From the NCBI GenBank assembly GCA_949285875.1, contig CASDZZ010000011.1, positions 2,289 through 66,288 of the forward strand: a stretch of 64,000 nt of DNA. The letters are read 5' to 3'. Positions 1 through 64,000 of the stretch are shown here, piece after piece. Each line of letters begins with the position of its first letter. The first letter of the stretch is position 1. The translations under genes were made by a program, and so were the position numbers. Below the pieces are notes generated by a model that was given only the letters and a program-made list of their open reading frames with translations, made no database searches and was not told the origin of the DNA. The DNA comes from an uncultured bacterium (lineage in GTDB: Bacteria; Bacillota_I; Bacilli_A; RF39; UBA660).

Positions 1-201
1 ACTATAACTACCCCATTTGATATGAGGGTTAAAAATAAACTAGACCGTTATAATCTAGTTATAGATGCCGTTAATAATTTAAATTTAGGTGAACTTGGTG
101 AAAAGATAATTAGCGATATGAAAGACAAATTATTAAAACATTCTAATTATATTGTAGAACATGGTGAAGACATGGAAGAAATAAGAAACTGGAAATTTTA
201 A
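1..201 (+). CDS. phosphoketolase (XFP family) C-terminal fragment; 5' end lies outside the window
   Basis: Frame 1 is open from base 1 to TAA 199-201. The tail TITTPFDMRVKNKLDRYNLVIDAVNNL...EHGEDMEEIRNWKF resembles the conserved C-terminus of xylulose-5-P/fructose-6-P phosphoketolases (family recall, no search run). Confidence 0.5.
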   Translation, partial: TITTPFDMRVKNKLDRYNLVIDAVNNLNLGELGEKIISDMKDKLLKHSNYIVEHGEDMEEIRNWKF

Positions 202-275
202 TATTTCTAGTTTTTTATATTTTTTAGGAGAATTTATTGTGTTATAATATGAATAATTTAAAAAGGAGAAAAAGA

Positions 276-1016
276 ATGAATAAAGTTGCGCTAATAACTG
301 GTGCTTCAAGGGGAATAGGAAGTGCTTGTGCTATAGAGTTTGCTAAACATAATTATAATATAATAATTAATTACGTATCTGATGATTCTTCAGCTTCAAA
401 ATTAAAAAGTATTATTACTGAAAACTATGGGGTAGATGTAATGCTTTATAAATGTGATGTATCAGACGAAAATAAAGTTAAAGATATGGTAGAAAAAAGC
501 TTGAATCATTTTGGAAGGATAGACGTACTTGTTAATAATGCGGGTATTGCAATTGATACAACTTTTGAAGATAAAACAGTAAGTAATTTTAGAAAAATAA
601 TTGATGTTAATTTAATAGGTCCTTTTTTAGTTTCAAGACAAGTTGGAAAATATATGATGAAAGAAAAAAAAGGAGTTATTATAAATGTTTCTTCTAATAA
701 TGCTTTAGAATCTTACTATGAATATAGTTTGGATTATGATGCTTCTAAGGCAGGACTTATTAACCTTACTCATAATTTATCTAAGTATTTTGCTCCATAT
801 ATAAGGGTTAATGCGGTAGCGCCTGGATGGGTTAATACAGAAATGAATAAAGAACTTGATAAAGATTATATAGATGAGGAAAGCAAGAATATATATTTAA
901 AAAGATTTGCAGAAAAAGAAGAGATTGCTAAAGTAATATACTTTTTAGCTAGTGATGATGCAAGTTATATAAATAATGAAGTAATAAGAGTTGATGGTGG
1001 AACAACTCATGATTAG
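276..1016 (+). CDS. SDR-family oxidoreductase, 3-oxoacyl-ACP reductase (FabG)-like
   Basis: ORF 237-1016; preferred start is ATG 276 behind AAAGGAG. TGASRGIG Rossmann motif, NNAG, and YDASK (YxxxK) catalytic motif. Confidence 0.85.
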   Translation: MNKVALITGASRGIGSACAIEFAKHNYNIIINYVSDDSSASKLKSIITENYGVDVMLYKCDVSDENKVKDMVEKSLNHFGRIDVLVNNAGIAIDTTFEDKTVSNFRKIIDVNLIGPFLVSRQVGKYMMKEKKGVIINVSSNNALESYYEYSLDYDASKAGLINLTHNLSKYFAPYIRVNAVAPGWVNTEMNKELDKDYIDEESKNIYLKRFAEKEEIAKVIYFLASDDASYINNEVIRVDGGTTHD

Positions 1017-1045
1017 AAAGTAATTTTTAAGAAAGATGTGATGAT

Positions 1046-2299
1046 ATGTATAATGATTTTAGTATAAGTGACAAAGCTAGGAAACTTGTTTTAAAAGCAG
1101 AAAAAGATTTAAAAGATGAGTTTCAAAAAATAGATGAAATATGTGATATAAATAGTTTAAAAGTACTTAAGGCTTTTAATAGAAATAATATTTCAGAAGC
1201 TCACTTTAATAGTACAACTGGATATGGTTATGATGATGTGGGAAGAGATGCTATAGAAAAAGTATTTGCTGAGGTTTTAGGTGCTGAAGATGCACTAGTA
1301 AGAAGTCAGTTTATTTCTGGATCTCATGCACTTAATGTGGCTTTATTTTCGTATTTAAGACCAGGAGATTTAATGCTTAGTATAACCGGAACACCCTATG
1401 ATACCTTACATGAGGTAATAGGAATAAAGGATAATCCTAGTTCATTAAAATCTTTTGGAATAAAATATGATCAAATTGATTTGATAAATGATGATTTTAA
1501 CTATCAAGGAATAACAGATTATTTAAAAAACAACAAAGTTAAATTAATAGAAATCCAGAGGTCAAAAGGGTATTCAACAAGGAAAAGTTTAACAATTGAT
1601 AAGTTAAAAAAAGTAATTGATGAAATAAGAAAAGTAGATAAAGAAGTTATTATAATGGTAGATAATTGTTATTGTGAATTTGTTGAAACTTTAACTCCTT
1701 GTGAAGTTGGAGCAGATATAATAGTTGGATCTTTAATTAAGAATTTAGGTGGAGGTATTGCACCTAATGGAGCTTATATTGCAGGAAGAAAAGATCTTAT
1801 TAATTTAGCTGGAGAAAGACTTACTTTGCCGGGTGAAGGAAGAGAAGTAGGACCTAGTTTGGGTATTAATAAAGCTATTTTGCAGGGATTTTTTATGGCT
1901 CCTAGTGTTGTAGCTTCTGCTTTAAAAACAGCTGTTTTAACTAGTAAAGTTTTGGAAGATTTGGGATTCAAGGTAGAGCCTAGGTATAATGATCAAAGAG
2001 CTGATATAGTTCAAAACATTATATTTGGAAATGAAAAAGATTTGGTTGATTATTGTGCAGGAATTCAAAATGCATCTCCTGTTGATTCCTTTGTAAATCC
2101 TATTCCTTGGGATATGCCGGGTTATGATGATAAAGTAGTTATGGCAGCAGGTGCATTCACACATGGTTCTTCTATTGAATTATCTTGTGATGGACCAATA
2201 AGGGAACCTTTTATAGCTTACCAGCAAGGTAGTTTGACTTATTCTTATGGTAAAATAGCTGTTATGAAGGCGGTTCAAAAATTACTTGATAATAAATAG
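1046..2299 (+). CDS. PLP-dependent methionine gamma-lyase-family protein (YnbB / aluminium-resistance-protein family)
   Basis: 417-aa ORF. The N-terminal region (AFNRNNISEAHFNSTTGYGYDDVGRD) and overall length and layout match the YnbB-type family as I recall it. Confidence 0.7.
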   Translation: MYNDFSISDKARKLVLKAEKDLKDEFQKIDEICDINSLKVLKAFNRNNISEAHFNSTTGYGYDDVGRDAIEKVFAEVLGAEDALVRSQFISGSHALNVALFSYLRPGDLMLSITGTPYDTLHEVIGIKDNPSSLKSFGIKYDQIDLINDDFNYQGITDYLKNNKVKLIEIQRSKGYSTRKSLTIDKLKKVIDEIRKVDKEVIIMVDNCYCEFVETLTPCEVGADIIVGSLIKNLGGGIAPNGAYIAGRKDLINLAGERLTLPGEGREVGPSLGINKAILQGFFMAPSVVASALKTAVLTSKVLEDLGFKVEPRYNDQRADIVQNIIFGNEKDLVDYCAGIQNASPVDSFVNPIPWDMPGYDDKVVMAAGAFTHGSSIELSCDGPIREPFIAYQQGSLTYSYGKIAVMKAVQKLLDNK

Positions 2300-2302
2300 C
2301 AA

Positions 2303-2339
2303 AAAGCGTAAAGATAACTAGTTTATCTTGCGCTTTTTT
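2303..2339 (+). terminator. rho-independent terminator
   Basis: aaagcgtaaagataa-ctag-ttatcttgcgcttt hairpin followed by a T-run directly after the stop at 2299. Confidence 0.7.
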
Positions 2340-2386
2340 AAATACTTTTAAAAACACGTGTTATAATAAATAGATAAGGAGGTAAT

Positions 2387-3802
2387 ATGAAAAATAAAAA
2401 TTTATTGTTTATAATATTTATTTCTATTTTTTTAATATTAATTCTTACTTATTTTACTTACTATAAAAAAAATATTATTATTAAAAATTTTACCGACCAC
2501 GAAAAGGTAGAAGTATTTAATGATTACAAAGAAAAGGGTCTTGATGTTTGCTATGGAAATAGACTAAGTTGTAAGAAAATTAAATATAAAAGAAGCGGAG
2601 AAGTTAACACTAGTAAGTTAGGTAATTATAAAATAACTTATGAAATAACTTACAAAGATAAAACTTTAATAAAAAACAAGATTGTAGAAGTGTCAGATTC
2701 TAAAGCTCCTGAATTAAAAATAGAAGGAACCCATGATAATGTTTGCCCAAATGGAAAGACTGATAAAGTAACATTTTCTGCTGTAGATAACTATGATGGT
2801 GATATAACTGATAAAATAAAGTATAAATTAGAAAATAATAGAATAATATATAAGGTAACTGATTCATCTGGAAATGAAACTAAAAAGGAGTTTGATGTTA
2901 CCATATATGATAATGAAAAACCAGTTCTAATTTTAGCGGGAGACCAAACCGTTTACTTAGGACTTGGAAATGATTATAAAGAAGATGGTTATACAGCTAT
3001 TGATAATTGTGATGGAAACATAACAAATAATGTTGAGGTAAAAGGAAAAGTTGATATTAATAAAGCAGGAACATACGAACTTATATATAGTGTAAAGGAC
3101 TCTTTTAATAACATAACAGAAGCTAGTAGAACCATTAAGGTATTTCCTAAAAATAATTACGTGCCTGGTCAAATATCTCCAAAAACGATATACTTAACAT
3201 TTGATGATGGGCCAGGACCTTATACTGAAAAACTACTTAATATATTAAATACTTATAACGCTAAAGCTACCTTTTTTGTTATAGGTACTAATACCAGATA
3301 TGATTATTTAATAACTAAAGAACACGAACAAGGTCATACGGTTGGTCTTCATAGTTTTACGCATGTTTATAGTAACATATATAGAAGTGTTGATTCCTAT
3401 ATGAATGATTTGTTAATGTTAAGAGATAAAGTTAAAAATCTTACTGGTACTGAATCTAGAATTATTAGGTTTCCTGGAGGAAGTTCTAATACGGTTAGCA
3501 AGAAATATAAAGTTGGTATAATGAATGAATTAACTAAAAAGGTAGAAGAAATAGGTTTTAGATACTTTGATTGGAATATAATGTCAGGAGATGCTGGAAA
3601 CACAAAAGATCCAAACAAAATAGTTCAAAATGTAATTTCAGGTATAAAACCTAATAATATAAATGTTGTTCTTATGCACGACATTAAACCTTATACAATA
3701 GAAGCAGTGCCTAGAATAATTGAATATGGGTTGGCAAATGGTTACACATTTGCACCACTTACAATGGAAAGCCCGGTAGTTCATCAAAAGGTAAATAATT
3801 AA
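2387..3802 (+). CDS. membrane-anchored polysaccharide deacetylase (NodB domain) with two Ig-like repeats
   Basis: N-terminal TM helix. Repeats DNYDGDITDKI and DNCDGNITNNV are DUF5011-type Ig-like. C-terminal NodB motifs TFDDGPGPYT and HSFTH. Confidence 0.85.
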   Translation: MKNKNLLFIIFISIFLILILTYFTYYKKNIIIKNFTDHEKVEVFNDYKEKGLDVCYGNRLSCKKIKYKRSGEVNTSKLGNYKITYEITYKDKTLIKNKIVEVSDSKAPELKIEGTHDNVCPNGKTDKVTFSAVDNYDGDITDKIKYKLENNRIIYKVTDSSGNETKKEFDVTIYDNEKPVLILAGDQTVYLGLGNDYKEDGYTAIDNCDGNITNNVEVKGKVDINKAGTYELIYSVKDSFNNITEASRTIKVFPKNNYVPGQISPKTIYLTFDDGPGPYTEKLLNILNTYNAKATFFVIGTNTRYDYLITKEHEQGHTVGLHSFTHVYSNIYRSVDSYMNDLLMLRDKVKNLTGTESRIIRFPGGSSNTVSKKYKVGIMNELTKKVEEIGFRYFDWNIMSGDAGNTKDPNKIVQNVISGIKPNNINVVLMHDIKPYTIEAVPRIIEYGLANGYTFAPLTMESPVVHQKVNN

Positions 3803-3827
3803 CGTATCAAATAGATACGTTTTTTTA
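3801..3827 (+). terminator. rho-independent terminator that is also an attP-like palindrome (see findings)
   Basis: aacgtatc-aaata-gatacgtt followed by T7, directly after the stop at 3802. Confidence 0.7.
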
Positions 3828-3885
3828 TGATGTTGTAATTATTTCAAAAAAATTTATTTGCATTTAATGTATTAGGGGTGAAAAA

Positions 3886-4557
3886 ATGGAAAAAAAAGGT
3901 ATTGATATAAGTTATCACCAAGGTAATATAGATTTTAAAAAGCTAAAGGAAAACGTTGATTTTGTAATGGTAAGAACTAGCTATGGTGATTTTTATGAGG
4001 ATAAGAGACATAAAGAATATATATCAGAATTAGAAAAATATAAAATTCCTTATGGCCTTTATCATTTTTCCTATGCTACTAGTGTAGAAGCTTCAAAAAA
4101 TGCGGCAAAAAAATTTATAAAATTAATAAAAAATTATAATCCTACTTATCCAGTAGTTATTGATATTGAGTCGTCAGAAGTTACAAGTGATGTTAGAAAT
4201 GATACTTTAGTAGAAATTACAAAAGCTTTTTGTGAAGAAGTAGAAAAATCAGGCTATTATGTAATGATATATGCTAATTTAGATTACTTAAATAATAAAT
4301 TAAATAATAGCATTTTAGATAAGTATGATAAATGGTTAGCACAGTGGTCTAATAAACCAACATATAATAAGCCTTTTGGTATGTGGCAATATTCTTCTAA
4401 GGGTAAGATTCCAGGTATTAATGGTAATGTTGATTTAAATATCGCTTATAAAGATTACCCAAGCTTAATACAAAAATTACCGGAGGAAGATTTAAAAGAA
4501 GATACTAATTATGTTGTGAAAAAAGGAGATACGATTTTTATGGGGAATAATGAGTAA
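3886..4557 (+). CDS. GH25 muramidase (lysozyme), 5' part of a gene interrupted at 4525-4533; as it stands it ends in a short element-encoded tail
   Basis: GIDISYHQGNIDF and MWQYSSKGKIPGINGNVDLN are typical GH25 motifs. The first LysM repeat begins YVVKKGDT and then breaks off into IFMGNNE*. Confidence 0.85.
   Translation: MEKKGIDISYHQGNIDFKKLKENVDFVMVRTSYGDFYEDKRHKEYISELEKYKIPYGLYHFSYATSVEASKNAAKKFIKLIKNYNPTYPVVIDIESSEVTSDVRNDTLVEITKAFCEEVEKSGYYVMIYANLDYLNNKLNNSILDKYDKWLAQWSNKPTYNKPFGMWQYSSKGKIPGINGNVDLNIAYKDYPSLIQKLPEEDLKEDTNYVVKKGDTIFMGNNE
4525..4533. repeat. attL core, 9-bp ggagatacg (identical copy at 8664-8672)
   Basis: Exact 9-bp identity at both junctions of the insertion that splits the lysozyme gene. 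Confidence 0.8.
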
Positions 4558-4659
4558 TAATTAAGGACTTTATTAAATAAATAAGATTATAAATGATGAA
4601 GGAGATATAAAAAACTACTTTTTGTGTGATATAATAATTGTAGAAATGAGGTGCAAATT

Positions 4660-5001
4660 GTGAATATAAATATTAATAGAGTAAAAATAATTTTTACAAT
4701 TCCTTTAAAAAATGTAGATGAAGTTAGAAATACAATCTGTGGTGTTGGTGCAGGAATTATTGGAAATTATACATATTGTTCAACATCTACTAAAGTGTTG
4801 GGAACATTTAAGCCAAATGATAATGCTAATCCTCATATTGGTGAAAAGAATAAATTGGAATTTGTTGAAGAAGAAAAAATAGAAGTGGTTTGTGATATAG
4901 AAAATGTTAAAAAAGTTATTCAAGAATTAAGAAAAATTCATCCTTATGAAGAACCGTCTATAGATATAATACCTTTATTGGATGAAGAGAATTTTAAGTA
5001 G
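4660..5001 (+). CDS. stand-alone NIF3/YqfO insert-domain-like protein (CutA/PII-like fold)
   Basis: ORF 4651-5001; GTG 4660 lies 6 nt after GAGGTG. GAGIIGNYTYCSTSTKVLGTFKPNDNANPHIGE...KIHPYEEPSIDIIPL resembles the inserted domain of NIF3-family proteins. Confidence 0.55.
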   Translation: MNININRVKIIFTIPLKNVDEVRNTICGVGAGIIGNYTYCSTSTKVLGTFKPNDNANPHIGEKNKLEFVEEEKIEVVCDIENVKKVIQELRKIHPYEEPSIDIIPLLDEENFK

Positions 5002-5016
5002 ATTAAGGTGATATGT

Positions 5017-5535
5017 ATGGGTGATCATGTAGAGTTATTGGATGTATATGATGATAAAGGGGTTAAAACTGGCAAAGTTGTTAAAAGAGGAGTAAAAGAT
5101 AGTTCGTTTAATAAAGGCGAACATATAGCAGTATCTATAATATATATTGAAAATGATAATGACGAATTTTTAATACAAAAAACATCAAGGCAAAAAGGGG
5201 GAATTTATTCATCAACAGGAGGCCATGTCAATCACAATGAAGAACCTATTGACACAATAAAAAGAGAAGTAAAAGAAGAATTAGGTATAGATATCGGTGA
5301 CGATAATATTATTGATTTAGGGTATATAAATTTTGATTTTCCTATTAGATTTGTATTTTATTTAAAAAGGAATATAGATTTGAATAATATTGTTTTGCAA
5401 AAAGAAGAAGTTGAAAGTGTTTCATATATGACATGTAATGAAATAATAAATATTATAGAAAAAGGTCTTATGCATAAAGCCCATGCCAAGATGTTAGAGC
5501 GAGTTTTAGAATATAAAAATAATATAGATTTATAA
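5017..5535 (+). CDS. NUDIX hydrolase
   Basis: Nudix box GGHVNHNEEPIDTIKREVKEELGI. ATG 5017 lies behind TAAGGTG. Confidence 0.8.
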   Translation: MGDHVELLDVYDDKGVKTGKVVKRGVKDSSFNKGEHIAVSIIYIENDNDEFLIQKTSRQKGGIYSSTGGHVNHNEEPIDTIKREVKEELGIDIGDDNIIDLGYINFDFPIRFVFYLKRNIDLNNIVLQKEEVESVSYMTCNEIINIIEKGLMHKAHAKMLERVLEYKNNIDL

Positions 5536-5547
5536 AAGGTTATAAAG

Positions 5548-6213
5548 ATGAATGAGGTGTTAAAAGTGTCTAAAGAAGAAAATGTAATAAAATATTATGT
5601 TCTATGCAATAAGCTGAAAAATATTATCAGAACAGGTTGGCAAGATTGGAATGTTAATCGTAATAGAATAGAGAGTGTTGCAGAGCACATATTTGGTGTT
5701 CAAATGCTAGCTATAGCCATGAAATCTGAATATCAATATGATATAGATATTATGAAAGTTATATATATGTTAGCAATTCATGAATTAGGTGAAACAATAA
5801 TTGGAGATTTGACTCAATTTCAAGTAAGTAAGGAAGAAAAAGAAAAAATGGAACATGAAGCAGTTCACAATGTACTATCTTTATTACTTGATGGCGAACA
5901 AATAGAACAACTATTTTTAGAATTTGATGCTCACCAAACTCCAGAAGCAATGTTTGCATATCAATGTGATAAACTAGAATGTGATATTCAAAGTAAATTA
6001 TATGATCAAGAAGGCTGTGTAGATTTATCGCATCAAGAAGGTAATACAACTGCAAATAATGAATTTGTAAAAAAAATATTAGAAAATGGACAATCATGGT
6101 CTGATATGTGGCTAGAATTTGGTCAAAGAAAATATCCATATGATCAAAATTTTATGTCTGTTTCAGCTTATGTTAAAAATAATGAAATAGGACAATCCTA
6201 TACAAAAAAATAA
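5548..6213 (+). CDS. HD-domain phosphohydrolase, YfbR-like 5'-deoxynucleotidase family
   Basis: RTGWQDW...ESVAEHIFGV...AIHELGETIIGDLT are HD motifs in the YfbR-type arrangement. Confidence 0.7.
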   Translation: MNEVLKVSKEENVIKYYVLCNKLKNIIRTGWQDWNVNRNRIESVAEHIFGVQMLAIAMKSEYQYDIDIMKVIYMLAIHELGETIIGDLTQFQVSKEEKEKMEHEAVHNVLSLLLDGEQIEQLFLEFDAHQTPEAMFAYQCDKLECDIQSKLYDQEGCVDLSHQEGNTTANNEFVKKILENGQSWSDMWLEFGQRKYPYDQNFMSVSAYVKNNEIGQSYTKK

Positions 6214-6262
6214 TATTATATTCAATCCAAATATAATTGATGAATACATTTACAAAGTTAAT

Positions 6263-6307
6263 TATCCTATATGTTTTTATAAATTTCTAAAAATAGGATA
6301 GTTTTTT
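6263..6307 (+). terminator. probable terminator of the NIF3-like/NUDIX/HD operon
   Basis: tatcctat...ataggata stem followed by gtttttt; the loop is rather long. Confidence 0.45.
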
Positions 6308-6589
6308 GATGATTAAACATATTTAAAAATAAGACTTAAAGTGTAATGATCTTATGTTTATGATTACAAAGTAGGTTGAATTTCGTAAGTACGAAATAAG
6401 AATGGTGTATACACAAGTCCTTATTTTATAAGGAAAAGTGCATGTTGTTACGCCATCTTCTTATCTGCTATTCAATATATTAATAGATTCTTGGTTATTT
6501 TAGGATGATAGACAAAACTTTCTATACTTTATGACTTGACTCTTCTTTTTTGTGAAGGTAACATGCATCATGCGAAGGAGATGATGTAT

Positions 6590-6736
6590 ATGAGAAGATT
6601 TAATTTTTATTTACTAGAGGAGTTATTTGAAAGAATTAAATTACTTGCAAAATTCTATAATATCTCTATAACTAAATTAATGATTGAACTACTAGAAATT
6701 GGATATATAGATATGATAGATACAAGAAAAAAATAA
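6590..6736 (+). CDS. small ribbon-helix-helix-like protein (48 aa)
   Basis: ATG 6590 lies 9 nt after AAGGAG. MRRFNFYLLEELFERIKLLAKFYNISITKLMIELLEIG has a CopG/RHH-like beta-alpha-alpha pattern. Confidence 0.45.
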   Translation: MRRFNFYLLEELFERIKLLAKFYNISITKLMIELLEIGYIDMIDTRKK

Positions 6737-6910
6737 ACAAGTTTATAAAAATGAAAGGATTAGGTGATGAATATGAATATAATGTTTTTTAAATTAATGG
6801 AGGTATATGATAATAAGTAATATTATTTATGAGTATGTTATAGGCATACCAAATAATATTACTAAAACAATGCTTATTGCCATAGAATTTATTGGAGGTA
6901 TATAAACTCT

Positions 6911-7096
6911 ATGGTTAAATACAAAGTTAATTTAAAGTTTAAAGAAAATGGAAAATCTTTAAATGAAATAATTACTGAAGTATTAAAAATTGAACTACAA
7001 AAGAAGATAAACATTACTTGCAATATATTAAAAAGAGAGCTACCATGTAATCATACTCATTATTCCCAAATGGAATGGAGTAGTAATTATTGGTAG
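6911..7096 (+). CDS. 61-aa hypothetical protein overlapping the recombinase start (candidate directionality factor or regulator)
   Basis: GGAGGT lies 10 nt upstream of ATG 6911. The stop overlaps the recombinase start by 7 nt. Confidence 0.45.
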   Translation: MVKYKVNLKFKENGKSLNEIITEVLKIELQKKINITCNILKRELPCNHTHYSQMEWSSNYW

Positions 7097-8652
7097 GGAA
7101 TAATAGTTTTAAAGTAGGAATATATATAAGATTATCAAGAGATGATGGTAATTTAGAATCTGATAGTATTGTTAGTCAAAGAAGTTTACTTAATCAATAT
7201 GTTAAAGAAAATAATTATAATCTTATAGAAGAATATGTTGATGATGGTTTTACTGGAACAAACTTTGAAAGACCATCATTTAAAAGAATGATTAAAGACA
7301 TTGAATTTGGAAGAATTAATATGATAATTACTAAAGATATGTCTAGATTAGGTAGAGATTATATTGGTACAGGAGAGTTAATTGAAAAGTATTTTCCAAA
7401 TAAAAATGTTAGGTATATTGCTATTAATGATGGGATTGATACATTTATAGATAATACTAATAATGATATAGCACCTTTTAAAGCAATTATGAATGATATG
7501 TATGCTAAAGATATTTCTAAAAAAGTTAAAACAAGTTTGCATTCTAGAATGAAAGAAGGATTATATGTATCTGGTAGATGTCCTTTTGGATATATGAAAG
7601 ATCCTAATAATAAAAACCATTTAGTTATAAATAAAGAACAAGCAGAAATTGTTAGATTAATCTTTGATTTAGCACTTAAAGGTAAGACATATCACTATAT
7701 AGCACAATACCTTACTGCAAGAAAAATAAAAACTCCAGCATCTTATTACAATTATGTATGGAATACAAAATGTAGTACAGAGTGTATAAGTCAAGAATAT
7801 GGTGTATGGGTAGATACAACTATAAAATCAATTTTAACTAATCAGATATATGTAGGAGATACAGTTCAAGGTAAGACTAAAAAGATTAATTATAAACTTA
7901 AAAAGACAGTTAAAAATAAACCAAATGATTTCATAATAGTCGAAAATACTCACGAAGAAATTATAGATAGAGAAACATTCAATTATGTTCAAACACTTTT
8001 ACCTAAAAATGTTAAAAGGCCAGAGAAGAAAAGATTTTATTTATTAGATGGGCTTTTATACTGTGGAGATTGTAAACACAGAATAACTGTTAGATATCAA
8101 AATAAAACTGGTAGAAGTTATACAACCTGTGATTATTATAGAACATATTCAAAGTATCATGTATGTACGACTCATACAAATAATTATGATGTGTTAGAAA
8201 GAGTTATTTTAGATAATATAAAAGAAGTTTGTAAAAATTATTTAGATAAGAACCAGATAACAGATTATATTGGTAATATGGAGTTTGAAGATAATACTTT
8301 AAAGATTAAAAAGCAAATTGAAAGTTTAGAAATTACTAATAATAAATTAACAGAAAACTTAGATAAGAACTATATGAATATGTTAAAAGGTATTATTGAT
8401 GAAGAACAATATTTGAGAATAAGTGAAAATCTAAAACAAGAAATAGCAAATAATAAATCAAGTATTGATAATCTTAAAAATGAAAGTAGTGAATCTAATA
8501 AAATAGATGAAAAGCAAATAGAAAAATATATTAATGAATTTTTATCTTTAGAAAATCCAACTAGAGAATTAATAATTAATTTAGTTGAAAAAATCTACAT
8601 CTATCAAGATAAAACGATAGATATTATATTTACATTTAAAAATGTTACATAA
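7090..8652 (+). CDS. large serine recombinase (resolvase/invertase N-domain plus recombinase, zinc-ribbon and coiled-coil C-terminal region)
   Basis: VGIYIRLSRDDG...SQR catalytic N-terminus. CGDCKHRI...C cysteine cluster. Long coiled-coil-like C-terminal region. 520 aa. The TTG start is uncertain. Confidence 0.9.
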   Translation: MVGNNSFKVGIYIRLSRDDGNLESDSIVSQRSLLNQYVKENNYNLIEEYVDDGFTGTNFERPSFKRMIKDIEFGRINMIITKDMSRLGRDYIGTGELIEKYFPNKNVRYIAINDGIDTFIDNTNNDIAPFKAIMNDMYAKDISKKVKTSLHSRMKEGLYVSGRCPFGYMKDPNNKNHLVINKEQAEIVRLIFDLALKGKTYHYIAQYLTARKIKTPASYYNYVWNTKCSTECISQEYGVWVDTTIKSILTNQIYVGDTVQGKTKKINYKLKKTVKNKPNDFIIVENTHEEIIDRETFNYVQTLLPKNVKRPEKKRFYLLDGLLYCGDCKHRITVRYQNKTGRSYTTCDYYRTYSKYHVCTTHTNNYDVLERVILDNIKEVCKNYLDKNQITDYIGNMEFEDNTLKIKKQIESLEITNNKLTENLDKNYMNMLKGIIDEEQYLRISENLKQEIANNKSSIDNLKNESSESNKIDEKQIEKYINEFLSLENPTRELIINLVEKIYIYQDKTIDIIFTFKNVT

Positions 8653-8663
8653 AAAACGTATCT

Positions 8664-8672
8664 GGAGATACG
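8664..8672. repeat. attR core, 9-bp ggagatacg, embedded in the palindrome aacgtatc-tgga-gatacgtt
   Basis: Exact repeat of 4525-4533. Confidence 0.8.
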
Positions 8673-8948
8673 TTAATTAAAATAGCTAGTAAATTTAATT
8701 TAGATTACAAAGTTTTGGCAGATTATAATAATATAAAAGATCCAAATAAAATTTATGAAAATCAAATTTTAAAAATTCCTTTAAAAGCTGAAAATTTACC
8801 AAATAAATATATTGTAAAAAAAGGCGATACATTAATAAAAATAGCAAAAGTATATGGAAAAGATTGGAAAGAAATATATGATAAAAATAAAGCTGTAATT
8901 GGAAATAATCCTAATGTTATAAAACCAGGGCAGATTTTGTATATTTAA
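8673..8948 (+). pseudogene. displaced 3' segment of the GH25 lysozyme gene (rest of LysM 1 plus LysM 2)
   Basis: The frame is open from the att core with no RBS. LIKIASKFNLDYKVLADYNNIKDPNKIYENQILKIP and YIVKKGDTLIKIAKVYG...IKPGQILYI are LysM repeats. In frame with 3886-4533. Confidence 0.8.
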
Positions 8949-9055
8949 GATAAAAAAAGGTTAACATTTTAAATGTTAATCTTTTTAAATTTATATTGAT
9001 AATTTTTTTTAAAAATGGTATTCTATAAATATAGGATAGGAAAGGAGTGAAGGTG

Positions 9056-9580
9056 ATGAAAAGGCAAAATATTATTGCTATTGGCGTTATAGTTTTTGCG
9101 GTTATAATTGTTGTTGGTTATGCTCTATTTCAAGAGTCTTTAAATATTACTGGTACTGCTACAGCAGCAGGTGATTTTAATGTTGATTTTACAGAAGTAG
9201 GTTCACCAACTTGTAAAGGTTATTCTGGAACTTGCGATGCAGAATCATTAGCTACTATACAAGGTGGCGGAAATACTTTAAATGTAACGGTTAATAAGCT
9301 TGATTATCCATCTGCTTATGTTATTATTCCCGTAACTATTACAAATAAAGGTTCAATTTCGGCAGAGTTAAGTGAAATTAGAGAAACTAATTTAGCACCA
9401 GAAGATAAAGCTATAAAAGTAACTTATTCTGGTGTTGCTGCAAGTGATACTGAGATCCGTACAGGTGAAACCCAAACAATGAATATAAAAGTAGAATGGG
9501 ATCCAGAAAAAAATGAACCAGGTGAACAAGCTTCATTTAATATAGAGTTAGTTTACGAACAATATGTTGCTGGTAATTAA
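9056..9580 (+). CDS. TasA/BsaA-like SipW-dependent secreted matrix protein, paralogue 1
   Basis: Signal anchor followed by GYALFQESLNITGTATA (TasA-type G-x-x-A-x-F-x-E region). PVTITNKGSISAEL motif. Closely similar to 9645-10154. Confidence 0.7.
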   Translation: MKRQNIIAIGVIVFAVIIVVGYALFQESLNITGTATAAGDFNVDFTEVGSPTCKGYSGTCDAESLATIQGGGNTLNVTVNKLDYPSAYVIIPVTITNKGSISAELSEIRETNLAPEDKAIKVTYSGVAASDTEIRTGETQTMNIKVEWDPEKNEPGEQASFNIELVYEQYVAGN

Positions 9581-9644
9581 AAATAAGATTTTATTTTAAA
9601 AAAATAAAGATTGTGTTATAATAATTAATATAGGAGGAAAATAG

Positions 9645-10154
9645 ATGAAAAGAAATAATATAATTGCGATTGGAGTTATAGTTTTTGCTCTTGCAGTAGC
9701 TATTGGTTATGCTTTATTCCAAGAGTCTTTAAATGTTACTGGAACTGCAACAGCACAAGGAACTTTTGACGTTCAGTTTACACAGGCAAACATTCAAACA
9801 GAAGTTGGAAGTTCTGGAGCACAAGCTAACATTGAAGAAGGTGGAAAAACTTTAACTATTACTGTTCCAAAGCTTGAATATCCTGGAGCTTATGTTGAAA
9901 TTCCAGTTACTGTAACTAATAAAGGATCAATACCAGCTATTCTTACAAATATTGAAGAAACTGGATTAACAGTAGATTCAAGAGCAGTAAAAGTAACTTA
10001 TACCGGGCTTACAGAGTTAAAAAATCAAGAAGTAACACAAAATGGAACTCAAACTTTCACTATTAAAGTTGAATGGGATCCAAATGTTAATACTGGTGCG
10101 GAAGATGTTTCATTTTCAATAAGATTAGATTATAAACAAAAAACTGCTGAATAG
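9645..10154 (+). CDS. TasA/BsaA-like SipW-dependent secreted matrix protein, paralogue 2
   Basis: Same N-terminal GYALFQESLNVTGTATA and PVTVTNKGSIPAIL motifs as paralogue 1. Confidence 0.7.
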   Translation: MKRNNIIAIGVIVFALAVAIGYALFQESLNVTGTATAQGTFDVQFTQANIQTEVGSSGAQANIEEGGKTLTITVPKLEYPGAYVEIPVTVTNKGSIPAILTNIEETGLTVDSRAVKVTYTGLTELKNQEVTQNGTQTFTIKVEWDPNVNTGAEDVSFSIRLDYKQKTAE

Positions 10155-10157
10155 TTT

Positions 10158-10169
10158 GTCTTTAGAATA
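10158..10169. repeat. 12-bp direct repeat gtctttagaata flanking the IS (second copy at 11762-11773)
   Basis: Exact 12-bp identity immediately outside the IS ends. Confidence 0.6.
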
Positions 10170-11761
10170 CGTTAAATTTTAAGTAAAGTGCACAATTAAG
10201 TGCATTACGGTAAAAAATGTGCTTTTTCATAAGAAAATGCACATTTTTATACCGTTTTAAGAAGAAAATATATAAAAAAATAAATAAATATGTTATATTA
10301 TTAGTGTCAAAGAACAAATTGTTCCACGACAAAAAGACAGGAAGTGCAGGAATTTTAAAAGAAAGCGCACAATCTGTTTATCTTCAATATTATGGCAATT
10401 TATTTGTCAGATGGATATTTATAAGGGCTTGTTATAAATATCTTTTTTATTTTTTTAATAAGTTTTTATTAAGAATAACATCGTCTGGTTTAATGTAATA
10501 ACAATCTAATAATTTAAGTATACTTTTATCACACAAAAATAGCATTGCATTATAAGTACAATTTCCATTTAAAGAATCTCTGCATAGTGAATTAATGTTA
10601 TTCATAATTAAATTACAATCATTTCGATTTAAGTCTTTAAAAGAACTACCTTTAGGTAAAACATATCTAATAAATTCATGATTCTTTTCAATCATACCTT
10701 TTTGAGATGATATATGTGGATCACAAAAGAATAGGTGTGTAACATATTCTCCAGTTTTATGAATGCACTCTATGTTATTAACATCAAAAAATTCATGACC
10801 ATTATCAGTAAGAATAACTTGAAATAATTTTTTATAATCTTCATAAGGTAGAGTTTGTTGTAAATATTCAAATATTCTAGTAACTTCATCAGTTGTTTGA
10901 GATTCCAGTTTAAATATAAGCAAGAATTTAGATTTTCTCCAAAGAAGAGTAAGGAAACAATAAGGTTCATCTTGAGAGCCTTTAACAGTATCCATTTCAA
11001 CTATATTTAAGTCAGGATTGTTACTTATATATTCAACGAAATCATCATATTTTCTACCAATTAATATTTCACGTTCTTTTCTTGTTCTTCTTTTGTTGGA
11101 TTTTTTTCTTTTTTTATACTTAACAATTCTAGGAAAATCTAAAGGTCCAAAATCAAATACACCAGAATTAACATAGTTATAAAAAGAAGGTTTAGAAAAA
11201 TCTAAGATGTCAGGGTGATTGATATATAAATGATTAATAGTTTGTCCCTTTTTAATAAGAGGAGTAAGAGTAGTATTAATAACATAAACTTCCTCTGGCG
11301 TTAAATTAATACCTTTTCGAGCTTCCCTTTTTACTTCTCTATAAGTATCATCGGCTTTTCTAGCATAATAAGTATATCTTTCTTTTCTACAACCACTTCT
11401 TGATTTACAACCATTACAAACAAAAGGAGATTTATCTAATTTATCACAATGAAAATTATAGTTAGGGTTTTCAAATCTTCCATTAGTAGTCCAATTGTTG
11501 GGTTTAGAATAGGTTTTATTTCTATCTATTTCTCTTAAAATAGTTGAGTGTGATCTATTAATCTCTTTTGAAATTTGATTAATTGATTTATTATCATTTA
11601 GTCCATCTTCGATATTTTTTCTATCTTCGTAAGATAAGTGACAATACTTTGTCATAGTGAACAATACCTCCTTAATATGACAAATAAATCACCTTGGAAG
11701 TATTATATACGATTTCAAGACTTATTGCACATTAATTGTGCACTTCTTTTTTTTAAATACA
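10170..11761 (-). mobile_element. IS30-family insertion sequence (about 1.59 kb)
   Basis: Contains a single IS30-type transposase. Subterminal inverted repeats agtgcacaattaa(g)tgca at about 10187 and about 11725-11745. Flanked by a 12-bp direct repeat. Confidence 0.8.
10447..11664 (-). CDS. IS30-family transposase
   Basis: N-terminal HTH (SINQISKEINRSHSTILREIDRN). DDE region VEMDTVKG, ILTDNGHEF, SSQKGMIEKNHEFIRYVLPKG. Confidence 0.9.
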   Translation of the reverse strand: MFTMTKYCHLSYEDRKNIEDGLNDNKSINQISKEINRSHSTILREIDRNKTYSKPNNWTTNGRFENPNYNFHCDKLDKSPFVCNGCKSRSGCRKERYTYYARKADDTYREVKREARKGINLTPEEVYVINTTLTPLIKKGQTINHLYINHPDILDFSKPSFYNYVNSGVFDFGPLDFPRIVKYKKRKKSNKRRTRKEREILIGRKYDDFVEYISNNPDLNIVEMDTVKGSQDEPYCFLTLLWRKSKFLLIFKLESQTTDEVTRIFEYLQQTLPYEDYKKLFQVILTDNGHEFFDVNNIECIHKTGEYVTHLFFCDPHISSQKGMIEKNHEFIRYVLPKGSSFKDLNRNDCNLIMNNINSLCRDSLNGNCTYNAMLFLCDKSILKLLDCYYIKPDDVILNKNLLKK

Positions 11762-11767
11762 GTCTTT

Positions 11768-11796
11768 AGAATATGCTGTTTGCATATTCTTTTTTA
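11768..11796 (+). terminator. original terminator of the matrix-protein genes, now downstream of the IS
   Basis: agaatatgc-tgtt-(t)gcatattct followed by a T-run. The left copy of the direct repeat carries only the first part of the stem. Confidence 0.65.
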
Positions 11797-11874
11797 TTGA
11801 TTTTAGCAGGCATATATGCTAAAATTAATTTATGATAGCAGGGAGTTTTGTTAAGGAAATAGGGGTGAATAATT

Positions 11875-13065
11875 TTGAGAAAAAGTTATGTTGTTTTAAT
11901 TTTGTCTATTTTAATAATATCAACTAGCATTTTTGAACTTACTGGTTATTCTGTAAATTTCGGCTCTGTTTATCCTTATTTAATTAAACCTTTAACTTGG
12001 ATTATCTTAGGAATTATTATCTTTATATTTTTTAGAAATACGGTTTTAATTAGCAGAAAGTATAAAAAGGAAGTTGATTTTAACGTTATAATTTCTACCC
12101 TTATATATTTCATGATTTATTTTATTCTAGGTTATATAAAAGGTTTTGCTCATAATCCTTATGATAGAAGTTTATCTGGTATAATTATTAATCTATGGAC
12201 TTTTTTACCTGTTTTGTTTGTAAAAGAATATGCTAGATATTTCATGATTAATAATTGCAATAAAAAGAGAATCTTTTTTTGGGCTCTTTATATATCCCTT
12301 CTTTTTACTTTTATCGAATTAAATGTTTTTAAATTTGATACTTATTTTGAGTCTAGTCTTTCAACGGTTGAGTTTTTTATGCAGACCTTTATACCAAAAC
12401 TTATAGTTAATTTATATTTAACATATGTTTCTTATTTTGCGGGAATAGGTTCTCCTATAATTTATGCATTGGTTCCGCAATTAGCACTTTATATACTTCC
12501 TATTTTACCTGACTTAGATTGGGCAACTGTATCTATTTTAGATGCAACAATACCTTTTTTCTCTTATATATATATTAATTATAAAATTAATCTAATTGAC
12601 CGTATGAATCGCGCAAATTATGAAAAGACTATTGGTATAAAAGGTATGTTAGCTATGGTGCTTATGGTTGTTATAATGATGTGCTTCGGACTTGGAATTT
12701 TCCCTGTAAAACCTTTAGTTATTGCTAGTAATAGTATGGCCCCAAAGATTCATAGAGGAGATATAGTTTTAATTGTAGATAAGGATGTTAATAAAGTAAA
12801 GGAAAATGATATTATACGTTATCAAATGGATGGTTATTATGTTGTTCATAGAGTACAAAGGGTTATAAAGGGTAAAGATGGTAAAGTTCAGTTTATAACA
12901 AAGGGTGATAATAATAATGATGTTGATATTTTTCCTGTTAAGGAAAATCAGTTTGCTGGCGTAGTAAAATTAAATATTCCGTTAATTGGATATCCTACGC
13001 TAATTTTAAATGAATTATTAAATTCAAATGCTGGTGATAATGTAAAGGTTGAAAAAGGAAATTAA
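11875..13065 (+). CDS. SipW/ER-type signal peptidase I fused to a ~270-aa polytopic N-terminal membrane domain
   Basis: C-terminal ASNSMAPKIHRGDIV (catalytic Ser box), VVHRV (His box) and TKGDNN. Preceded by about 8 predicted TM helices of unknown family. Confidence 0.75.
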   Translation: MRKSYVVLILSILIISTSIFELTGYSVNFGSVYPYLIKPLTWIILGIIIFIFFRNTVLISRKYKKEVDFNVIISTLIYFMIYFILGYIKGFAHNPYDRSLSGIIINLWTFLPVLFVKEYARYFMINNCNKKRIFFWALYISLLFTFIELNVFKFDTYFESSLSTVEFFMQTFIPKLIVNLYLTYVSYFAGIGSPIIYALVPQLALYILPILPDLDWATVSILDATIPFFSYIYINYKINLIDRMNRANYEKTIGIKGMLAMVLMVVIMMCFGLGIFPVKPLVIASNSMAPKIHRGDIVLIVDKDVNKVKENDIIRYQMDGYYVVHRVQRVIKGKDGKVQFITKGDNNNDVDIFPVKENQFAGVVKLNIPLIGYPTLILNELLNSNAGDNVKVEKGN

Positions 13066-13136
13066 TGTAAAATAGATAATAAATTTATTGTTATTATTAA
13101 AGGAAAATGCTATAATAAATATGATAGGGGTGCGAT

Positions 13137-13634
13137 ATGAAAAAACAAAATAAGAAAAAAGTATTATTTGTACTTTTCATGTTAATACTTGCTGTTGGTT
13201 ATTATTTATTCAAAATAAGTTCAGATGTTAGTGGGGTTGCTGAAGTAGGTCAAATAGATGTTATTTTTACAAAAATTGGTAAGATAACAGAAGTTGATAG
13301 TTCTGGAGCAACCGCGGAAATATTAAATGATGGCAAAAGAATAGTTATAAACGCACCTAATTTAAAAAGTGGAAGCGCAGTTGTTAAAATTCCTGTCACT
13401 TTGAAAAATAATGGTTATTTTCCTGTTAAATTAGATTCAATCTTAGAGTATGGAAACCCAAGTGATTCTTCGGTAGAGGTAGAATATACCGGCATTGGTG
13501 TTTCTGATAAAGAATTAGCTTCCGGAGAAACTAAAGAATTTTTTATTAATATTTATTCTAAAAATGTTAATATGATGCAAACTGTAAACTTTGGCTTTGA
13601 ATTTAAATATGTGCAAAGTTATTTAGAAAGTTAG
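13137..13634 (+). CDS. TasA/BsaA-like secreted protein, divergent paralogue 3
   Basis: Signal anchor, VGYYLFKISSDVSGVA and PVTLKNNGYFPVKL motifs. Same length class as paralogues 1 and 2. Confidence 0.6.
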   Translation: MKKQNKKKVLFVLFMLILAVGYYLFKISSDVSGVAEVGQIDVIFTKIGKITEVDSSGATAEILNDGKRIVINAPNLKSGSAVVKIPVTLKNNGYFPVKLDSILEYGNPSDSSVEVEYTGIGVSDKELASGETKEFFINIYSKNVNMMQTVNFGFEFKYVQSYLES

Positions 13635-13648
13635 GATGGTGTTATGAG

Positions 13649-14803
13649 ATGCAAGATTTTAACATAAACAATATTAAAGATAAATTTTTAGAAATTATAG
13701 ACAAAATTAAAGGTTTTATTTTTGCAAATGATAAGACTAAAAAAATATTCTTTTCTTGTTTGTTGGCGTTTTTGATAGTACTTCAAATCACTTTTTTTGG
13801 TTTTTTAGTAAGAGCAGTATCTCCTAGTGAAAAACAAAAAGATGAAAATGTTGTAATGAAATATAGTTTAAGTGGAAATATGGATTATAAAGTTTATTTA
13901 AAACCTAATGATTTTATTAAACAAGATTATTTAGGACCAGACGAAGCTTATGTTCTTGATCTTATCGACTATGTTCAAATTTCTTCTTTGTCTAATTTTT
14001 CTTCTAATGCGAAGACAAAGGTTAATGGAAATAATAAACTTGTAGCTACATTAAAAGTTTATTATAAGGAGACAAGTGATACAAATAGTAACCCTGAAAT
14101 TTTAAATAAAGAAAAGATTTTGTCTGAGAAAACTCTTAGCTTTGATGATAGTAGATATAGTGTTTTAAACTCATATAATTTATATCTTTCTGAATATTTA
14201 GATATGTTAAAAGAGTTCCAAAATCAAATTAAGATAGCAATGGATGGTTATTTAGAAATTTCTTCTACTTCTAATTTTGAAGGAAAAGTAGGAGGCATAC
14301 CTTACAAAGATAATTACACTACAGTTCTAAAAATACCTTTAAGTAGTTCTGTTATAAGAATAGAAAATGAAAAAACTGATGAAAAGGTTTCTAGAATTTA
14401 TGAAGGTGACTTAGCTAAAAATAATAAGTTAGTTATGTCTTATATAGTAATAGCTAATTTAGTAATATTTGGTATTATTTGTTATTTAATAAAGAAAATT
14501 TTTGTTTTCAAAAAGAAAACTGAATACGAAAAAGAAATAAATAAACTTTTAAGAAATTATGATGATATTATTGTAAATACTTCAACATCAATTGATATTG
14601 AAAAATATAAAATAATAGAAATTGAAGAGTTTAAAGAAATTTTAAATTTATCAAGGGAATTATTGCTTCCAATTATGAATTATGAAATTTTAAAAGGAAA
14701 AGAAACTTGGTTCTATGTTATAAAGGATGAAATTTTATATAGGTATATTATATCTGAAAGTTTATTGAATGAAAGAAAATATGAAAAACACAAGAAATTT
14801 TAA
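13649..14803 (+). CDS. two-TM membrane protein of the SipW/TasA-like cluster (possibly DUF5305-like)
   Basis: 384-aa ORF with TM helices near aa 35-55 and aa 262-282. Tightly packed after the preceding gene. Confidence 0.55.
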   Translation: MQDFNINNIKDKFLEIIDKIKGFIFANDKTKKIFFSCLLAFLIVLQITFFGFLVRAVSPSEKQKDENVVMKYSLSGNMDYKVYLKPNDFIKQDYLGPDEAYVLDLIDYVQISSLSNFSSNAKTKVNGNNKLVATLKVYYKETSDTNSNPEILNKEKILSEKTLSFDDSRYSVLNSYNLYLSEYLDMLKEFQNQIKIAMDGYLEISSTSNFEGKVGGIPYKDNYTTVLKIPLSSSVIRIENEKTDEKVSRIYEGDLAKNNKLVMSYIVIANLVIFGIICYLIKKIFVFKKKTEYEKEINKLLRNYDDIIVNTSTSIDIEKYKIIEIEEFKEILNLSRELLLPIMNYEILKGKETWFYVIKDEILYRYIISESLLNERKYEKHKKF

Positions 14804-15494
14804 AAAAATTATAACTAATTTAGTTTTATTTTCCTTTGTTTTTCCTTTAGGAATAATTATATATAAGATATTTACTTCTCCAACGGTAAATAGTTCTAAT
14901 ATAGAAAATATTAAGGTAAAAAGTGACTACGTATTAATGCTTCTACAATGTTTGTTAGGTATTATAGCTTTATTTATTCCAAAATTTTTATCTAAAAATA
15001 AAAAGATAACAATACCATCTTTAATGTATATATTCTATGTAGTATTTTTGTACGGAGCTATTTTCTTAGGTGAAGTACGAAATTTCTATTACAAAGTTCC
15101 TCATTGGGATACTATACTTCATACTTTTAGTGGTTTTGCTATTGGTGCTTTAGGTTTTTCAGTTGTTAGTTTACTTACAAAAGAAAAAAAACTAGGGATA
15201 AGCTTATCACCGTTCTTTATTTCTCTTTTTGCTCTTTGTTTTGCAGTAACAATGGGCGTTTTATGGGAAATTTATGAATTTAGTTTTGATGGAGTGCTAG
15301 GACTTAATATGCAGAAATTTGCATTAGAAAATGGATCAAATTTGATAGGAAGAAAAGCTTTGGTTGATACTATGAAAGATTTAATAGTTGATTTCTTAGG
15401 AGCCTTTGTTATGTGTTTTATCGGTTTTATCTCAATGAAATATAAAAAAGGCTGGCTTGAAGGTTTATTAATAACGAAAGAAGAAAAAAAATAA
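14769..15494 (+). CDS. polytopic membrane protein, function unknown
   Basis: About 6 TM helices with HWDTILHTFSG and WEIYEF motifs. Overlaps the upstream gene by 35 nt; an ATG at 14781 is an alternative start. Confidence 0.55.
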   Translation: MKENMKNTRNFKKIITNLVLFSFVFPLGIIIYKIFTSPTVNSSNIENIKVKSDYVLMLLQCLLGIIALFIPKFLSKNKKITIPSLMYIFYVVFLYGAIFLGEVRNFYYKVPHWDTILHTFSGFAIGALGFSVVSLLTKEKKLGISLSPFFISLFALCFAVTMGVLWEIYEFSFDGVLGLNMQKFALENGSNLIGRKALVDTMKDLIVDFLGAFVMCFIGFISMKYKKGWLEGLLITKEEKK

Positions 15495-15517
15495 CGATGA
15501 TTTAAATCATCGTTTTT
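15493..15517. terminator. bidirectional terminator
   Basis: aacgatgattt/aaatcatcgtt palindrome flanked by A-runs and T-runs, between convergent genes. Confidence 0.65.
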
Positions 15518-16199
15518 AATATCTTCTTTTTTTATTTTTATATCTTTCCCATCTTAATAAACCTATAATATTTAAGATAAAATATGAAATTGATACGATA
15601 AGCATCATTAAAGAATTAGGCTCATTATTAATAAGATTTATTATCCAAATTAATAAGTCGGCAGAATTATTTCCAAGAAGTACCCACCAGCATTCTCTAA
15701 ATCTTAAATTCATAAGTATTATTGCACAAATATTTAGACAATTAGAAGTAGCATCTAAGAAAGCTAAATTTTGACCAGGAACCCTATTTAAAATTTTACT
15801 TAAGGCAATGCTTCCACAAAAGCAACAAATGGTTATTAAAATAGATATTTTTGTATTAAAACCTCTTATTTTTACTTCATTATTTTTATTTTTTTTAGTA
15901 TGCCAATCAAAAAGTCCATGTAGTTGAAGTGGAAAATAAAGTAAAGCCGATAAAAGTGCTATTCCATATAAATTTGCTTTGTAAGAAACATAAGCATTTA
16001 ATAACATAAATATAGCACCAAATATATAATTATACCATTTGCCCAAACTAGCATACCAACCATTAAGTAATCCTGTTGTTAGAATACAGAAACTAAAAAA
16101 ACTATTTTTTGTTATAGAAACTATAAGAAAAGAAATTATGACTAAAGAAATTGGAATGATATAAGTTTCTTTAATCTTCCTAAATTTTCTAATCGACAT
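15516..16199 (-). CDS. pnuC: nicotinamide riboside transporter PnuC family
   Basis: 227 aa, 7-8 TM helices. Trp-rich signature regions (GWYASLGKWYNY, ECWWVLLGNNSADLLIWI) typical of PnuC. Confidence 0.7.
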   Translation of the reverse strand: MSIRKFRKIKETYIIPISLVIISFLIVSITKNSFFSFCILTTGLLNGWYASLGKWYNYIFGAIFMLLNAYVSYKANLYGIALLSALLYFPLQLHGLFDWHTKKNKNNEVKIRGFNTKISILITICCFCGSIALSKILNRVPGQNLAFLDATSNCLNICAIILMNLRFRECWWVLLGNNSADLLIWIINLINNEPNSLMMLIVSISYFILNIIGLLRWERYKNKKRRY

Positions 16200-16344
16200 A
16201 TTATCACCTTTACAATTATACCTTATAAAAATTTATTAATCTATATAATTTATTAATGTTTTATTTATTTGACACCACTAATAACTCTTGTATAAAAAAA
16301 TATATTGAATTAAATAAAAAAAAGTATTATAATTATCTTGATAT

Positions 16345-16419
16345 TGCCCTGTAGCCAAGTGGTAAGGCATCGGACTCTGACCCCGACATGCGCTGGTTCG
16401 AATCCAGCCAGGGCAACCA
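16345..16419 (+). tRNA. tRNA-Gln (anticodon CUG)
   Basis: Manual cloverleaf: acceptor tgccctg/cagggca, anticodon loop cuCUGac, TPsiC ggttcgaatcc, encoded CCA. Confidence 0.85.
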
Positions 16420-16427
16420 AAAATTTT

Positions 16428-16504
16428 GGCCCGTTGGTGAAGGGGTTTAACACATCGCCCTCTCAAGGCGACATTCACGAGTTCAAATCTCGTACGGGTC
16501 ACCA
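16428..16504 (+). tRNA. tRNA-Glu (anticodon CUC)
   Basis: Acceptor ggcccgt/acgggtc, anticodon stem tcgcc/ggcga with loop cuCUCaa, TPsiC gagttcaaatctc, encoded CCA. Confidence 0.85.
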
Positions 16505-16512
16505 TTGTTATT

Positions 16513-16539
16513 AAATCTTTAGAAATAAAGATTTTTTTT
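16513..16539 (+). terminator. terminator of the tRNA pair
   Basis: aaatcttt-agaaat-aaagattt followed by a T-run. Confidence 0.7.
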
Positions 16540-16579
16540 ATTGAATGTATAAAAAAATTATGATACAATTATTGGGTCA

Positions 16580-16707
16580 ACAAAAGGGAGTAGTTACATT
16601 TTAAAAGGTGGTAATAGATTTGCGTCAATACGGTTTTATACCCGCTCTATTACGTAATACTTTTGTATTATAAACAAGACTTTCAGACACATTAGGTGTC
16701 TATTTTT
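16580..16707 (+). promoter_or_regulatory. yybP-ykoY-like Mn2+ riboswitch with expression-platform terminator
   Basis: 5' aaaagggagtag and 3' aatac-tttt-gtatt...aacaagacttt match the conserved GGGGAGUAG and CAAGACCUUU elements of the L. lactis yybP-ykoY RNA as I recall it. Followed by agacac-atta-ggtgtct plus a T-run. Confidence 0.6.
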
Positions 16708-16721
16708 TATGGGAGGTATTT

Positions 16722-17660
16722 ATGAATTTTATTTTTTTAATTATTGGTTTTATTTTATTAGTTAAGTGTGCTGATATTTTTGTTGATGGTAGTTCTAATT
16801 TGGCTAAGGTATTAAGAATTCCTACTTTAATTATAGGACTTACAATCGTAGCTTTTGGTACTAGCGCACCGGAAGCAGCGGTAAGTATTACGTCATCAAT
16901 AAAAGGTCAAAATGATTTGGCACTAGGAAATGTAGTTGGTTCTAACATTTGTAATATTTTATTAGTTTTAGGGGTAAGTGCATTATTTAACCCACTTAAA
17001 GCAAAAAGACAGATAATAACAAAAGATTTTTTATTTTGTTTGCTATCTTATTTAGTTTTATTTATAATGGTAGCTGGTCCTTTTGTATTAGGGGAAGGAT
17101 ACGGGGTATTAAGTAGTAGTGACGGACTTGTTTTACTTTGCTTTTTAGGTATTTATTTATATTCTCTTATTTTAAGTGTTAGTAAAAAAGACATGAAGGT
17201 AGTTGAAAAAAGAAAATTTTCAATCAAAGATATTTTATATATAGTTTTAGGATTATGCGGAATAATATTAGGTGGTAACTTAGTTGTTGATAGTGCAACT
17301 AGCATAGCACTATCATTTGGAATTAGTGAAAATTTAATAGCTTTAACAATTGTAGCGGTAGGTACATCTTTACCAGAGCTTGTAACTAGTGTGGTAGCAG
17401 CTAGAAAAAATGAAACTGATATAGCTTTAGGAAACGTAATAGGTTCAAATATTTTTAATATTTTCTTTATCTTAGGTGTTTCAGGCGCAGTTAATTCAAT
17501 TATTATTACATCAGAATCATTAATTGATATAATAATCATGGGAGTAACTGGTTTAATAGCTTACTTATTTACTATAAAAAATTCTAGAATAGGTAATAAA
17601 AAGGGTATTATTATGCTTCTTTTATATTTAGCTTATTTAGTTTATATTATTTATAGGTAA
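16722..17660 (+). CDS. CaCA-family cation/Ca2+ antiporter (YrbG-like)
   Basis: Two alpha-repeat motifs GTSAPE and GTSLPE with GNVVGSNI and GNVIGSNI. 10-TM layout. Confidence 0.85.
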   Translation: MNFIFLIIGFILLVKCADIFVDGSSNLAKVLRIPTLIIGLTIVAFGTSAPEAAVSITSSIKGQNDLALGNVVGSNICNILLVLGVSALFNPLKAKRQIITKDFLFCLLSYLVLFIMVAGPFVLGEGYGVLSSSDGLVLLCFLGIYLYSLILSVSKKDMKVVEKRKFSIKDILYIVLGLCGIILGGNLVVDSATSIALSFGISENLIALTIVAVGTSLPELVTSVVAARKNETDIALGNVIGSNIFNIFFILGVSGAVNSIIITSESLIDIIIMGVTGLIAYLFTIKNSRIGNKKGIIMLLLYLAYLVYIIYR

Positions 17661-17716
17661 ATATTAACTTTAGAGTAAATATTTGTTATAATTTAATAAA
17701 GAAAGGATTTGGTTAT

Positions 17717-19378
17717 ATGACTAATAAAGATTTAGCAGATTTAATATTTCCTAATATAACAAAAACCATAGAAGATTATGAAAAAATGTATCCAAAAAGG
17801 GATTTACCAGAAGGAGCTGTTGTAACACGTTTTGCACCTAGCCCAACTGGTTTTGTACACATAGGTCATATTTTTTCCTCATTTGTTGCTAACAAAGTTG
17901 CAAAAGATACAAATGGTGTATTTTACCTAAGAATAGAAGATACTGATCAAGAAAGAAAAGTAGATGGTGCCATTACAAATATCATAAGAGATTTAAATAA
18001 TTATAATATTACTTTTGATGAGGGAATGGTTAGCGAAACTGAAGAAAAGGGTGTTTATGGCCCTTATTTACAAAGTAAAAGAAAAGAAATATATCATGCG
18101 TTTATAAAACATTTTATAGAACAAGGAATGGCTTATCCATGTTTTTGTTCTAAAGATGAAATAGATGAGATAAGACATGCTCAGGAAAAAAGAAAAGATA
18201 GAATTGGATATTACGGAAGGTATGCAAAATGTAGAAAAATTCCTATCCAAGATGCTTATGATAAAATTAAAGATGGTGAAGAATTTATTATAAGATTAAA
18301 GGCTTCTGGAGATTTTGAAAAAAAAGTTGTTGTTAAAGATTTAGTAAGAGGTAATATATCTTTTCCTGAAAATGACATGGATATTGTAATAATGAAAAAA
18401 GATGGTCTTCCAACATATCACTTTGCACATTTAGTAGATGATTATTTGATGCGTACCACTCATGTTATAAGAAGTGATGAGTGGGTATCTTCTTTGCCTG
18501 TTCATGTGCAATTATTTAGTATGTTAGGGGTAAAACCACCTAAGTATGCTCATCTTTCTCCAATAATGAAGGAAGAAAATGGGGTAAAAAGAAAACTTTC
18601 AAAAAGAAAAGACCCAGAGTGTGCCATGAAGTTTTATCACGAACAAGGGCTTCCTACTGAAGCGGTAAAACTTTATTTAATGACTCTTGCTAATACTAAC
18701 TTTGAACAATGGATGGATGCTAACAAAGATAAAACAATTGATGATTTTGAATTCTCATTTAGTAAGATTAGTAAGTCTGGCGGATTATTTGATGTAGAAA
18801 AACTTATGAATATTTCTAAAAATTATTTATCAAGAATAAAAGCTACTGAATTTTATGATATGTTAGTAAAATATGCTAAAGAATATGATGAAGAATTTTA
18901 TGAACTTATTACTAAGTATAAAGATTTTACAATAGGTCTTTTAAACATAGAAAGAGAGCAAAAGAAACCTAGAAAAGACTATGCTTCATTTAGCGAAGTT
19001 AAAGATCTTGTTTGGTATATGTATGATGAATTATTTGATAATGTAGAAAAAAATTATGAGTTTTCAAATATTTCTTCTAAAGATGAAATAATAAATTTGA
19101 TGAATACTTACATAGAAAAATATTATGATGAAAATGATGACCAACAAACTTGGTTTGAAAAAATTAAGGATTTGTCAGAAGAATTTGGTTATGCTAGAGA
19201 AGTAAAAGAGTATAAAGAAGATCCAGATAATTATAAGGGACACGTAGGTGATGTTTCTATGGTAATTAGGGTTTCTTTAACAACTAAATCTATGACTCCT
19301 AATTTATATGATATTATGAAATTATTTGGAAAAGAAAGAATAATTAAAAGAATTAAAGAATTAGAAAATAGTCTATAA
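17717..19378 (+). CDS. gltX: glutamate--tRNA ligase (long clostridial form)
   Basis: RFAPSPTGFVHIGH (HIGH motif), KLSKRK (KMSKS motif), RIEDTD. Confidence 0.85.
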   Translation: MTNKDLADLIFPNITKTIEDYEKMYPKRDLPEGAVVTRFAPSPTGFVHIGHIFSSFVANKVAKDTNGVFYLRIEDTDQERKVDGAITNIIRDLNNYNITFDEGMVSETEEKGVYGPYLQSKRKEIYHAFIKHFIEQGMAYPCFCSKDEIDEIRHAQEKRKDRIGYYGRYAKCRKIPIQDAYDKIKDGEEFIIRLKASGDFEKKVVVKDLVRGNISFPENDMDIVIMKKDGLPTYHFAHLVDDYLMRTTHVIRSDEWVSSLPVHVQLFSMLGVKPPKYAHLSPIMKEENGVKRKLSKRKDPECAMKFYHEQGLPTEAVKLYLMTLANTNFEQWMDANKDKTIDDFEFSFSKISKSGGLFDVEKLMNISKNYLSRIKATEFYDMLVKYAKEYDEEFYELITKYKDFTIGLLNIEREQKKPRKDYASFSEVKDLVWYMYDELFDNVEKNYEFSNISSKDEIINLMNTYIEKYYDENDDQQTWFEKIKDLSEEFGYAREVKEYKEDPDNYKGHVGDVSMVIRVSLTTKSMTPNLYDIMKLFGKERIIKRIKELENSL

Positions 19379-19517
19379 TTTAATAAAGATTATTTTGTTT
19401 AGGTTATAAGAAATATTAAAAATTGTAACAGAAATGTTGCAATTTTTTCTTTTTTCTTATTTTAAAAATAATATTTTTTATGGTACTCTTAAGTAAAAAA
19501 ATGAAGGAAAAAAACAA

Positions 19518-20888
19518 ATGCTTAAAAATAATTCTTTTTTTAGTAATGTTAATGGAGTTTGCCTTGATAAAAGTCAAATAAAAATAATAAAATCAAAAAG
19601 AAAAAACATACTAGTTTTAGCGGGAGCTGGAAGCGGAAAAACATTAACAATAGTTGCTAAAGTTAGTTATTTAATTGATGTTTTGAAAGTAGAAGAAAAA
19701 GATATTTTATGTATATCCTTTACTAATGATGCGGTAAATAAATTAAAAAAAGATTTAAATAGAAACGTAGATGTATTTACTTTTCATAAATTAGGTTTAA
19801 AAATAATTGGCAAACAAAATGAAGTTTTAACAGAAAATATGCTAATGGATATAATTATAAGTACTTTTAAAAATGATGCTTTATTTGGTCTTTTTGATAT
19901 GAATAAAACTAATCTTTATAAACTAGTTAATACTTTTATTACTTTGTTTAAATCAAATAATTATAAATTAAAAGATTTTGATAAATTTATTAGTAAAGCT
20001 AATCATAAAGAAAAATTATTATTAAAAGAAATTATGAAATGTTATATTTGTTATCAGTCTTATCTTAGAAGTGAAGGTTTAATTGATTTTTCGGATATGA
20101 TAAATGTAGCAATAAAAAAATTAGATAAAAGCATTATAAAATATAAATACATAATAATTGATGAATATCAAGATATTTCTTACACAAAGTACTTGTTTAT
20201 TAAAAAAATAAAAGAAATAGGCAAATCTTATATATTTGCGGTTGGTGATGATTTTCAGTCCATCTATCGTTTTGCAGGTTCAAACGTTAATTTAATTACT
20301 AATTTTAAAAAATATTTTCCTTTTGCAAAAATTTATAAGCTTAAAAATACATATAGAAACTCGTATGATCTTATTAAAATAGCTGGTAAGTTTATAATGA
20401 AAAATCCTTTTCAGATTAGGAAAAAGATAAAGTCAAAAATTAAATTAAAAGATTCTATTAACGTTGTTTATTATGATGATTTAAAGGGTAGTATGAATGA
20501 TATTATAGATACTTATAAAATTAAAAATTTACTTATATTATCAAGAAATAATTATGACTTAAATAATATTAATTTAGAAGGAATTAATTATAGAAAAATG
20601 ACTATTCATAAATCTAAGGGGCTAGAGGAAGAGTATGTTTTTATTATTAATTTAAAAGAAGGCTTAGGTGGTTTTCCTAATAAAAATATAGATCATAAAA
20701 TATTGCGTTTTGTTAATAATTATAAGGAATATTACAAATATGAAGAAGAAAGAAGATTATTTTACGTGGCACTAACTAGGTGCCGGAAAAAAGTATTTTT
20801 ATTTTGTCCTTATGACAACGTTTCTTCTTTTGTTAAGGAATTATTAAAGATAAATAAAAAAATAAAAATTATAAACAAAAAAAATTAA
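19518..20888 (+). CDS. UvrD/Rep-family ATP-dependent DNA helicase, short helicase-IV-like form
   Basis: Walker A AGAGSGKT, DEYQD, GDDFQSIY, C-terminal HKSKGLEEEYVFII and ALTRCRKKV. Confidence 0.8.
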   Translation: MLKNNSFFSNVNGVCLDKSQIKIIKSKRKNILVLAGAGSGKTLTIVAKVSYLIDVLKVEEKDILCISFTNDAVNKLKKDLNRNVDVFTFHKLGLKIIGKQNEVLTENMLMDIIISTFKNDALFGLFDMNKTNLYKLVNTFITLFKSNNYKLKDFDKFISKANHKEKLLLKEIMKCYICYQSYLRSEGLIDFSDMINVAIKKLDKSIIKYKYIIIDEYQDISYTKYLFIKKIKEIGKSYIFAVGDDFQSIYRFAGSNVNLITNFKKYFPFAKIYKLKNTYRNSYDLIKIAGKFIMKNPFQIRKKIKSKIKLKDSINVVYYDDLKGSMNDIIDTYKIKNLLILSRNNYDLNNINLEGINYRKMTIHKSKGLEEEYVFIINLKEGLGGFPNKNIDHKILRFVNNYKEYYKYEEERRLFYVALTRCRKKVFLFCPYDNVSSFVKELLKINKKIKIINKKN

Positions 20889-20903
20889 ACAAAATGTTTA
20901 ATT

Positions 20904-23003
20904 TTATAATATTTTGAAAATTAGATTTATTAAGAAACATAAACTTAAGCCTACTACTGTCGGAAGAATAAAGGCTATAAAAGTCCAAAACTTACTATTG
21001 GTTTCTTTTTTTATGGTTATTATAGTAGTACTACAAGGAAAATGAAATAACATTAATACTAAAGTACATATTGCGGTAACAATAGTCCAACCATTATTTA
21101 TAAGTAAGTTCTTTAGTTCCATTAGACTAGTATAATCAGTTAAACTTCCTGTACCTAAGTAACTCATAATTATTATCGGTATTACAATTTCATTAGCAGG
21201 AAAACCTAGAATAAACGCCATTAATATAGTTCCGTCTATGCCTAAAATATTTCCAATAGGATCAAGAAAATTAATGCAGTAAAATAAAATACTATTATTA
21301 TTTATTTTTAAGTTAGCCATTAACCAAATTATTAGACCAGCTGGTATTGCAACTGATATAGCCCTTCCTAGTACAAATATCGTTCTATCTAGTACTGACC
21401 TTATAATAATTTTTTTTATTTGAGGTTTTCTATAAGAAGGCATTTCTAAAACAAATGAAGAAGGCATACCTTTCAATAACGTAGAAGATAAAAACCTCGA
21501 TATTAGTAACGTAACTATAAAAGAAAATATTAGAGTTAATGTTAGAATTATTGCGGCTTTAAAAGAACTAAGACTACCAACTGCTAAAAACATTGTAATA
21601 ATTGCTATTAAACTTGGAAACCTACCATTACATGGTACTAAACTATTAGTTAGTATTGCAATTAGTCTTTCCCTAGGTGAATCAATGATTCTGCATCCCA
21701 TAACACCACAAGCATTGCATCCTAATCCCATACACATTGTAAGTGCTTGTTTCCCATGACATTTAGCTTTTTTAAAAAGTTTATCTAAGTTAAATGCTAT
21801 TCTAGGTAAAAAACCGCAATCCTCTAAAAAAGTAAAAAGAGGGAAAAATATTGCCATTGGAGGTAGCATTACCGAAACAACCCAAGCTAATGTTTTTAAA
21901 ACACCATTAATTATAATATCGTGAATTATTAGTGGGGTATTAATTTTGATTAGTAAGAGAGAAATATAGTTATTTACTGAGAAAAGAACGTTAGATAAAA
22001 TGTTAGAAGGATAATTAGCTCCCACTATTGTAATCCAAAGTATTAGACCTAGGAATAATAGCATAATAGGTATTCCAAATATTCTTGAGGTTAAAATTTT
22101 ATCAAACATAGATATTTTGAACTCTTTTTCCTTGGTTACTTTTCTATTTATTTCAGCATTCTGTTTTATAATAGAAAGTATAATTTCTTTTGAATAATCT
22201 TCTATATTATGTTTTTTTAAATAGTTTAAACTTATATCAATTATGGTTTCTATATTTTTTATAGCATCAGAATTTAATTTTAGATAATCATATATTTTTT
22301 TATTAAAATCTTCATTTTTTTCTAATAACTTTATTGCAAAAAATCTGTTTTTAGGATTTGGTTTTTCTTTATCCAAATTTACTTTTACTTTTTTTATTAC
22401 ATCTTCTATTTCTTTTTTATAGTTTATTATAGTATTGCTAGTACATTTATTTTTACAGCATATTCGTATATTTTCTTTTAATTTTTCTATATCTTTTTTA
22501 TTGTTTGCACAAATACTTATAATTGATACTTTATAAATTTCTTTAAGTTTATTCAAATCTATTTTTATACCTTTTTTTAAAGCTTCGTCCATTAAATTTA
22601 AACAAATTAAAGCGTTATTATTGGTTCCTAATATTTGCGTTGCTAAAGTAAGGTTTCTTTCTAGTAAGGTAGCATCAAGGATAATAACCGTTAGATCACT
22701 TCTTTCAAAGCTTATCACATCTCTTGAAACTTCTTCTTCTTTTGAAAAAGAACTTAAAGAATATGTGCCTGGTAAATCAATTAAATCATACGTTTCTTCT
22801 TTATATGTGTAATTTCCTGTTGCACTGCTTACGGTTTTACCAGTCCAATTTCCGGTGTGTTGGTTAAGTCCGGTTAAAGCATTAAAGATTGTTGATTTAC
22901 CAACATTAGGATTACCAATTAAAGTAATAATTTTGTTATTGCTATTTTTTTTCTTTATTTTTTTTATAAGATTTATTCCGGTAGAATTTTTAGTTAACCC
23001 CAT
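20904..23003 (-). CDS. feoB: ferrous iron transporter FeoB
   Basis: N-terminal G-domain GNPNVGKST, DLPGTYSL, plus a large polytopic C-terminal permease domain. Confidence 0.9.
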   Translation of the reverse strand: MGLTKNSTGINLIKKIKKKNSNNKIITLIGNPNVGKSTIFNALTGLNQHTGNWTGKTVSSATGNYTYKEETYDLIDLPGTYSLSSFSKEEEVSRDVISFERSDLTVIILDATLLERNLTLATQILGTNNNALICLNLMDEALKKGIKIDLNKLKEIYKVSIISICANNKKDIEKLKENIRICCKNKCTSNTIINYKKEIEDVIKKVKVNLDKEKPNPKNRFFAIKLLEKNEDFNKKIYDYLKLNSDAIKNIETIIDISLNYLKKHNIEDYSKEIILSIIKQNAEINRKVTKEKEFKISMFDKILTSRIFGIPIMLLFLGLILWITIVGANYPSNILSNVLFSVNNYISLLLIKINTPLIIHDIIINGVLKTLAWVVSVMLPPMAIFFPLFTFLEDCGFLPRIAFNLDKLFKKAKCHGKQALTMCMGLGCNACGVMGCRIIDSPRERLIAILTNSLVPCNGRFPSLIAIITMFLAVGSLSSFKAAIILTLTLIFSFIVTLLISRFLSSTLLKGMPSSFVLEMPSYRKPQIKKIIIRSVLDRTIFVLGRAISVAIPAGLIIWLMANLKINNNSILFYCINFLDPIGNILGIDGTILMAFILGFPANEIVIPIIIMSYLGTGSLTDYTSLMELKNLLINNGWTIVTAICTLVLMLFHFPCSTTIITIKKETNSKFWTFIAFILPTVVGLSLCFLINLIFKIL

Positions 23004-23244
23004 CTTTATCCTCCTTTTTAAAAGAAATTATTATGTTTTTGGCATCATCATTTCTAAGCGCAATAACACTTCCTTTAATTAAGTAAGCCGTAGGATCTCC
23101 AAGAGGACTTTTATATAATAGTTTTATTTTGCTATTCTCACAAAAACCAAGTTCTAAAAGTCTTTTTTTTATCTCGTTTCTAACATTAAGTTTTTTTATT
23201 GTACCAACTTTGCGTGTTGGTAATTTATTTAAAGTTGTTATCAT
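22990..23244 (-). CDS. feoA: FeoA-family protein
   Basis: 84-aa SH3-like protein (RLLELGF...IALR) overlapping the feoB start. Confidence 0.8.
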   Translation of the reverse strand: MITTLNKLPTRKVGTIKKLNVRNEIKKRLLELGFCENSKIKLLYKSPLGDPTAYLIKGSVIALRNDDAKNIIISFKKEDKDGVN

Positions 23245-23407
23245 GATTCACTCAACTTTCTATTCTTTTTATATAGTATTTTATGAAACAGAAAAATATA
23301 AGAAACTAATTATTTTTTATTAATTTTAAAAGTTATTATAAATCTATTGTCGAATTAAAAATATACTAATTTTTATACAACCATAATATTTTTTATTAGG
23401 AGGTATT

Positions 23408-26017
23408 ATGAATAATTATAATATTAACGGATTAACCGATGAAGAAGCTTTAGAAAGTAGAAAAAAATATGGTACTAATGAATTAAAACAAAGAAATGAT
23501 AATAGTTTTTTTTCCTTACTAATAGAATCTTTAGGTGATCCTATTATTAAAATTTTATTAGTTGCTTTAGGAATAAAAATATTTTTTTTATTTAGAGATT
23601 TTGACTGGTTTGAGACTTTAGGTATTTTAATAGCTATTTTCCTAGCATCTTTTATATCATCTATTTCTGAATACGGAAGTGAAAAGGCTTTTAGTAAACT
23701 TCAAGAACAATCTTCAAAATTAAAATGTAAAGTGAAAAGGAATGGTAAATTAAAGGAAATTTTAAGTGATGAAGTTGTAAAGGGTGATTTATTAGTTCTT
23801 CAATCAGGAGATAAAATTCCCGCTGATGGAATTATTGTAGAGGGTAGAATAAGCGTTGATGAATCTTCTATAAATGGTGAATCAAAAGAGGTATATAAAG
23901 AGAAAGTTGATAAAAAGATAACATCAAAAAATAAAGTTTTTAAAGGAACGATAGTTTATTCTGGTGAAGCTAATATAATTGTTACAGAAGTAGGTATTAA
24001 TACGTTTTACGGAAAAATAGCTAGTGAACTTCAGGAAAAAACGGGTGATAGTCCTCTTAAAATAAGACTTAGAAAACTTGCTAATATTATTAGTACTTTT
24101 GGTTATATAGGTGCTTTCTTGGCCTCTTTTTCTTATCTTTTTTCTGTAATTATTGTTAATAATAATTTCATGTTTAGTAAAATCGTTGATACTATAACAA
24201 ATTTTCACCTACTGATGGATTATTTAATTCATGCTTTAACTTTAAGTGTAACGATAATAATAGTATCTGTTCCAGAAGGTTTACCAATGATGATAACCCT
24301 AGTTTTATCATCTAATATGAAAAGAATGTTAAAAAATAATGTTCTTGTAAGAAAAATGGTAGGAATAGAAACTGCCGGTAATATAAATATATTATTTAGT
24401 GATAAAACAGGAACTATTACAACTGGTAAATTAAGTTGTACAAAAATTATTGATGGTGCTTTAAATGAATATAAAAAAGAATCTGAATTAAAGGATAATA
24501 ATTATAAAGAAATTCTTAGGGTTTCTGCAATTTATAATAATATGGCTTGTTATGATGGTAAAAAAATTATTGGTGGAAATACGACTGACAAAGCTTTATT
24601 ATCTTTTTTTACTCCTTTTAATTATAATTATATAAAAAAAATAAAGACCGTTCCTTTTGATAGTAAAAATAAATATATGATAACGGTAATAGATGATAAA
24701 ATGTCTAGAAATTTAATTAAGGGAGCTCCTGAATTAATAGTTAAGAATTGTAATTATTATTATGATAAGAATGGCAAAAAAATGGATTTTAAGAATAAAA
24801 GTAATATAGAAAAAATAATACAAGAAGAAACTAAAAAAGGAATAAGGGTAATAGCTCTTGCAACAAGCAATAATCATACTGAAAATTTATTTAAAAATTT
24901 GGTGTTTGTAGGTATTGTTTTAATTAAAGACGAGCTTAGAAAAGAGGCTAGGGAAGGTATTAAATTAGTTACAAAGGCAGGAATTAAAACGGTTATGATA
25001 ACTGGGGATAACAAGGAAACTGCAGTAGCTATTGCAAAAGAAGTAGGTCTTTTAAGCAGCCCTAGCGATATGGTTTTAACTTCAAATGAGTTAAATGAGT
25101 TAAGTGATAGTGAATTAAAAAAAATTATACCAAGGTTAAAAGTTGTAGCAAGAAGTTATCCACAGGATAAAAGTAGACTAGTTAGGGTGACCAAGGAAAT
25201 GAATTTAGTAGTAGGAATGACAGGTGATGGAGTAAATGATGCGCCAGCTTTAAAGAAAGCAGATGTTGGTTTTTCTATGGGATCTGGTAGTGAGGTTAGT
25301 AAAGAAGCTAGTGATATTGTAATATTAGATAATAATTTTTTATCTATAAGTAAGGCTATTTTATTTGGAAGAACTATATTTAAAAGTATTCGTAAATTTA
25401 TTATATTTCAACTTACGGTTAATTTGTGTGCTCTTAGTATTTCTATTATAGGTCCATTTATAGGTGTAGGAACCCCAATAACTGTTATTCAAATGTTATG
25501 GATAAATATGGTTATGGACACTCTTGCAGGACTTGCCTTTGCTTTTGAACCACCACTTTTAGAATATATGAATGAAAAACCAAAGAAAAAAGATGAAAAT
25601 ATTATGAATTCATATATGATTAATGAAATTTTAATAACTGGTATTTATACTACTATTCTTTTTATATTATTTTTAAAATTTCCACTTATTAAAAACTTAT
25701 TTAATAATGAGTCTTCTTTTATTACAGCATTTTTTGGACTCTTTATATTTGCAGGTATTTTTAACTGTTTTAATGCTCATACAAGCAGAATAAATATTCT
25801 ATCACATTTATTAAAGAATCATATGTTTATTGTAGTTATTTGTTTTATCATAATTGTACAAATTCTAATGATTTATTATGGGGGTTCTTTATTTAGGACA
25901 ACACCACTTTCTTTATATGAATTTATAATAATGTTTTTCCTTTCTTTTACCGTAGTTCCGGTGGATATGTTAAGGAAAATAATATATAAGAAGTTAAGAA
26001 AAAATACATTTATTTAA
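23408..26017 (+). CDS. calcium-translocating P-type ATPase (P2 type)
   Basis: DKTGTIT phosphorylation site, TGDN, TGDGVNDAPALKKADVG, PEGLP. Confidence 0.9.
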   Translation: MNNYNINGLTDEEALESRKKYGTNELKQRNDNSFFSLLIESLGDPIIKILLVALGIKIFFLFRDFDWFETLGILIAIFLASFISSISEYGSEKAFSKLQEQSSKLKCKVKRNGKLKEILSDEVVKGDLLVLQSGDKIPADGIIVEGRISVDESSINGESKEVYKEKVDKKITSKNKVFKGTIVYSGEANIIVTEVGINTFYGKIASELQEKTGDSPLKIRLRKLANIISTFGYIGAFLASFSYLFSVIIVNNNFMFSKIVDTITNFHLLMDYLIHALTLSVTIIIVSVPEGLPMMITLVLSSNMKRMLKNNVLVRKMVGIETAGNINILFSDKTGTITTGKLSCTKIIDGALNEYKKESELKDNNYKEILRVSAIYNNMACYDGKKIIGGNTTDKALLSFFTPFNYNYIKKIKTVPFDSKNKYMITVIDDKMSRNLIKGAPELIVKNCNYYYDKNGKKMDFKNKSNIEKIIQEETKKGIRVIALATSNNHTENLFKNLVFVGIVLIKDELRKEAREGIKLVTKAGIKTVMITGDNKETAVAIAKEVGLLSSPSDMVLTSNELNELSDSELKKIIPRLKVVARSYPQDKSRLVRVTKEMNLVVGMTGDGVNDAPALKKADVGFSMGSGSEVSKEASDIVILDNNFLSISKAILFGRTIFKSIRKFIIFQLTVNLCALSISIIGPFIGVGTPITVIQMLWINMVMDTLAGLAFAFEPPLLEYMNEKPKKKDENIMNSYMINEILITGIYTTILFILFLKFPLIKNLFNNESSFITAFFGLFIFAGIFNCFNAHTSRINILSHLLKNHMFIVVICFIIIVQILMIYYGGSLFRTTPLSLYEFIIMFFLSFTVVPVDMLRKIIYKKLRKNTFI

Positions 26018-26082
26018 TTTTTTATTTAATTTTTTGACTATTTTAGTAAAAAATGATAGTATATAGCGGTAGAGGTGTTAAT

Positions 26083-26976
26083 ATGAAAAATCAAAATCCT
26101 TATAATTTTAATGATTTTAGCGATGAAGAGGCCAGAGAATATATTTCATTATTATTTGATGGTTATCAAAAAAGAAAAAAAGAAAAAAGATTATATAAAC
26201 ATGATGGTGTTCCTGAAATTATCATAAAAACTTATTATAGTTTTGTTGATAAGCCAAATTTTGATCAAATAGTTTATAATTTCAAAAGAAGATATATTTA
26301 TAATGAAAATAAAATGGAAGAAGTAGAACATAGTTGTGAAGAAAAAGGCTTGGCAAGCGTTTATGATTATATTTTAAAAAAAGAAGATTTGGAAAATATT
26401 TCTATTTATGATTTATCATATATTCATGAAGCTTTATATTCTAAGACTCCTCATCCTGAGTTTGGTGGAAAATATAGAACCAGAGAAATTTACTTACTAG
26501 GGGAAGAAGAAAATGGTATAAAAACAGGAAGTGTTGAGTTATGCCCTTATTGGAATATAACACATGAAATGAATAACTTAAGACCGGAAGTTGATGCTCT
26601 TGTAAAAAGAGGACTTGCGCTAGGAAGAATTTCAAATGTTTCTAAGCTTATTGATTATATTAATGATTGTGTAAAATTAAAATGTAAACTAATAAAAATA
26701 CATCCTTTTGGAGATGGTAATGGTAGAGCCACTAGAGGTTTTATTAATTTGTTATTTAGATTAGCAAACATACCACCAGTTTATATAAAAAATAAAGAAA
26801 AAATAAAGTATCAGCATGCTATGAATAAAGCGCTGGTAAATGAAGATTATGATGATATTATAAATTTTTATCATTTTAAAATTTGCGATTCTATAATGGC
26901 TTTGGATATTCAAATAAAAGAAAAAATTCCATATCAAGATGAAGAAAAAAATTTAAAGGAGAAGTTAAAAAAATGA
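26083..26976 (+). CDS. Fic-domain protein (AMPylase family)
   Basis: Canonical HPFGDGNGRATR Fic motif. ATG 26083 lies behind AGAGGTG. Confidence 0.85.
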   Translation: MKNQNPYNFNDFSDEEAREYISLLFDGYQKRKKEKRLYKHDGVPEIIIKTYYSFVDKPNFDQIVYNFKRRYIYNENKMEEVEHSCEEKGLASVYDYILKKEDLENISIYDLSYIHEALYSKTPHPEFGGKYRTREIYLLGEEENGIKTGSVELCPYWNITHEMNNLRPEVDALVKRGLALGRISNVSKLIDYINDCVKLKCKLIKIHPFGDGNGRATRGFINLLFRLANIPPVYIKNKEKIKYQHAMNKALVNEDYDDIINFYHFKICDSIMALDIQIKEKIPYQDEEKNLKEKLKK

Positions 26977-27545
26977 AACTATTATTGCACACTTGTTGTG
27001 CTCCTTGCAGCGTTTATTGTGTTAAGACTTTAAAAAAAGAAAATATTGATATTACAAGTTTCTGGTATAATCCTAATATACATCCTTATAAAGAGTATGA
27101 ATCTAGATTGGAATGTTTAAAAAAATATAATGAGGAATTAAAAATCCCCCTTGTTATCGATGATTATTATGGACTTAAAGAGTTTTGCAAAAATGTTGTA
27201 GACAAATTAGACAACAGATGTGGATATTGCTATTTCTGTAGATTAGAAAAGACAGCTAAATATGCTAAAGAGCAAGGATTTGATGCTTTTTCTACTACAC
27301 TTTTAATAAGCCCTTATCAAAATCATGAGTTACTAAAAAAAACTGGAGATTTATTAGCTAAAAAATATGGTATAGAATTTTTATACAGAGATTTTAGACC
27401 GGGGTTTAGAGAAGGTCAAAATGAAGCTAGGGAAAAGGGTCTTTATATGCAGAAGTATTGTGGATGTATATTTAGTGAAGAAGAAAGATATCAAAAATTG
27501 ATAGAAAAAAATAAAAAGAAAAATATGACTACTTCTATAAATTAA
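26973..27545 (+). CDS. queH: epoxyqueuosine reductase QueH (DUF208)
   Basis: LLLHTCCAPCS N-terminus and CGCIFSEEERY C-terminal cysteine motif. The start overlaps the Fic stop (ATGA). Confidence 0.8.
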   Translation: MKLLLHTCCAPCSVYCVKTLKKENIDITSFWYNPNIHPYKEYESRLECLKKYNEELKIPLVIDDYYGLKEFCKNVVDKLDNRCGYCYFCRLEKTAKYAKEQGFDAFSTTLLISPYQNHELLKKTGDLLAKKYGIEFLYRDFRPGFREGQNEAREKGLYMQKYCGCIFSEEERYQKLIEKNKKKNMTTSIN

Positions 27546-27642
27546 ATTTATAATTATTATTCTTAAAAATAATATATTTTATCAAGAAAAATATTAACAA
27601 ATTTAAAATTATTTGTTATACTCATATTGTAAGAGGTGCAAA

Positions 27643-27717
27643 ATGAAGAATTTAAGTTTATCAAAATTAAAAGTTGTTAAAGTTTCTTCTTTATGTGTTT
27701 CTTCATATATTTTTTAA
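27643..27717 (+). CDS. 24-aa leader peptide candidate upstream of prs
   Basis: AAGAGGTG lies 4 nt before ATG 27643. Sequence MKNLSLSKLKVVKVSSLCVSSYIF. Immediately followed by a terminator. Confidence 0.35.
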   Translation: MKNLSLSKLKVVKVSSLCVSSYIF

Positions 27718-27720
27718 TCA

Positions 27721-27749
27721 AAAAACTAACATTGTTATGTTAGTTTTTT
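27721..27749 (+). terminator. leader terminator / attenuator upstream of prs
   Basis: aaaaactaacat-tgtt-atgttagttttt, 20 nt before the prs start. Confidence 0.6.
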
Positions 27750-27768
27750 ATGTTTTTTGGAGGTAGAA

Positions 27769-28872
27769 ATGAGCGGTAAATATGAAAATCAATTAGGTCT
27801 TATAGTACTTAATAATTGTAAAGAATTTGGTGATAAAATTGATGCTGATATAGCAAAAAAAAGGGATGGTAAGTCTTTTATTATTCCCATAGAAACACCT
27901 AGGTTTGGTAATGGTGAGGGAAAAGGATTAATAATTGATACGGTAAGAGATAAAGATTTATATATAATATCTGATGTTGGAAATCATAGTGAAACTTACA
28001 AGATGTATGGTTATGTTAACCATAAAAGTCCAGATGATCATTTTCAGGATTTAAAAAGAGTAATTTCTGCAGTAAGAGGGCAAGCTGAAAGAATGACAGT
28101 TGTGATGCCTTTATTATATGAATCAAGGCAACATAGAAGAAAAGGTCGTGAATCGCTTGATTGTGCATTAGCTCTTCAAGAATTACAAGCTCTTGGTGTT
28201 AAGACGGTTGTAACTTTTGATGTTCACGATCCTAATATTCAAAATGCTGTTCCAACTAATATGTCTTTTGAAAATTTTTATCCTACTAATACAATTCTTG
28301 AAGATTTTATAAAACAAGAACAGTTTGACCCTAGTGAAATAGTATTTATTAGTCCTGATACTGGAGCAGTGGATAGAGCAAGGTATTATGCTAATATGTT
28401 TCAAGCCGATGTTGGTATGTTTCATAAGAGGAGAGATTTAACTAAAATAGTTAATGGTAAAAATCCTATTGTTGCTCATGAATATTTAGGTAGAGATTTA
28501 AAAGGAAAAACTGCTGTAGTTGTTGATGATATTATTGCTTCTGGAGGATCAATGTTAGAAGTTGCCGAATCTCTTAAAGAAAAGGGAACAAAAAAAGTTT
28601 ATTTAATAGCTACTTTCTCACTATTTACTGAAGGGTTAGAGAATTTTAATAAAGCTTATGAAAATGGACTTTTCGATAAACTTTATTCAACTAATTTAAC
28701 TTATGTGGATGCTGAAGCAGAAAGAAAAGAGTGGTATAATAAAGTTGATTGTTCAGGTTATGCTTCTGATATAATTGATACTTTGAATAGGAGCGGATCT
28801 ATATCAGAATTAAAAAATGGCAAACAAAAGATATTAAATATGTTAGATCAGAAGAGAAAAGGGAAAATTTAA
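27769..28872 (+). CDS. prs: ribose-phosphate pyrophosphokinase (long form)
   Basis: ATG 27769 lies behind GGAGGT. PRPP-binding loop VVVDDIIASGGSM, RQHRRKGRES, FDVHDP. Confidence 0.75.
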   Translation: MSGKYENQLGLIVLNNCKEFGDKIDADIAKKRDGKSFIIPIETPRFGNGEGKGLIIDTVRDKDLYIISDVGNHSETYKMYGYVNHKSPDDHFQDLKRVISAVRGQAERMTVVMPLLYESRQHRRKGRESLDCALALQELQALGVKTVVTFDVHDPNIQNAVPTNMSFENFYPTNTILEDFIKQEQFDPSEIVFISPDTGAVDRARYYANMFQADVGMFHKRRDLTKIVNGKNPIVAHEYLGRDLKGKTAVVVDDIIASGGSMLEVAESLKEKGTKKVYLIATFSLFTEGLENFNKAYENGLFDKLYSTNLTYVDAEAERKEWYNKVDCSGYASDIIDTLNRSGSISELKNGKQKILNMLDQKRKGKI

Positions 28873-28928
28873 CTATAAATTTTCTTTTTTTTGTAGTATA
28901 ATATTTCCATGTAAGGAGGAAATTTTAT

Positions 28929-29519
28929 ATGACTAATATATTATTAATTGTAATAGCTGTAATGGTTCTAATTACTATGGTATGTTCTATTATAACTACT
29001 ATAATAATGACAAAAGAAACAAAATCAGAAAAGATTGTAACTAAAGTTTTAAAGATAGTAGGTATTATATTAGGTATTGTTTTAATACTAGGAATAGCTA
29101 TAGGTGTTTCTTATATTAAAGGAGATAACGGTTCTAAAGAAGAAACAGAAACGGTTACTTTAGAAACAGCAGGTTTTAATGAAGTTACTTTAGATGAATA
29201 TTTAAATTTAATTAAAGGAACAGAAAAAAGTATAATATTAGTAGCAAGACCTACTTGTGGTTTTTGTGAACAGTTTACGCCTATTTTAAAGCAAGCTATG
29301 GATGAGATGAATTTAACTATTAATTATATTGATACTGATAAATTTGATCAAGATGAATATACTACTTTCAATAATTCTTTAGATTATTTAAAAAATAACC
29401 AATGGGGAACTCCATTAGTTCTTATTGTACAAAATAATCAAGTTGTTTCACAAAATGAGGGCTATGTAGAACTAGATACTATTAAAGATTTCTTTAAAAA
29501 TAATGGTTTTGGAGAATAG
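28929..29519 (+). CDS. membrane-anchored thioredoxin-fold protein
   Basis: Two N-terminal TM helices followed by ARPTCGFCEQF (CxxC). Confidence 0.75.
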   Translation: MTNILLIVIAVMVLITMVCSIITTIIMTKETKSEKIVTKVLKIVGIILGIVLILGIAIGVSYIKGDNGSKEETETVTLETAGFNEVTLDEYLNLIKGTEKSIILVARPTCGFCEQFTPILKQAMDEMNLTINYIDTDKFDQDEYTTFNNSLDYLKNNQWGTPLVLIVQNNQVVSQNEGYVELDTIKDFFKNNGFGE

Positions 29520-29523
29520 AAAT

Positions 29524-29964
29524 ATGAATTATAACGTATATGAAGGGTGCAAAGCATTCTTAAAAAAATATCCGATGACAATAGCGTGGAGAGTTAAAAA
29601 GCATGCAAGCGTCGTACAAGAACATTTAAATGATGATGAAGTTGTATTATACACTTTTACTGGTCAGAAAGATTCTTGTTGGTACATGCCTTTTTATACT
29701 GCCGTTGTAGTATTTACTAATAAAAGAATGCTAGTTGGTAAAAAGAGGTTTTTAGGAAGATATTTTTATACTTCTATAACTCCAGATATGTTAAATGACT
29801 TTGGTATAAAGGCAAGCATTGTTTTTGGTTCTGTTGAAATAGATACTGTTAAAGAGCATTTTACCATTGGATGTTTAGATAAAAGATCTTTACCTGATAT
29901 AGAAGATGCGGTTTCAAAGTATTTAGTTGATCAGAAAATAAAAACATTAAAAGGAGCTAAATAA
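29524..29964 (+). CDS. hypothetical protein (bacterial PH-domain-like)
   Basis: ORF 29503-29964; ATG 29524 lies behind GGAGA. No catalytic motif recognised. Confidence 0.5.
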   Translation: MNYNVYEGCKAFLKKYPMTIAWRVKKHASVVQEHLNDDEVVLYTFTGQKDSCWYMPFYTAVVVFTNKRMLVGKKRFLGRYFYTSITPDMLNDFGIKASIVFGSVEIDTVKEHFTIGCLDKRSLPDIEDAVSKYLVDQKIKTLKGAK

Positions 29965-30073
29965 AAAATTCTCTTAGGAGAATTTTTTTTGTTAACTATT
30001 TATATAAATTGAATAAAATATAAATGTAAATACTTGCTATTTTATTATAATTTATGATATAATCTTTTTGCAC

Positions 30074-30148
30074 GGGGCTATAGCCAAGCTGGTAAGGCAT
30101 TGGACTGCAACTCCACGATCGCCGGTTCAAATCCGGCTGGCCCCTCCA
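30074..30148 (+). tRNA. tRNA-Cys (anticodon GCA)
   Basis: Acceptor ggggcta/tggcccc, anticodon loop cuGCAac, discriminator U, encoded CCA. Confidence 0.85.
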
Positions 30149-30156
30149 AATTTTAT

Positions 30157-30231
30157 GCAGGTGTAGTACAACGGCTAGTACGCGGCCTTGCCAAGGCTGA
30201 GACGTGGGTTCGATTCCCATCACTTGCTCCA
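30157..30231 (+). tRNA. tRNA-Gly (anticodon GCC); its 3' end is the attL of the downstream island
   Basis: Acceptor gcaggtg/cacttgc (G4:U69 wobble), anticodon stem cggcc/ggctg with loop uuGCCaa, TPsiC gggttcgattccc, encoded CCA. Confidence 0.85.
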
Positions 30232-30342
30232 GTGACGTTTCTGTTCGAACTTTTACAGTTTGAACTTAACATATAATCAATCCGTTCGGGTTGATTTTTT
30301 TGTGTTTACAAAAGAATTAACTAGGAAAGGACGGTGTTAATT

Positions 30343-30618
30343 ATGATAAAGTTTACTACCCAAGAGTTAGAAATGGAAAAAAGTTTGAAACAACGTATTG
30401 AGTTTATTTGTGAGTTCTGCCACGTTACTCCTACCATTACTAATGGAAGTATCAAAAGAATTAACAATACAAACTTAAACTACATTGAGCCTCATAAAAT
30501 CGTTGTAAATAATACTACTTTTCTAGCCTTTAACTATTCTACTGATATTTATGTAGGTAATCTAAATAGAAAGATTAAACTCGTAGAATTAGAAGATTAT
30601 ATCAAGAATATGGCTTAA
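30343..30618 (+). CDS. hypothetical protein
   Basis: ORF 30334-30618 at the left end of the element; no motif recognised. Confidence 0.4.
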   Translation: MIKFTTQELEMEKSLKQRIEFICEFCHVTPTITNGSIKRINNTNLNYIEPHKIVVNNTTFLAFNYSTDIYVGNLNRKIKLVELEDYIKNMA

Positions 30619-30810
30619 TCATTATTATTTAAACGACAGATATTGACTTTTTCTCTTAAAAACTTTATTATATTAGGCAAAACAAGGGGTTATTTACCTG
30701 CCAAATCTTTTTAATGGGGGTTATTGATTTGGAAGTACACAATTTATTAATATCAAAGTTAAAGAGATAAAGGTAGTAGATATTTCTAGGACTTTTATCT
30801 CTTTTTTTAG

Positions 30811-32760
<1,950 letters not shown>

Positions 32761-33133
32761 GTTTACTTACTTGTGAAACCCTTGACTAGAAATAATAATA
32801 AAAAATGGAAAAAGTTTAAAACAAAAAAGTTTACTTTTCTTGTTTTAAACTTATCTATAATAAAGATTTTTTGCTAACTTTTTTCTAAAAAAAGTTATAA
32901 CAAACGTGGCACGTTTTGTTGAACTTGGTTCAATGAAAGTGGCGATAGTTTGTTAAAGAGACTTATGTAATTTTGTTTTATTGTGGTAGCTTTAAAACAA
33001 TATGGAATAAGTCTAAAAGGGTTCTAGGGAATATCCCTAGCCCACAGGTTATTTTGATGTTTGCGTCAAAATACCTAGGGGGTTAAATATTTTGTCAGGG
33101 CCAAAATATATCTATGAAAGGAGGCAAAAATAA

Positions 33134-34478
33134 ATGAGTACCTTATCTTATTCACTACATCTTGGTAGTGATAAAAACAGAAAACCGTCATCAAGAAATA
33201 TGGCTAAAAATAATGCTTCTGGCTCTACCTCATCAAGAGTTGATAAACATAATTACCGTAAATATGATAATAATACAGAACTAATTGAAATAATAAGAGG
33301 TACTTCTTCTCTTTATGATGATGTAAAAAAACTTTATGAAAAAGAATTTAAAGAAGCAGTAGATGAATATAATTCTAGACAAACAAGAGATGATAGAAAG
33401 ATTACTGATTATTTCAAAAAGATAAGTGATAATTCTAAAAATGACCTTGCTTGTGAAATTATCATTGAACTTGGAGATAAAAAATATTGGGATACGAAAG
33501 ATGATAAATTCAAACATAAAATGACTAATGTTTTTAAAGAACAAGTGCGATTTAGAGGAGCAACTACCAAACTTTAAAATAGCCAGTGCGATTATTCATT
33601 ATGATGAAACTAGTCCACATCTTCATATTGTTGGTGTACCAATAAAATATAAAAATAAAAATGGTATGAAAAAACAAGTTGGCAAAGGAGATGTTTTCAC
33701 AAGAGATAGCCTACGCAGATTGCAAGATAAAATGAGAACTCTATGTATTGCTAGTTTCAACAAAGAATATGGCTTAAATGACATTTTGAAAAAGAAAGAA
33801 AAAGGCAGAAACAAAGATATAAATGTCAAAGACATGGGAAATTATCAAGCCATGAAAGACCAAATGGAAAAAGATAAAAAAGCACTAGAAATAGCCAGTA
33901 AAAAATCTAGTGAACTTGATAAAAGCACCATAGATATTAAAGCTACTGTCAATAACCTTAAAAAAGCACCAATAGTTAAAAATACCTATACTATTTCTGA
34001 AAATGATAAAAATAAAATTTTAGAATATATTGATAAAGTAGATAAAACAAATGCTGATTTCAAACGAACTGAAAAACTATCAGTAACATTGAATAATGTT
34101 GATACTGAATTAGAAGAAAACAGAGAAAAAATTAAAATACTAACTGAAAACAATGAGGCATTATCTCTTAAAGTAGATACTCTATCTAAAAACATTGATA
34201 ATAAAAATAAAGAGATTAAAGAATTGAAAAAAGATAATAAACATCTTGAAGAACTAGTAAATCATTTTAAAGATTTATTTGATAGATTAATCAACTTTAT
34301 CAAACATAAAATACTTGGAAAAGACAAAGAGCGTGAAGATTACTGGGAATTTTCAAAAGACTTATACGAGCATGGAATATTTAGTGAAAAAACAATTACT
34401 GACATAAAAGAAGATTATAATTGGAGCAAAGAATATGATAAAAACAAAGATCATGATGACTTTGATTTAGAAATATAA
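33134..34478 (+). pseudogene. MobV (Mob/Pre) family relaxase, split by a frameshift near 33530-33575
   Basis: ORFs 33134-33577 and 33528-34478 overlap in different frames. The second carries the MobV motif IIHYDETSPHLHIVGVP. Long coiled-coil C-terminal region. Confidence 0.75.
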
Positions 34479-34580
34479 TTTTTTCAGCCAGTTAGGACTA
34501 CTCTAGTAGTTCTTTTTTTTGCAAGTAAAAAAGCAATCTGTACTAGCATTGCTTATTAGTTTGGTAATTACCTTTATAAT

Positions 34581-34928
34581 TTAATTTTCAATTTTAGCAA
34601 GTTTCATTAGTTCTTCTAACTCTTGACATTGTTCCATATACGAATTAAAAGCCATATCATGTTGTTTCTCTAATTTTTCTACTGTTTGCTCCCATTCTTT
34701 ATGTGTTTTTCTAAATATTTTAGGTGGTTCATTGTCTTTTAATTCATACAATTTCTCTAATAAAAAGGTGCTTTGTTTATCATAGTGTTCTGCAAGTGCT
34801 AGTGTACTATTTCGTAAGTTTATGAATAAATTAACATATAATCTCGCAATAACTTCATCATTATTTACATTTTCTTTTTTCTTCAAAATTATCCCCTTTC
34901 TATATAGCATATCTTTCAGTGATACCAC
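34581..34928 (-). CDS. hypothetical protein, divergent from the XRE gene
   Basis: 115-aa helical ORF; no motif recognised. Confidence 0.45.
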   Translation of the reverse strand: MVSLKDMLYRKGIILKKKENVNNDEVIARLYVNLFINLRNSTLALAEHYDKQSTFLLEKLYELKDNEPPKIFRKTHKEWEQTVEKLEKQHDMAFNSYMEQCQELEELMKLAKIEN

Positions 34929-34978
34929 TTCGTGTTTATTCTTTACTAAAAAGGGTAAACTAGAAATGGTGATGTGAG

Positions 34979-35233
34979 ATGAAAACTCAAAACATCCGTA
35001 AAGTGCTTGGTGTCAATGTTAAATATTATAGATTTCTAATTGGATATACCCAAGAACAACTTGCAGAAAAATGCGAATTAAGTCCTAGATATATTAGTGA
35101 TATAGAAAACTCTAAAGGTAATGTACCAATAGATACGCTCGAAAATATCGCCAAATATTTAAAAGTCGAGCCATATCTGTTAATTAAAGAACAAGGACAC
35201 CACACTTCACAGAAAAGAGTAAATATGAAATAA
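34979..35233 (+). CDS. XRE-family HTH transcriptional regulator
   Basis: YTQEQLAEKCELSPRYISDIENSKGNVPIDTLENIAKYL is a typical HTH_XRE. Confidence 0.8.
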   Translation: MKTQNIRKVLGVNVKYYRFLIGYTQEQLAEKCELSPRYISDIENSKGNVPIDTLENIAKYLKVEPYLLIKEQGHHTSQKRVNMK

Positions 35234-35366
35234 CTCTTTTTCTTTTGAAAAAATTTCATAACATATTACCCTAATACAGTATATCACAGATAAAGGAATT
35301 AGGCATGAAAGGTTGCTTATTTTTAAAACAATTTTCTCTATAATTTTTTACAGAGGAAGTGATAAC

Positions 35367-35603
35367 GTGGAACAATACCCTGACTTTAACGAAAACATCA
35401 AGTATGTTATTTGCCAGAACATTAAAAAATATAGACTCGAAAAAGGTATAAGAGTTATGGACTTGGCAGAAAAACTTGATTTATCAGTTAATCATTTAAA
35501 AAGAATTGAGTCGGCAAATGACCGTAATAATATATCACTTATGACCCTTTACAAAATATCTATAATACTTGGTGTTAGAATAGACAAGTTTTTTGAAGAA
35601 TAG
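35367..35603 (+). CDS. XRE-family HTH transcriptional regulator
   Basis: GTG 35367 lies behind GAGGAAGTG. IRVMDLAEKLDLSVNHLKRIES...TLYKISIILGV. Confidence 0.7.
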   Translation: MEQYPDFNENIKYVICQNIKKYRLEKGIRVMDLAEKLDLSVNHLKRIESANDRNNISLMTLYKISIILGVRIDKFFEE

Positions 35604-35685
35604 ATACAGAACTAATTTAGTTTCTGTTTTTTTATGGTATAATTATTTAAACAGAAGATAAATAGTAAGTTGTTGGAATGGAGGA

Positions 35686-36894
35686 ATGATTATGAAAAAA
35701 AGTCTAAAAATCACTTTAATTGTTATTGGAGTTTTGGTAGGAATAGTTGCAGTTGATACTTTACAGGCAAAGATATTTAATAATAGTCCCATATTGAAAG
35801 TAAGAGAAAATTTGAATGGTGGTAGAACAGCTTATATTGATAAGGGAGTATTTGTAAATCATTATTATTGTATTAATAAAGAAGAAAAAACATTGTTCAA
35901 AGGAGCAAAATATACTTGCCCTGAGTTAGAAGAAAATAAAGAGTCAACAAATGGTTTTGACAAAGAATTTTTACAATGTATAGAAAATGAGTTAGGTGGC
36001 TATCTTGTAACTGAAAAAGATAACTTAATAGAAATACCTTTAAGTGAAATCAAAAAAGATGATAATGAAAAAATTGAATATTATAAAGGAGTATATGCTA
36101 GTGAACATCCTGATAATATGTATGTAATAGTTTATCCTAAAAACGGGACTTATGAATCTAATATAATGAAAGGTTTTGATAAATATTTTTATGAAAATTT
36201 TTCTGTATATCAAACAAGTGAAAGTCCTTTTGGTCCTACAATTTATATTCACAATGCTAATAATGATGTTGATTTTAAAGATATCTTTAATAAATGTAAA
36301 ATTAATAGCAATTCTAATGATGGAAAATCAATGCCATCCAAAACTACAAACAAATTAAAAGATACTAAAAAAATAGTTATTAAAACTAATAATAAAGAAT
36401 TAGGAACAATAAGTAATGAAGATACATTAAATAAAATATTAAATACTATATCAAGTAGTAAACAATATGGAGATGCTTTTCTATGTGATGGTCATGGTTT
36501 TGATTTTGAAATGTATGATAAAAACAGCAAATTAATTGATACTATATATGTTTGGAGTGATGGTAATAGATTAATTCCAGCCAGTATAAGTGGTGAAGGA
36601 TGCTCTTATTATTCTATTTCAGATAACATTGATTTAAGAAAAATTATAGAAGATGAAACCGATTATATATTTTATAATATTTTAGATGTTAGAGATAATG
36701 ATAATCAAAAATTACAATTATTTTATAAAGATGATAAAAATAATTACTATTTAAAAAGTGAAAATACTAATGAAATATTAATTAAATTTATGCTAAACAA
36801 CCAAGTTATGACACTTAAATATGCTTTAGAAAATAACTATATTTCTGCTGAAAAAGTAGCTATTGACTACCCAAATATACTAATCAAAGAATAA
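35686..36894 (+). CDS. membrane-anchored or secreted protein of unknown function (element cargo)
   Basis: N-terminal signal anchor MKKSLKITLIVIGVLVGIVAV, followed by 380 aa without recognisable motifs. Confidence 0.6.
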   Translation: MIMKKSLKITLIVIGVLVGIVAVDTLQAKIFNNSPILKVRENLNGGRTAYIDKGVFVNHYYCINKEEKTLFKGAKYTCPELEENKESTNGFDKEFLQCIENELGGYLVTEKDNLIEIPLSEIKKDDNEKIEYYKGVYASEHPDNMYVIVYPKNGTYESNIMKGFDKYFYENFSVYQTSESPFGPTIYIHNANNDVDFKDIFNKCKINSNSNDGKSMPSKTTNKLKDTKKIVIKTNNKELGTISNEDTLNKILNTISSSKQYGDAFLCDGHGFDFEMYDKNSKLIDTIYVWSDGNRLIPASISGEGCSYYSISDNIDLRKIIEDETDYIFYNILDVRDNDNQKLQLFYKDDKNNYYLKSENTNEILIKFMLNNQVMTLKYALENNYISAEKVAIDYPNILIKE

Positions 36895-37036
36895 TTCAAA
36901 TTACAATTTATCAAAAAGATTATAAAAATTAAATAAAGCATATTCCATAAATAGCAAAAACATGATATATTATTAGTATCAACGGAAGATTATATGTACT
37001 CTTTCGTTATTGGAAAAGAGTTGTAAATAACTACGA

Positions 37037-37047
37037 CACTCGCTCCA
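37037..37047. repeat. attR: 10/11 copy of the tRNA-Gly 3' end (cactcgctcca)
   Basis: Matches 30221-30231 except T to C at the position pairing with G4 of the acceptor stem. Confidence 0.6.
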
Positions 37048-37057
37048 TTTGAATACA

Positions 37058-37095
37058 ACTTACGGACTGTAAAAAGTTCGTAAGTTTTTATTTTG
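37058..37095 (+). terminator. probable original terminator of the tRNA-Cys/Gly operon, displaced by the island
   Basis: acttacgga-ctgtaaaaag-ttcgtaagt followed by a T-run, 10 nt after the tRNA 3'-end repeat. Confidence 0.6.
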
Positions 37096-37259
37096 TGAAA
37101 TAACGTATTTTTTTATTAGTAAAAATAGTTTAGAAACTTGAATAATAATATATAAATAAGTATCTAAAAAAAGAAAAATTATAAAAGTAATTTTATTTTT
37201 AGCTAGTACTTGTTATGTATTTTTACACAAAGCTCATCATTATAGTTTGATATATTTTT

Positions 37260-38066
37260 TTATAAAATTTGCATTGATAATAATATTACACAAATGATTA
37301 CTCCTAATATCATTAGCCATTTCTTTTTAGAAATATTTTCTTTTAGTATAAAATAAGATCCTATAATTGTAATAATAATCGAGCTGGAATGAATAGGTTG
37401 TGCTAATGCTACCGGCCCATCTATTAAACAGAATCTAAATGTTAAATTAGCTACCAAGTCAAGCAAAATATAGAAAAACAATAAATATATTTTATTTATC
37501 TTTTTAAGATTAAGGTGATTCCAACTTCTTGTAAAAGCACAATACATCCCAACTATAATAATTCCTATAAAACTATAATAAAATGTCATAATAAGGGGAT
37601 TAATATATATATTTATATAGTATTTATTCAATAAAGATGATACTCCATTAAATAATACAAAAAGACATGCAAAAATAATGCCTTTTTTACTATTTTCATC
37701 ATTACTTATCTTATCTTCTTTTACTATGAGTATTGTTAAGATAATTAATATAATAGATATAATTAATTTTAAAATAGGTATTGATTCATGCAAAATAATA
37801 ATACCTAAAATTAAGGTTACTATTGTATTACATTTTCTTATAGGCATAATGGTAGATACACTTGCATACTTAACTGACAATATTCCGCATATGTAACCTA
37901 TCATTTGACAAATAGTAAGTGGTACAATTTTAACTAGATTATTTATATTAAAAGTTGATAAGATATCAGTAAACATTATAGAAAGTATTATATATGATAC
38001 ATTGCTTGCTATTAACCCAATTAAAGATATAGATTTGGCATTATTGTTTTCAGAACATATTTTCAT
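37260..38066 (-). CDS. DMT/EamA-like polytopic membrane transporter
   Basis: 268 aa, about 9-10 TM helices in two halves; weak family assignment. Confidence 0.5.
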   Translation of the reverse strand: MKICSENNNAKSISLIGLIASNVSYIILSIMFTDILSTFNINNLVKIVPLTICQMIGYICGILSVKYASVSTIMPIRKCNTIVTLILGIIILHESIPILKLIISIILIILTILIVKEDKISNDENSKKGIIFACLFVLFNGVSSLLNKYYINIYINPLIMTFYYSFIGIIIVGMYCAFTRSWNHLNLKKINKIYLLFFYILLDLVANLTFRFCLIDGPVALAQPIHSSSIIITIIGSYFILKENISKKKWLMILGVIICVILLSMQIL

Positions 38067-38234
38067 AAAAATTTAATAGTATTTCATATTTAATATTATA
38101 TATATAAAGTAAAACTTAAACTTAATCATTAATTGTTAATTTATATATATTGTAAACCTTATTTAAAGATATTGAACTTAACAAAAAAAGACACATATTT
38201 TGTGTCTATTTTTCTTTTGAAATACTAATATTTT

Positions 38235-39134
38235 TTATTTAAATGTTTCTTTAAATAATTTTCTAAACTTATCTAAATCCATATCTGTTGAAACTTTAAT
38301 GTTACTTTCTTCTGTTAATGTAACATGACATTCGGTGTTATTATTTTTGTTAGTAACAATTTTTATATTGCAAGGTTCAAATTTAACTATATCTTCATCT
38401 AATACGCAAGCTATTGTTACAGGATCTGGAGATCCTAGACCAATAACACCATATCTTTCTTCAAAGAAGTCAATATATTTTTGAGAAATTGCTCCAGCAA
38501 ATCTAGATACTAAATCCTCTGAATTTCTTAAATTTAAAACGTAATCTTTTTCTATAATAGATTTTACACCTAGTTCGTGGGTAACAATTTTTATATCCTC
38601 AAAAGGTGCTTCAAAAACAGTTCTAGCAGCTTCAGGATCAACATTTACATTGAACTCAATATAAGGTTCTTTAGCTTCAGGATCATAAGTTGCACCCATG
38701 ATTATTACATGCTTTATCATTTTTATTATTCTTTTATCTTTTTTTATTGCTGTTGCCAAATTTGTAAGAGGTCCTAAACAAATAACTGTTAAATTATCTT
38801 TATATTTTTTTGCGGATTTTATAATAAAATCTTCAGCTTTTGTTTTTTCAAATTTTCTTTTGCTATTGTCTGGAAACACTGCATAACCAAGCCCATCTTT
38901 ACCATGAGCATATTCCGCTGTTATATGGTCACATTTATTTTCTTTTGTACCATTGTACATTTTTATATTAGTTCCTAAGAAATCTTGTATTACCTTTATA
39001 TTTTTTTTAGATTTTACTAGGGGAATATTTCCGCTAGCTAAAGTAAATCCTATAATATCTAAATTATTTTTAACAGCTAGCATAATTGCAAAAGCATCAT
39101 CTATACCTGGATCAGAATCTATTAAATATTTCAT
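38235..39134 (-). CDS. nucleoside hydrolase (IUNH family)
   Basis: N-terminal DSDPGIDDAFAI (DxDxxxDD) signature; 299 aa. Confidence 0.85.
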   Translation of the reverse strand: MKYLIDSDPGIDDAFAIMLAVKNNLDIIGFTLASGNIPLVKSKKNIKVIQDFLGTNIKMYNGTKENKCDHITAEYAHGKDGLGYAVFPDNSKRKFEKTKAEDFIIKSAKKYKDNLTVICLGPLTNLATAIKKDKRIIKMIKHVIIMGATYDPEAKEPYIEFNVNVDPEAARTVFEAPFEDIKIVTHELGVKSIIEKDYVLNLRNSEDLVSRFAGAISQKYIDFFEERYGVIGLGSPDPVTIACVLDEDIVKFEPCNIKIVTNKNNNTECHVTLTEESNIKVSTDMDLDKFRKLFKETFK

Positions 39135-39280
39135 AAAATCCTCCTAACAGTTAAATATTATAATATATATTATTCTTTTTTTGAAATATTATTATTATAA
39201 TTTTACATTAAATTTGTAAAATTGCAATTTAGACAAATTCTTGTATATTTAAAAAGGCTTTAAATCATATAATTAAACAG

Positions 39281-39733
39281 GTGATAATTTTGAATGAAAA
39301 TAATTTGTATGCAGTAGCTAGCATAATTGGGGATATAACCGCTCCTAACCTCAAAGGAACTGCTTATTTTAAACCTTTTAGAGATGGGGTAATGGTAGAA
39401 CTTGAAGTAAGCGGGTTACCAGTTCGTAATAATTATGAATTATTTCCTGTATCTATTTATGATAGTAAAAATTGCGACATTTCTATTAGTGGTATTTTTA
39501 ATAATATCGGTAGTAGTTTTAACCCAAGTAGTAAAAAACATCCTTTGATGGAAGGTGATATGCCTTATTTATTTTCTAATAATGATTATGCTTATTTGAA
39601 ATTTTACACAACAAGGTTTAAAATTTATGATGTGATAGGTAAATTAATAGTTATTCACGAACCATTAAACGATTTTAATTCTAATATTTATGGACGAAAG
39701 ATAGGATGCGGTAAAATAGTTAAATTAACATAA
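39281..39733 (+). CDS. Cu/Zn-superoxide-dismutase-like protein lacking most metal-ligand histidines
   Basis: The SodC scaffold is recognisable (GTAYFKPFRDGVMVELEVSGLP, SSFNP, EGDMPYL, IVIHE, GRKIGCGKI), but HGFHIH is replaced by FPVSIY. Confidence 0.55.
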   Translation: MIILNENNLYAVASIIGDITAPNLKGTAYFKPFRDGVMVELEVSGLPVRNNYELFPVSIYDSKNCDISISGIFNNIGSSFNPSSKKHPLMEGDMPYLFSNNDYAYLKFYTTRFKIYDVIGKLIVIHEPLNDFNSNIYGRKIGCGKIVKLT

Positions 39734-39773
39734 AAAAGAATCTATTTTTTACAGACTTGAATTTAAGTTTGTT

Positions 39774-40880
39774 TCAAGATTCTTTTTTTATAAAAAATGT
39801 TTTTATAAAAATTACACTTATAATAATAATTAAAGGGAAAGCTAGATAAGGAACATAATAATCCTTAATTAAAATAATTGAATTTGGGATGTTTCCAAAA
39901 GCTGTATTAGCTAAAACCATGCTTATTAAAGCTATTATAATAACTGAAATTTTACTAGCTTTTTTATTTCTAACATAAATATTAAAATATTTTTTGATTC
40001 CATATAAAGAAGCGTTAGTTAATGAGAAAATATAAAAAATCCATCTAAATGCTAGTAAATTTTCTAAATGTAGGTCTGAATTTGAAAGTGCAATTTTTTT
40101 TAGCAAGATATATTCTGGATACCTAAATAAAGAAGCCATTTTATAACCAAAACAAGAAATAACAAAAAACATAACGATGGTAAGAGAAACTGATGTTAAT
40201 AGATAAAAAAGAATAATGTTTTTAGAAAACTTATTTTGGTCTACAATTCTTGATTTATTTATACTTAGTAATAAGAAACTTAATAGGGCGCAGCTAGAAG
40301 CATAATAAACGGATCCTTCAAAAATATTATTAAGAACATTACTAGTGTTTAGCATTGGCATAACATTATTTATTTCTACATACTTTAAAAGGAAAACTTC
40401 TATTATAATTACTAAAATTAAACTTAGAAAAAATAGTATTTGAGAAATTCTTAGTATTGTTTTAAGTCCTTTAAAATTAATTATTAAACTTGTTGTTATT
40501 ACCAATAATCCAATAAGGTAGAAAGGGGTTTGTTCTAAATATTTACTAATTAAAAATATAACGATTGATCTAATTGAGATTGTAAAAAAAATAAAGAAAA
40601 CTAAAAAGATTAAAAAGTTTAAAATGTTTCCTAAAATTGGATTAAATAATTTTAAATTTTTTTTATATATGTTAAGAGTAGGGTAAGTATTATTTATTTT
40701 TATAAACATTAAGATAGGTATTATACCTATTATTATTCCTATTACCATTGATATAAGAACATCATTTTGTGCTTTTTCTATTAGTATAATATCACTTAAT
40801 CCTAAATATAAGCTAGCACAAATTAAAGATAAAACCATTCCTATTTGCAAACTAGAAATTTTACTGTTCATATTAATCAT
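39774..40880 (-). CDS. spore germination protein, GerAB-type permease subunit
   Basis: 10-TM APC-like protein, last gene of an A-C-B germinant receptor operon. Confidence 0.8.
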   Translation of the reverse strand: MINMNSKISSLQIGMVLSLICASLYLGLSDIILIEKAQNDVLISMVIGIIIGIIPILMFIKINNTYPTLNIYKKNLKLFNPILGNILNFLIFLVFFIFFTISIRSIVIFLISKYLEQTPFYLIGLLVITTSLIINFKGLKTILRISQILFFLSLILVIIIEVFLLKYVEINNVMPMLNTSNVLNNIFEGSVYYASSCALLSFLLLSINKSRIVDQNKFSKNIILFYLLTSVSLTIVMFFVISCFGYKMASLFRYPEYILLKKIALSNSDLHLENLLAFRWIFYIFSLTNASLYGIKKYFNIYVRNKKASKISVIIIALISMVLANTAFGNIPNSIILIKDYYVPYLAFPLIIIISVIFIKTFFIKKES

Positions 40881-42066
40881 CCCCCTTTATAGATTTGATA
40901 GAAAGTTCTGTAGAATTTATATTAACGCTAACACTTACTTCAAAATTAATATTATTTAGAATTTTTTCTATCGTATAATTTTTTTCTTTCATTTCTTTAA
41001 ATTTTTTTTGATTAAATTTTGAACTATATTTTAAAACATCTGCTCTATTTTCCACGTATAATTTTTTTAAGGATGTATCCATTAGCTCTTTAATCTTTTT
41101 AGCTGCTTTTTTTTCTAATTCCTTAATATATTTGCTATCTTTGGTAAAATCAGCTTTGCAATTATATTCTGCCAAGTCGGCTTTAATGTCGCTTTTTATT
41201 TTTACATTAGGCTTTCCATTTATAAAAGATAAATTTTCTTCTAATTTTGAATCAGAAATTTTTATACTTGCATAATTATTTTCATCACATTTAATATTTA
41301 CGTAAGTTTCATTGGGAATATTTTTTAAGAAATTGTAGCCCGTGCTTTCTTCTTCAGAAAGATAACCTTTCAAAAGATTATTTTCAAAAAAACCTAGCGT
41401 TTCAAATCTTAACTTCGTTTTAGGATTACTTTCAGATATATTATCCATGTTTTCACCAGTAGAAGTTTTTCCTTCAATTTTTACGGCTGGTAAAATTGCT
41501 TCTTTTCCTTCGTTAATTAAATTTGATATAAATTCATCTATTGTTACTATTGTGAGCGTACCGCTGTAATTATCTGCTATATTAAGCGTTGATTTTAAAT
41601 TTCTTGTTGGAATTGTCTCAAGTGGGGTAATTATTTTTAAAACATCATCTGCTTTACTTTCTTTAGCTATTATAACTAAAGAGTCTTTTTCAACCTCAGA
41701 ATTTCTCATGAAAAAATCCAAATAATTTAAAGGATCTTTTTCTCTTAATAGATTTTCATTAATTACGATAACTTCATTGTGCCCTAGATAAATTTCTTTT
41801 GAAGAATCTAGCATTATTTTTTCTAGAGCTTCAAAAATGGTATTACCACTTGCTTTAAAGAATGTGATTAAACTGTTATCACTTTCTTCATCTTTTTTTG
41901 CATTCATGATTTGTATGCCAACATCATACTTTGTTTTATCTTTTTCATTTTGATCTATTGATATTCCAGAGACTATAGCATAATTATTTATTTCTTCATA
42001 GTTATAGCAGCCACATAGGCTAAAAATAAGTAATAAGAAAATACATATTTTAATTATCTTTTTCAT
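40873..42066 (-). CDS. Ger(x)C-family germinant receptor lipoprotein
   Basis: Start MKKIIKICIFLLLIFSLCGC (lipobox). CYNYEEINNYAIVSGISIDQ is typical of the GerAC N-terminus. Confidence 0.8.
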   Translation of the reverse strand: MKKIIKICIFLLLIFSLCGCYNYEEINNYAIVSGISIDQNEKDKTKYDVGIQIMNAKKDEESDNSLITFFKASGNTIFEALEKIMLDSSKEIYLGHNEVIVINENLLREKDPLNYLDFFMRNSEVEKDSLVIIAKESKADDVLKIITPLETIPTRNLKSTLNIADNYSGTLTIVTIDEFISNLINEGKEAILPAVKIEGKTSTGENMDNISESNPKTKLRFETLGFFENNLLKGYLSEEESTGYNFLKNIPNETYVNIKCDENNYASIKISDSKLEENLSFINGKPNVKIKSDIKADLAEYNCKADFTKDSKYIKELEKKAAKKIKELMDTSLKKLYVENRADVLKYSSKFNQKKFKEMKEKNYTIEKILNNINFEVSVSVNINSTELSIKSIKGDD

Positions 42067-43495
42067 CAGTATCCTCCTTATTAAAAATATTTTGAGGATC
42101 AAATTTTGCCTCGTTTTCAGATAAAATAGCATCTTTTTGAGCTTTTAAATTAAATGGTTCGAAAGGAAAAAAGTAAGGTTCTCCGCAGGATTTTTCACTT
42201 ATTAATAAAGCTAGCAAAATTATAAAGCCAAACAATACACCAATAAAACCAAAAAAGGATGCAAGAAAGATTAAAAATAATTGCCACCATTTTATGGAAT
42301 TAATCAATTCAATCGAGCTGAAAGCTAGGCTAGCTACAGAGCTAATTCCTACTATTATTATGGTAATAGGTGAAACTATTCCAGCTTCTACAGCTGCCTG
42401 ACCTAAAACTAAAGCTCCCACAATGGATATAGAACTTCCTCCCTTACCTGGAAATCTCATATCACTTTCCCTTAAAACTTGAAACATAAAACTCATTACT
42501 ATTATTTCAAATACGGTCGAAAAAGGAACACCATCTCTTTGAATAGAAAAGTTGATTAAAAGCCCGCTAGGTAAAGCTTCCTGATTATAAGCCATTAATG
42601 ATATATAAATAGCGGGAGTTAAAATAGCTAATAACATAGCTATTATTCTTATAATACGATTTCCTATAACATTTAGACTTTTTTCGTAATAATCTTCAGG
42701 ATTTTTAAAAAAATCTATAAATAAACAAGGAAGAATAATTACCTCATTAGAATTCTCGGTCATTAAAGCTATTCTTCCTTCTAGTAAAAGCTGACAAACC
42801 AAATCAGGTCTTTCGGTTGTTAAAACAGTAGGGAAAATAAACCTATTAGTATTACTTATGGCATCTACTATATAATTAGTATTACCTACATATTTAATTT
42901 TTATCTTATCTATTTTTTCACTTATTCTTTTTACTATATTATTGTTACAAACACCATCTATATAAAAAAGAGCTACTTTTGTTTTACTTTCAGTTCCGAT
43001 AGTTTTTTCTTCAATCCATAATTTCTCTGTTTTTAATCTTCTTCTAATCATTCCCATATTAAACTGATAGTTTTCACTAAAAGCATCACTAGGCCCTTTT
43101 ATACCTTTTTCATTTTCACTTTTATTTATGGAACTATAAATGGGAGCTCTATTTTCAAAAGCAAGTAGTTTTCCGTCATCAAAAATACTTACGGTAAATC
43201 CGCTCATTATAAAATAGGTGATTTGATCTTCTTGATCAAAAGAGACGATATTATTATTTGGTATAAAGTTTTTTATGTAGTCATATAAATTTTGTTTTTT
43301 GATATTTTCAAAATCTTCATCAATTCTTCTTAAAATAAAATCATTTATACCATTTGAACTACTAACGCACATAGAATAAACGAACGTAACTGTTTCTTCA
43401 TTAATCTTAAAATCTTTAAATTTTATATCTGGTGCATTATTAGTATTTTTTTTAATTTCACTAATTAATTTTTCTCTTTTATTCATTTTTTTCAT
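42050..43495 (-). CDS. spore germination protein, GerAA-type subunit
   Basis: LRESDMRFPGKGGSSISIVGALVLGQAAVEAGIVSP signature region; 481 aa. Confidence 0.85.
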   Translation of the reverse strand: MKKMNKREKLISEIKKNTNNAPDIKFKDFKINEETVTFVYSMCVSSSNGINDFILRRIDEDFENIKKQNLYDYIKNFIPNNNIVSFDQEDQITYFIMSGFTVSIFDDGKLLAFENRAPIYSSINKSENEKGIKGPSDAFSENYQFNMGMIRRRLKTEKLWIEEKTIGTESKTKVALFYIDGVCNNNIVKRISEKIDKIKIKYVGNTNYIVDAISNTNRFIFPTVLTTERPDLVCQLLLEGRIALMTENSNEVIILPCLFIDFFKNPEDYYEKSLNVIGNRIIRIIAMLLAILTPAIYISLMAYNQEALPSGLLINFSIQRDGVPFSTVFEIIVMSFMFQVLRESDMRFPGKGGSSISIVGALVLGQAAVEAGIVSPITIIIVGISSVASLAFSSIELINSIKWWQLFLIFLASFFGFIGVLFGFIILLALLISEKSCGEPYFFPFEPFNLKAQKDAILSENEAKFDPQNIFNKEDTDEKDN

Positions 43496-43541
43496 GTTAT
43501 CCCTCTTTTATATTATTAACAATTTTTTATAAAAAAATAAC

Positions 43542-43645
43542 AAAAAAAAGGAGATTACACAGTTCCCTGTGCAATCTCAAAAAGAATAAAAAGGGGTTGG
43601 CTAGTTGTGATACTAGCACCAGCTGTTGTTTCCTCAAGCTGGTGC
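43542..43645 (-). ncRNA. candidate small RNA or ger-operon leader (promoter to terminator unit)
   Basis: On the minus strand: TTGACT-17 nt-TAGTAT promoter (43679-43651). Hairpins ggcaccagct/agctggtgc and ctagt/actag. Single-stranded CCAACCCC. Terminator gagattgcacag/ctgtgtaatctc plus T8. Confidence 0.35.
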
Positions 43646-43787
43646 CATTTATACTAATCTAAAGTGAGTAAAAAGTCAACCTTTTTTTAAAAAAAATTCA
43701 AAAAAATTACATTTATTTTTTTTAGACATTGTCTTACAAACAATTGTTTGTTATAATTTGTTTGATTAATAGTTGGAAGGTATTTTT

Positions 43788-45722
43788 ATGAAATTAGAAG
43801 ATATTAATAAGGTTGGCGAAAAAAACTTAAAACTCTTAAACAATTTAGGCATTTATAATATAGATGATTTAATAAGAAATTATCCTTATAGGTTTGAGGT
43901 TTTAGCCAGAAGAAATATTAATGATAGTAATTTTTTTGATAATATGACCATCGATGGAATTGTAGAAACCACCCCGGTTGTAAGTTTTTTTAAAGGCAAA
44001 AAAAATAGATTAACTTTTATGATTAATTCACAAGATAAACTCATTAAAGTAATAATATTTAATAGAGCCTTTATGAAGAACTCTATTAAAGTTGGAAATT
44101 ATGTTACGGTGATTGGAAAGTATAATAACAAATTGGAAACTTTAACAGCTACAAATATATTACTTTCTAAATTGGGGAATACTTTAAAAATAATTCCAGT
44201 TTATCATCAAACTAAAGGACTAACCTCAAAACAAATTAATTATTTTGTTAATGAAGCTTTAAGCTATTTACCTTTGCATAATAATATTCCGTCTTTTCTG
44301 AGTGATAAATATAATCTTATGGATGAGCATGATGCTTTAAAAATTATCCATAATCCAACTAGCGAACAAGAATTAAAAAACGCAATAAAAACACTTAAGT
44401 ATGAAGAACTTTTTACTTATATGTTAAAGGTTAGAAGACTTAAGAAAAAAAATGAAGAACATAATGTATTATTTAAGAAAAACATTGATTTAAAAGAGGT
44501 AAATAAATTTATCAGTAAGTTGCCTTTTAAGTTAACCATAGATCAAAAACAAGCTATTAAAGAAATGATTCAAAATTTAAGAAACGATGTAAAAATGAAT
44601 AGACTTCTTCAGGGTGATGTTGGTTCAGGGAAAACTATTGTTGCTTTTATTTTAGCCTTTGCTTGCTTTACTGCAGGTTACCAAAGCACCTTAATGGCTC
44701 CAACAGAAATATTAGCTATTCAGCATTATGAAAATGCCTTAAATCTTTTTAAAGATTTTGATTTTAAAATTGGTTTACTTACTGGTAAAATGACTAGTAA
44801 GCAAAAAAAAGAAGTATATGGTAAGCTAGAAAATAAAGAATTAGATTTTTTAATAGGAACCCATGCCTTGATAAGCGAAAATGTTACATGGAATAATTTA
44901 GGCTTAGTAATAACCGATGAACAACATCGTTTTGGAGTTTCCCAAAGATTAGCTTTAAAGAATAAATCACAAGTTCCTGATGTTTTACTTATGAGTGCAA
45001 CTCCTATACCTAGAACATATGCTTTAACTATATATGGAGATACTGATGTTACTAGTATCAAAACGATGCCTAAAGGAAGAATCCCAGTAAAAACTTTTGT
45101 AAGAAAAACAAGCGAATTAAAAGAAGTTTTAGAAATTATTTATCTAGCACTAAAGAATGGCAATCAAGCTTATGTAATAGCTCCAATGATTGAAGAAAGT
45201 GATAACGCGGATTATACTAATGTAAATGACTTAAAGCATAAATTTGAACTTGCGTTTAAAAATTATAGGGTGGAGATACTTCATGGAAAAATGGAAAATG
45301 AAGAAAAAGAAAAAATAATGAATGATTATTTAGAAAATAAGATAAATATCCTTATTTCAACAACCGTAATTGAAGTTGGGGTTGATGTTAAAAATGCAAC
45401 GGTTATGGCTATTTTTAATGCTGAACGTTTTGGACTTTCAACTTTGCACCAATTAAGGGGAAGGGTCGGAAGAAATAACTTGCAATCATACTGCTTTTTA
45501 GTAAGTGATAAAGATACAGAAAGACTTAAAATAATGGAACAAACTACAGATGGATTCAAAATAAGTGAAGCTGACTTTAAATTAAGAGGGCAGGGAGATT
45601 TATTTGGAAATAGGCAAAGCGGAGATCTTATGTTTAAACTTTCAGATGTAAAAAAAGATTACGATTTATTAGTTAAGGTAAAAGAAGATGTTAATAATTA
45701 TTTTGAAAAACAAAGTCTCTAG
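43788..45722 (+). CDS. recG: ATP-dependent DNA helicase RecG
   Basis: Wedge-domain N-terminus, GDVGSGKT, TDEQHRFGV, QLRGRVGR. ATG 43788 lies behind GGAAGG. Confidence 0.9.
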   Translation: MKLEDINKVGEKNLKLLNNLGIYNIDDLIRNYPYRFEVLARRNINDSNFFDNMTIDGIVETTPVVSFFKGKKNRLTFMINSQDKLIKVIIFNRAFMKNSIKVGNYVTVIGKYNNKLETLTATNILLSKLGNTLKIIPVYHQTKGLTSKQINYFVNEALSYLPLHNNIPSFLSDKYNLMDEHDALKIIHNPTSEQELKNAIKTLKYEELFTYMLKVRRLKKKNEEHNVLFKKNIDLKEVNKFISKLPFKLTIDQKQAIKEMIQNLRNDVKMNRLLQGDVGSGKTIVAFILAFACFTAGYQSTLMAPTEILAIQHYENALNLFKDFDFKIGLLTGKMTSKQKKEVYGKLENKELDFLIGTHALISENVTWNNLGLVITDEQHRFGVSQRLALKNKSQVPDVLLMSATPIPRTYALTIYGDTDVTSIKTMPKGRIPVKTFVRKTSELKEVLEIIYLALKNGNQAYVIAPMIEESDNADYTNVNDLKHKFELAFKNYRVEILHGKMENEEKEKIMNDYLENKINILISTTVIEVGVDVKNATVMAIFNAERFGLSTLHQLRGRVGRNNLQSYCFLVSDKDTERLKIMEQTTDGFKISEADFKLRGQGDLFGNRQSGDLMFKLSDVKKDYDLLVKVKEDVNNYFEKQSL

Positions 45723-45811
45723 TATGAACAAGAAGAATTAAAACGAAAAAATGATTTGTATTATTAATAAAAAAAGAAAAGCATAAACTTTAATTTTAAG
45801 TTTACGCTTTT

Positions 45812-46060
45812 TTAATTTTTACTTTGTAAATTTGATACGGTTGTTTCTATTTGACTTCTTTCTATGTTGTTTATTTGGTACCAACCATACTTAGTCATTT
45901 CATTATATGTATTTTCTTGACTGTTTAACGTATTATCTAAACACTCTTTAAGTACTAATCTAGATGACTCATTAGAGCTTTCAAGAATTCCATGTACATA
46001 CAAGTCAGTAGTATTTTTAAGTAATAGTAAATAATTTTCCATTATTAATTTATCATTCAT
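45812..46060 (-). CDS. CotF-family spore coat protein
   Basis: 82 aa. NYLLLLKNTTDLYVHGILESSN...MTKYGWYQ is a Coat_F-like pattern. Confidence 0.65.
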   Translation of the reverse strand: MNDKLIMENYLLLLKNTTDLYVHGILESSNESSRLVLKECLDNTLNSQENTYNEMTKYGWYQINNIERSQIETTVSNLQSKN

Positions 46061-46244
46061 TTTGTTTTTCCTCCAATAAGTTCATTAATTTTTCTTTGAT
46101 TTTAGTATGCTTAGATAATTCATCTTGAATAAAAGAAGCTAAACTTTTATTTTCTATTTTTTCTAATCCAGCTTCAGTTATTTTAATTAAGATTTGCTCA
46201 TGCTCAATAGCATCTTCAAAATATAGTAATTCTTTTTGTGTCAT
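46053..46244 (-). CDS. small helical protein co-transcribed with the CotF-like gene
   Basis: 63-aa ORF overlapping the downstream start. Confidence 0.5.
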   Translation of the reverse strand: MTQKELLYFEDAIEHEQILIKITEAGLEKIENKSLASFIQDELSKHTKIKEKLMNLLEEKQNE

Positions 46245-46377
46245 ATTATTTTCCTCCCTAATTTTATCATGGCATCAAATTAAATATTTTAAACATAATT
46301 TAAGTTGCTAAAAATATTTTTTTTACGTATAATAAAATACATAAAGATAAAAAGGTATGTGGAGGAATACCATTTAT

Positions 46378-46510
46378 TTAGCGCCAGGCCTTTAAATAGG
46401 TGACGAGGATGATAGTTATCGAAATATTCGGCGGATGCTATCACGGATTTGTGAAACGTAAAAAATACTTCAAAAAATAAAATAAAAATTATAACAAAAA
46501 GTATTTTGCA
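46378..46510 (+). promoter_or_regulatory. glmS ribozyme
   Basis: AGCGCCAGG...GGTGACGAGGATGATAGTTATCGAAATATTCGGCGGATGCTATCACGG matches the conserved glmS ribozyme core. P4 pairing aaaatactt/aagtatttt. Lies directly upstream of glmS. Confidence 0.85.
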
Positions 46511-46542
46511 CAATTATTTTTATTATGTAAAAGGAGAAAAAA

Positions 46543-48351
46543 ATGTGCGGAATAGTTGGTTATGTAGGTAAAGATAATGATGGCCTAAAAAAATTGATAG
46601 ATGGATTAGAAAAATTAGAGTACCGAGGTTATGACTCTTCTGGAGTTGCTTATTTTCAAAATGAAAATATAAAAATAATTAAAGAAAAAGGTAAAATATC
46701 AAATTTATATAATGAGATTAACTTTGCGGAAAAAACAAATTTAGGAATAGGCCATACAAGGTGGGCTACTCATGGTAAAGCTGATAAAGAAAATGCCCAC
46801 CCTCATATGATTGGCAAGTTTGCTATTGTCCATAATGGGATTGTGGAAAATTATACCACTTTAAAAAAAGAATTAATGAAAAAAGGGTATAGCTTCAAAT
46901 CAGAAACTGATAGCGAAGTTATTTGCGCTCTCTTAGATTATCTTTATAAAAAAGATAATAATATTTTAAATTGTATAGAAAAATTAAACGAAATTTTGAA
47001 AGGTTCTTATGCTTTAGGGATTTTATGTAGTGATGAACCAAACTACTTATTTGCAGTTAAGAAAAATAGTCCTTTAATTATTGGAATAGGAGACGACAGT
47101 AATTTTATAGCATCTGATGTGCCCGCTATTTTAGATAAAACAAAAAAATATGTAGTTTTAGAAGATGGGGATTATGCAAAAATAAAAATGGATAAATTGG
47201 AAATTTATAACAACGGAAAAATAAAAAAATATGATGTTAAGGATTTTGGTTTTGATTCTAAAATGATAGATAAGCAAGGATATGAACATTTTATGTTAAA
47301 AGAAATATATGAACAGCCAGAAGTTTTTAGAAAAACTACGAATCCTTATTTAGAAACTGGTTTTGACAGCCTATTTAATAAAATGCCTGATTTTTCAAAA
47401 TATAGAAAAATAAGAATTATTGCATGTGGTAGTGCTATGCATGCAGGACTAGTAGGTAAGCAAATGTTAGAGAGGTTTGCAAACGTTAAAACAGAGGTTG
47501 AAACAGCTAGTGAATTTAGGTATAACAAGTTATTTTTAGAACCAGATGAACTAGTTATTGTTGTTTCACAGTCTGGTGAGACAGCTGATACTCTTGAAGC
47601 TTTAAAAATAGCTAAGAAAAATGGAAATGATACTTTAGGTATAATAAATGAAAAAGGAAGTACTATAGCTAGAGAAGCTAAAATAGTTCTTTATACTGAA
47701 GCTGGTAAGGAAGTTGCGGTAGCAACTACAAAGGCTTACTCTGCACAAGTTGCCATGTTATCATTAATAGCTCTTAATATAGCTAATTTTAATAATTTTA
47801 TCAGTAAAAAAGAAAAAGTAGAAATTTTAGAAGATGCAAAGAAATTACCAAATTATATGGAAGGGTTATTGCAGAAAAATGAAGTATATAAAGAAGTTGC
47901 AAATGTTATAAAAGACTATAATGATGTTTTTTTTATAGGAAGGGGAATAGATTATGCTCTAGCTATGGAAGGTTCTTTAAAACTAAAAGAAATTTCTTAT
48001 ACTCATAGCGAAGCTTATCCAGCTGGAGAGTTAAAACATGGTACTATTTCTTTAATAGAAGATAAGACTCCCGTTATAGCTATTACAACTGATAAAAATG
48101 TTGCTTCTAAGACAATAAGTAATATCAAAGAAGTAAAATCTAGGGGTGCAGAGGTTATCTATATCACAAATAGTGATTATGAAGATGACACTTTTTATGA
48201 TAAAAAAATAATCATTCCCAAAATAAATGATATATTTACACCTCTTTTGACTGTAATACCACTTCAAATGATAGCTTATGAACTAGCTAAAATAAAAGGC
48301 TGCAATATAGATAAACCTAAAAATTTAGCAAAATCTGTAACAGTAGAATAA
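46543..48351 (+). CDS. glmS: glutamine--fructose-6-phosphate aminotransferase
   Basis: MCGIVGY N-terminal nucleophile, two SIS domains, C-terminal KSVTVE. Confidence 0.95.
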   Translation: MCGIVGYVGKDNDGLKKLIDGLEKLEYRGYDSSGVAYFQNENIKIIKEKGKISNLYNEINFAEKTNLGIGHTRWATHGKADKENAHPHMIGKFAIVHNGIVENYTTLKKELMKKGYSFKSETDSEVICALLDYLYKKDNNILNCIEKLNEILKGSYALGILCSDEPNYLFAVKKNSPLIIGIGDDSNFIASDVPAILDKTKKYVVLEDGDYAKIKMDKLEIYNNGKIKKYDVKDFGFDSKMIDKQGYEHFMLKEIYEQPEVFRKTTNPYLETGFDSLFNKMPDFSKYRKIRIIACGSAMHAGLVGKQMLERFANVKTEVETASEFRYNKLFLEPDELVIVVSQSGETADTLEALKIAKKNGNDTLGIINEKGSTIAREAKIVLYTEAGKEVAVATTKAYSAQVAMLSLIALNIANFNNFISKKEKVEILEDAKKLPNYMEGLLQKNEVYKEVANVIKDYNDVFFIGRGIDYALAMEGSLKLKEISYTHSEAYPAGELKHGTISLIEDKTPVIAITTDKNVASKTISNIKEVKSRGAEVIYITNSDYEDDTFYDKKIIIPKINDIFTPLLTVIPLQMIAYELAKIKGCNIDKPKNLAKSVTVE

Positions 48352-48420
48352 AGTAGTAGTATAAAAAATATTTAATAAAATATATTGACATTAATGATAA
48401 AAATATATATTATTATAATA

Positions 48421-48506
48421 GCGTGATGATATCACGCGAATACCCTTTTACGATTTTGTTGAAAGGGTAACCAAAACCCCCTTGGAGTCTTATGACTCCT
48501 TTTTTG
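48421..48506 (+). ncRNA. candidate small RNA with a C-rich single-stranded tract
   Basis: TTGACA (48385-48390)-17 nt-TATTAT promoter. Hairpins gcgtgat/atcacgc and accctttt/aaagggt. Unpaired AACCAAAACCCCC. Terminator ggagtc-ttat-gactcc plus T6. The downstream gene has its own promoter. Confidence 0.4.
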
Positions 48507-48596
48507 TTTAGTTAATTTTATAATTAAATTTATTTATGTTGCACAATAATTTAAAATGTTATATAATTAAAGCATATATAGTAGGGAGGAATATTT

Positions 48597-48848
48597 ATGG
48601 AGAATTTAGAAACTATAAAAGTAGTAAGTGCTGAAGGAAAAGAAATTGAAATAAAGGTTATAACTATTTTAAAAAAGCCAGAAGAAGACAAAAGTTTTTT
48701 ACTTTATACATTTGATGAAAAGGCTCCTAATGTAGATATTTATGCTTCTGTTATAAAAGAAGAAAATAGTAGCTATGTGCTAGACTCTATAACTAATAAA
48801 GAAGATTGGGATTTGGTTCAAAAGGCTATTCAGGAATTATCAGCTTAG
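48597..48848 (+). CDS. DUF1292-like small acidic protein
   Basis: 83 aa. EGKEIEIKVITIL...FLLYTF...DWDLVQKAI pattern. Confidence 0.6.
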   Translation: MENLETIKVVSAEGKEIEIKVITILKKPEEDKSFLLYTFDEKAPNVDIYASVIKEENSSYVLDSITNKEDWDLVQKAIQELSA

Positions 48849-48861
48849 TGGTGAGTGTATA

Positions 48862-50217
48862 ATGAATAAAGAATTGTATGAAAAATTAATAAATGAACTT
48901 AATGAGGTAAAGGAGCCTTATCCTGCTGTTATTAGAGACTTGTTAGCTAAAAACTTAACAAAAGAAAAAAGTAAAGATGAAGTTTTAGCTATTATTTCTG
49001 CTTTTTATGACTATACTAATGGTAAAGATGGATTTAATTTTTTAAAAGATTATTTTCATAAAGTATTTTCAAGTTATTTTTCAAAAAATGTTATTGAAAA
49101 TGATTTAATAAAAATTATAGAAGATGATTTGCTTTTAGAACATATTTTTAGTATAGGAAATAAAGAAGTTATAGAAAATATATATAAAGATATAAGATTT
49201 AAATTAGAAAAAGACGGCAACAATGAACAATTAAATAAATGTGCCCAAAAGCTAAATAAATTTGATAAATCTGGTAAGTTCAAGGAAGAACTTGAAGAAA
49301 TGTCTAAAAAGGCAAATGAAAATCTAGAAGAAATGCTATCTAGAGCTTTAGAAAAACATGATGCCGATTCTTCTTCTATTCAAAATAATGCTGAAACTGA
49401 AAGAGTAGAAAATAGATTTAATGCCTCTAGAGAATTAGGAGTACCAGTTTCTACGCTTAATCGCATGTTTGATAAAAAAGGTTTAAACTCAGATGAAATT
49501 GATCAAATTATAGTTGACCCTGAACTAGCTAATGCATTATCGGACCAAGCTTCTAAAATTTGTTCTTTGCCTAAAAACTGTTTTGAAAGATTCAGAAAGA
49601 GATTACAAGAAAGAAAATTTTTTGATAAAATAGATGTAACTTTTGATGATGGGAAAGCTTTTTTAGGTAAAAAAGTAACTGCTGAAAAAAAATCGTTCTT
49701 TAGTAAGGTAGCTAGTACTGATAATGAGTTCTACCAAGTTATTAAAAACTCAGCTAAAAGAAAAAAAGAATTATTATCACAGTTTGTTAAGATTGACCCT
49801 GAAGTTTCTAAATTTGTAAAAAAGGCTATAAAGAATACTAATGAAAAAATTAAGCAAAAATATTCTAATGCTAAAACACAATTAAGAAATTCTTATGAAA
49901 ATACAAAAAATATAATTGGTGAAAAAAAAGATGAAGTTAAAGCACATGTTTCAGATAAGTTATATGATTGGGCAAATAAACTAGCTGAAGAAAATAATTC
50001 TAATTTAGGTGATCAAACTCCAAAAATTAATAGTAGTGAGACTATAAAATCTTATACTCAAGAAACAGTAACAAGTCCTACTACTGAAGCAATTATTAAT
50101 GGAAAAAAGGTTATTGTAAAAATAAAAGATGGTAATGCTCCTACAATTATTGCAAAAGGTGGCACAAATGTTGGAAGTATTCCAAGCAAAACGATTAATT
50201 TACCAAAAGCAATGTAA
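48862..50217 (+). CDS. hypothetical protein (451 aa, lysine-rich, helical)
   Basis: Long ORF with an RBS (GGTGAG); no motif recognised. Confidence 0.55.
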   Translation: MNKELYEKLINELNEVKEPYPAVIRDLLAKNLTKEKSKDEVLAIISAFYDYTNGKDGFNFLKDYFHKVFSSYFSKNVIENDLIKIIEDDLLLEHIFSIGNKEVIENIYKDIRFKLEKDGNNEQLNKCAQKLNKFDKSGKFKEELEEMSKKANENLEEMLSRALEKHDADSSSIQNNAETERVENRFNASRELGVPVSTLNRMFDKKGLNSDEIDQIIVDPELANALSDQASKICSLPKNCFERFRKRLQERKFFDKIDVTFDDGKAFLGKKVTAEKKSFFSKVASTDNEFYQVIKNSAKRKKELLSQFVKIDPEVSKFVKKAIKNTNEKIKQKYSNAKTQLRNSYENTKNIIGEKKDEVKAHVSDKLYDWANKLAEENNSNLGDQTPKINSSETIKSYTQETVTSPTTEAIINGKKVIVKIKDGNAPTIIAKGGTNVGSIPSKTINLPKAM

Positions 50218-50267
50218 TTAATGGTATTAAAAAGATATTTTATTTCATAATAATAGTGGTGAGTATT

Positions 50268-50675
50268 ATGAAGAAGTATCTTTTTTTAATTATATTATTA
50301 ATAATTTATATAGTTTTGATAACTGGTAAAAAAACAGAAAAAGTTTTGTCATATAATGATTTAGGAAATGAAAATGTATCAGAATTTAATTTGGTATTTA
50401 AAAACGGAATTAATAGTAATAATCTTTCTGTTTTGTTTAATCAATATGAGGGTGAATATTTGATAAAAAATATTTCGTTAAATGAAACCAAGGCAGATGT
50501 TAAATCTAATAACATAACTGATTGTATAAAGCAAGTTTTTTCTTCTGAAAATAATGCTTTTTCTGAAATCTATATGGCATCTGGATTTAAAGTTAATGAA
50601 CTTTCTTTGTTAGCTTATAATGATGAAATTATTCCATTTTTGGAAGAAAATAACATTTATTATTATATAAAGTAA
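50268..50675 (+). CDS. hypothetical membrane-anchored protein
   Basis: MKKYLFLIILLIIYIVLITG signal anchor. Confidence 0.5.
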   Translation: MKKYLFLIILLIIYIVLITGKKTEKVLSYNDLGNENVSEFNLVFKNGINSNNLSVLFNQYEGEYLIKNISLNETKADVKSNNITDCIKQVFSSENNAFSEIYMASGFKVNELSLLAYNDEIIPFLEENNIYYYIK

Positions 50676-50736
50676 ACTTTACGGTTTACTTTTTTTTTAA
50701 TAATCGTTATAATTTACTTAGTGGGAAGGTGCTAGT

Positions 50737-51825
50737 ATGGGAAATTTAATTAATTTTGTAAGAGATAAAATATATTATTTATTAATTGGTACGATTGTTA
50801 TAATTGTTTTAATAATAGTTGTAAATGCTTGCTCTGCTTCTTTTTCTAAAAAAACATATGATTCTATAGAAAAAGATATGGTAAAAGCTGCAAAAGAATA
50901 TTATTCTTCAAGAGAAGATAAACTACCTAAAGAAGATAATGGAACAGTTAAAGTTAATATTTCAACTTTAGTTGAAACCGAACTTCTTTATGAAGTTAAG
51001 GATCCAAAAAAAGAATCTAATTTATGTACTGGATATGTAGAAGTAACTAAGGTTGGAGATGAATACTCTTATATTCCATTTTTATCTTGTAAAGGTAATT
51101 ATGAACCATCTTATTTAACTGATAAAATAAAAAATAGTAAGTTAGATGAGTATGGTAATGGGGTTTATACATTAAATGGTGAATTAGTTTATAGGGGTAA
51201 GGAAGTTAATAATTATGTATCTTTTAACGACTTAGTATGGCGAATTGTTAAAGTTGATTCAGCTGGTGATATAAAACTTGTTTTAGCAGAAAGGACTCAG
51301 GATAGTTATCCTTGGGATACGGCTTATAATTCAGATAAAGAAGATTCATCTGGGGTAACAACTAATTATTTGCAAACTGATATTAGAAAAACTTTAGACA
51401 AATATTATGAAGACACTTTTTCAGCTGAAAGTAAAGCTAAAATAGTTTCAAAAGATATATGTGTAGGAAAATATACGAAAGAAGATCAATTTAGTACAGA
51501 AAAGGAGTGTTCTATTAAAAAAGAAAATGAGAAAATAGGGCTTCTTAATGCTAGTGATTTCCAAAATGCTAGTTTGGATTCTAAATGTCTTAACTTATCA
51601 GATTACGAATGTGGTAATTATAATTATTTATCAGATCTCGATTTTAATACTTGGCTTTTAAATTCTTCTAGTCAAAATACCTATAAAGTTTTCTATTTAT
51701 CAGGTACAATTAAAGAGACTTTAGCTAGTGTAAATAAAAAGATAAACCCAGTAGTTTATCTTAGCAATAAAACTTTAGTAACAAGCGGGAAAGGAACATT
51801 AGAAGAACCTTATATATTAAAATAG
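50737..51825 (+). CDS. hypothetical membrane-anchored extracellular protein
   Basis: N-terminal TM helix. Cys-containing pilin-like segment, then a VWRIVKVDSAGDIKLVLA-type domain. Confidence 0.55.
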   Translation: MGNLINFVRDKIYYLLIGTIVIIVLIIVVNACSASFSKKTYDSIEKDMVKAAKEYYSSREDKLPKEDNGTVKVNISTLVETELLYEVKDPKKESNLCTGYVEVTKVGDEYSYIPFLSCKGNYEPSYLTDKIKNSKLDEYGNGVYTLNGELVYRGKEVNNYVSFNDLVWRIVKVDSAGDIKLVLAERTQDSYPWDTAYNSDKEDSSGVTTNYLQTDIRKTLDKYYEDTFSAESKAKIVSKDICVGKYTKEDQFSTEKECSIKKENEKIGLLNASDFQNASLDSKCLNLSDYECGNYNYLSDLDFNTWLLNSSSQNTYKVFYLSGTIKETLASVNKKINPVVYLSNKTLVTSGKGTLEEPYILK

Positions 51826-51842
51826 TTCATATTATATTTGAA

Positions 51843-53288
51843 CTATTTTTTTATTTCTATAAGAAATGGTGCATTATTGTTGTCAGTGTTATGATATTCT
51901 GTGTAATTTATTTTATTATTTTTCAAAAATTTTAATATAGCATCTGCTTCTTCTTTTCCTTCTTTATGAGGATAACAAGTAATTAATATTGTTCCTTTTT
52001 TATTTAAAAGAGGTAAGGAATTTTTTAATGCTTCTAAAGTACTTTTTTTATTTGTTAATATTTTTTTATCACCTTTGGGAAGATATCCCAAATTGAATAT
52101 AATTAAACTTATTTTTTCTTTATAATCTTGTAGATATTCTTTAATTTTTTCGTGACTATCATTAATCAGCGTAACATTATTAATTTTATTTGTTTTAAGT
52201 AATAAATTTGTGTTTTCTATTGCATTTTTTTGAATGTCAAAACTAAATACTTTTTTTGATAATTTAGCTAATTTTAAGGTATCATTTCCATTTCCGCAAG
52301 TGGCATCAACCGTAATATCTGTTTTTTTTATAACTTTTTCACATATTAAGTCGGCTCTGTTTAAAATACTTTTATTAAAACCTTGATAAGTATTCCTTCT
52401 TTTTAATTCTTTATCTATATCATTTAAAACACTAACTTTTTTTAGAATCCAAAGTGGGGCTATTAAGTCATCTTTAGCGCCATCACCAGTTAGTCTATGA
52501 ATAACTATATTTTCTTTTAGTTCTTCTATTTGATCACATACTATATTTACATATTCTTTTTTGGTTAATAAATGAAACTTTGTTTTTTTGTAATATTTTT
52601 CTAATTCAGTATTTTTTAAAACATGTAACATGTGAATTTTTATTCCTTGTATATCTAGTTTGTTTAAGTGTTTAATGGTTTCCATCATCATTTTGTTATT
52701 TTCACCTGGTAACCCATTTATAATATGAACAACTACGTTTATATTATTTTTTCTTAAGCGTTTAACGCAAGAATCAAAGCATTCTAAATCATGTCCTCTA
52801 TTAATTAATCTTAAAGTTTTATCATGCATACTTTGTAAACCAAGTTCAATGGTTAAGTAAGTACGTTTATTTAAATCACATAAATAATCTAGACATTCAT
52901 CTGTTATGGCATCAGGTCTTGTTCCGATGTTTATTCCTACCACGTTTTTAAAGGTAAGTACTTTTTCAAATTTTTTTCTTAATACATCAACAGGTGCAAA
53001 AGTATTAGTATTAGCTTGGAAATAAGCTATATATTTAGTGTCAGGCCATTTATTATTTAATTTGCTTTTTATTTCATTAAATTGCTTTAATAAATCATCT
53101 TCTTTATTGCCTGCAAAATCTCCCGACCCTTTAGCAGAGCAAAAAATACATCCGCTTCCATTTTTAAAATTAGGGCAAGAAAATCCCCCATTTAAACTTA
53201 CTTTAAATACCCTGGTTCCAAATCTTTTTATTAAATCATAGTTAAGGGTATGATATCTTTTATTGTCGCTACTATATTTAAAATTCAT
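51843..53288 (-). CDS. fusion of a TIGR01212/YtqA-type radical SAM protein with a YtqB-type class I SAM methyltransferase
   Basis: N-terminal FSCPNFKNGSGCIFCS cluster region. C-terminal VDATCGNGNDT SAM-binding motif and IFNLGYLP. Confidence 0.75.
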   Translation of the reverse strand: MNFKYSSDNKRYHTLNYDLIKRFGTRVFKVSLNGGFSCPNFKNGSGCIFCSAKGSGDFAGNKEDDLLKQFNEIKSKLNNKWPDTKYIAYFQANTNTFAPVDVLRKKFEKVLTFKNVVGINIGTRPDAITDECLDYLCDLNKRTYLTIELGLQSMHDKTLRLINRGHDLECFDSCVKRLRKNNINVVVHIINGLPGENNKMMMETIKHLNKLDIQGIKIHMLHVLKNTELEKYYKKTKFHLLTKKEYVNIVCDQIEELKENIVIHRLTGDGAKDDLIAPLWILKKVSVLNDIDKELKRRNTYQGFNKSILNRADLICEKVIKKTDITVDATCGNGNDTLKLAKLSKKVFSFDIQKNAIENTNLLLKTNKINNVTLINDSHEKIKEYLQDYKEKISLIIFNLGYLPKGDKKILTNKKSTLEALKNSLPLLNKKGTILITCYPHKEGKEEADAILKFLKNNKINYTEYHNTDNNNAPFLIEIKK

Positions 53289-53414
53289 TTAAATCACCAT
53301 TATTAAGTATAGAGTAAATATATTAAAAAAACAATTTTTTATTTGTAAAAATTAAAAATATATTCTTTTTTTCTTGCTTTAGGACTTTAAATATAATATA
53401 CTATAATTATTAAA

Positions 53415-53647
53415 GCGTTGAAGAAGAGTATTAGGTTAGATAATCTTTTTAAAGAGAGTCTATTAGGGGTGTGAGTAGATAAAAGATTCTTTCCGAACTA
53501 GCTTCTGAGTTTTTATAGGAAATCAAGTACTATGATACGGGTGACTTTCGTTATAAAGTTTTAAGAGTATATTCTTTTTGAATATGAATTAAGGTGGTAC
53601 CGTGGACTAAAGTTCATCCTTATTAGAGGATGGACTTTCTTTATTTT
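53415..53647 (+). promoter_or_regulatory. T-box riboswitch (probable Leu specifier CUA)
   Basis: gcgttgaagaagagta stem I base, AGAGAG box, gaaCUAg specifier candidate, T-box aattaaggtggtaccgtgg, terminator aaagttcatcc/ggatggacttt plus a T-run. Confidence 0.8.
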
Positions 53648-53658
53648 AGGAGGAAAGT

Positions 53659-54015
53659 ATGGTAGAAGTTGCTAAAACTGTGTTAGAATTTATTTTTGTT
53701 TTTTTAATAGTTTATTTATGTTATTACATTTTTAGCTATAAAAAAATAAAAAAGTTTAATAGAAAGAAAATGCCTTTAGGAGTTAAATATTTGGTATATA
53801 GGTATAATATCGACGTTGTTAGGCTTGGTTATAAAAACATCATGAAAAGATTAATGCTGTGTGACTCTTTTATAGTTGCTTTAGTGTTTATAGTTACTGG
53901 TTTGGTTGATAATATATATATAAGATTATTGGTAGCTTTTATTTTAATATTTCCTGTGTTTGCAGGGGTATATCATTTGATAGCTTACTATTATAAGAAA
54001 GAGGAGATGAAATAA
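53659..54015 (+). CDS. small 3-TM membrane protein between the T-box and leuS
   Basis: GGAGGA RBS; 118 aa; the stop lies 2 nt before the leuS start. Confidence 0.55.
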
Positions 54016-54017
54016 TT

Positions 54018-56408
54018 ATGTATGATTTTAATAAAATAGAAAAAAAATGGCAAAAATATTGGGATGAAAATAAAACTTTTAAAACAGATGTTTATGATTT
54101 TAGTAAACCTAAATTCTATGCATTAGACATGTTCCCTTATCCATCAGGTTCTGGTCTTCATGCGGGTCATCCAGAAGGTTATACCGCTAGTGATATAATT
54201 GCTAGAATGAAAAGGATGCAAGGTTATAATGTGCTTCATCCAATGGGATTTGATTCTTTCGGTCTTCCAGCTGAACAGTACGCGGTTGATACAGGGAATC
54301 ATCCAGCTATATTTACAGAAAAAAACATCAAGTTTTTTACAAAACAACTTAAATCATTAGGTCTTTCTTTTGATTGGGATAGAGAAGTTAGAACTTCTGA
54401 TCCTTCATACTATAAATGGACACAGTGGATATTTTCTAGACTATATGAAGACGGTCTAGCAAAATTAGTTGATATGCCAGTTAATTGGTGTGAAGAATTA
54501 GGAACGGTTTTAGCTAACGATGAAGTAATTGACGGAAAAAGTGAAAGAGGAGGATATCCTGTTGTTCGTCGTAACATGAAACAGTGGGTTATTGATATCC
54601 CTAAATACGCTGATAGGTTGCTTGAAGGATTAAATTCCGTTGATTGGCCTTTTTCTACAAAAGAAATGCAAAGAAATTGGATTGGTAAATCAGTAGGTGC
54701 TGAAGTTAAATTTAAGGTTTCTGAAACAGAATATGAATTTACTGTTTTTACTACAAGATGTGATACTTTATTTGGTGCTACATACTGTGTTTTAGCACCT
54801 GAAAATGAGTTGGTAGATAAAATAACAAGTAAAGAGCAAAAAGAGAAAGTTGAAGCTTATAAAAAAGAGTGTGCATCTAAATCTGATATTGAAAGAACGG
54901 ATTTAAGTAAGGATAAAACCGGAGTTTTTACAGGTAGTTATGCTATTAATCCGGTAAATGGCAAAAAAATACCTATTTGGATTAGTGATTACGTTTTAGC
55001 TAGTTATGGAACAGGATCTATAATGGCGGTTCCAGCTCACGATGATAGAGATTATGATTTTGCTAAGAAATTTGATATTGAAATTATTCCTGTAATTGAT
55101 GGAGGTAACGTTTTAGAAAAAGCTTATACTGAAGATGGTCTTCATATTAATTCTGACTTTTTAAATGGATTAAATAAAGAAGATGCGATTAATAAAATGT
55201 TGGAGTGGCTAGAAAGTAATAAGGTTGGTAAAAAGAAGGTAAATTATAAAATGAGAGAGTGGATCTTTGCACGTCAAAGATACTGGGGAGAACCTATCCC
55301 AGTAATTCATTTGGAAGATGGTAGTGTTGTATTGGAAAAAGATTTACCACTTGTTTTACCAGAGCTAGAAGATTATAGTCCAACTAAAACAGGAGCATCT
55401 CCGCTAGAAAAAGCAAAAGACTGGGTAAACGTTATGGTAGATGGTAAAAAAGGTAAGAGGGAAACTTCTACTATGCCAGGTTCAGCGGGTTCTTCTTGGT
55501 ACTTTTTAAGGTATATTGATCCTAAAAATGATGATTGTTTTGCTAACCAAGAACTTCTTAAACACTGGATGCCAGTAGATTTATATATTGGTGGTCCAGA
55601 GCATGCAGTAGGTCATTTATTATATTCTAGAATGTGGAATAATTATCTTTATGATAAAGGATTATCACCGGTTAAAGAACCATTTAAAAAATTAGTTCAT
55701 CAAGGTATGATATTAGGTTCTAATGGTATTAAAATGGGAAAAAGGTATCCAGAGTACGTAGTTGATCCTATGAAAGTAGCAGAGTCACATGGTGCAGATG
55801 CGTTAAGATTATATGAGATGTTTATGGGTCCAATAGAAGCTGATAAACCTTGGGATGACAAGGGCCTTGATGGATCTTTAAAGTTTTTAGACAGGGTATG
55901 GAGATTATACACGAGTGAAGAAAAAAAAGATGGTGAAAACGCTAATCTTGAAAAAATTTATCATCAAACCGTTAAAAATGTTACCAATGATTATGAAAAA
56001 CTTTCATTTAATACGGCAATTAGTCATCTTATGGTGTTTGTTAATGCTGTTTATAAAGAAGATGTTTTTCCAAAAGAATATGCTGAAGGTTTCGTTAAGT
56101 TATTAAATCCAGTAGCGCCTCATATAACAGAGGAATTATGGACTACGGTTTTAGGTCATAATGGTACTATTACTTATGAGACTTGGCCTACTTATGATGC
56201 GTCAAAATTAGTCGAAACAACTTTTGATATAGCAGTTCAGGTAAATGGTAAGTTAAGAGGAACTATTACCATAAATAATGATGATTCTGAGGATATAATT
56301 AAAGAAAAAGCTTTAAATAATGATAATGTAAAAAAGCATATAGAAAGTAAAGAAATTATAAAAATAATTGTTATTAAAAATAAAATTGTAAATGTAGTTG
56401 TTAAGTAA
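54018..56408 (+). CDS. leuS: leucine--tRNA ligase
   Basis: [16 protein letters not shown] (HIGH region), KMGKRYPE (KMSKS-like), CP1 editing domain; 796 aa. Confidence 0.95.
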
Positions 56409-56521
56409 AAAACTAAAGAGTAAACAAAATGAGTAAAACTACTTATTTTGTTTTATTTTGCAATAAAAAATGGTATAATAACGTTGACGAATTAATCCAT
56501 AATAAAGTTAGGTGATGTAAA

Positions 56522-57244
56522 GTGAATATAAAAGGAATAAATATAAACTATTTAGATTATGGTAATAAAGAAAAAAAAGCTATTGTACTATTACATGGTT
56601 GGGGACAAAATATTCAAATGATGAGTATGCTTGGTGAACCTTTTAAAAAGAATTTTAGAATTGTTGTTGTTGATTTTCCGGGGTTTGGTCAGAGTATGGA
56701 ACCATTAGAAGTAATGGGAGTAGACGGGTATACAGAAGTAATAGAAATATTATTAAAAAATTTAAATATAAAAGAACCAATTTTAATAGGCCATTCGTTT
56801 GGTGGAAGGGTTGCCGTAAAGTTTGCTTCTAGAAATAAAGTTGAAAAGTTAATTTTATTATCACCAGCTTTAAGGGGACATGATAAAAAAGGTTTAAAAA
56901 CAAAAATATTAAAATCTTTAAAAAGTGTTCCTGGTTTAAATAAACTTGAAGGTTGGGCTAAAAATCACATTGGTTCTAGAGATTATAGAGCCGCAAGCCC
57001 AGTTATGAAACAAGTGTTAGTTTTGACGGTTAATGAAGATCTAAGTAATGATGCTATGAAAATTAAGGCTCCAACAATTTTAATTTATGGGGATTTAGAT
57101 AGTGAAGTTCCTTTTGAAGATACTAAGGAATATGAAAAATTAATTCCTGACTGCGGTCTTATTATTTATGAAGGATGTACTCACTATGCATATTTAGAAA
57201 GACTTAATCAAACAATAAATATTATTAAAAATTTTATAGGATAG
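56522..57244 (+). CDS. alpha/beta-fold hydrolase
   Basis: HGWG oxyanion region, GHSFGG nucleophile elbow, C-terminal His (CTHYAY). Confidence 0.8.
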   Translation: MNIKGININYLDYGNKEKKAIVLLHGWGQNIQMMSMLGEPFKKNFRIVVVDFPGFGQSMEPLEVMGVDGYTEVIEILLKNLNIKEPILIGHSFGGRVAVKFASRNKVEKLILLSPALRGHDKKGLKTKILKSLKSVPGLNKLEGWAKNHIGSRDYRAASPVMKQVLVLTVNEDLSNDAMKIKAPTILIYGDLDSEVPFEDTKEYEKLIPDCGLIIYEGCTHYAYLERLNQTINIIKNFIG

Positions 57245-57255
57245 GGTGAGGTAAA

Positions 57256-58851
57256 ATGATTTTTATAATTAGTTTAATACCATTTATAATTTTGCTCTTA
57301 TTTGATTTCAAAAAATCTCTTCATATGGCTCAGCAAAATTTGTATAATGATGATAATAGATTTCTTAAATGGACTTTAAAGGATTTAAAGCAATTAAAAG
57401 TACCTTTAAAATGTTCTTTAGTTGTTTTAGTTACGTTTTTAATTTTGATATTTTTAAATTTAAATTCTAAGTATATTACTTCAATATATTTTGGATTAGT
57501 TAGTCTTATTATTTTAATATTAAAAATTAAAGAAGATAGATCAAATGATACTAAAATAAATCTTAAGTTTACAGTTAGAGTAAAGCGTTTAGTATTTACA
57601 AATTTAATTATATTTGCATTATTTTCATTATTAATTTTTTATATAAAAGATACTAATATAAAATATTTATTATTTTTTGCTTATGATTTAGTTCTTAATT
57701 TTATTTTGATTATTTCAATAATAATTAATAAACCAATTGAAAAATTAGTTTATTTGTCTTACAAGAGAAAAGCTGTAAATAAGCTTAATTCAATGAAACA
57801 GTTAAAAGTTATTGGAATTACAGGTAGCTATGGAAAAACTAGTAGTAAAAATATTTTAAATGATATTTTAAATGTTAAATATAATTCTTTAGCTAGTCCT
57901 AAAAATTTTAATACTCCATATGGTCTTATTATTACGGTTAATAATTATCTTGATAAATTTGATGATATTTTAATAGCTGAAATGGGAGCTTACAAAGTAG
58001 GGGAAATAAAAGAATTATGTGATTTAGTAAAACCTAGATATGGTATTTTAACAAAAATAGGAACAGCACATATCGAGATTTTTGGTTCGCAAAAAAATAT
58101 TCAAAAAGGAAAATTCGAACTTATAGAAAGCCTTCCTAAAGATGGTATCGGTGTTCTTAATGGTGATGATGAGCTTCAGCTTAACTACAAGCTTAAAAAT
58201 AATTGTAAAATTTTATGGATAGGTATAGAAAATGATAATGTAGATGTTCATGCCTCTAATATAAAAGTTTCAAATTTGGGAACTACTTTTGATGTTAAGT
58301 TTAAAGGAGATAATAAGAAGTACGAGTTTACAACAAAATTATTAGGTTATGCTAATATATACAATATTTTAGCTTCACTTGCACTTGCTAAAGAATTTGG
58401 TCTTACTATTAAACAGATGCAAAAAGCGGTTTTAGGAGTTAGAAATGTTGAACATAGATTAGAACTTAGAAATGCGGGTAATATTACGTTTATAGATGAT
58501 TCTTATAATTCTAACCCAGTAGGATCTAAGATGGCTTTAGATGTTTTAAAACAAATGCCAGGACATAGGATAGTTATAACCCCAGGAATGGTAGAATTAG
58601 GAAATAAGAGTTATGAACTTAATAAAGATTTTGGAAAATATATGTTTAATAATTGTGATGAAGTTATTTTAGTTGGTCAAAAAATAACAAAACCAATTCA
58701 AGATGGTTTAAAAGAAGCAGGTTTTCCTGAGAAAAAAATATATGTTACTAAAAATACTAAGGAAGCTTTTGAATTAGCAAGAAGTTTATCTATTGGAAAA
58801 CAAAGTTTTATACTAATAGAAAATGATTTGCCTGATATATATAATGAATAG
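57256..58851 (+). CDS. MurF-like Mur ligase with a ~170-aa multi-TM N-terminal extension
   Basis: GITGSYGKTS P-loop, SPKNFNTPYGL, AEMGAYKVGEI, IGTAHIEIFGS, DDSYNSNP. The N-terminal 170 aa are hydrophobic helices rather than the usual MurF domain 1. Confidence 0.7.
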   Translation: MIFIISLIPFIILLLFDFKKSLHMAQQNLYNDDNRFLKWTLKDLKQLKVPLKCSLVVLVTFLILIFLNLNSKYITSIYFGLVSLIILILKIKEDRSNDTKINLKFTVRVKRLVFTNLIIFALFSLLIFYIKDTNIKYLLFFAYDLVLNFILIISIIINKPIEKLVYLSYKRKAVNKLNSMKQLKVIGITGSYGKTSSKNILNDILNVKYNSLASPKNFNTPYGLIITVNNYLDKFDDILIAEMGAYKVGEIKELCDLVKPRYGILTKIGTAHIEIFGSQKNIQKGKFELIESLPKDGIGVLNGDDELQLNYKLKNNCKILWIGIENDNVDVHASNIKVSNLGTTFDVKFKGDNKKYEFTTKLLGYANIYNILASLALAKEFGLTIKQMQKAVLGVRNVEHRLELRNAGNITFIDDSYNSNPVGSKMALDVLKQMPGHRIVITPGMVELGNKSYELNKDFGKYMFNNCDEVILVGQKITKPIQDGLKEAGFPEKKIYVTKNTKEAFELARSLSIGKQSFILIENDLPDIYNE

Positions 58852-58862
58852 GAGTTGATAAT

Positions 58863-60065
58863 ATGAAAATTAAGGTTGGAGTTTTATTTGGTGGAAAAAC
58901 AACAGAACATGAAGTAAGTATTATTTCCGCTGTTCAAGCTATGAGTTTTTTAAATAAAGAAAAGTATGAAGTTATACCAATTTATTTAACAAAAGAAAAC
59001 GAAATGTATACCGGTGAGCCATTAAAGGATATGGAAGTATATAAAGATTTAGATTTATTAAAACGCTTTTGTAAGAACGTAACTTTATACCAAAAAGATG
59101 GTGCTTTTGTTCTTCAAAATAAAAAAGGTATATTTAAAAAAATAGTTTGTGATTTAGATATTGTTATACCTGTTGTTCATGGTTATAATATGGAAGATGG
59201 AAATATTCAAGGGTTACTTGAAATTATTGGTGTTCCATATACTGGAAGTGATATATACGGATGTACTGTTGGTCAAGATAAGGTATTTCAAAAGCAAATT
59301 TTACAAGCTGAGGGAATTAATGTACCTAAATATGTATGGTTTTATGATAGTGAATACCTAGAAAATCCTAAAAATATTTTGGATAAGTTAAATAAAATGA
59401 AATATCCTCTAATAGTAAAACCAGCTAGACAAGGAAGCAGTATTGGAATAAAGTTAGCTAAAGATGAAGAAGGATTAGTAGAAGCTATAGAAGATGCTAT
59501 TAAATATGATGAAAAAATATTAGTAGAAGAAGTTATTCCTAATATGATAGAATTAAATTGTAGCGTACTAGGTTCAAGTAATTATGCAGAAGCATCAGCA
59601 ATAGAACAAGTAATGGGAAAAGATGATTTCTTATCATTTAATGATAAATATATTGGTAGTGGAGCTAAAAAAGACTGTGGTAAATTAAAAATAGGTCCTT
59701 CTAAAGGTATGGTTAGTGCAGATAGAGTAATACCTGCTGATATACCTGAAAAATTAAAAACAGAAATAGAAGAAACTTCAAAAAAAGTATTTAGAGTTTT
59801 AGGTGCTAGTGGTGTTGTTAGAATTGATTATTTATATGATCAAAAAGCTAAAAAATTATATGTTAATGAATTAAATACAATACCAGGTTCTTTATCATTT
59901 TATTTATGGACTCCGCTAAAAAAAGAATATCCTGAATTATTAGATGACATGATTAATATAGCGGTAAAAAGGTATAAGAAAAAATTAAAGAAAACTTCTT
60001 CTTTTGAATCTAATATTCTATCTAATTTTAACGGTAATAAAGGTGTTAAAGGTAAATTAAGATAA
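58863..60065 (+). CDS. ddl: D-alanine--D-alanine ligase (long form)
   Basis: VLFGGKTTEHEVSIISA, PVVHG, ATP-grasp region KPARQGSSIGI, NELNTIPG. Confidence 0.85.
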   Translation: MKIKVGVLFGGKTTEHEVSIISAVQAMSFLNKEKYEVIPIYLTKENEMYTGEPLKDMEVYKDLDLLKRFCKNVTLYQKDGAFVLQNKKGIFKKIVCDLDIVIPVVHGYNMEDGNIQGLLEIIGVPYTGSDIYGCTVGQDKVFQKQILQAEGINVPKYVWFYDSEYLENPKNILDKLNKMKYPLIVKPARQGSSIGIKLAKDEEGLVEAIEDAIKYDEKILVEEVIPNMIELNCSVLGSSNYAEASAIEQVMGKDDFLSFNDKYIGSGAKKDCGKLKIGPSKGMVSADRVIPADIPEKLKTEIEETSKKVFRVLGASGVVRIDYLYDQKAKKLYVNELNTIPGSLSFYLWTPLKKEYPELLDDMINIAVKRYKKKLKKTSSFESNILSNFNGNKGVKGKLR

Positions 60066-60186
60066 AAGTTCAATATAAATGAACTTTTTTTTATTCGTTT
60101 TATTTATAGCTTTTATAAAAAAAAATAATTTGTTTTTATATATAATTATTGTTATCATTTAGATGTAAGGCAAAAAGAGGTGTTTT

Positions 60187-61245
60187 ATGAGAATAATCAA
60201 AATAGTGTTAACAGGTGGTCCTTGTGCCGGAAAAACAGCACTACTTAACGCTTTAAAAGAATATTTTAAAGAAAAAAAAATTAAGTTACTTATAGGTTCT
60301 GAAACAGCTACAGAATTAAAATTAAGTGGCATAAGCTTTGAAGAAGTAGGAGCTAATTTATTTCAAAAAATGATTTTAAAAGGGCAGTGTAATAAGGAAT
60401 TGTTACTCAATATGGCTGCATGTTCTTATAAGGATGAACCTTTAGTTATTATTTTATATGATAGGGGTATTCTTGACAACAAAGCTTACTTAAAAAGTCA
60501 AGAAGAGTTTGATAAGATGCTTAAAGAAGAAGCTTTAAGTGAATTAGATATTTTAGAAAATTATGATTTAGTTATAGATTTAATCAGTACTGCAGTATGT
60601 AATCCAAAAAAGTATCAAACTACTCCTGTTAGAAATGAAGACATTAATTCAGCTCGTTTATTAGATCAAAAAACTTCAGAAGCTTGGATCGGACATAGAA
60701 ATATGAAAGTTTTTAATAGTAATATAGACCTAGAACAAGAAACAAAGCTAGTTATAGCTTTCATAAAAAATTTTTTAAATAACAATGTGTCAAAAAAAAT
60801 AGAAAAATTCTATGTTAATAATGACCCTAATTGTTTTAAAAAATATAATGATAATAATTCTAAACTTATTAACGTAAAAGAAGTTTTTCTAGATAGTCTT
60901 AGTGGGAAAGATTGCTGCTTCTTATTAAAAGAAAAAGAATATAAAGGATTTAAATCTTACCTATTAATAGTAAAAAAATGTGAAGAAGAAAAAGAAAAAA
61001 TTATATATGAAAAACGTATAGATGAAAAAGCTTTTTTAAGTTTAAAAAAAAGATATCAACCTGTTTTTGAAGAAAAATATAAAGAATTAAGTTTTATTGA
61101 AGATAGGCAAATTTATAAGGTTAAATTTTATAAACAAAATGCAGTACTTGAGTTTGAAAGAAATGAACTTAATGAAAATTTGAGTATTCCTAATAACATA
61201 GAAATAATTGATAATCCTAAAATTAAAGTAAAAAATAAAAAATAA
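60187..61245 (+). CDS. P-loop NTPase (AAA_28/NadR-kinase-like) fused to a CYTH-like C-terminal domain
   Basis: LTGGPCAGKT Walker A, LYDRG. C-terminal IEKFYV...LEFE pattern is reminiscent of CYTH; weak assignment. Confidence 0.55.
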   Translation: MRIIKIVLTGGPCAGKTALLNALKEYFKEKKIKLLIGSETATELKLSGISFEEVGANLFQKMILKGQCNKELLLNMAACSYKDEPLVIILYDRGILDNKAYLKSQEEFDKMLKEEALSELDILENYDLVIDLISTAVCNPKKYQTTPVRNEDINSARLLDQKTSEAWIGHRNMKVFNSNIDLEQETKLVIAFIKNFLNNNVSKKIEKFYVNNDPNCFKKYNDNNSKLINVKEVFLDSLSGKDCCFLLKEKEYKGFKSYLLIVKKCEEEKEKIIYEKRIDEKAFLSLKKRYQPVFEEKYKELSFIEDRQIYKVKFYKQNAVLEFERNELNENLSIPNNIEIIDNPKIKVKNKK

Positions 61246-61290
61246 ACTTGTTAGAAACAAAGTTTGTTATATAATATTTTTGGAGGTATT

Positions 61291-62193
61291 ATGGGAATTT
61301 ATAATAGTAATTTTGATTTTAATAAATACCGCGCTTTTTATGCTGTTGCAGAAACAAAAAGTTTTTCTAAAGCAGCAAACCTACTTTTTGTTACACAACC
61401 TTCCATAAGTAGGTCAGTAAAAGAACTAGAAGAGCAGTTAAATACAAGATTATTTATAAGAGAAAATAAAAACGTAAAGTTAACAGAAAGTGGAGAAAAA
61501 CTATTAGAATATGTTCAAAAAGCTTTTAATAATATTTTGCTAGCTGAAAGGGTATTAAAAGAAAATGAAAAAAACTTATCAGGAGAAGTAAGAATAGGTA
61601 TATATTCTCATTTATCAAAAATTATTCTTCCAAGTATAATTCAAGGTTTTAGTTCAAAATATCCTGAAGTTAAGTTTGAAGTTTTATCAACAAGTACTTC
61701 TGAAGCTAAACAAAAGTTAAAAGATAAAGAACTTGACTTTATAATATTACAATACCCAATATTTACTAAAGATGATACATATAACGAAGAAATTATTTAT
61801 GAGATGGATAACTGCTTTTTTAGTTCTAAAAAATATTTTGATTTATATACGTCAAATGAAAAGAAAATTATTGAATATCCGTTAATATTACCTTTTAGAG
61901 GATATGAAGATATAAATAAATTAGAAGATATTTTTAAAAAAGAAAATATGTTTTTAAAACCAAATCTAAGAATATACAGTATTTCTTTAGCTAAAGAATT
62001 AGTAAAAAAAGATTTGGGAATTGCTTGGGGACCTAAAAAAATGATAGAAGAAGAATTAAAAAATAAAATTTTTTATGAAATTCCTATTAATATTACTAAC
62101 CCTAAAACGAAGTTTAGTATTGCATATGACGAAAGATATTTAAATAAAACAGCCATAGAATTTTTGAAATTTATAAAAGAGAATATCAAATAA
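61291..62193 (+). CDS. LysR-family transcriptional regulator
   Basis: FYAVAETKSFSKAANLLFVTQPSISRSVKELEEQL HTH. ATG 61291 lies behind GGAGG. Confidence 0.85.
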   Translation: MGIYNSNFDFNKYRAFYAVAETKSFSKAANLLFVTQPSISRSVKELEEQLNTRLFIRENKNVKLTESGEKLLEYVQKAFNNILLAERVLKENEKNLSGEVRIGIYSHLSKIILPSIIQGFSSKYPEVKFEVLSTSTSEAKQKLKDKELDFIILQYPIFTKDDTYNEEIIYEMDNCFFSSKKYFDLYTSNEKKIIEYPLILPFRGYEDINKLEDIFKKENMFLKPNLRIYSISLAKELVKKDLGIAWGPKKMIEEELKNKIFYEIPINITNPKTKFSIAYDERYLNKTAIEFLKFIKENIK

Positions 62194-62197
62194 AAAT

Positions 62198-62220
62198 AAG
62201 TGTGGCAAGAAATCACACTT
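62198..62220. terminator. hairpin between convergent genes
   Basis: aagtgtg-gcaagaaat-cacactt. Confidence 0.4.
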
Positions 62221-62230
62221 ATTAATTTAT

Positions 62231-62368
62231 CTAATTTTCTTTAGATTCATTTGGACATTTGTTTTCAGATTTTTCTTTAGCTACTTCTTCATAATATTGT
62301 TTTCCATTTTCTGAAGTTTTAATTTTCTTTTCTAAAGAATTATTTTTATTATTTTTTTTGTTTTTCAT
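62231..62368 (-). CDS. 45-aa highly charged small protein
   Basis: Below the ORF-track length cutoff. AAAGGATGA RBS lies 5 nt before the ATG. Sequence MKNKKNNKNNSLEKKIKTSENGKQYYEEVAKEKSENKCPNESKEN. Confidence 0.35.
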   Translation of the reverse strand: MKNKKNNKNNSLEKKIKTSENGKQYYEEVAKEKSENKCPNESKEN

Positions 62369-62496
62369 ATTATCATCCTTTCTTTTATATTTTTATCTAT
62401 TTTTAATAAATTATTCATTTTTTTATTTAATTTAAAATTTGAGTGGTTATAAGCTTGACCAATTTATTAATATAGTGTAAAATTATTTGTATCAGT

Positions 62497-62587
62497 GGAG
62501 TGATACTCAAGAGGCTGAAGAGGCGCCCCTGCTAAGGGTGTAGGCTGGGCAACTGGCGCGAGGGTTCAAATCCCTCTCACTCCGCCA
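62497..62587 (+). tRNA. tRNA-Ser (anticodon GCU)
   Basis: 91 nt with a long variable arm. Acceptor ggagtga/tcactcc, anticodon loop cuGCUaa, TPsiC agggttcaaatccct, encoded CCA. Confidence 0.85.
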
Positions 62588-62600
62588 TATATTAGATTTT

Positions 62601-62637
62601 AAAAGTTTTTTGCTGTTATGACAAAAAACTTTTTTTT
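62601..62637 (+). terminator. tRNA-Ser terminator
   Basis: aaaagttttttg-ctgttatga-caaaaaactttt followed by a T-run. Confidence 0.7.
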
Positions 62638-62713
62638 GTAAACAAGTCATAATAATTATTATAAAAATATAAATAGGTGTTATAATTATATTATAGGAAA
62701 GGAAGGTATTTAA

Positions 62714-63763
62714 ATGAATGAATTAAAAGTTTTTCAATATGGTTGTGGAAAAATGAGCGTGTATACAATGAAATACGTTCTTGATAATGGAGGTAAAATA
62801 GTTGGAGCTGTAGATATTAATCCTGATGTAGTAGGAAAAGATATTGGCGAAATAATTGGAATAGAAAAAACAGGGGTTATTGTAAAAAATGCTTCAGAAT
62901 CAAAAGAGCTTCTTATGAATTTAAAACCAGATATTGCTATAGTAACTACGATGAGTTTGATGAATGATGTTAAAGATGCTTTGTTAGTTTGTGCAGAGTG
63001 TGGTGTAAATGCAATTACTACTTGTGAAGAAGCTTTTTACCCAATGAATTCTAATCCAAATTTAACAAGAGAAATAGATTTGTTAGCTAAGAAAAATAAC
63101 TGTACTATTACAGGAAGTGGTTACCAAGATGCTTTCTGGGGAAATCTTATCACTACTTTAGTAGGTGCATCTCACAATATAAAGAAAATAAAAGGTAGTT
63201 CTTCTTATAATGTAGAAGATTATGGAATAGCTCTAGCTAAAGCTCATGGAGCAGGTCTTACTAAAGAGGAATTTCAAAATCAAATTGCATCAGCTGATGA
63301 AGTTTCTGAAGAAGAAAGAAATAAAGTTATTGAAAGTGGTGAATATCAGCCATCTTATATGTGGAATGTTAATGGTTGGTTATGTGATAAACTAGGACTT
63401 ACGGTTGTAAGTCAAACACAAAAGTGTGTACCACAGTTCAATGATTATGATATCGAATCTAGTACTTTGGGTATGACTGTTAAAGCTGGGATGGTAACTG
63501 GTATGAGTGCGGTTGTAACTACAAAGACCAAAGAAGGTATAACTTTAGAAACAGAGTGCATTGGGAAAGTTTATAATAAAGAGGAATTTGATAGAAATGA
63601 GTGGACTGTATACGCAGAACCTGATACTACACTTGTTATAGAAAAACCAGCAACCGTAGAGTTAACTTGTGCTACTATTGTAAATAGAATTCCAGATGTT
63701 ATTAAAGCTGAACCAGGTTTTGTTCCAACATCAAAAATGGGAGAACTTAAATATGTTAAATAA
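62714..63763 (+). CDS. NAD(P)-dependent dehydrogenase of the DapB-N-terminal-domain family (2,4-diaminopentanoate dehydrogenase-like)
   Basis: VFQYGCGKMS Rossmann N-terminus; 349 aa. The layout recalls Ord of ornithine fermentation (recall only). Confidence 0.5.
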   Translation: MNELKVFQYGCGKMSVYTMKYVLDNGGKIVGAVDINPDVVGKDIGEIIGIEKTGVIVKNASESKELLMNLKPDIAIVTTMSLMNDVKDALLVCAECGVNAITTCEEAFYPMNSNPNLTREIDLLAKKNNCTITGSGYQDAFWGNLITTLVGASHNIKKIKGSSSYNVEDYGIALAKAHGAGLTKEEFQNQIASADEVSEEERNKVIESGEYQPSYMWNVNGWLCDKLGLTVVSQTQKCVPQFNDYDIESSTLGMTVKAGMVTGMSAVVTTKTKEGITLETECIGKVYNKEEFDRNEWTVYAEPDTTLVIEKPATVELTCATIVNRIPDVIKAEPGFVPTSKMGELKYVK

Positions 63764-63850
63764 AGAATCGAAAGATTCTTTATTTTTTTGTAAAATATTC
63801 CTAATAAATGATATAATAAATATATATTATAGAATTTGCGAGGTGTTAAA

Positions 63851-64000
63851 ATGGTAAAAAAAATAATAGTAGGAATTTTAGCCTTTATAGTGGCTTTAGT
63901 AGTTGGTTTTGCAATATTTAGTGAGAACTTAAGAACATTAATAAAAAAAGAAATAGATAATAAAGTCAAGGTATCATTAACTTGTCAGCCAGGGTTATTT
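63851..64000 (+). CDS. membrane-anchored hypothetical protein, 3' end outside the window
   Basis: GAGGTG RBS and an MVKKIIVGILAFIVALVVGFAIF signal anchor. The frame is open to the window end. Confidence 0.45.
   Translation, partial: MVKKIIVGILAFIVALVVGFAIFSENLRTLIKKEIDNKVKVSLTCQPGLF

Follow-up and report, generated by a model that had tools for sequence, protein, structure and literature searches.

The 64,000-nucleotide stretch of DNA analysed here (the window) contains a lysozyme gene split by a 4.1 kb segment that encodes a large serine recombinase (LSR), raising the question as to whether this segment is a developmental device dedicated to the gene it interrupts, a mobile element of wider distribution, or an insertion that no longer moves. 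We conclude that positions 4527-8665 are almost certainly a LysM-targeting mobile LSR cassette, a member of a large and widespread family that is apparently undescribed. To the complete proposal, in which excision of this cassette is moreover timed by sporulation, we give a probability of roughly 45%.

The split lysozyme gene and its junctions

The 5′ segment of the gene, a GH25 muramidase (3886..4533; + strand, as are all cassette and split-gene features below), encodes the catalytic domain (Pfam Glyco_hydro_25, residues 6-178) and the first nine codons of a LysM repeat, and its product has no signal peptide. The ORF as it stands runs from 3886 to 4557 and predicts a 223-residue protein ending in NYVVKKGDT|IFMGNNE; the IFMGNNE tail and stop codon (4534..4557) are encoded by the element, lie within the right arm of attP, and are conserved family-wide. 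The gene is not simply switched off, since the catalytic domain survives entire in this truncated product. The 3′ segment (8673..8948) provides the rest of the first LysM repeat, a second repeat and a stop codon, and at the junction it has neither an RBS nor its own start codon. When 3886-4533 and 8673-8948 are joined, the result is a 924-nt ORF, identical whichever join point within the repeat (4524-4533) is chosen, whose 307-aa product matches Pfam Glyco_hydro_25 (E 9.5e-32) and carries a pair of LysM domains (E 1.1e-24). The reconstituted junction, NYVVKKGDT|LIKIASKF, shows no gap when aligned to 13 full-length homologues (alignment A1; consensus NYVVKKGDTLxxIASKY), and the architecture of GH25 plus two LysM repeats is common to more than 1,000 homologues. 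Searching for uninterrupted orthologues at the same locus, as the preliminary description of this DNA had proposed, recovers them at 63-65% identity in three related MAGs that share the order SDR, Met-gamma-lyase, deacetylase, GH25-LysM, two TasA-like genes and SipW.

Both junctions carry a 9-bp repeat, GGAGATACG, whose two copies (4525-4533 and 8664-8672) are the only ones in the 64 kb; shuffled sequences are expected to contain 0.06 copies, and none of 100 shuffles contained two or more. Because of this repeat the cassette (4527..8665; 4,139 bp, 25.0% GC) can also be written as 4534-8672. The repeat begins with the GG crossover dinucleotide, at 4525-4526 in attL (4500..4551) and 8664-8665 in attR (8640..8691). 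The host half of attL encodes Y-V-V-K-K and its element half, AGATACGATTTTTATGGGGAATAAT, forms the right arm of attP, which is conserved; the element half of attR contains the recombinase stop codon, 11 nt before the repeat, and its host half encodes (G)DTLIKIAS. The arms of the reconstructed attP, AAAAAACGTATCT-GG-AGATACGATTTTT, match by inspection at 12 of 13 positions as an inverted repeat, and the family attP is likewise an imperfect palindrome of the form AAAAAWYGTATCW-GG-NGATACNNTTTTTATGGGGAATAAT. Both att sites of the window are intact and conform to the family consensus; the predicted junction sequences are GTGAAAAAAGGAGATACGTTAATTAAAA (attB) and AAAAAACGTATCTGGAGATACGATTTTTATGG (attP). 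The interrupted ORF, its open continuation downstream, the uninterrupted join, the common core, the recombinase gene ending beside attR and the symmetry of attP had all been described previously, and all six of these sequence statements hold.

A cassette family in LysM-coding DNA

The window recombinase has relatives at 84-91% identity in more than 120 protein clusters, and a single metagenome scan yielded 457 related loci. Family cassettes are 2.9-11.2 kb in length, with 77-93% identity among their recombinases. One and the same GG in LysM-coding DNA (Y-x-V-x-x-G|D-[TS]-L-x-x-I-A) is the site of all 29 distinct insertions examined. The evidence for this target rule is 29 distinct sites on the right-hand side and 20 attL/attR pairs that are complete, and every locus with an intact 3′ end reads GTATCW-GG followed by G-D-[TS]-L. 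The family attB is DNA for the LysM N-terminal motif, TAY NNN GTN AAR NNN GG|N GAY WSN YTN ... ATH GCN, a long and specific target of about 40 bp, of which one further example in the window, the unoccupied start of the second LysM repeat (YIVKKGDTLIKI, 8808..8845), is the only other site to fit the consensus. The GG is the sole position identical between attL and attR in all 20 complete elements. Since it is non-palindromic, integration there fixes both orientation and reading frame, so that every insertion truncates the host protein after 'G-D-x' followed by seven residues encoded by the element, and since the docking site is always the DNA for the start of a LysM domain, removal of the cassette always restores the host gene: excision in silico gives an open LysM-containing ORF in 20 of 20 complete pairs.

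The interrupted genes encode GH25, Amidase_3 (best match CwlD-type), M23 and LysM-only proteins, with the M23 target adjoining phage lysis and tail genes, and one gene can be struck in different repeats (L014 versus L050; L020 versus L054). The predicted attB sites match natural empty alleles exactly. That predicted for L054 is the real sequence of L020 at 92 of 92 positions, real genes encode exactly the proteins reconstituted for L011, L020, L039 and L068, and L118 aligns to the in-silico-excised L011 over 6,988 nt with 99.57% identity and no gap. For other family members, a single species can contain both occupied and empty alleles. The family also spreads horizontally between hosts, which range from 24% to 50% GC; an element of 23.7% GC resides in an Acutalibacteraceae host of 45-50% GC, and contig L042 consists of exactly one element. 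The housekeeping proteins of the window are singletons at 90% identity, whereas its LSR falls in a cluster of 920 members. The many LysM targets, the intact gene in sister species and the coexisting alleles together indicate that the segment is primarily a mobile cassette whose attB is a domain motif.

Cassette genes and the possible timing of excision

PHROG comparisons reveal no phage genes in the cassette. Cargo elsewhere in the family includes restriction-modification genes, an OLD nuclease and tRNA-synthetase paralogues; in the window it comprises a 116-aa ORF with no family assignment (4651..5001), preceded by what appears by inspection to be an extended -10 (TGATATAAT), a NUDIX hydrolase (5008..5535; Pfam E 4e-13, PHROG 1198) and an HD_3 / YfbR-like 5′-deoxynucleotidase-type HD phosphohydrolase (5548..6213; Pfam HD_3 E 3e-29). 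To the right is a conserved and new structured RNA-like (or ssDNA) motif (6333..6479) without a match in Rfam, identified by RNAalifold on alignment A4, matches to model R1 and pair counts; its helices are at about 6363-6375, 6380-6397, 6399-6409 paired with 6449-6461, and 6418-6434, and they are followed by an invariant CATCTTCTTAT(C)CTG. A 48-aa ORF (6590..6736; called in L002, alignments A2 and A3) is present in some family members and deleted from others; it has no family match but looks ribbon-helix-helix-like by inspection.

The recombinase (7090..8652; 520 aa, TTG start) has Resolvase, Recombinase and Zn_ribbon_recom domains in Pfam, with the catalytic serine in YIRLSRDD, and matches the PHROG 95 integrase (E 1.5e-105). 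The closest solved relative of its catalytic domain is TnpX (E 4e-29). Its best NCBIfam matches are CcrB and CcrC, with CcrB at 120 bits against a cut-off of 900, and no match to any characterised recombinase reaches NCBIfam equivalog level; Pfam finds no DUF4368. A dN/dS of 0.09-0.15 at dS 0.3-0.6 indicates that the LSR is functional and under purifying selection. Overlapping its start is o61 (6911..7096), a small conserved ORF (59-65 aa; 917 homologue clusters) that is intact in the window and lies directly upstream of the LSR in every family locus in which the region could be read. Searches of Pfam and PDB return no match for o61, its structure model is one long helix with no recognisable fold, and it has no homology to known directionality factors.

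We take 4527-8665 to be a small cassette with cargo, integrated here by means of its LSR; the truncated lysozyme owes its end to 'G-D-x' plus the seven-residue tail contributed by the element. By recombining attL with attR, the LSR would free a circle of 4,139 bp and rebuild the ORF with nucleotide precision, returning the muramidase with both LysM repeats; the window cassette is probably still competent for such precise excision. The co-translated 61-aa protein may be needed for excision as a directionality factor, a role that we assign tentatively and at close to even odds. The lack of a recognisable fold or homology tells against this role, and so does the constant co-expression of o61 and LSR, an unusual arrangement where directionality is to be controlled. 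Finally, a mother-cell sigma factor would fire the o61-LSR operon from the CATAGAAT promoter, such that, during sporulation, the cassette would be lost from the mother-cell chromosome alone, which is terminal, and be retained in the spore germline. If this is true, the wall-binding form of the lysozyme would be made only in the mother cell.

The hints of such timing come from promoter-like sequences. A pair TACTAAA-N14-CATAGAAT (6860..6888) is found directly upstream of the o61 RBS, and family alignments show the -10 box to be invariant in 26 of 29 distinct elements, with one substitution in the remaining three, and the spacer sequence to vary. The window has no other well-placed match to KMATAWW-N13-15-CATANAHT, which occurs at 0.086 per kb per strand, and the -10 box fits the mother-cell -10 consensus described for C. 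difficile (PMC3789822). Among the target genes, 8 of the 12 evaluable have CATAnnnT 15-30 nt before the start codon, as opposed to 9 of 120 neighbouring genes (Fisher p = 5e-6), and 14 of 15 complete target proteins lack an N-terminal signal peptide by inspection, L039 being the exception. Against such timing, the GH25 promoter region of the window has CATTTAAT (CATYTAAT in five species), not a strict CATA box. As CATAGAAT contains TAGAAT and CATATAAT contains TATAAT, a sigmaA reading is also possible, and two spacing types among the elements make the -35 assignment ambiguous. The signal peptide of L039, the phage genes beside the M23 target and the catalytic domain kept by the truncated lysozyme also count against the proposal, as does the outcome that no attB or attP excision junction of the window element was seen: the exact joined protein has no match among 15 billion proteins, and an attP pattern scan of viral contigs gave none. 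Since sister species have an unbroken gene and the empty alleles are heritable variants, not mother-cell DNA, the insertion is not an ancient fixed device. The host is an endospore former, as had been stated previously, with a GerXA/GerXC/permease germinant-receptor operon at 39774-43495. The conserved box of sigmaE/K (mother-cell) type before the o61-LSR operon, the boxes enriched before target genes, the general lack of target signal peptides and the germinant-receptor operon support sporulation-coupled excision, for which, as an inference, we judge the chances to fall a little short of even.

The cassette could instead be purely selfish and transposon-like, without a developmental role, inserting and excising sporadically through the LSR alone or with o61, in the manner of Tn4451/Tn5397 (TnpX/TndX) or SCC elements; LysM-coding DNA would then be an abundant, conserved and multi-copy safe harbour, and insertion would just remove the wall-binding repeats of the lysozyme. 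This is a serious contender, if on balance a doubtful one. The TnpX and CcrB/CcrC relationships of the recombinase, the many targets and hosts, the variable accessory or defence cargo, the presence/absence polymorphism within species and the intact gene of sister species all agree with it, but it leaves the CATAGAAT box, the enrichment of such boxes before target genes and the near-general lack of target signal peptides unexplained. Also against it, the LSR does not have DUF4368, which marks the TndX-like multi-targeting clade, and it uses a long, specific motif where TnpX and TndX use short GA-centred sites with a 2-bp target. In its favour, multi-targeting LSRs with complex motifs have been described (Durrant 2022).

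Relationships to known elements and remaining alternatives

The clostridial Tn4451/Tn4453 (TnpX) and Tn5397 (TndX) have many targets and a circular intermediate, but a 2-bp target and often DUF4368 and Mob/oriT functions. That target is GA, and its flanks resemble the transposon ends. The window LSR differs in its GG core, its roughly 40-bp attB and the missing DUF4368; what keeps the family attB conserved is the protein motif that it encodes, and every insertion consequently has the same orientation and stays in frame. The cassette also resembles the multi-targeting LSR clade of Durrant et al. (2022), with close LSRs across many target-gene clusters, and fits its operational definition. SCC elements (CcrAB/CcrC, orfX/rlmH) of staphylococci are likewise composite LSR cassettes that swap variable cargo in conserved coding sequence, and the best NCBIfam similarity of the window LSR is to CcrB; the differences are that this score is far under the CcrB cut-off and that SCC uses the 3′ end of a single gene, which is not inactivated. 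Regulatory-switch phages such as the A118-like phage in Listeria comK interrupt a host gene reversibly by means of an LSR (active lysogeny, a concept cited in PMC10747680), but the cassette is not a phage and its target is a domain motif.

The preliminary description had read the segment as a skin/SPbeta-like intervening element. What stands is that an LSR element splits a GH25/LysM gene of a type absent from the published intervening-element targets (sigK, spsM, spoVFB, spoVR, gerE, yabG), and that precise in-frame reconstitution is possible; what does not is the kinship, since the segment has no phage genes, is only 4.1 kb, and is not dedicated to this gene. In skin (sigK; SpoIVCA or CD1231+CD1234), SPbeta (spsM; SprA/SprB), vfbin, vrin and yin (yabG), LSR-bearing DNA similarly interrupts a gene of an endospore-forming host, a sporulation sigma factor controls the RDF or recombinase, and the same logic of mother-cell-only excision would apply to the cassette; those elements, however, are prophages or remnants of tens of kb, each at one locus. 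A close parallel is the gin element in gerE of Bacillus cereus ATCC 10987, with its LSR GirC and 42-aa RDF GirX (PMC5595907). Neither is a phage, both interrupt a gene and are moved by an LSR, and each has a shared core of 9 bp, an inverted repeat of attP type around a central dinucleotide and, as partner, a tiny conserved ORF without known motif; in both, the ORF is expected to be reconstituted precisely. The gin element is 28.6 kb with three recombinases and one specific regulator target, and its sporulation-specific excision has been demonstrated; the window cassette, whose excision was not observed, targets a domain-coding motif in many genes, and its partner ORF overlaps the recombinase start.

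A domesticated element dedicated to the GH25 gene and inherited vertically in the sporulation programme would account for the in-frame geometry, the spore-forming host and the mother-cell-type box, but is largely refuted and improbable. The orthologous gene is unbroken in the three nearest species. Dedication to one gene is rejected, the same recombinase clade being present at 29 or more further LysM sites, in genes and hosts that are unrelated; the LSR is also far more widely shared than any gene of the host genome, and phage genes are missing.

Marginally less probable still is a dead insertion, with the cassette fixed and no longer able to excise, and the lysozyme a permanently truncated pseudogene or a neofunctionalised LysM-less enzyme. 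The complete catalytic domain of the truncated ORF and the same split configuration in two further metagenome contigs are compatible with this, as is the failure to find an empty allele or circle for the species of the window. Against it, both att sites are intact and conform to consensus, neither the LSR nor the o61 ORF is broken and both evolve under purifying selection, and the 3′ fragment still reads through as a perfect open frame in which both LysM motifs are conserved, a state that would not be expected after long disuse. That 8673-8948 is an independent small LysM gene beside a coincidental repeat, for which a TTG-initiated 77-aa ORF (8715-8948) can be drawn, is refuted by the rarity of the repeat, the seamless alignment of the join to over a thousand homologues, the intact syntenic orthologues and the identical junction anatomy of 20 independent family insertions.

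An attP-like palindrome, AACGTATC-aaata-GATACGTT followed by a T-run (3801..3821, + strand), lies 65 nt upstream of the GH25 start, where it is the terminator of the deacetylase gene; the orthologous loci have unrelated hairpins.

The interrupted muramidase gene and its surroundings

The 4,139 bp cassette at 4527-8665 divides a GH25 muramidase gene into a 5′ part (3886-4533) and a 3′ part (8673-8948), and the anatomy of the junctions is as the preliminary description had proposed. The open reading frame at 3886-4557 encodes 223 aa and breaks off with the C-terminus ...NYVVKKGDT-IFMGNNE*; the nonamer GGAGATACG occurs at both junctions (4525-4533 and 8664-8672) with no further copy in the 64 kb window, where 0.06 copies are expected from shuffles; and joining the two parts at any point within this repeat yields a single 924 nt reading frame whose 307 aa product combines Glyco_hydro_25 with two LysM domains. 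Likewise, a 520 aa large serine recombinase (LSR) is encoded at 7090-8652, with its stop codon 11 nt ahead of the repeat, and the reconstructed attP arms form an inverted repeat around GG that matches at 12 of 13 positions. The predicted excision junctions are TTGTGAAAAAAGGAGATACGTTAATTAAAATAGC for attB, the empty target site, and ACATAAAAAACGTATCTGGAGATACGATTTTTATGGGG for attP, the circle junction of the excised cassette. In an alignment with 13 homologues the protein junction NYVVKKGDT/LIKIASKF falls, gap-free, on the consensus NYVVKKGDTLxxIASKY, and the GH25 plus LysM architecture recurs in more than 1,000 database proteins at E ≤ 1e-20, with 57-76% identity among the matches listed.

The uninterrupted orthologue that was expected if this is an intervening element is present at the same locus in three related metagenome-assembled genomes (L003-L005; 63-65% identity), whose common gene order is SDR, methionine gamma-lyase-like, polysaccharide deacetylase, GH25-LysM, two TasA-like genes, SipW and a third TasA-like gene. 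Intact orthologues of the window's gene are only 63-76% identical to it; no uninterrupted allele of that gene itself was found, the best full-length match being 76% identical, and the exact joined 307 aa protein was not found in a collection of 15 billion proteins. Two metagenome contigs (L001 and L002, from ERZ17292904 and ERR10610586) have the interrupted arrangement, with flanking and cargo proteins 100% identical to those of the window. No excision junction of the window element was found in assemblies, where minority junctions stay hidden, a scan of IMG/VR gave 0 matches to the circle junction GTATCWGGRGATASNMTTTTTATGGGGAATAATG, and attP was seen after the recombinase gene in 0 of 80 metagenome loci.

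The interrupted gene is chromosomal and is not part of a prophage. Comparison with PHROGs revealed no phage structural or lysis genes in the cassette, with matches to integrase and NUDIX/HD-type families only; its cargo consists of a 116 aa open reading frame, a NUDIX hydrolase and an HD_3 phosphohydrolase, and a comparison of the NUDIX protein with known defence systems gave a weak PDC-S07 match only. That the host sporulates, as previously suggested, is borne out by a GerXA/GerXC/germination-permease operon at 39774-43495. The GH25 gene has a PdaB/PgdA-like deacetylase gene as its neighbour. Separating the second TasA-like gene from SipW in the window is an IS30-family transposase gene (10447-11664, reverse strand; NCBIfam E = 6e-34); no insertion sequence is found here in the syntenic loci L004 and L005, the former having a 196 aa open reading frame instead. 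The window also contains a glmS ribozyme (46369-46517), a T-box leader (53409-53624) and two tRNA gene pairs (16345-16501 and 30074-30228), but no rRNA gene.

The recombinase family and its LysM-coding attachment site

The window LSR has the Pfam domains PF00239 (N-terminal resolvase catalytic), PF07508 (Recombinase) and PF13408 (zinc ribbon), all above cut-offs. Its relatives at 84-91% identity make up more than 120 database clusters, the protein matches number 7,942, and a single scan of JGI metagenomes gave 457 related loci. We retrieved the contexts of about 45 close relatives. In all, the family data comprise 20 different complete attL/attR pairs and 29 different right-hand sites. At the right junction of all loci with an intact 3′ end, AAAAWYGTATCW-GG follows the stop codon of the recombinase gene, and the host DNA beyond the GG encodes G-D-[TS]-L-[YW/..]-x-I-A; the left junction is always composed of host Y-x-V-x-x, GG, and then NGATACNNTTTTTATGGGGAATAATGAG with a stop codon. 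The GG is the sole position identical between attL and attR in all 20 pairs, which places the crossover there and fixes both orientation and frame. The elements range from 2.9 to 11.2 kb, and excision in silico leaves an open LysM-containing reading frame in 20 of 20 cases.

The two partner sites are constrained in different ways. The attP logo is almost invariant across about 50 bp, and the attB logo (tTATAc.GT.aAaa.aGG.GAtac.tTaT..ag.AT.gC), informative over about 40 bp and always LysM-coding, has a three-base periodicity, as is expected if the protein motif, rather than a DNA site, keeps attB constant. Selection acting on attB at the protein level would account for a site-specific recombinase with many hosts and yet no promiscuity; a LysM-coding attB would let the cassettes dock in nearly all Firmicutes, and the host gene would be restored scar-free and in frame.

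The split genes are diverse. GH25 plus LysM genes are the targets in the window and in L039-L041, loci of an Acutalibacteraceae host with 45-50% GC; other targets encode Amidase_3 with two to six LysM domains (best family match CwlD-type, below cut-off), M23 with two LysM domains, and several LysM-only proteins. The insertion may also occur in different repeats of one gene: L014 and L050 split the same gene at aa 319 and aa 430 respectively, and another gene is split in LysM1 in L020 and in LysM2 in L054. More distant LSRs, in groups at 53-56% and 37-41% identity, do not adjoin LysM DNA, and the LysM rule is thus confined to the clade at ≥77% identity.

In L039, L040 and L041 the GG of attL (attL at about 5363-5380 in L039) is flanked on the element side by the 8 nt CGACACGC instead of the usual element sequence AGATACGA; the host side of attR has the same 8 nt, and the resulting 13 bp repeat probably reflects gene conversion from adjoining near-identical LysM repeats. 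A crossover to the right of the 9 bp repeat, which the 13 bp repeat suggested, was rejected because identity in all pairs is restricted to GG. The IMG/VR loci L020 and L021 (1-8400) have their M23 plus LysM target a few kb from phage tail-fibre-like genes, holin-like small membrane proteins and an intact GH25 plus LysM endolysin gene with no insertion in its LysM motif. Prophage lysis regions or their surroundings can thus harbour the cassette, which might provide a hitch-hiking route. Near attL of L059, a LysM-only target gene appears to start with ATA where its L011 relative has ATG; the difference could be a sequencing variant or else a mutated start codon, the latter pointing to decay after long interruption.

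Empty alleles, cargo and relationships to described elements

Naturally unoccupied sites occur within the family. The attB predicted from L054 is identical to the unoccupied sequence in L020 at 92 of 92 positions, and the reverse comparison gives 89 of 92 with no indel. L118, an empty L011 locus, aligns gap-free with L011 excised in silico over 6,988 nt at 99.57% identity. At the protein level, the exact reconstituted products of four family members occur as ordinary genes in public assemblies; the L011-type gene is represented by split products on about 40 contigs and by the intact form on 3, and the L039-type lysozyme is intact on hundreds of contigs. These empty sites are identical to the products of in-silico excision and prove the precision with which the family excises or inserts. 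They are heritable alleles of different strains, and what they show is gain or loss in the germline, not excision in the mother cell.

There are further signs of mobility. The L039-L041 cassette is 23.7% GC within DNA of 45-50% GC, and the window's housekeeping proteins have 0 relatives at ≥90% identity among 15 billion proteins while its recombinase belongs to a 920-member 90% cluster. Pairs of LSR genes have dN/dS values of 0.09-0.15 at dS 0.3-0.6, indicating that the enzyme is kept by selection. One 3,836 nt metagenome contig, L042, corresponds to exactly one cassette, starting 9 nt past the attL GG and ending at the attR GG; this suggests that the assembly graph branches at both ends, because the sample has either several insertion contexts or both integrated and excised copies.

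Cargo is exchangeable among the cassettes, and across the family it includes DpnII-type restriction-modification, an OLD-family nuclease, AAA plus S8 protease, radical SAM, RhuM, SWIM and BspA-LRR proteins. Extra aminoacyl-tRNA synthetases (TyrRS, ThrRS, ProRS) are encoded in L043 (7973-9157), L053 (the same 395 aa protein), L044 (2534-4069) and L070 (5046-6335); mobile synthetase paralogues often give resistance to natural synthetase inhibitors. The cassettes spread accessory genes among gut Firmicutes, yet contain no transfer genes.

Among described systems the closest is gin, which interrupts gerE of B. cereus; it is a non-phage element with an LSR, a tiny recombination directionality factor and a 9 bp core, but is 28.6 kb long and tied to a single gene (PMC5595907). 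The prophage gene content of the classical skin/SPbeta definition is lacking in the window cassette, but that criterion is relaxed by gin. The genes sigK, spsM, spoVFB, spoVR, gerE and yabG have been published as targets of sporulation intervening elements, and none of them is a LysM or wall-hydrolase gene. By the definition of Durrant et al. (2022), which asks that closely related LSRs (90% clusters) occupy more than three unrelated target-gene clusters, the family is multi-targeting, by way of its GH25, Amidase_3, M23 and several LysM-only targets. Neither that paper nor its supplements mention LysM, and full-text searches for LysM together with serine recombinase, integrase or attB yielded one unrelated review and nothing relevant.

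The alternative that these are plain transposons stays alive because the catalytic domain of the window LSR is closest to that of TnpX of Tn4451, which transposes without a helper. The window LSR nonetheless differs from most of the TndX/TnpX-like multi-targeting clade, 63% of which has DUF4368 (Durrant 2022), in that a Pfam scan detected no such domain, and the relaxed, short TndX/TnpX-like target, a dinucleotide with weak flanks, contrasts with the long, specific attB of about 40 bp used here. The window LSR also falls short of the CcrA/B/C equivalog of the SCC cassettes, scoring 120 bits against a cut-off of 900.

The preliminary description had proposed that the window cassette is a skin/SPbeta-like intervening element; the sequence observation behind that claim holds and the interpretation is supported in part, but the broader finding is a family of LSR cassettes targeting a LysM motif. 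A more far-reaching joint reading, which we put at a probability of roughly 35%, is that these are widespread minimal LSR cassettes that use the LysM N-terminus-coding motif as attB, with the recombinase and the small reading frame ahead of it (o61) wired to a mother-cell sigma factor in spore formers, dozens of peptidoglycan-hydrolase and LysM genes developmentally split, exchangeable defence, resistance or metabolic cargo carried in the germline, and an undescribed structured RNA upstream of the recombination module that may gate recombinase expression. The family widens the concept of gene intervention, from one element in one sporulation gene to one recombinase clade, one domain motif and many genes. 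If the mother-cell timing is true, developmentally rearranged genes in gut spore formers would far exceed the six published targets and would include cell-wall hydrolases, enzymes whose mistimed activity endangers the cell. The family is also a resource for recombinase engineering, with a natural attP, 29 right-hand attB half-sites (20 of them complete) and natural empty sites.

Promoter-like sequences, a structured motif and the possible timing of excision

All family members have a small open reading frame of 59-65 aa whose end overlaps the LSR start (o61, 6911-7096 in the window), and its position and size make it a candidate directionality factor. It forms 917 clusters, has no Pfam, NCBIfam, PADLOC, PHROG or PDB match, and is modeled by AlphaFold as a single long helix (pLDDT 67); GirX of gin (42 aa) is similarly motif-less. 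A C-x8-C-x-H-x-H zinc motif in the window o61 is not conserved across the family.

Directly upstream of o61-LSR is a promoter-like sequence, TACTAAA-N14-CATAGAAT (6860-6888). The CATAGAAT box is unchanged in 26 of 29 distinct elements and has one substitution in the other three; the spacer is variable, and there are two spacing types for the -35 region. The mother-cell promoters of C. difficile have the -10 element CATATTAT / CATATAAT and a -35 of ATA (sigmaE) or AC (sigmaK), and as a sequence CATAGAAT fits this -10 element (PMC3789822). The pattern KMATAWW-N13-15-CATANAHT has 11 matches in the window on both strands (0.086 per kb per strand), and the o61-LSR match is the only one of them ahead of a ribosome binding site and start codon.

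The target genes point in a similar direction. CATAnnnT occurs 15-30 nt upstream of 8 of the 12 target genes with a credible start, versus 9 of 120 neighbouring genes (Fisher p = 5e-6). By inspection, no signal peptide is present in 14 of the 15 target proteins that are complete, as is typical both of spore proteins made in the mother cell and of phage endolysins. One target, the lysozyme of L039, is secreted, and another lies beside phage lysis genes. The window's GH25 protein has no signal peptide, and its gene has the promoter box CATTTAAT instead of CATAnnnT. It is possible to read the CATA-type boxes as sigmaA promoters, from the TAGAAT or TATAAT inside them. A sigma-70-type promoter scan found sites to be no commoner than in shuffles. 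Judged from such sequence patterns, coupling of the cassette family to sporulation is plausible, and we rate sporulation-timed excision of the cassette at slightly less than an even chance.

A conserved RNA-like motif of about 150 nt with four helices is located inside the cassette at 6333-6479 (forward strand) in the window, and copies are present in L011 (7264-7412), L014 (7455-7603), L039 (6878-7025), L071 (2673-2821) and L072 (9539-9686 and 17853-18001). In every case the LSR gene follows 0.3-0.6 kb downstream with matching orientation. Among 30 sequences 94.3% of cells pair, compared with 38-50% with slid partners; double or compensatory changes occur at 18 of 30 pairs, values reached in 0 of 500 shuffles, and G-U pairs favor the forward strand. 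Rfam gave no match at gathering thresholds and chance-level snoRNA matches only (E > 2). The motif is also found beside some of the 53-56% identical LSR relatives that do not target LysM, and we regard it as a candidate new cis-regulatory RNA next to LSR genes; it might act as a leader or riboswitch-like regulator or as an sRNA, or work as single-stranded DNA in the manner of an oriT. On inspection, an invariant CATCTTCTTATCCTG 3′ of the motif could pair with the invariant ribosome binding site AAGGAGATGATG about 110 nt downstream.

The DNA upstream of the GH25 gene has two further features. In an alignment of GH25-LysM upstream regions (window 3840-3885 and L003-L006), the blocks TAATTATT-N17-CATYTAAT are kept in five species; none of the sigmaA/E/F/G/K consensus sequences fits them cleanly, and they may mark either a regulator site or a divergent sporulation promoter. 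The second feature is a hairpin at 3801-3821, the terminator of the deacetylase gene, 65 nt upstream of the GH25 start; its 8 nt arms, AACGTATC / GATACGTT, equal the arms of the attR palindrome (8655-8674). It is absent from orthologous loci, which have unrelated hairpins, and from other family loci. The pattern has two copies in the window versus 0.00 expected, and the hairpin resembles attP over about 40 nt with no GG at its center; possible explanations are a pseudo-att site, a site bound by the recombinase, a fossil and plain chance.

Follow-up and report, generated by a model that had tools for sequence, protein, structure and literature searches.

What is made by a gene cluster in which a signal peptidase is fused to a large polytopic membrane domain and flanked by genes for small, putatively secreted proteins? 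The cluster lies in the window, i.e., the whole 64,000-nucleotide stretch of DNA analysed here, and comprises six ORFs of the system, all on the plus strand, with the coordinates and sizes reported in the first-pass annotation. The three small genes are named A1 (9047–9580), A2 (9645–10154) and A3 (13137–13634). As read from its genes, this conserved operon of an uncultured gut bacterium with a small genome most likely makes surface fibres of the TasA/AbpX type, and it is quite probably an abpX-type fibre operon, placed in the AbpX clade of the TasA superfamily. The gene content, the homology, the fusion, the conserved synteny and the fold prediction form the established part of this reading. 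The membrane part of the fusion had earlier not been assigned to any family, however, a January 2026 preprint already outlines the system: it describes AbpX of Pyrodictium abyssi (PDB codes 9SJ2/9RHP), with homologues in Thermoproteota, Bacillota and Chloroflexota, and abpX loci that encode a "ten-TM", AbpX-associated signal peptidase I and a DUF5305 accessory (bioRxiv 10.64898/2026.01.04.697558). The present locus is a further member, to which we add Rce1 as a weak structural neighbour of the N-terminal domain, a further cassette in the genome together with about 18 ORFs that carry an AbpX domain, among them leucine-rich-repeat (LRR) fusions, LepB in congeners, and the insertion of an IS30 element.

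The 396-aa protein encoded at 11875–13065 (plus strand) starts with a membrane domain of eight helices, which is followed by a single anchor helix and a signal peptidase I of the archaeal/ER (SipW-like) type. The anchor helix (residues 255–273) and the catalytic domain are encoded at 12631–13065 (plus strand), as assigned from TIGR02228, similarity to SEC11 and invariant residues. The boxes pointed out previously are present, i.e., SNSMAP at residues 285–291, HRV at 325–327 and KGDNN at 343–347, and Ser287, His325, Asp345 and Asp351 are invariant in 71–115 homologues; the catalytic set is Ser/His/Asp, not Ser/Lys. The archaeal-type signal peptidase I model TIGR02228 matches residues 258–380 with 87 bits (cut-off 51.85), and the best solved relative is SEC11A/C, with E 1e-11 by sequence against the PDB and E 4e-6 by fold. 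In the AlphaFold model of the 396-aa protein (pLDDT 88.3), eight helices fall within residues 1–251 and the anchor helix follows, and the earlier count of about eight TM helices in the first ~270 residues was nearly right, being eight plus one anchor. The N-terminal domain alone as query retrieved 726 protein clusters, and full-length homologues of the fused peptidase number more than 250, at 55–65% identity. Since the matches to the N-terminal domain alone are nearly all 380–400 aa in length, the fusion of the peptidase with a large polytopic domain is genuine, and a frameshift artefact or a mis-called separate gene, which had been named as the scenario that could undo the claim, is excluded. 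The eukaryotic signal peptidase complex (SEC11A/C, SPC12, SPC22/23 and SPC25; PDB codes 7P2P/7P2Q) also has a SEC11-like catalytic domain and extra membrane-spanning partners, however, the fused eight-helix domain and the DUF5305 protein are, as far as tested, not homologous to SPC subunits, and the enzyme described here is dedicated to one substrate family.

The eight-helix domain (residues 1–252, encoded at 11875–12630 on the plus strand; model pLDDT 93.4) shows, in its model, a weak likeness to the Rce1/CPBP fold. Rce1 (4cad_F) was the only high-probability match in a Foldseek search of the PDB (probability 0.96–0.97), and the match is weak (TM 0.41/0.41, E 0.03–0.09, rmsd 8.9 Å over 259 columns); APH-1 (8oqy_C), a non-catalytic γ-secretase subunit related to CPBP, was among the better TM-scores with 0.35/0.38. 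The exosortase/archaeosortase, rhomboid and O-antigen-ligase folds that had been suggested for this domain gave no match in Foldseek against the PDB or in Pfam, which left Rce1 as the only structural neighbour. No Pfam family was found on the domain in any of 71 members, PF02517 (CPBP) included, and no Cys, His or Ser of the domain is conserved among the homologues, whereas a sortase would have a conserved Cys/Arg/His set and a rhomboid Ser/His. Residues that vary hardly or not at all are Gly86, Asn106, Glu118, Arg121, Pro209 and Pro212, and in 115 diverse sequences Glu118 and Arg121 are conserved at 98–99%, Asn106 at 99%, and Tyr197 and Tyr184 at about 80%. Alignment with CPBP by hhalign places Glu118 and Arg121 on the EExxxR motif, with a probability of only 11–17% and a score of 28 versus a maximum of 22.2 in 20 block-shuffles and 20.5 in a reversed control. 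Most likely, the N-terminal domain is distantly related to the Rce1/CPBP fold and lacks its histidines.

With respect to function, the domain could be a second active intramembrane protease, glutamate-dependent and Rce1-like with a changed catalytic set, which would clear signal anchors or trim substrates and make the fusion a two-protease enzyme. The conservation of Glu118, Arg121, Asn106 and the two tyrosines is consistent with this proposal, as are the placement of Glu118 and Arg121 on the catalytic motif, the top rank of Rce1 among the fold matches, and the location of Glu118 in the cytoplasmic leaflet according to the positive-inside rule, which is expected for a cavity that opens to the cytoplasm. 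The domain resembles the Rce1/CPBP (ABI, PF02517) glutamate proteases in its modelled eight-helix bundle, and a conserved Glu and Arg of the fourth helix align with EExxxR, however, only E118-x-x-R121 is kept of the CPBP motifs, and its Glu–Arg spacing is one residue shorter. The two histidines and the Asn of FxxxH and HxxxN, which are essential in Rce1, are missing: residue 148 is Asp, Glu, Asn or Ser, and the position of the HxxxN histidine is taken by Tyr197. With a TM-score of only 0.41 and no Pfam match for CPBP, membership in that family is not established, and we regard a second protease as unlikely. The reading that we prefer is that the N-terminal domain would serve as an integral module for scaffolding or for the docking of substrates, which may hold the AbpX-type signal anchor at the active site; this role, like the kinship to Rce1/CPBP, is the least certain step of our proposal.

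The small proteins carry one predicted N-terminal hydrophobic segment each. A1 (177 aa, plus strand) matches the AbpX-like profile, in a search of its own genome, with E 6.5e-48; its start is called at GTG 9047, but ATG 9056 is likelier from the position of the RBS as read from the sequence, and predicted cleavage at GYA↓LFQESLNITGTA would leave a mature protein with two Cys. A2 (169 aa, plus strand) matches AbpX in a phmmer search of the PDB (9sj2/9rhp, E 4e-4; E 3.7e-4 for A2 alone with 9sj2_C), and predicted cleavage at GYA↓LFQESLNVTGTA would place Phe in position +2 and Glu in position +4. A3 (165 aa, plus strand; profile match E 5.9e-31) is a divergent paralogue with the predicted site GYY↓LFKISSDVSGVA (GYY↓LFKISSDVSG) and without an acidic residue at +4, and its position 3′ of the peptidase gene is kept in close relatives (synteny in loci L001–L016); it is a candidate minor subunit. 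The motifs GYALFQESLN and PVT(I/V)TNKGS, earlier ascribed to all three proteins, hold for A1 and A2 and not for A3: GYA↓LFQESLN(I/V)TGTA follows the hydrophobic segment in two of the three, and the second box reads PVTLKNNGY in A3.

A profile of 93 subunit homologues matched AbpX (9sj2) in the PDB with E 2.3e-7, spanning AbpX residues 9–139 and aligning an NxG(T/S)(I/L)xA box, whereas the TasA chains 8aur and 5of1 were found in the same search at only E 0.7–0.9. AbpX family traits are an aromatic residue at +2, an acid at +4, a low pI (~4) and abundant acidic residues (~15%) (bioRxiv 10.64898/2026.01.04.697558). The latter two apply to A1, A2 and A3, with values after predicted cleavage of 4.17, 4.51 and 4.74 for the mature pI and 14.6, 12.3 and 12.7% for Asp plus Glu. 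The former two would apply to A1 and A2, as in other abpX loci, if the predicted GYA cut is right; both would then start with LFQE (Phe2, Glu4), and A3 with LFKI. Among the homologues, position +2 of the predicted mature protein is Phe in 61/93 and Leu in 29/93, and +4 is Glu in only 19/93. An acid at +4 occurs in about 20% and, in this respect different from the described loci, is not general in the present branch, so that the calcium-triggered assembly described for P. abyssi may not hold generally.

These comparisons bear on the earlier assignment of a TasA/BsaA-like matrix locus, which is upheld as to the TasA superfamily and the dedicated SipW/ER-type peptidase, but not as to the clade of the subunits. 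A classical TasA/BsaA–SipW biofilm-matrix operon as in Bacillus subtilis (TasA–SipW–TapA) or Clostridium perfringens (BsaA–SipW), with a SipW that is simply enlarged, would agree with the superfamily, with the presence of 8aur and 5of1 in the profile search, with weak Peptidase_M73 matches of 7/93 homologues (best E 1.1e-4), and with the 64 bits that the peptidase reaches in NF046067 (SipW, Bacillus equivalog). The predicted x-Phe-x-acid mature start resembles the N-terminus of TasA as well. Both systems have an ER/archaeal-type dedicated signal peptidase in the same operon, and common to them would also be a secreted jelly-roll fibre subunit that polymerises by donor-strand exchange. However, the TasA structures, at E about 0.8, are not significant compared with E 2e-7 for AbpX, and 64 bits is far under the 190-bit cut-off of the SipW model. 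SipW is about 190 aa long and lacks the eight-helix domain, no TapA-like gene is present here, and a DUF5305 gene and a polytopic peptidase characterise abpX and tafi loci rather than tasA operons, where DUF5305 is missing. Pfam Peptidase_M73 (PF12389) gave no match with any of the three subunits, even when E values up to 10 were allowed. The SipW-cognate signal-peptide model of NCBIfam (TIGR04088) likewise gave no match for A1–A3 at E up to 10, a weak negative as HMMER filters may drop short weak matches. We consider a classical matrix operon very improbable; judged by sequence similarity, the subunits are of the AbpX clade and not TasA/BsaA proper, and they presumably adopt an open-groove jelly-roll.

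Downstream of A3, a 384-aa DUF5305 protein (13649–14803, plus strand; PF17231, E 1.6e-13) has two predicted TM segments (36–54 and 263–281) and is, in line with the role proposed in the literature, a putative accessory subunit of the peptidase. In haloarchaeal tafi loci, TafG is a DUF5305 protein and deletion of TafD blocks TafA processing and fimbriae (PMC11821415, PMC12337348). The tafi system of Haloarcula hispanica (TafA, TafD and TafG) resembles the present one in its dedicated signal peptidase and DUF5305 protein, and would do so in its donor-strand fibre, but its subunits carry twin-arginine signals and leave the cell by the Tat pathway, and TafD has four TM segments and a C-terminal extra domain instead of the N-terminal eight-helix domain. 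The last gene (14769–15494, plus strand) shares its first 35 nt with the 3′ end of the DUF5305 gene and encodes a 241-aa DUF2238-like protein, with PF09997 matched weakly (E 0.043) and carried by orthologues. TM prediction agrees with the first-pass counts of two segments in the DUF5305 protein and six in this one. The locus had been said to continue with both. That the DUF5305 protein belongs to the machine is supported, its gene being directly downstream of the peptidase gene in 77/85 loci; the six-TM protein is a lineage-specific add-on present in only 10/85.

These numbers refer to 85 loci with a core of one or more AbpX-like genes, the fused peptidase and DUF5305; their hosts include gut Bacilli, Clostridia and, at the far end, Chloroflexota. 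AbpX-like genes are present in 81/85 loci. Like the described abpX loci, the present one encodes small acidic subunits of the TasA superfamily whose sequences match AbpX significantly; next to their genes lie those for a dedicated many-TM signal peptidase I and for DUF5305, and there are extra AbpX-like proteins that would be minor and large "tip" subunits. It differs in its host, an uncultured 1.1-Mb gut Bacilli lineage, and in that the cluster contains a DUF2238-like membrane protein but no SLH/LPXTG anchor gene; no LPXTG or SLH cell-wall anchor was found in any of the genome's AbpX-like proteins. The 1.1-Mb genome further holds a second cassette and a family of about 18 AbpX-domain ORFs, several of which are fused to BspA-type LRR adhesin domains (LRR_5, E 3e-83, and DUF285, E 5e-58, both behind an AbpX-like N-domain); these, too, set it apart from the described loci. 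That the fused enzyme is the general signal peptidase of a reduced genome, and the small proteins just abundant substrates, is scarcely credible. The two fused genes are indeed the only signal peptidase I matches in the 1.10-Mb assembly, but this assembly is only 90.65% complete, 12/12 sampled congeners keep a separate LepB-type peptidase (175–196 aa, E about 1e-44 to 1e-47), which argues for a dedicated enzyme, and the fused gene is accompanied by AbpX-like genes in 81 of the 85 loci.

For the abpX-type fibre operon that we favour, we infer where the precursors are cut, that the products polymerise, and what the N-terminal domain and the DUF5305 and DUF2238 proteins do. The three small acidic proteins would leave the cytoplasm through Sec by means of a long signal anchor, and the extracellular Ser/His/Asp domain of the 396-aa peptidase would cut the precursors after the conserved G-Y-A/S. 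The new N-terminus (x-Phe-x-Glu-x-Leu-x-Ile...) may then act as a donor strand that fills the open jelly-roll of the neighbouring subunit, whereby subunits would polymerise outside the cell with no chaperone. The near-identical A1 and A2 would be the main subunits and the divergent A3 a minor one, with the DUF5305 protein, with its two TM segments and outside and cytoplasmic domains, as accessory subunit of the peptidase. Several large proteins with BspA-type LRR domains, headed by the same signal and donor strand, would join the fibres as adhesins, within them or on their surface.

An IS30-family insertion sequence of 1592 bp (10170–11761, minus strand; NF033563 transpos_IS30, E 6e-34), absent from the first-pass annotation, is foreign to the system and interrupts the intergenic region between the A2 and peptidase genes. 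It encodes a 405-aa transposase (10447–11664, minus strand), has terminal inverted repeats at 10186–10199 and 11732–11745, and is flanked by a 12-bp target duplication, of which the left copy, GTCTTTAGAATA, lies at 10158–10169 and the second, 100% identical, at 11762–11773; another copy of the element, 78% identical, is on contig C23. The duplication overlaps the 5′ arm of a terminator-like hairpin (11768–11790, plus strand; 9-bp stem and T-run) that would sit directly 3′ of the A2 gene if the element were absent. A bidirectional terminator-like hairpin at 15493–15514, common to the convergent pnuC gene, closes the operon.

All six genes described for this locus in the first-pass annotation were recovered by ORF calling of the window (G+C 22–33% across its length), on the forward strand and with the same boundaries: the AbpX-like subunits A1 (9047–9580, 177 aa) and A2 (9645–10154, 169 aa), the fused signal peptidase (11875–13065, 396 aa), the third subunit A3 (13137–13634, 165 aa), a DUF5305 protein (13649–14803, 384 aa; DUF5305 E 1.6e-13), and a DUF2238-like protein (14769–15494, 241 aa) whose family match is weak here and on record for its orthologues. 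Four contigs carrying close homologues share one gene order, with GH25-LysM lysozyme, two small genes, peptidase, small gene, DUF5305, DUF2238, pnuC on the opposite strand, and gltX. The junction of the DUF2238-like gene with the convergent pnuC contains a hairpin (15493–15514) that has a perfect 9-bp stem and a T-run on either strand, and is a likely bidirectional terminator.

A scan of GTDB species genomes, with a 5-sequence alignment as query, returned 80 further loci. Some were found in gut MAGs designated as Bacilli, Mycoplasmatota/Tenericutes, Candidatus Aphodocola (64% identity) and Clostridium sp. CAG:594, and others in Christensenellaceae, other Clostridia, Acidaminobacter, Syntrophomonadaceae and Chloroflexota. 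Iterated HMMs built from the window proteins and run on all ORFs of 85 loci detected AbpX-like genes in 81 (205 copies altogether) and DUF5305 in 77, nearly always immediately 3′ of the peptidase gene, which leaves (AbpX-like)n, the polytopic peptidase and DUF5305 as the conserved core. Often a larger protein with an AbpX domain (270–850 aa) comes next. The DUF2238-like gene is present in only 10 of the 85 loci, all close relatives.

The assignment of the small proteins to the AbpX clade rests on profile and sequence matches to solved fibre subunits. Fibrils of Pyrodictium abyssi AbpX have been solved; they assemble through donor-strand complementation, and three Ca2+ ions sit at the interface. 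The AbpX clade of the TasA superfamily has been defined in Thermoproteota, Bacillota and Chloroflexota (bioRxiv 10.64898/2026.01.04.697558, January 2026). A2 alone matches the AbpX chains 9sj2 and 9rhp in the PDB at E 4e-4, and a profile of 93 small homologues, drawn from related loci, reaches E 2.3e-7 against AbpX, with the conserved (Y)PG...TVxNxG(T/S)IxAxL core aligned. The same profile gives only E 0.7–0.9 against the TasA chains 8aur and 5of1, and Pfam Peptidase_M73 matches none of A1, A2 and A3 and only weakly 7 of the 93 homologues; membership of TasA is not supported by these results. The SipW-cognate signal model found no match in the subunits.

A1, A2 and A3 each carry one N-terminal hydrophobic segment, as noted earlier. 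The processing region that had been attributed to all three, GYA-LFQESLN(I/V)TGTA, holds for A1 and A2, but A3 differs and reads GYY-LFKISSDVSGVA. The motif in the 93 homologues reads (A/S)(V/I)-G-Y-(A/S)↓(A/L)-(F/L)-x-x-x-L-(T/N)-I-(N/S)-G-T-A, and cleavage is predicted after GYA (Gly −3, Ala −1). Proteins of the AbpX family are described as having a pI of ~4 and ~15% acidic residues, with an aromatic side chain in the second position of the mature chain and an acidic one in the fourth (bioRxiv 10.64898/2026.01.04.697558). With cleavage at the predicted site, A1 and A2 would start L-F-Q-E; their mature pI is 4.2–4.5 and their Asp+Glu content 12–15%. The acid at +4 is missing from A3 (predicted mature start LFKI...) and is present in just ~20% of the 93 homologues.

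In the peptidase, the boxes SNSMAP, HRV and KGDNN are all present, as first reported. Residues 258–380 match TIGR02228, the archaeal-type signal peptidase I, at 87 bits (cut-off 51.85), and the Bacillus SipW equivalog model reaches 64 bits vs the 190 required. Across 115 diverse aligned members, Ser287, His325, Asp345 and Asp351 show no or almost no variation. The fusion of this catalytic part to a polytopic N-terminal region, which the first-pass annotation had proposed and for which it had named a frameshift or mis-called gene as the alternative, is genuine: the full-length protein has >250 homologues, the best 120 of which are 55–65% identical and 385–428 aa long, and the N-terminal domain alone (255 aa) retrieves 726 clusters at E ≤ 0.001 from 1.84 billion representatives. 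Among the matches listed for the domain, nearly all are 370–410 aa long and matched at their N-terminus, so that the fused architecture is the rule; an artefact is thereby rejected. Two rare architectures were also observed. One 655-aa protein (P0225) apparently carries an AbpX-like region fused before the polytopic peptidase, and a Dehalococcoidia locus (L083) has a peptidase ORF of 678 aa with no separate DUF5305 gene after it, possibly a peptidase-DUF5305 fusion of the kind mentioned for Anaerolinea (bioRxiv 10.64898/2026.01.04.697558).

The genome's own assembly (1.10 Mb in 46 contigs, 90.65% complete, with the window at C11:2289–66288) contains only two matches to signal peptidase I, both fused, namely the window gene and its paralogue of 380 aa from contig C6; a LepB-type gene was not found in it. 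All 12 sampled congeners encode a LepB-type enzyme of 175–196 aa (E 1e-44 to 1e-47) in addition to one to three fused ones. The absence of LepB here is therefore most simply read as a gap in the 90.65%-complete assembly, the fused enzymes are dedicated ones, and a general housekeeping role for them is rejected.

The N-terminal domain drew no family match: Pfam matched nothing in residues 1–255 of the window protein, Pfam and NCBIfam nothing in 71 members, CPBP included, and a profile of the domain matched no PDB sequence. Conservation among the 115 diverse members is 90% or higher for Gly86, Asn106, Glu118, Arg121, Pro209 and Pro212. AlphaFold2, supplied with a 71-sequence alignment built from locus translations alone, modelled the full protein with pLDDT 88.3 and pTM 0.82, and residues 1–252 alone with pLDDT 93.4 and pTM 0.89. 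The model comprises eight long helices, short conserved strands at 91–93 and 210–212, an anchor helix at 255–273, and then the catalytic domain. Lys and Arg residues are concentrated in loops 1–3, 57–65, 127–133 and 238–257, a distribution that by the positive-inside rule would make the N-terminus cytoplasmic and the catalytic domain extracellular.

In Foldseek searches of the PDB the full model retrieved SEC11A/C at the top (E 4e-6), followed by S. pyogenes SipA, LexA and SpsB, and as its sole membrane-protein match the CAAX protease Rce1 (4cad_F; E 0.028, prob 0.97). Rce1 was also the single outlier for the domain alone (E 0.09, prob 0.96, TM 0.41/0.41 over 259 columns); all other matches had prob ≤ 0.2, with γ-secretase APH-1 at TM 0.35/0.38. 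None of the exosortase, rhomboid or O-antigen-ligase folds that had been suggested appeared in fold prediction and structure search. Comparison of the domain alignment with 20 PF02517 proteins of related genomes by hhalign gave a probability of just 11–17%; its score of 28.0 lies above those of 20 block-shuffled controls (maximum 22.2), of the reversed alignment (20.5) and of three decoy families. The pairing sets Glu118-x-x-Arg121 against EExxxR, Phe144...Glu148 against FxxxH, and Tyr197 against the His of HxxxN. The domain is thus a candidate member of the CPBP/Rce1 group, probably a distant version of its fold in which Glu and Arg of motif 1 are kept and both catalytic histidines are gone. 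Tentatively, it may represent an unrecognized histidine-less Rce1/CPBP/APH-1 branch wired to a signal peptidase, serving as intramembrane receptor for the AbpX-type signal anchor or as an anchor-clearing protease, with the AbpX domain acting as a general display module for a changing set of BspA-LRR adhesins in this small-genome gut genus. No literature linking SipW with CPBP was found in the collection searched. That the eight helices form a second active protease is improbable: the motif-1 pair is of the kind found in CPBP enzymes, but the two histidines are replaced. A substrate-docking or scaffold module would be the preferred role for the eight-helix domain.

An AbpX-like profile matched 18 ORFs of the genome. 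A second, complete cassette on the minus strand (C6:3–4672) encodes an AbpX-like protein of 193 aa, the 380-aa peptidase, a DUF5305 protein of 398 aa and a protein (>540 aa) in which an AbpX domain is combined with DUF285/LRR repeats. The donor strands predicted for this cassette, AFA↓ALST... and GYA↓ALNEE..., are unlike those predicted in the window, and this suggests that the two peptidases and their substrates form orthogonal sets. Four further proteins of 446–662 aa (C6:15812–17329, C9:19592–21580, C36:5651–6991 and C3:59886–61346) combine a near-identical signal and AbpX domain (GYA↓IFSESLNISG) with a TTTTP linker and variable BspA-type LRR_5 arrays (E 3e-83). Four more copies are cut at ~121 aa, and since three of them stop at contig ends, these paralogues probably break the assembly; shortened copies lie at C33:1–369, C36:7009–7374 and C3:3611–3976. 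One more AbpX-like gene (signal VGFA↓IFSENL, 192 aa) runs off the end of the window (63836–64000, continuing to C11:66702) and is followed at C11:66717–67085 by an AbpX-LRR paralogue cut by the contig end. Eleven of the 12 congeners have 5–23 AbpX-like matches per ~1-Mb genome, and none turned up in eight genomes that represent other families of the class. Neither LPXTG nor SLH anchors were found on the AbpX-like proteins of this genome, which encodes two sortases, one unrelated LPXTG protein and no SLH.

Taken as a whole, the system is likely to be a peptidase-processed, donor-strand fibre machine of the AbpX type. Beyond gene content, homology and fold, we infer that the subunits would be exported via Sec, that the tethered Ser/His/Asp domain on the outside of the cell would cut them behind GYA with the assistance of DUF5305, and that the freed N-terminal strand would drive donor-strand polymerization outside the cell. 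A1 and A2 would be major subunits and A3 a minor one, and the LRR fusions, which carry the same donor strand, could be taken up as adhesive subunits. The nearest genetic evidence, by analogy, comes from haloarchaeal tafi, in which deletion of the dedicated peptidase TafD stops TafA processing and fimbria formation, and TafG is a DUF5305 protein (PMC11821415).

The 2026 preprint already covers this type of system, the polytopic peptidase and its link to DUF5305, and the classification is therefore unaltered. Particular to the present case are the genus-level expansion, the fusions of AbpX to BspA-LRR, the presence of two cassettes whose donor strands differ, the added DUF2238 gene and the IS30 element inserted into the A2 terminator. 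Donor-strand fibres of the TasA/AbpX type are coming to be recognized, in bacteria and archaea alike, as a matrix and adhesion system that needs no chaperone, and the locus places such a system in uncultured gut Bacilli with ~1-Mb genomes. The AbpX expansion and its coupling to LRR adhesins may therefore make it the main means of surface display and of attachment to host or particles in these Bacilli. The fusion of signal peptidase and Rce1-like domain, together with DUF5305, is a putative prokaryotic counterpart of the multi-subunit signal peptidase complex, and Glu118, Arg121 and Asn106 offer concrete residues for mutation.

The IS30-family element, absent from the earlier annotation, occupies 10170–11761 (1592 bp, transposase on the minus strand) between A2 and the peptidase gene. 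It has 14-bp terminal inverted repeats and is flanked by a 12-bp direct duplication, GTCTTTAGAATA (10158–11773 including the duplication). The insertion lies within the 5′ arm of a terminator-like hairpin that would otherwise follow A2, and leaves the coding sequences intact; a second, 78%-identical copy is found on contig C23. In one related locus (L004) the cassette likewise has an inserted HTH_38 (IS30-like) gene, which separates the peptidase from the third subunit. Upstream of A1, the segment 7090–8950 contains a large serine recombinase gene (520 aa, ending at 8652) and after it a LysM-coding remnant with no start of its own (~8660–8950). Relatives have an intact GH25-LysM lysozyme gene at the position of this remnant, upstream of the fibre genes, and the lysozyme gene thus appears to have been split by the recombinase element.
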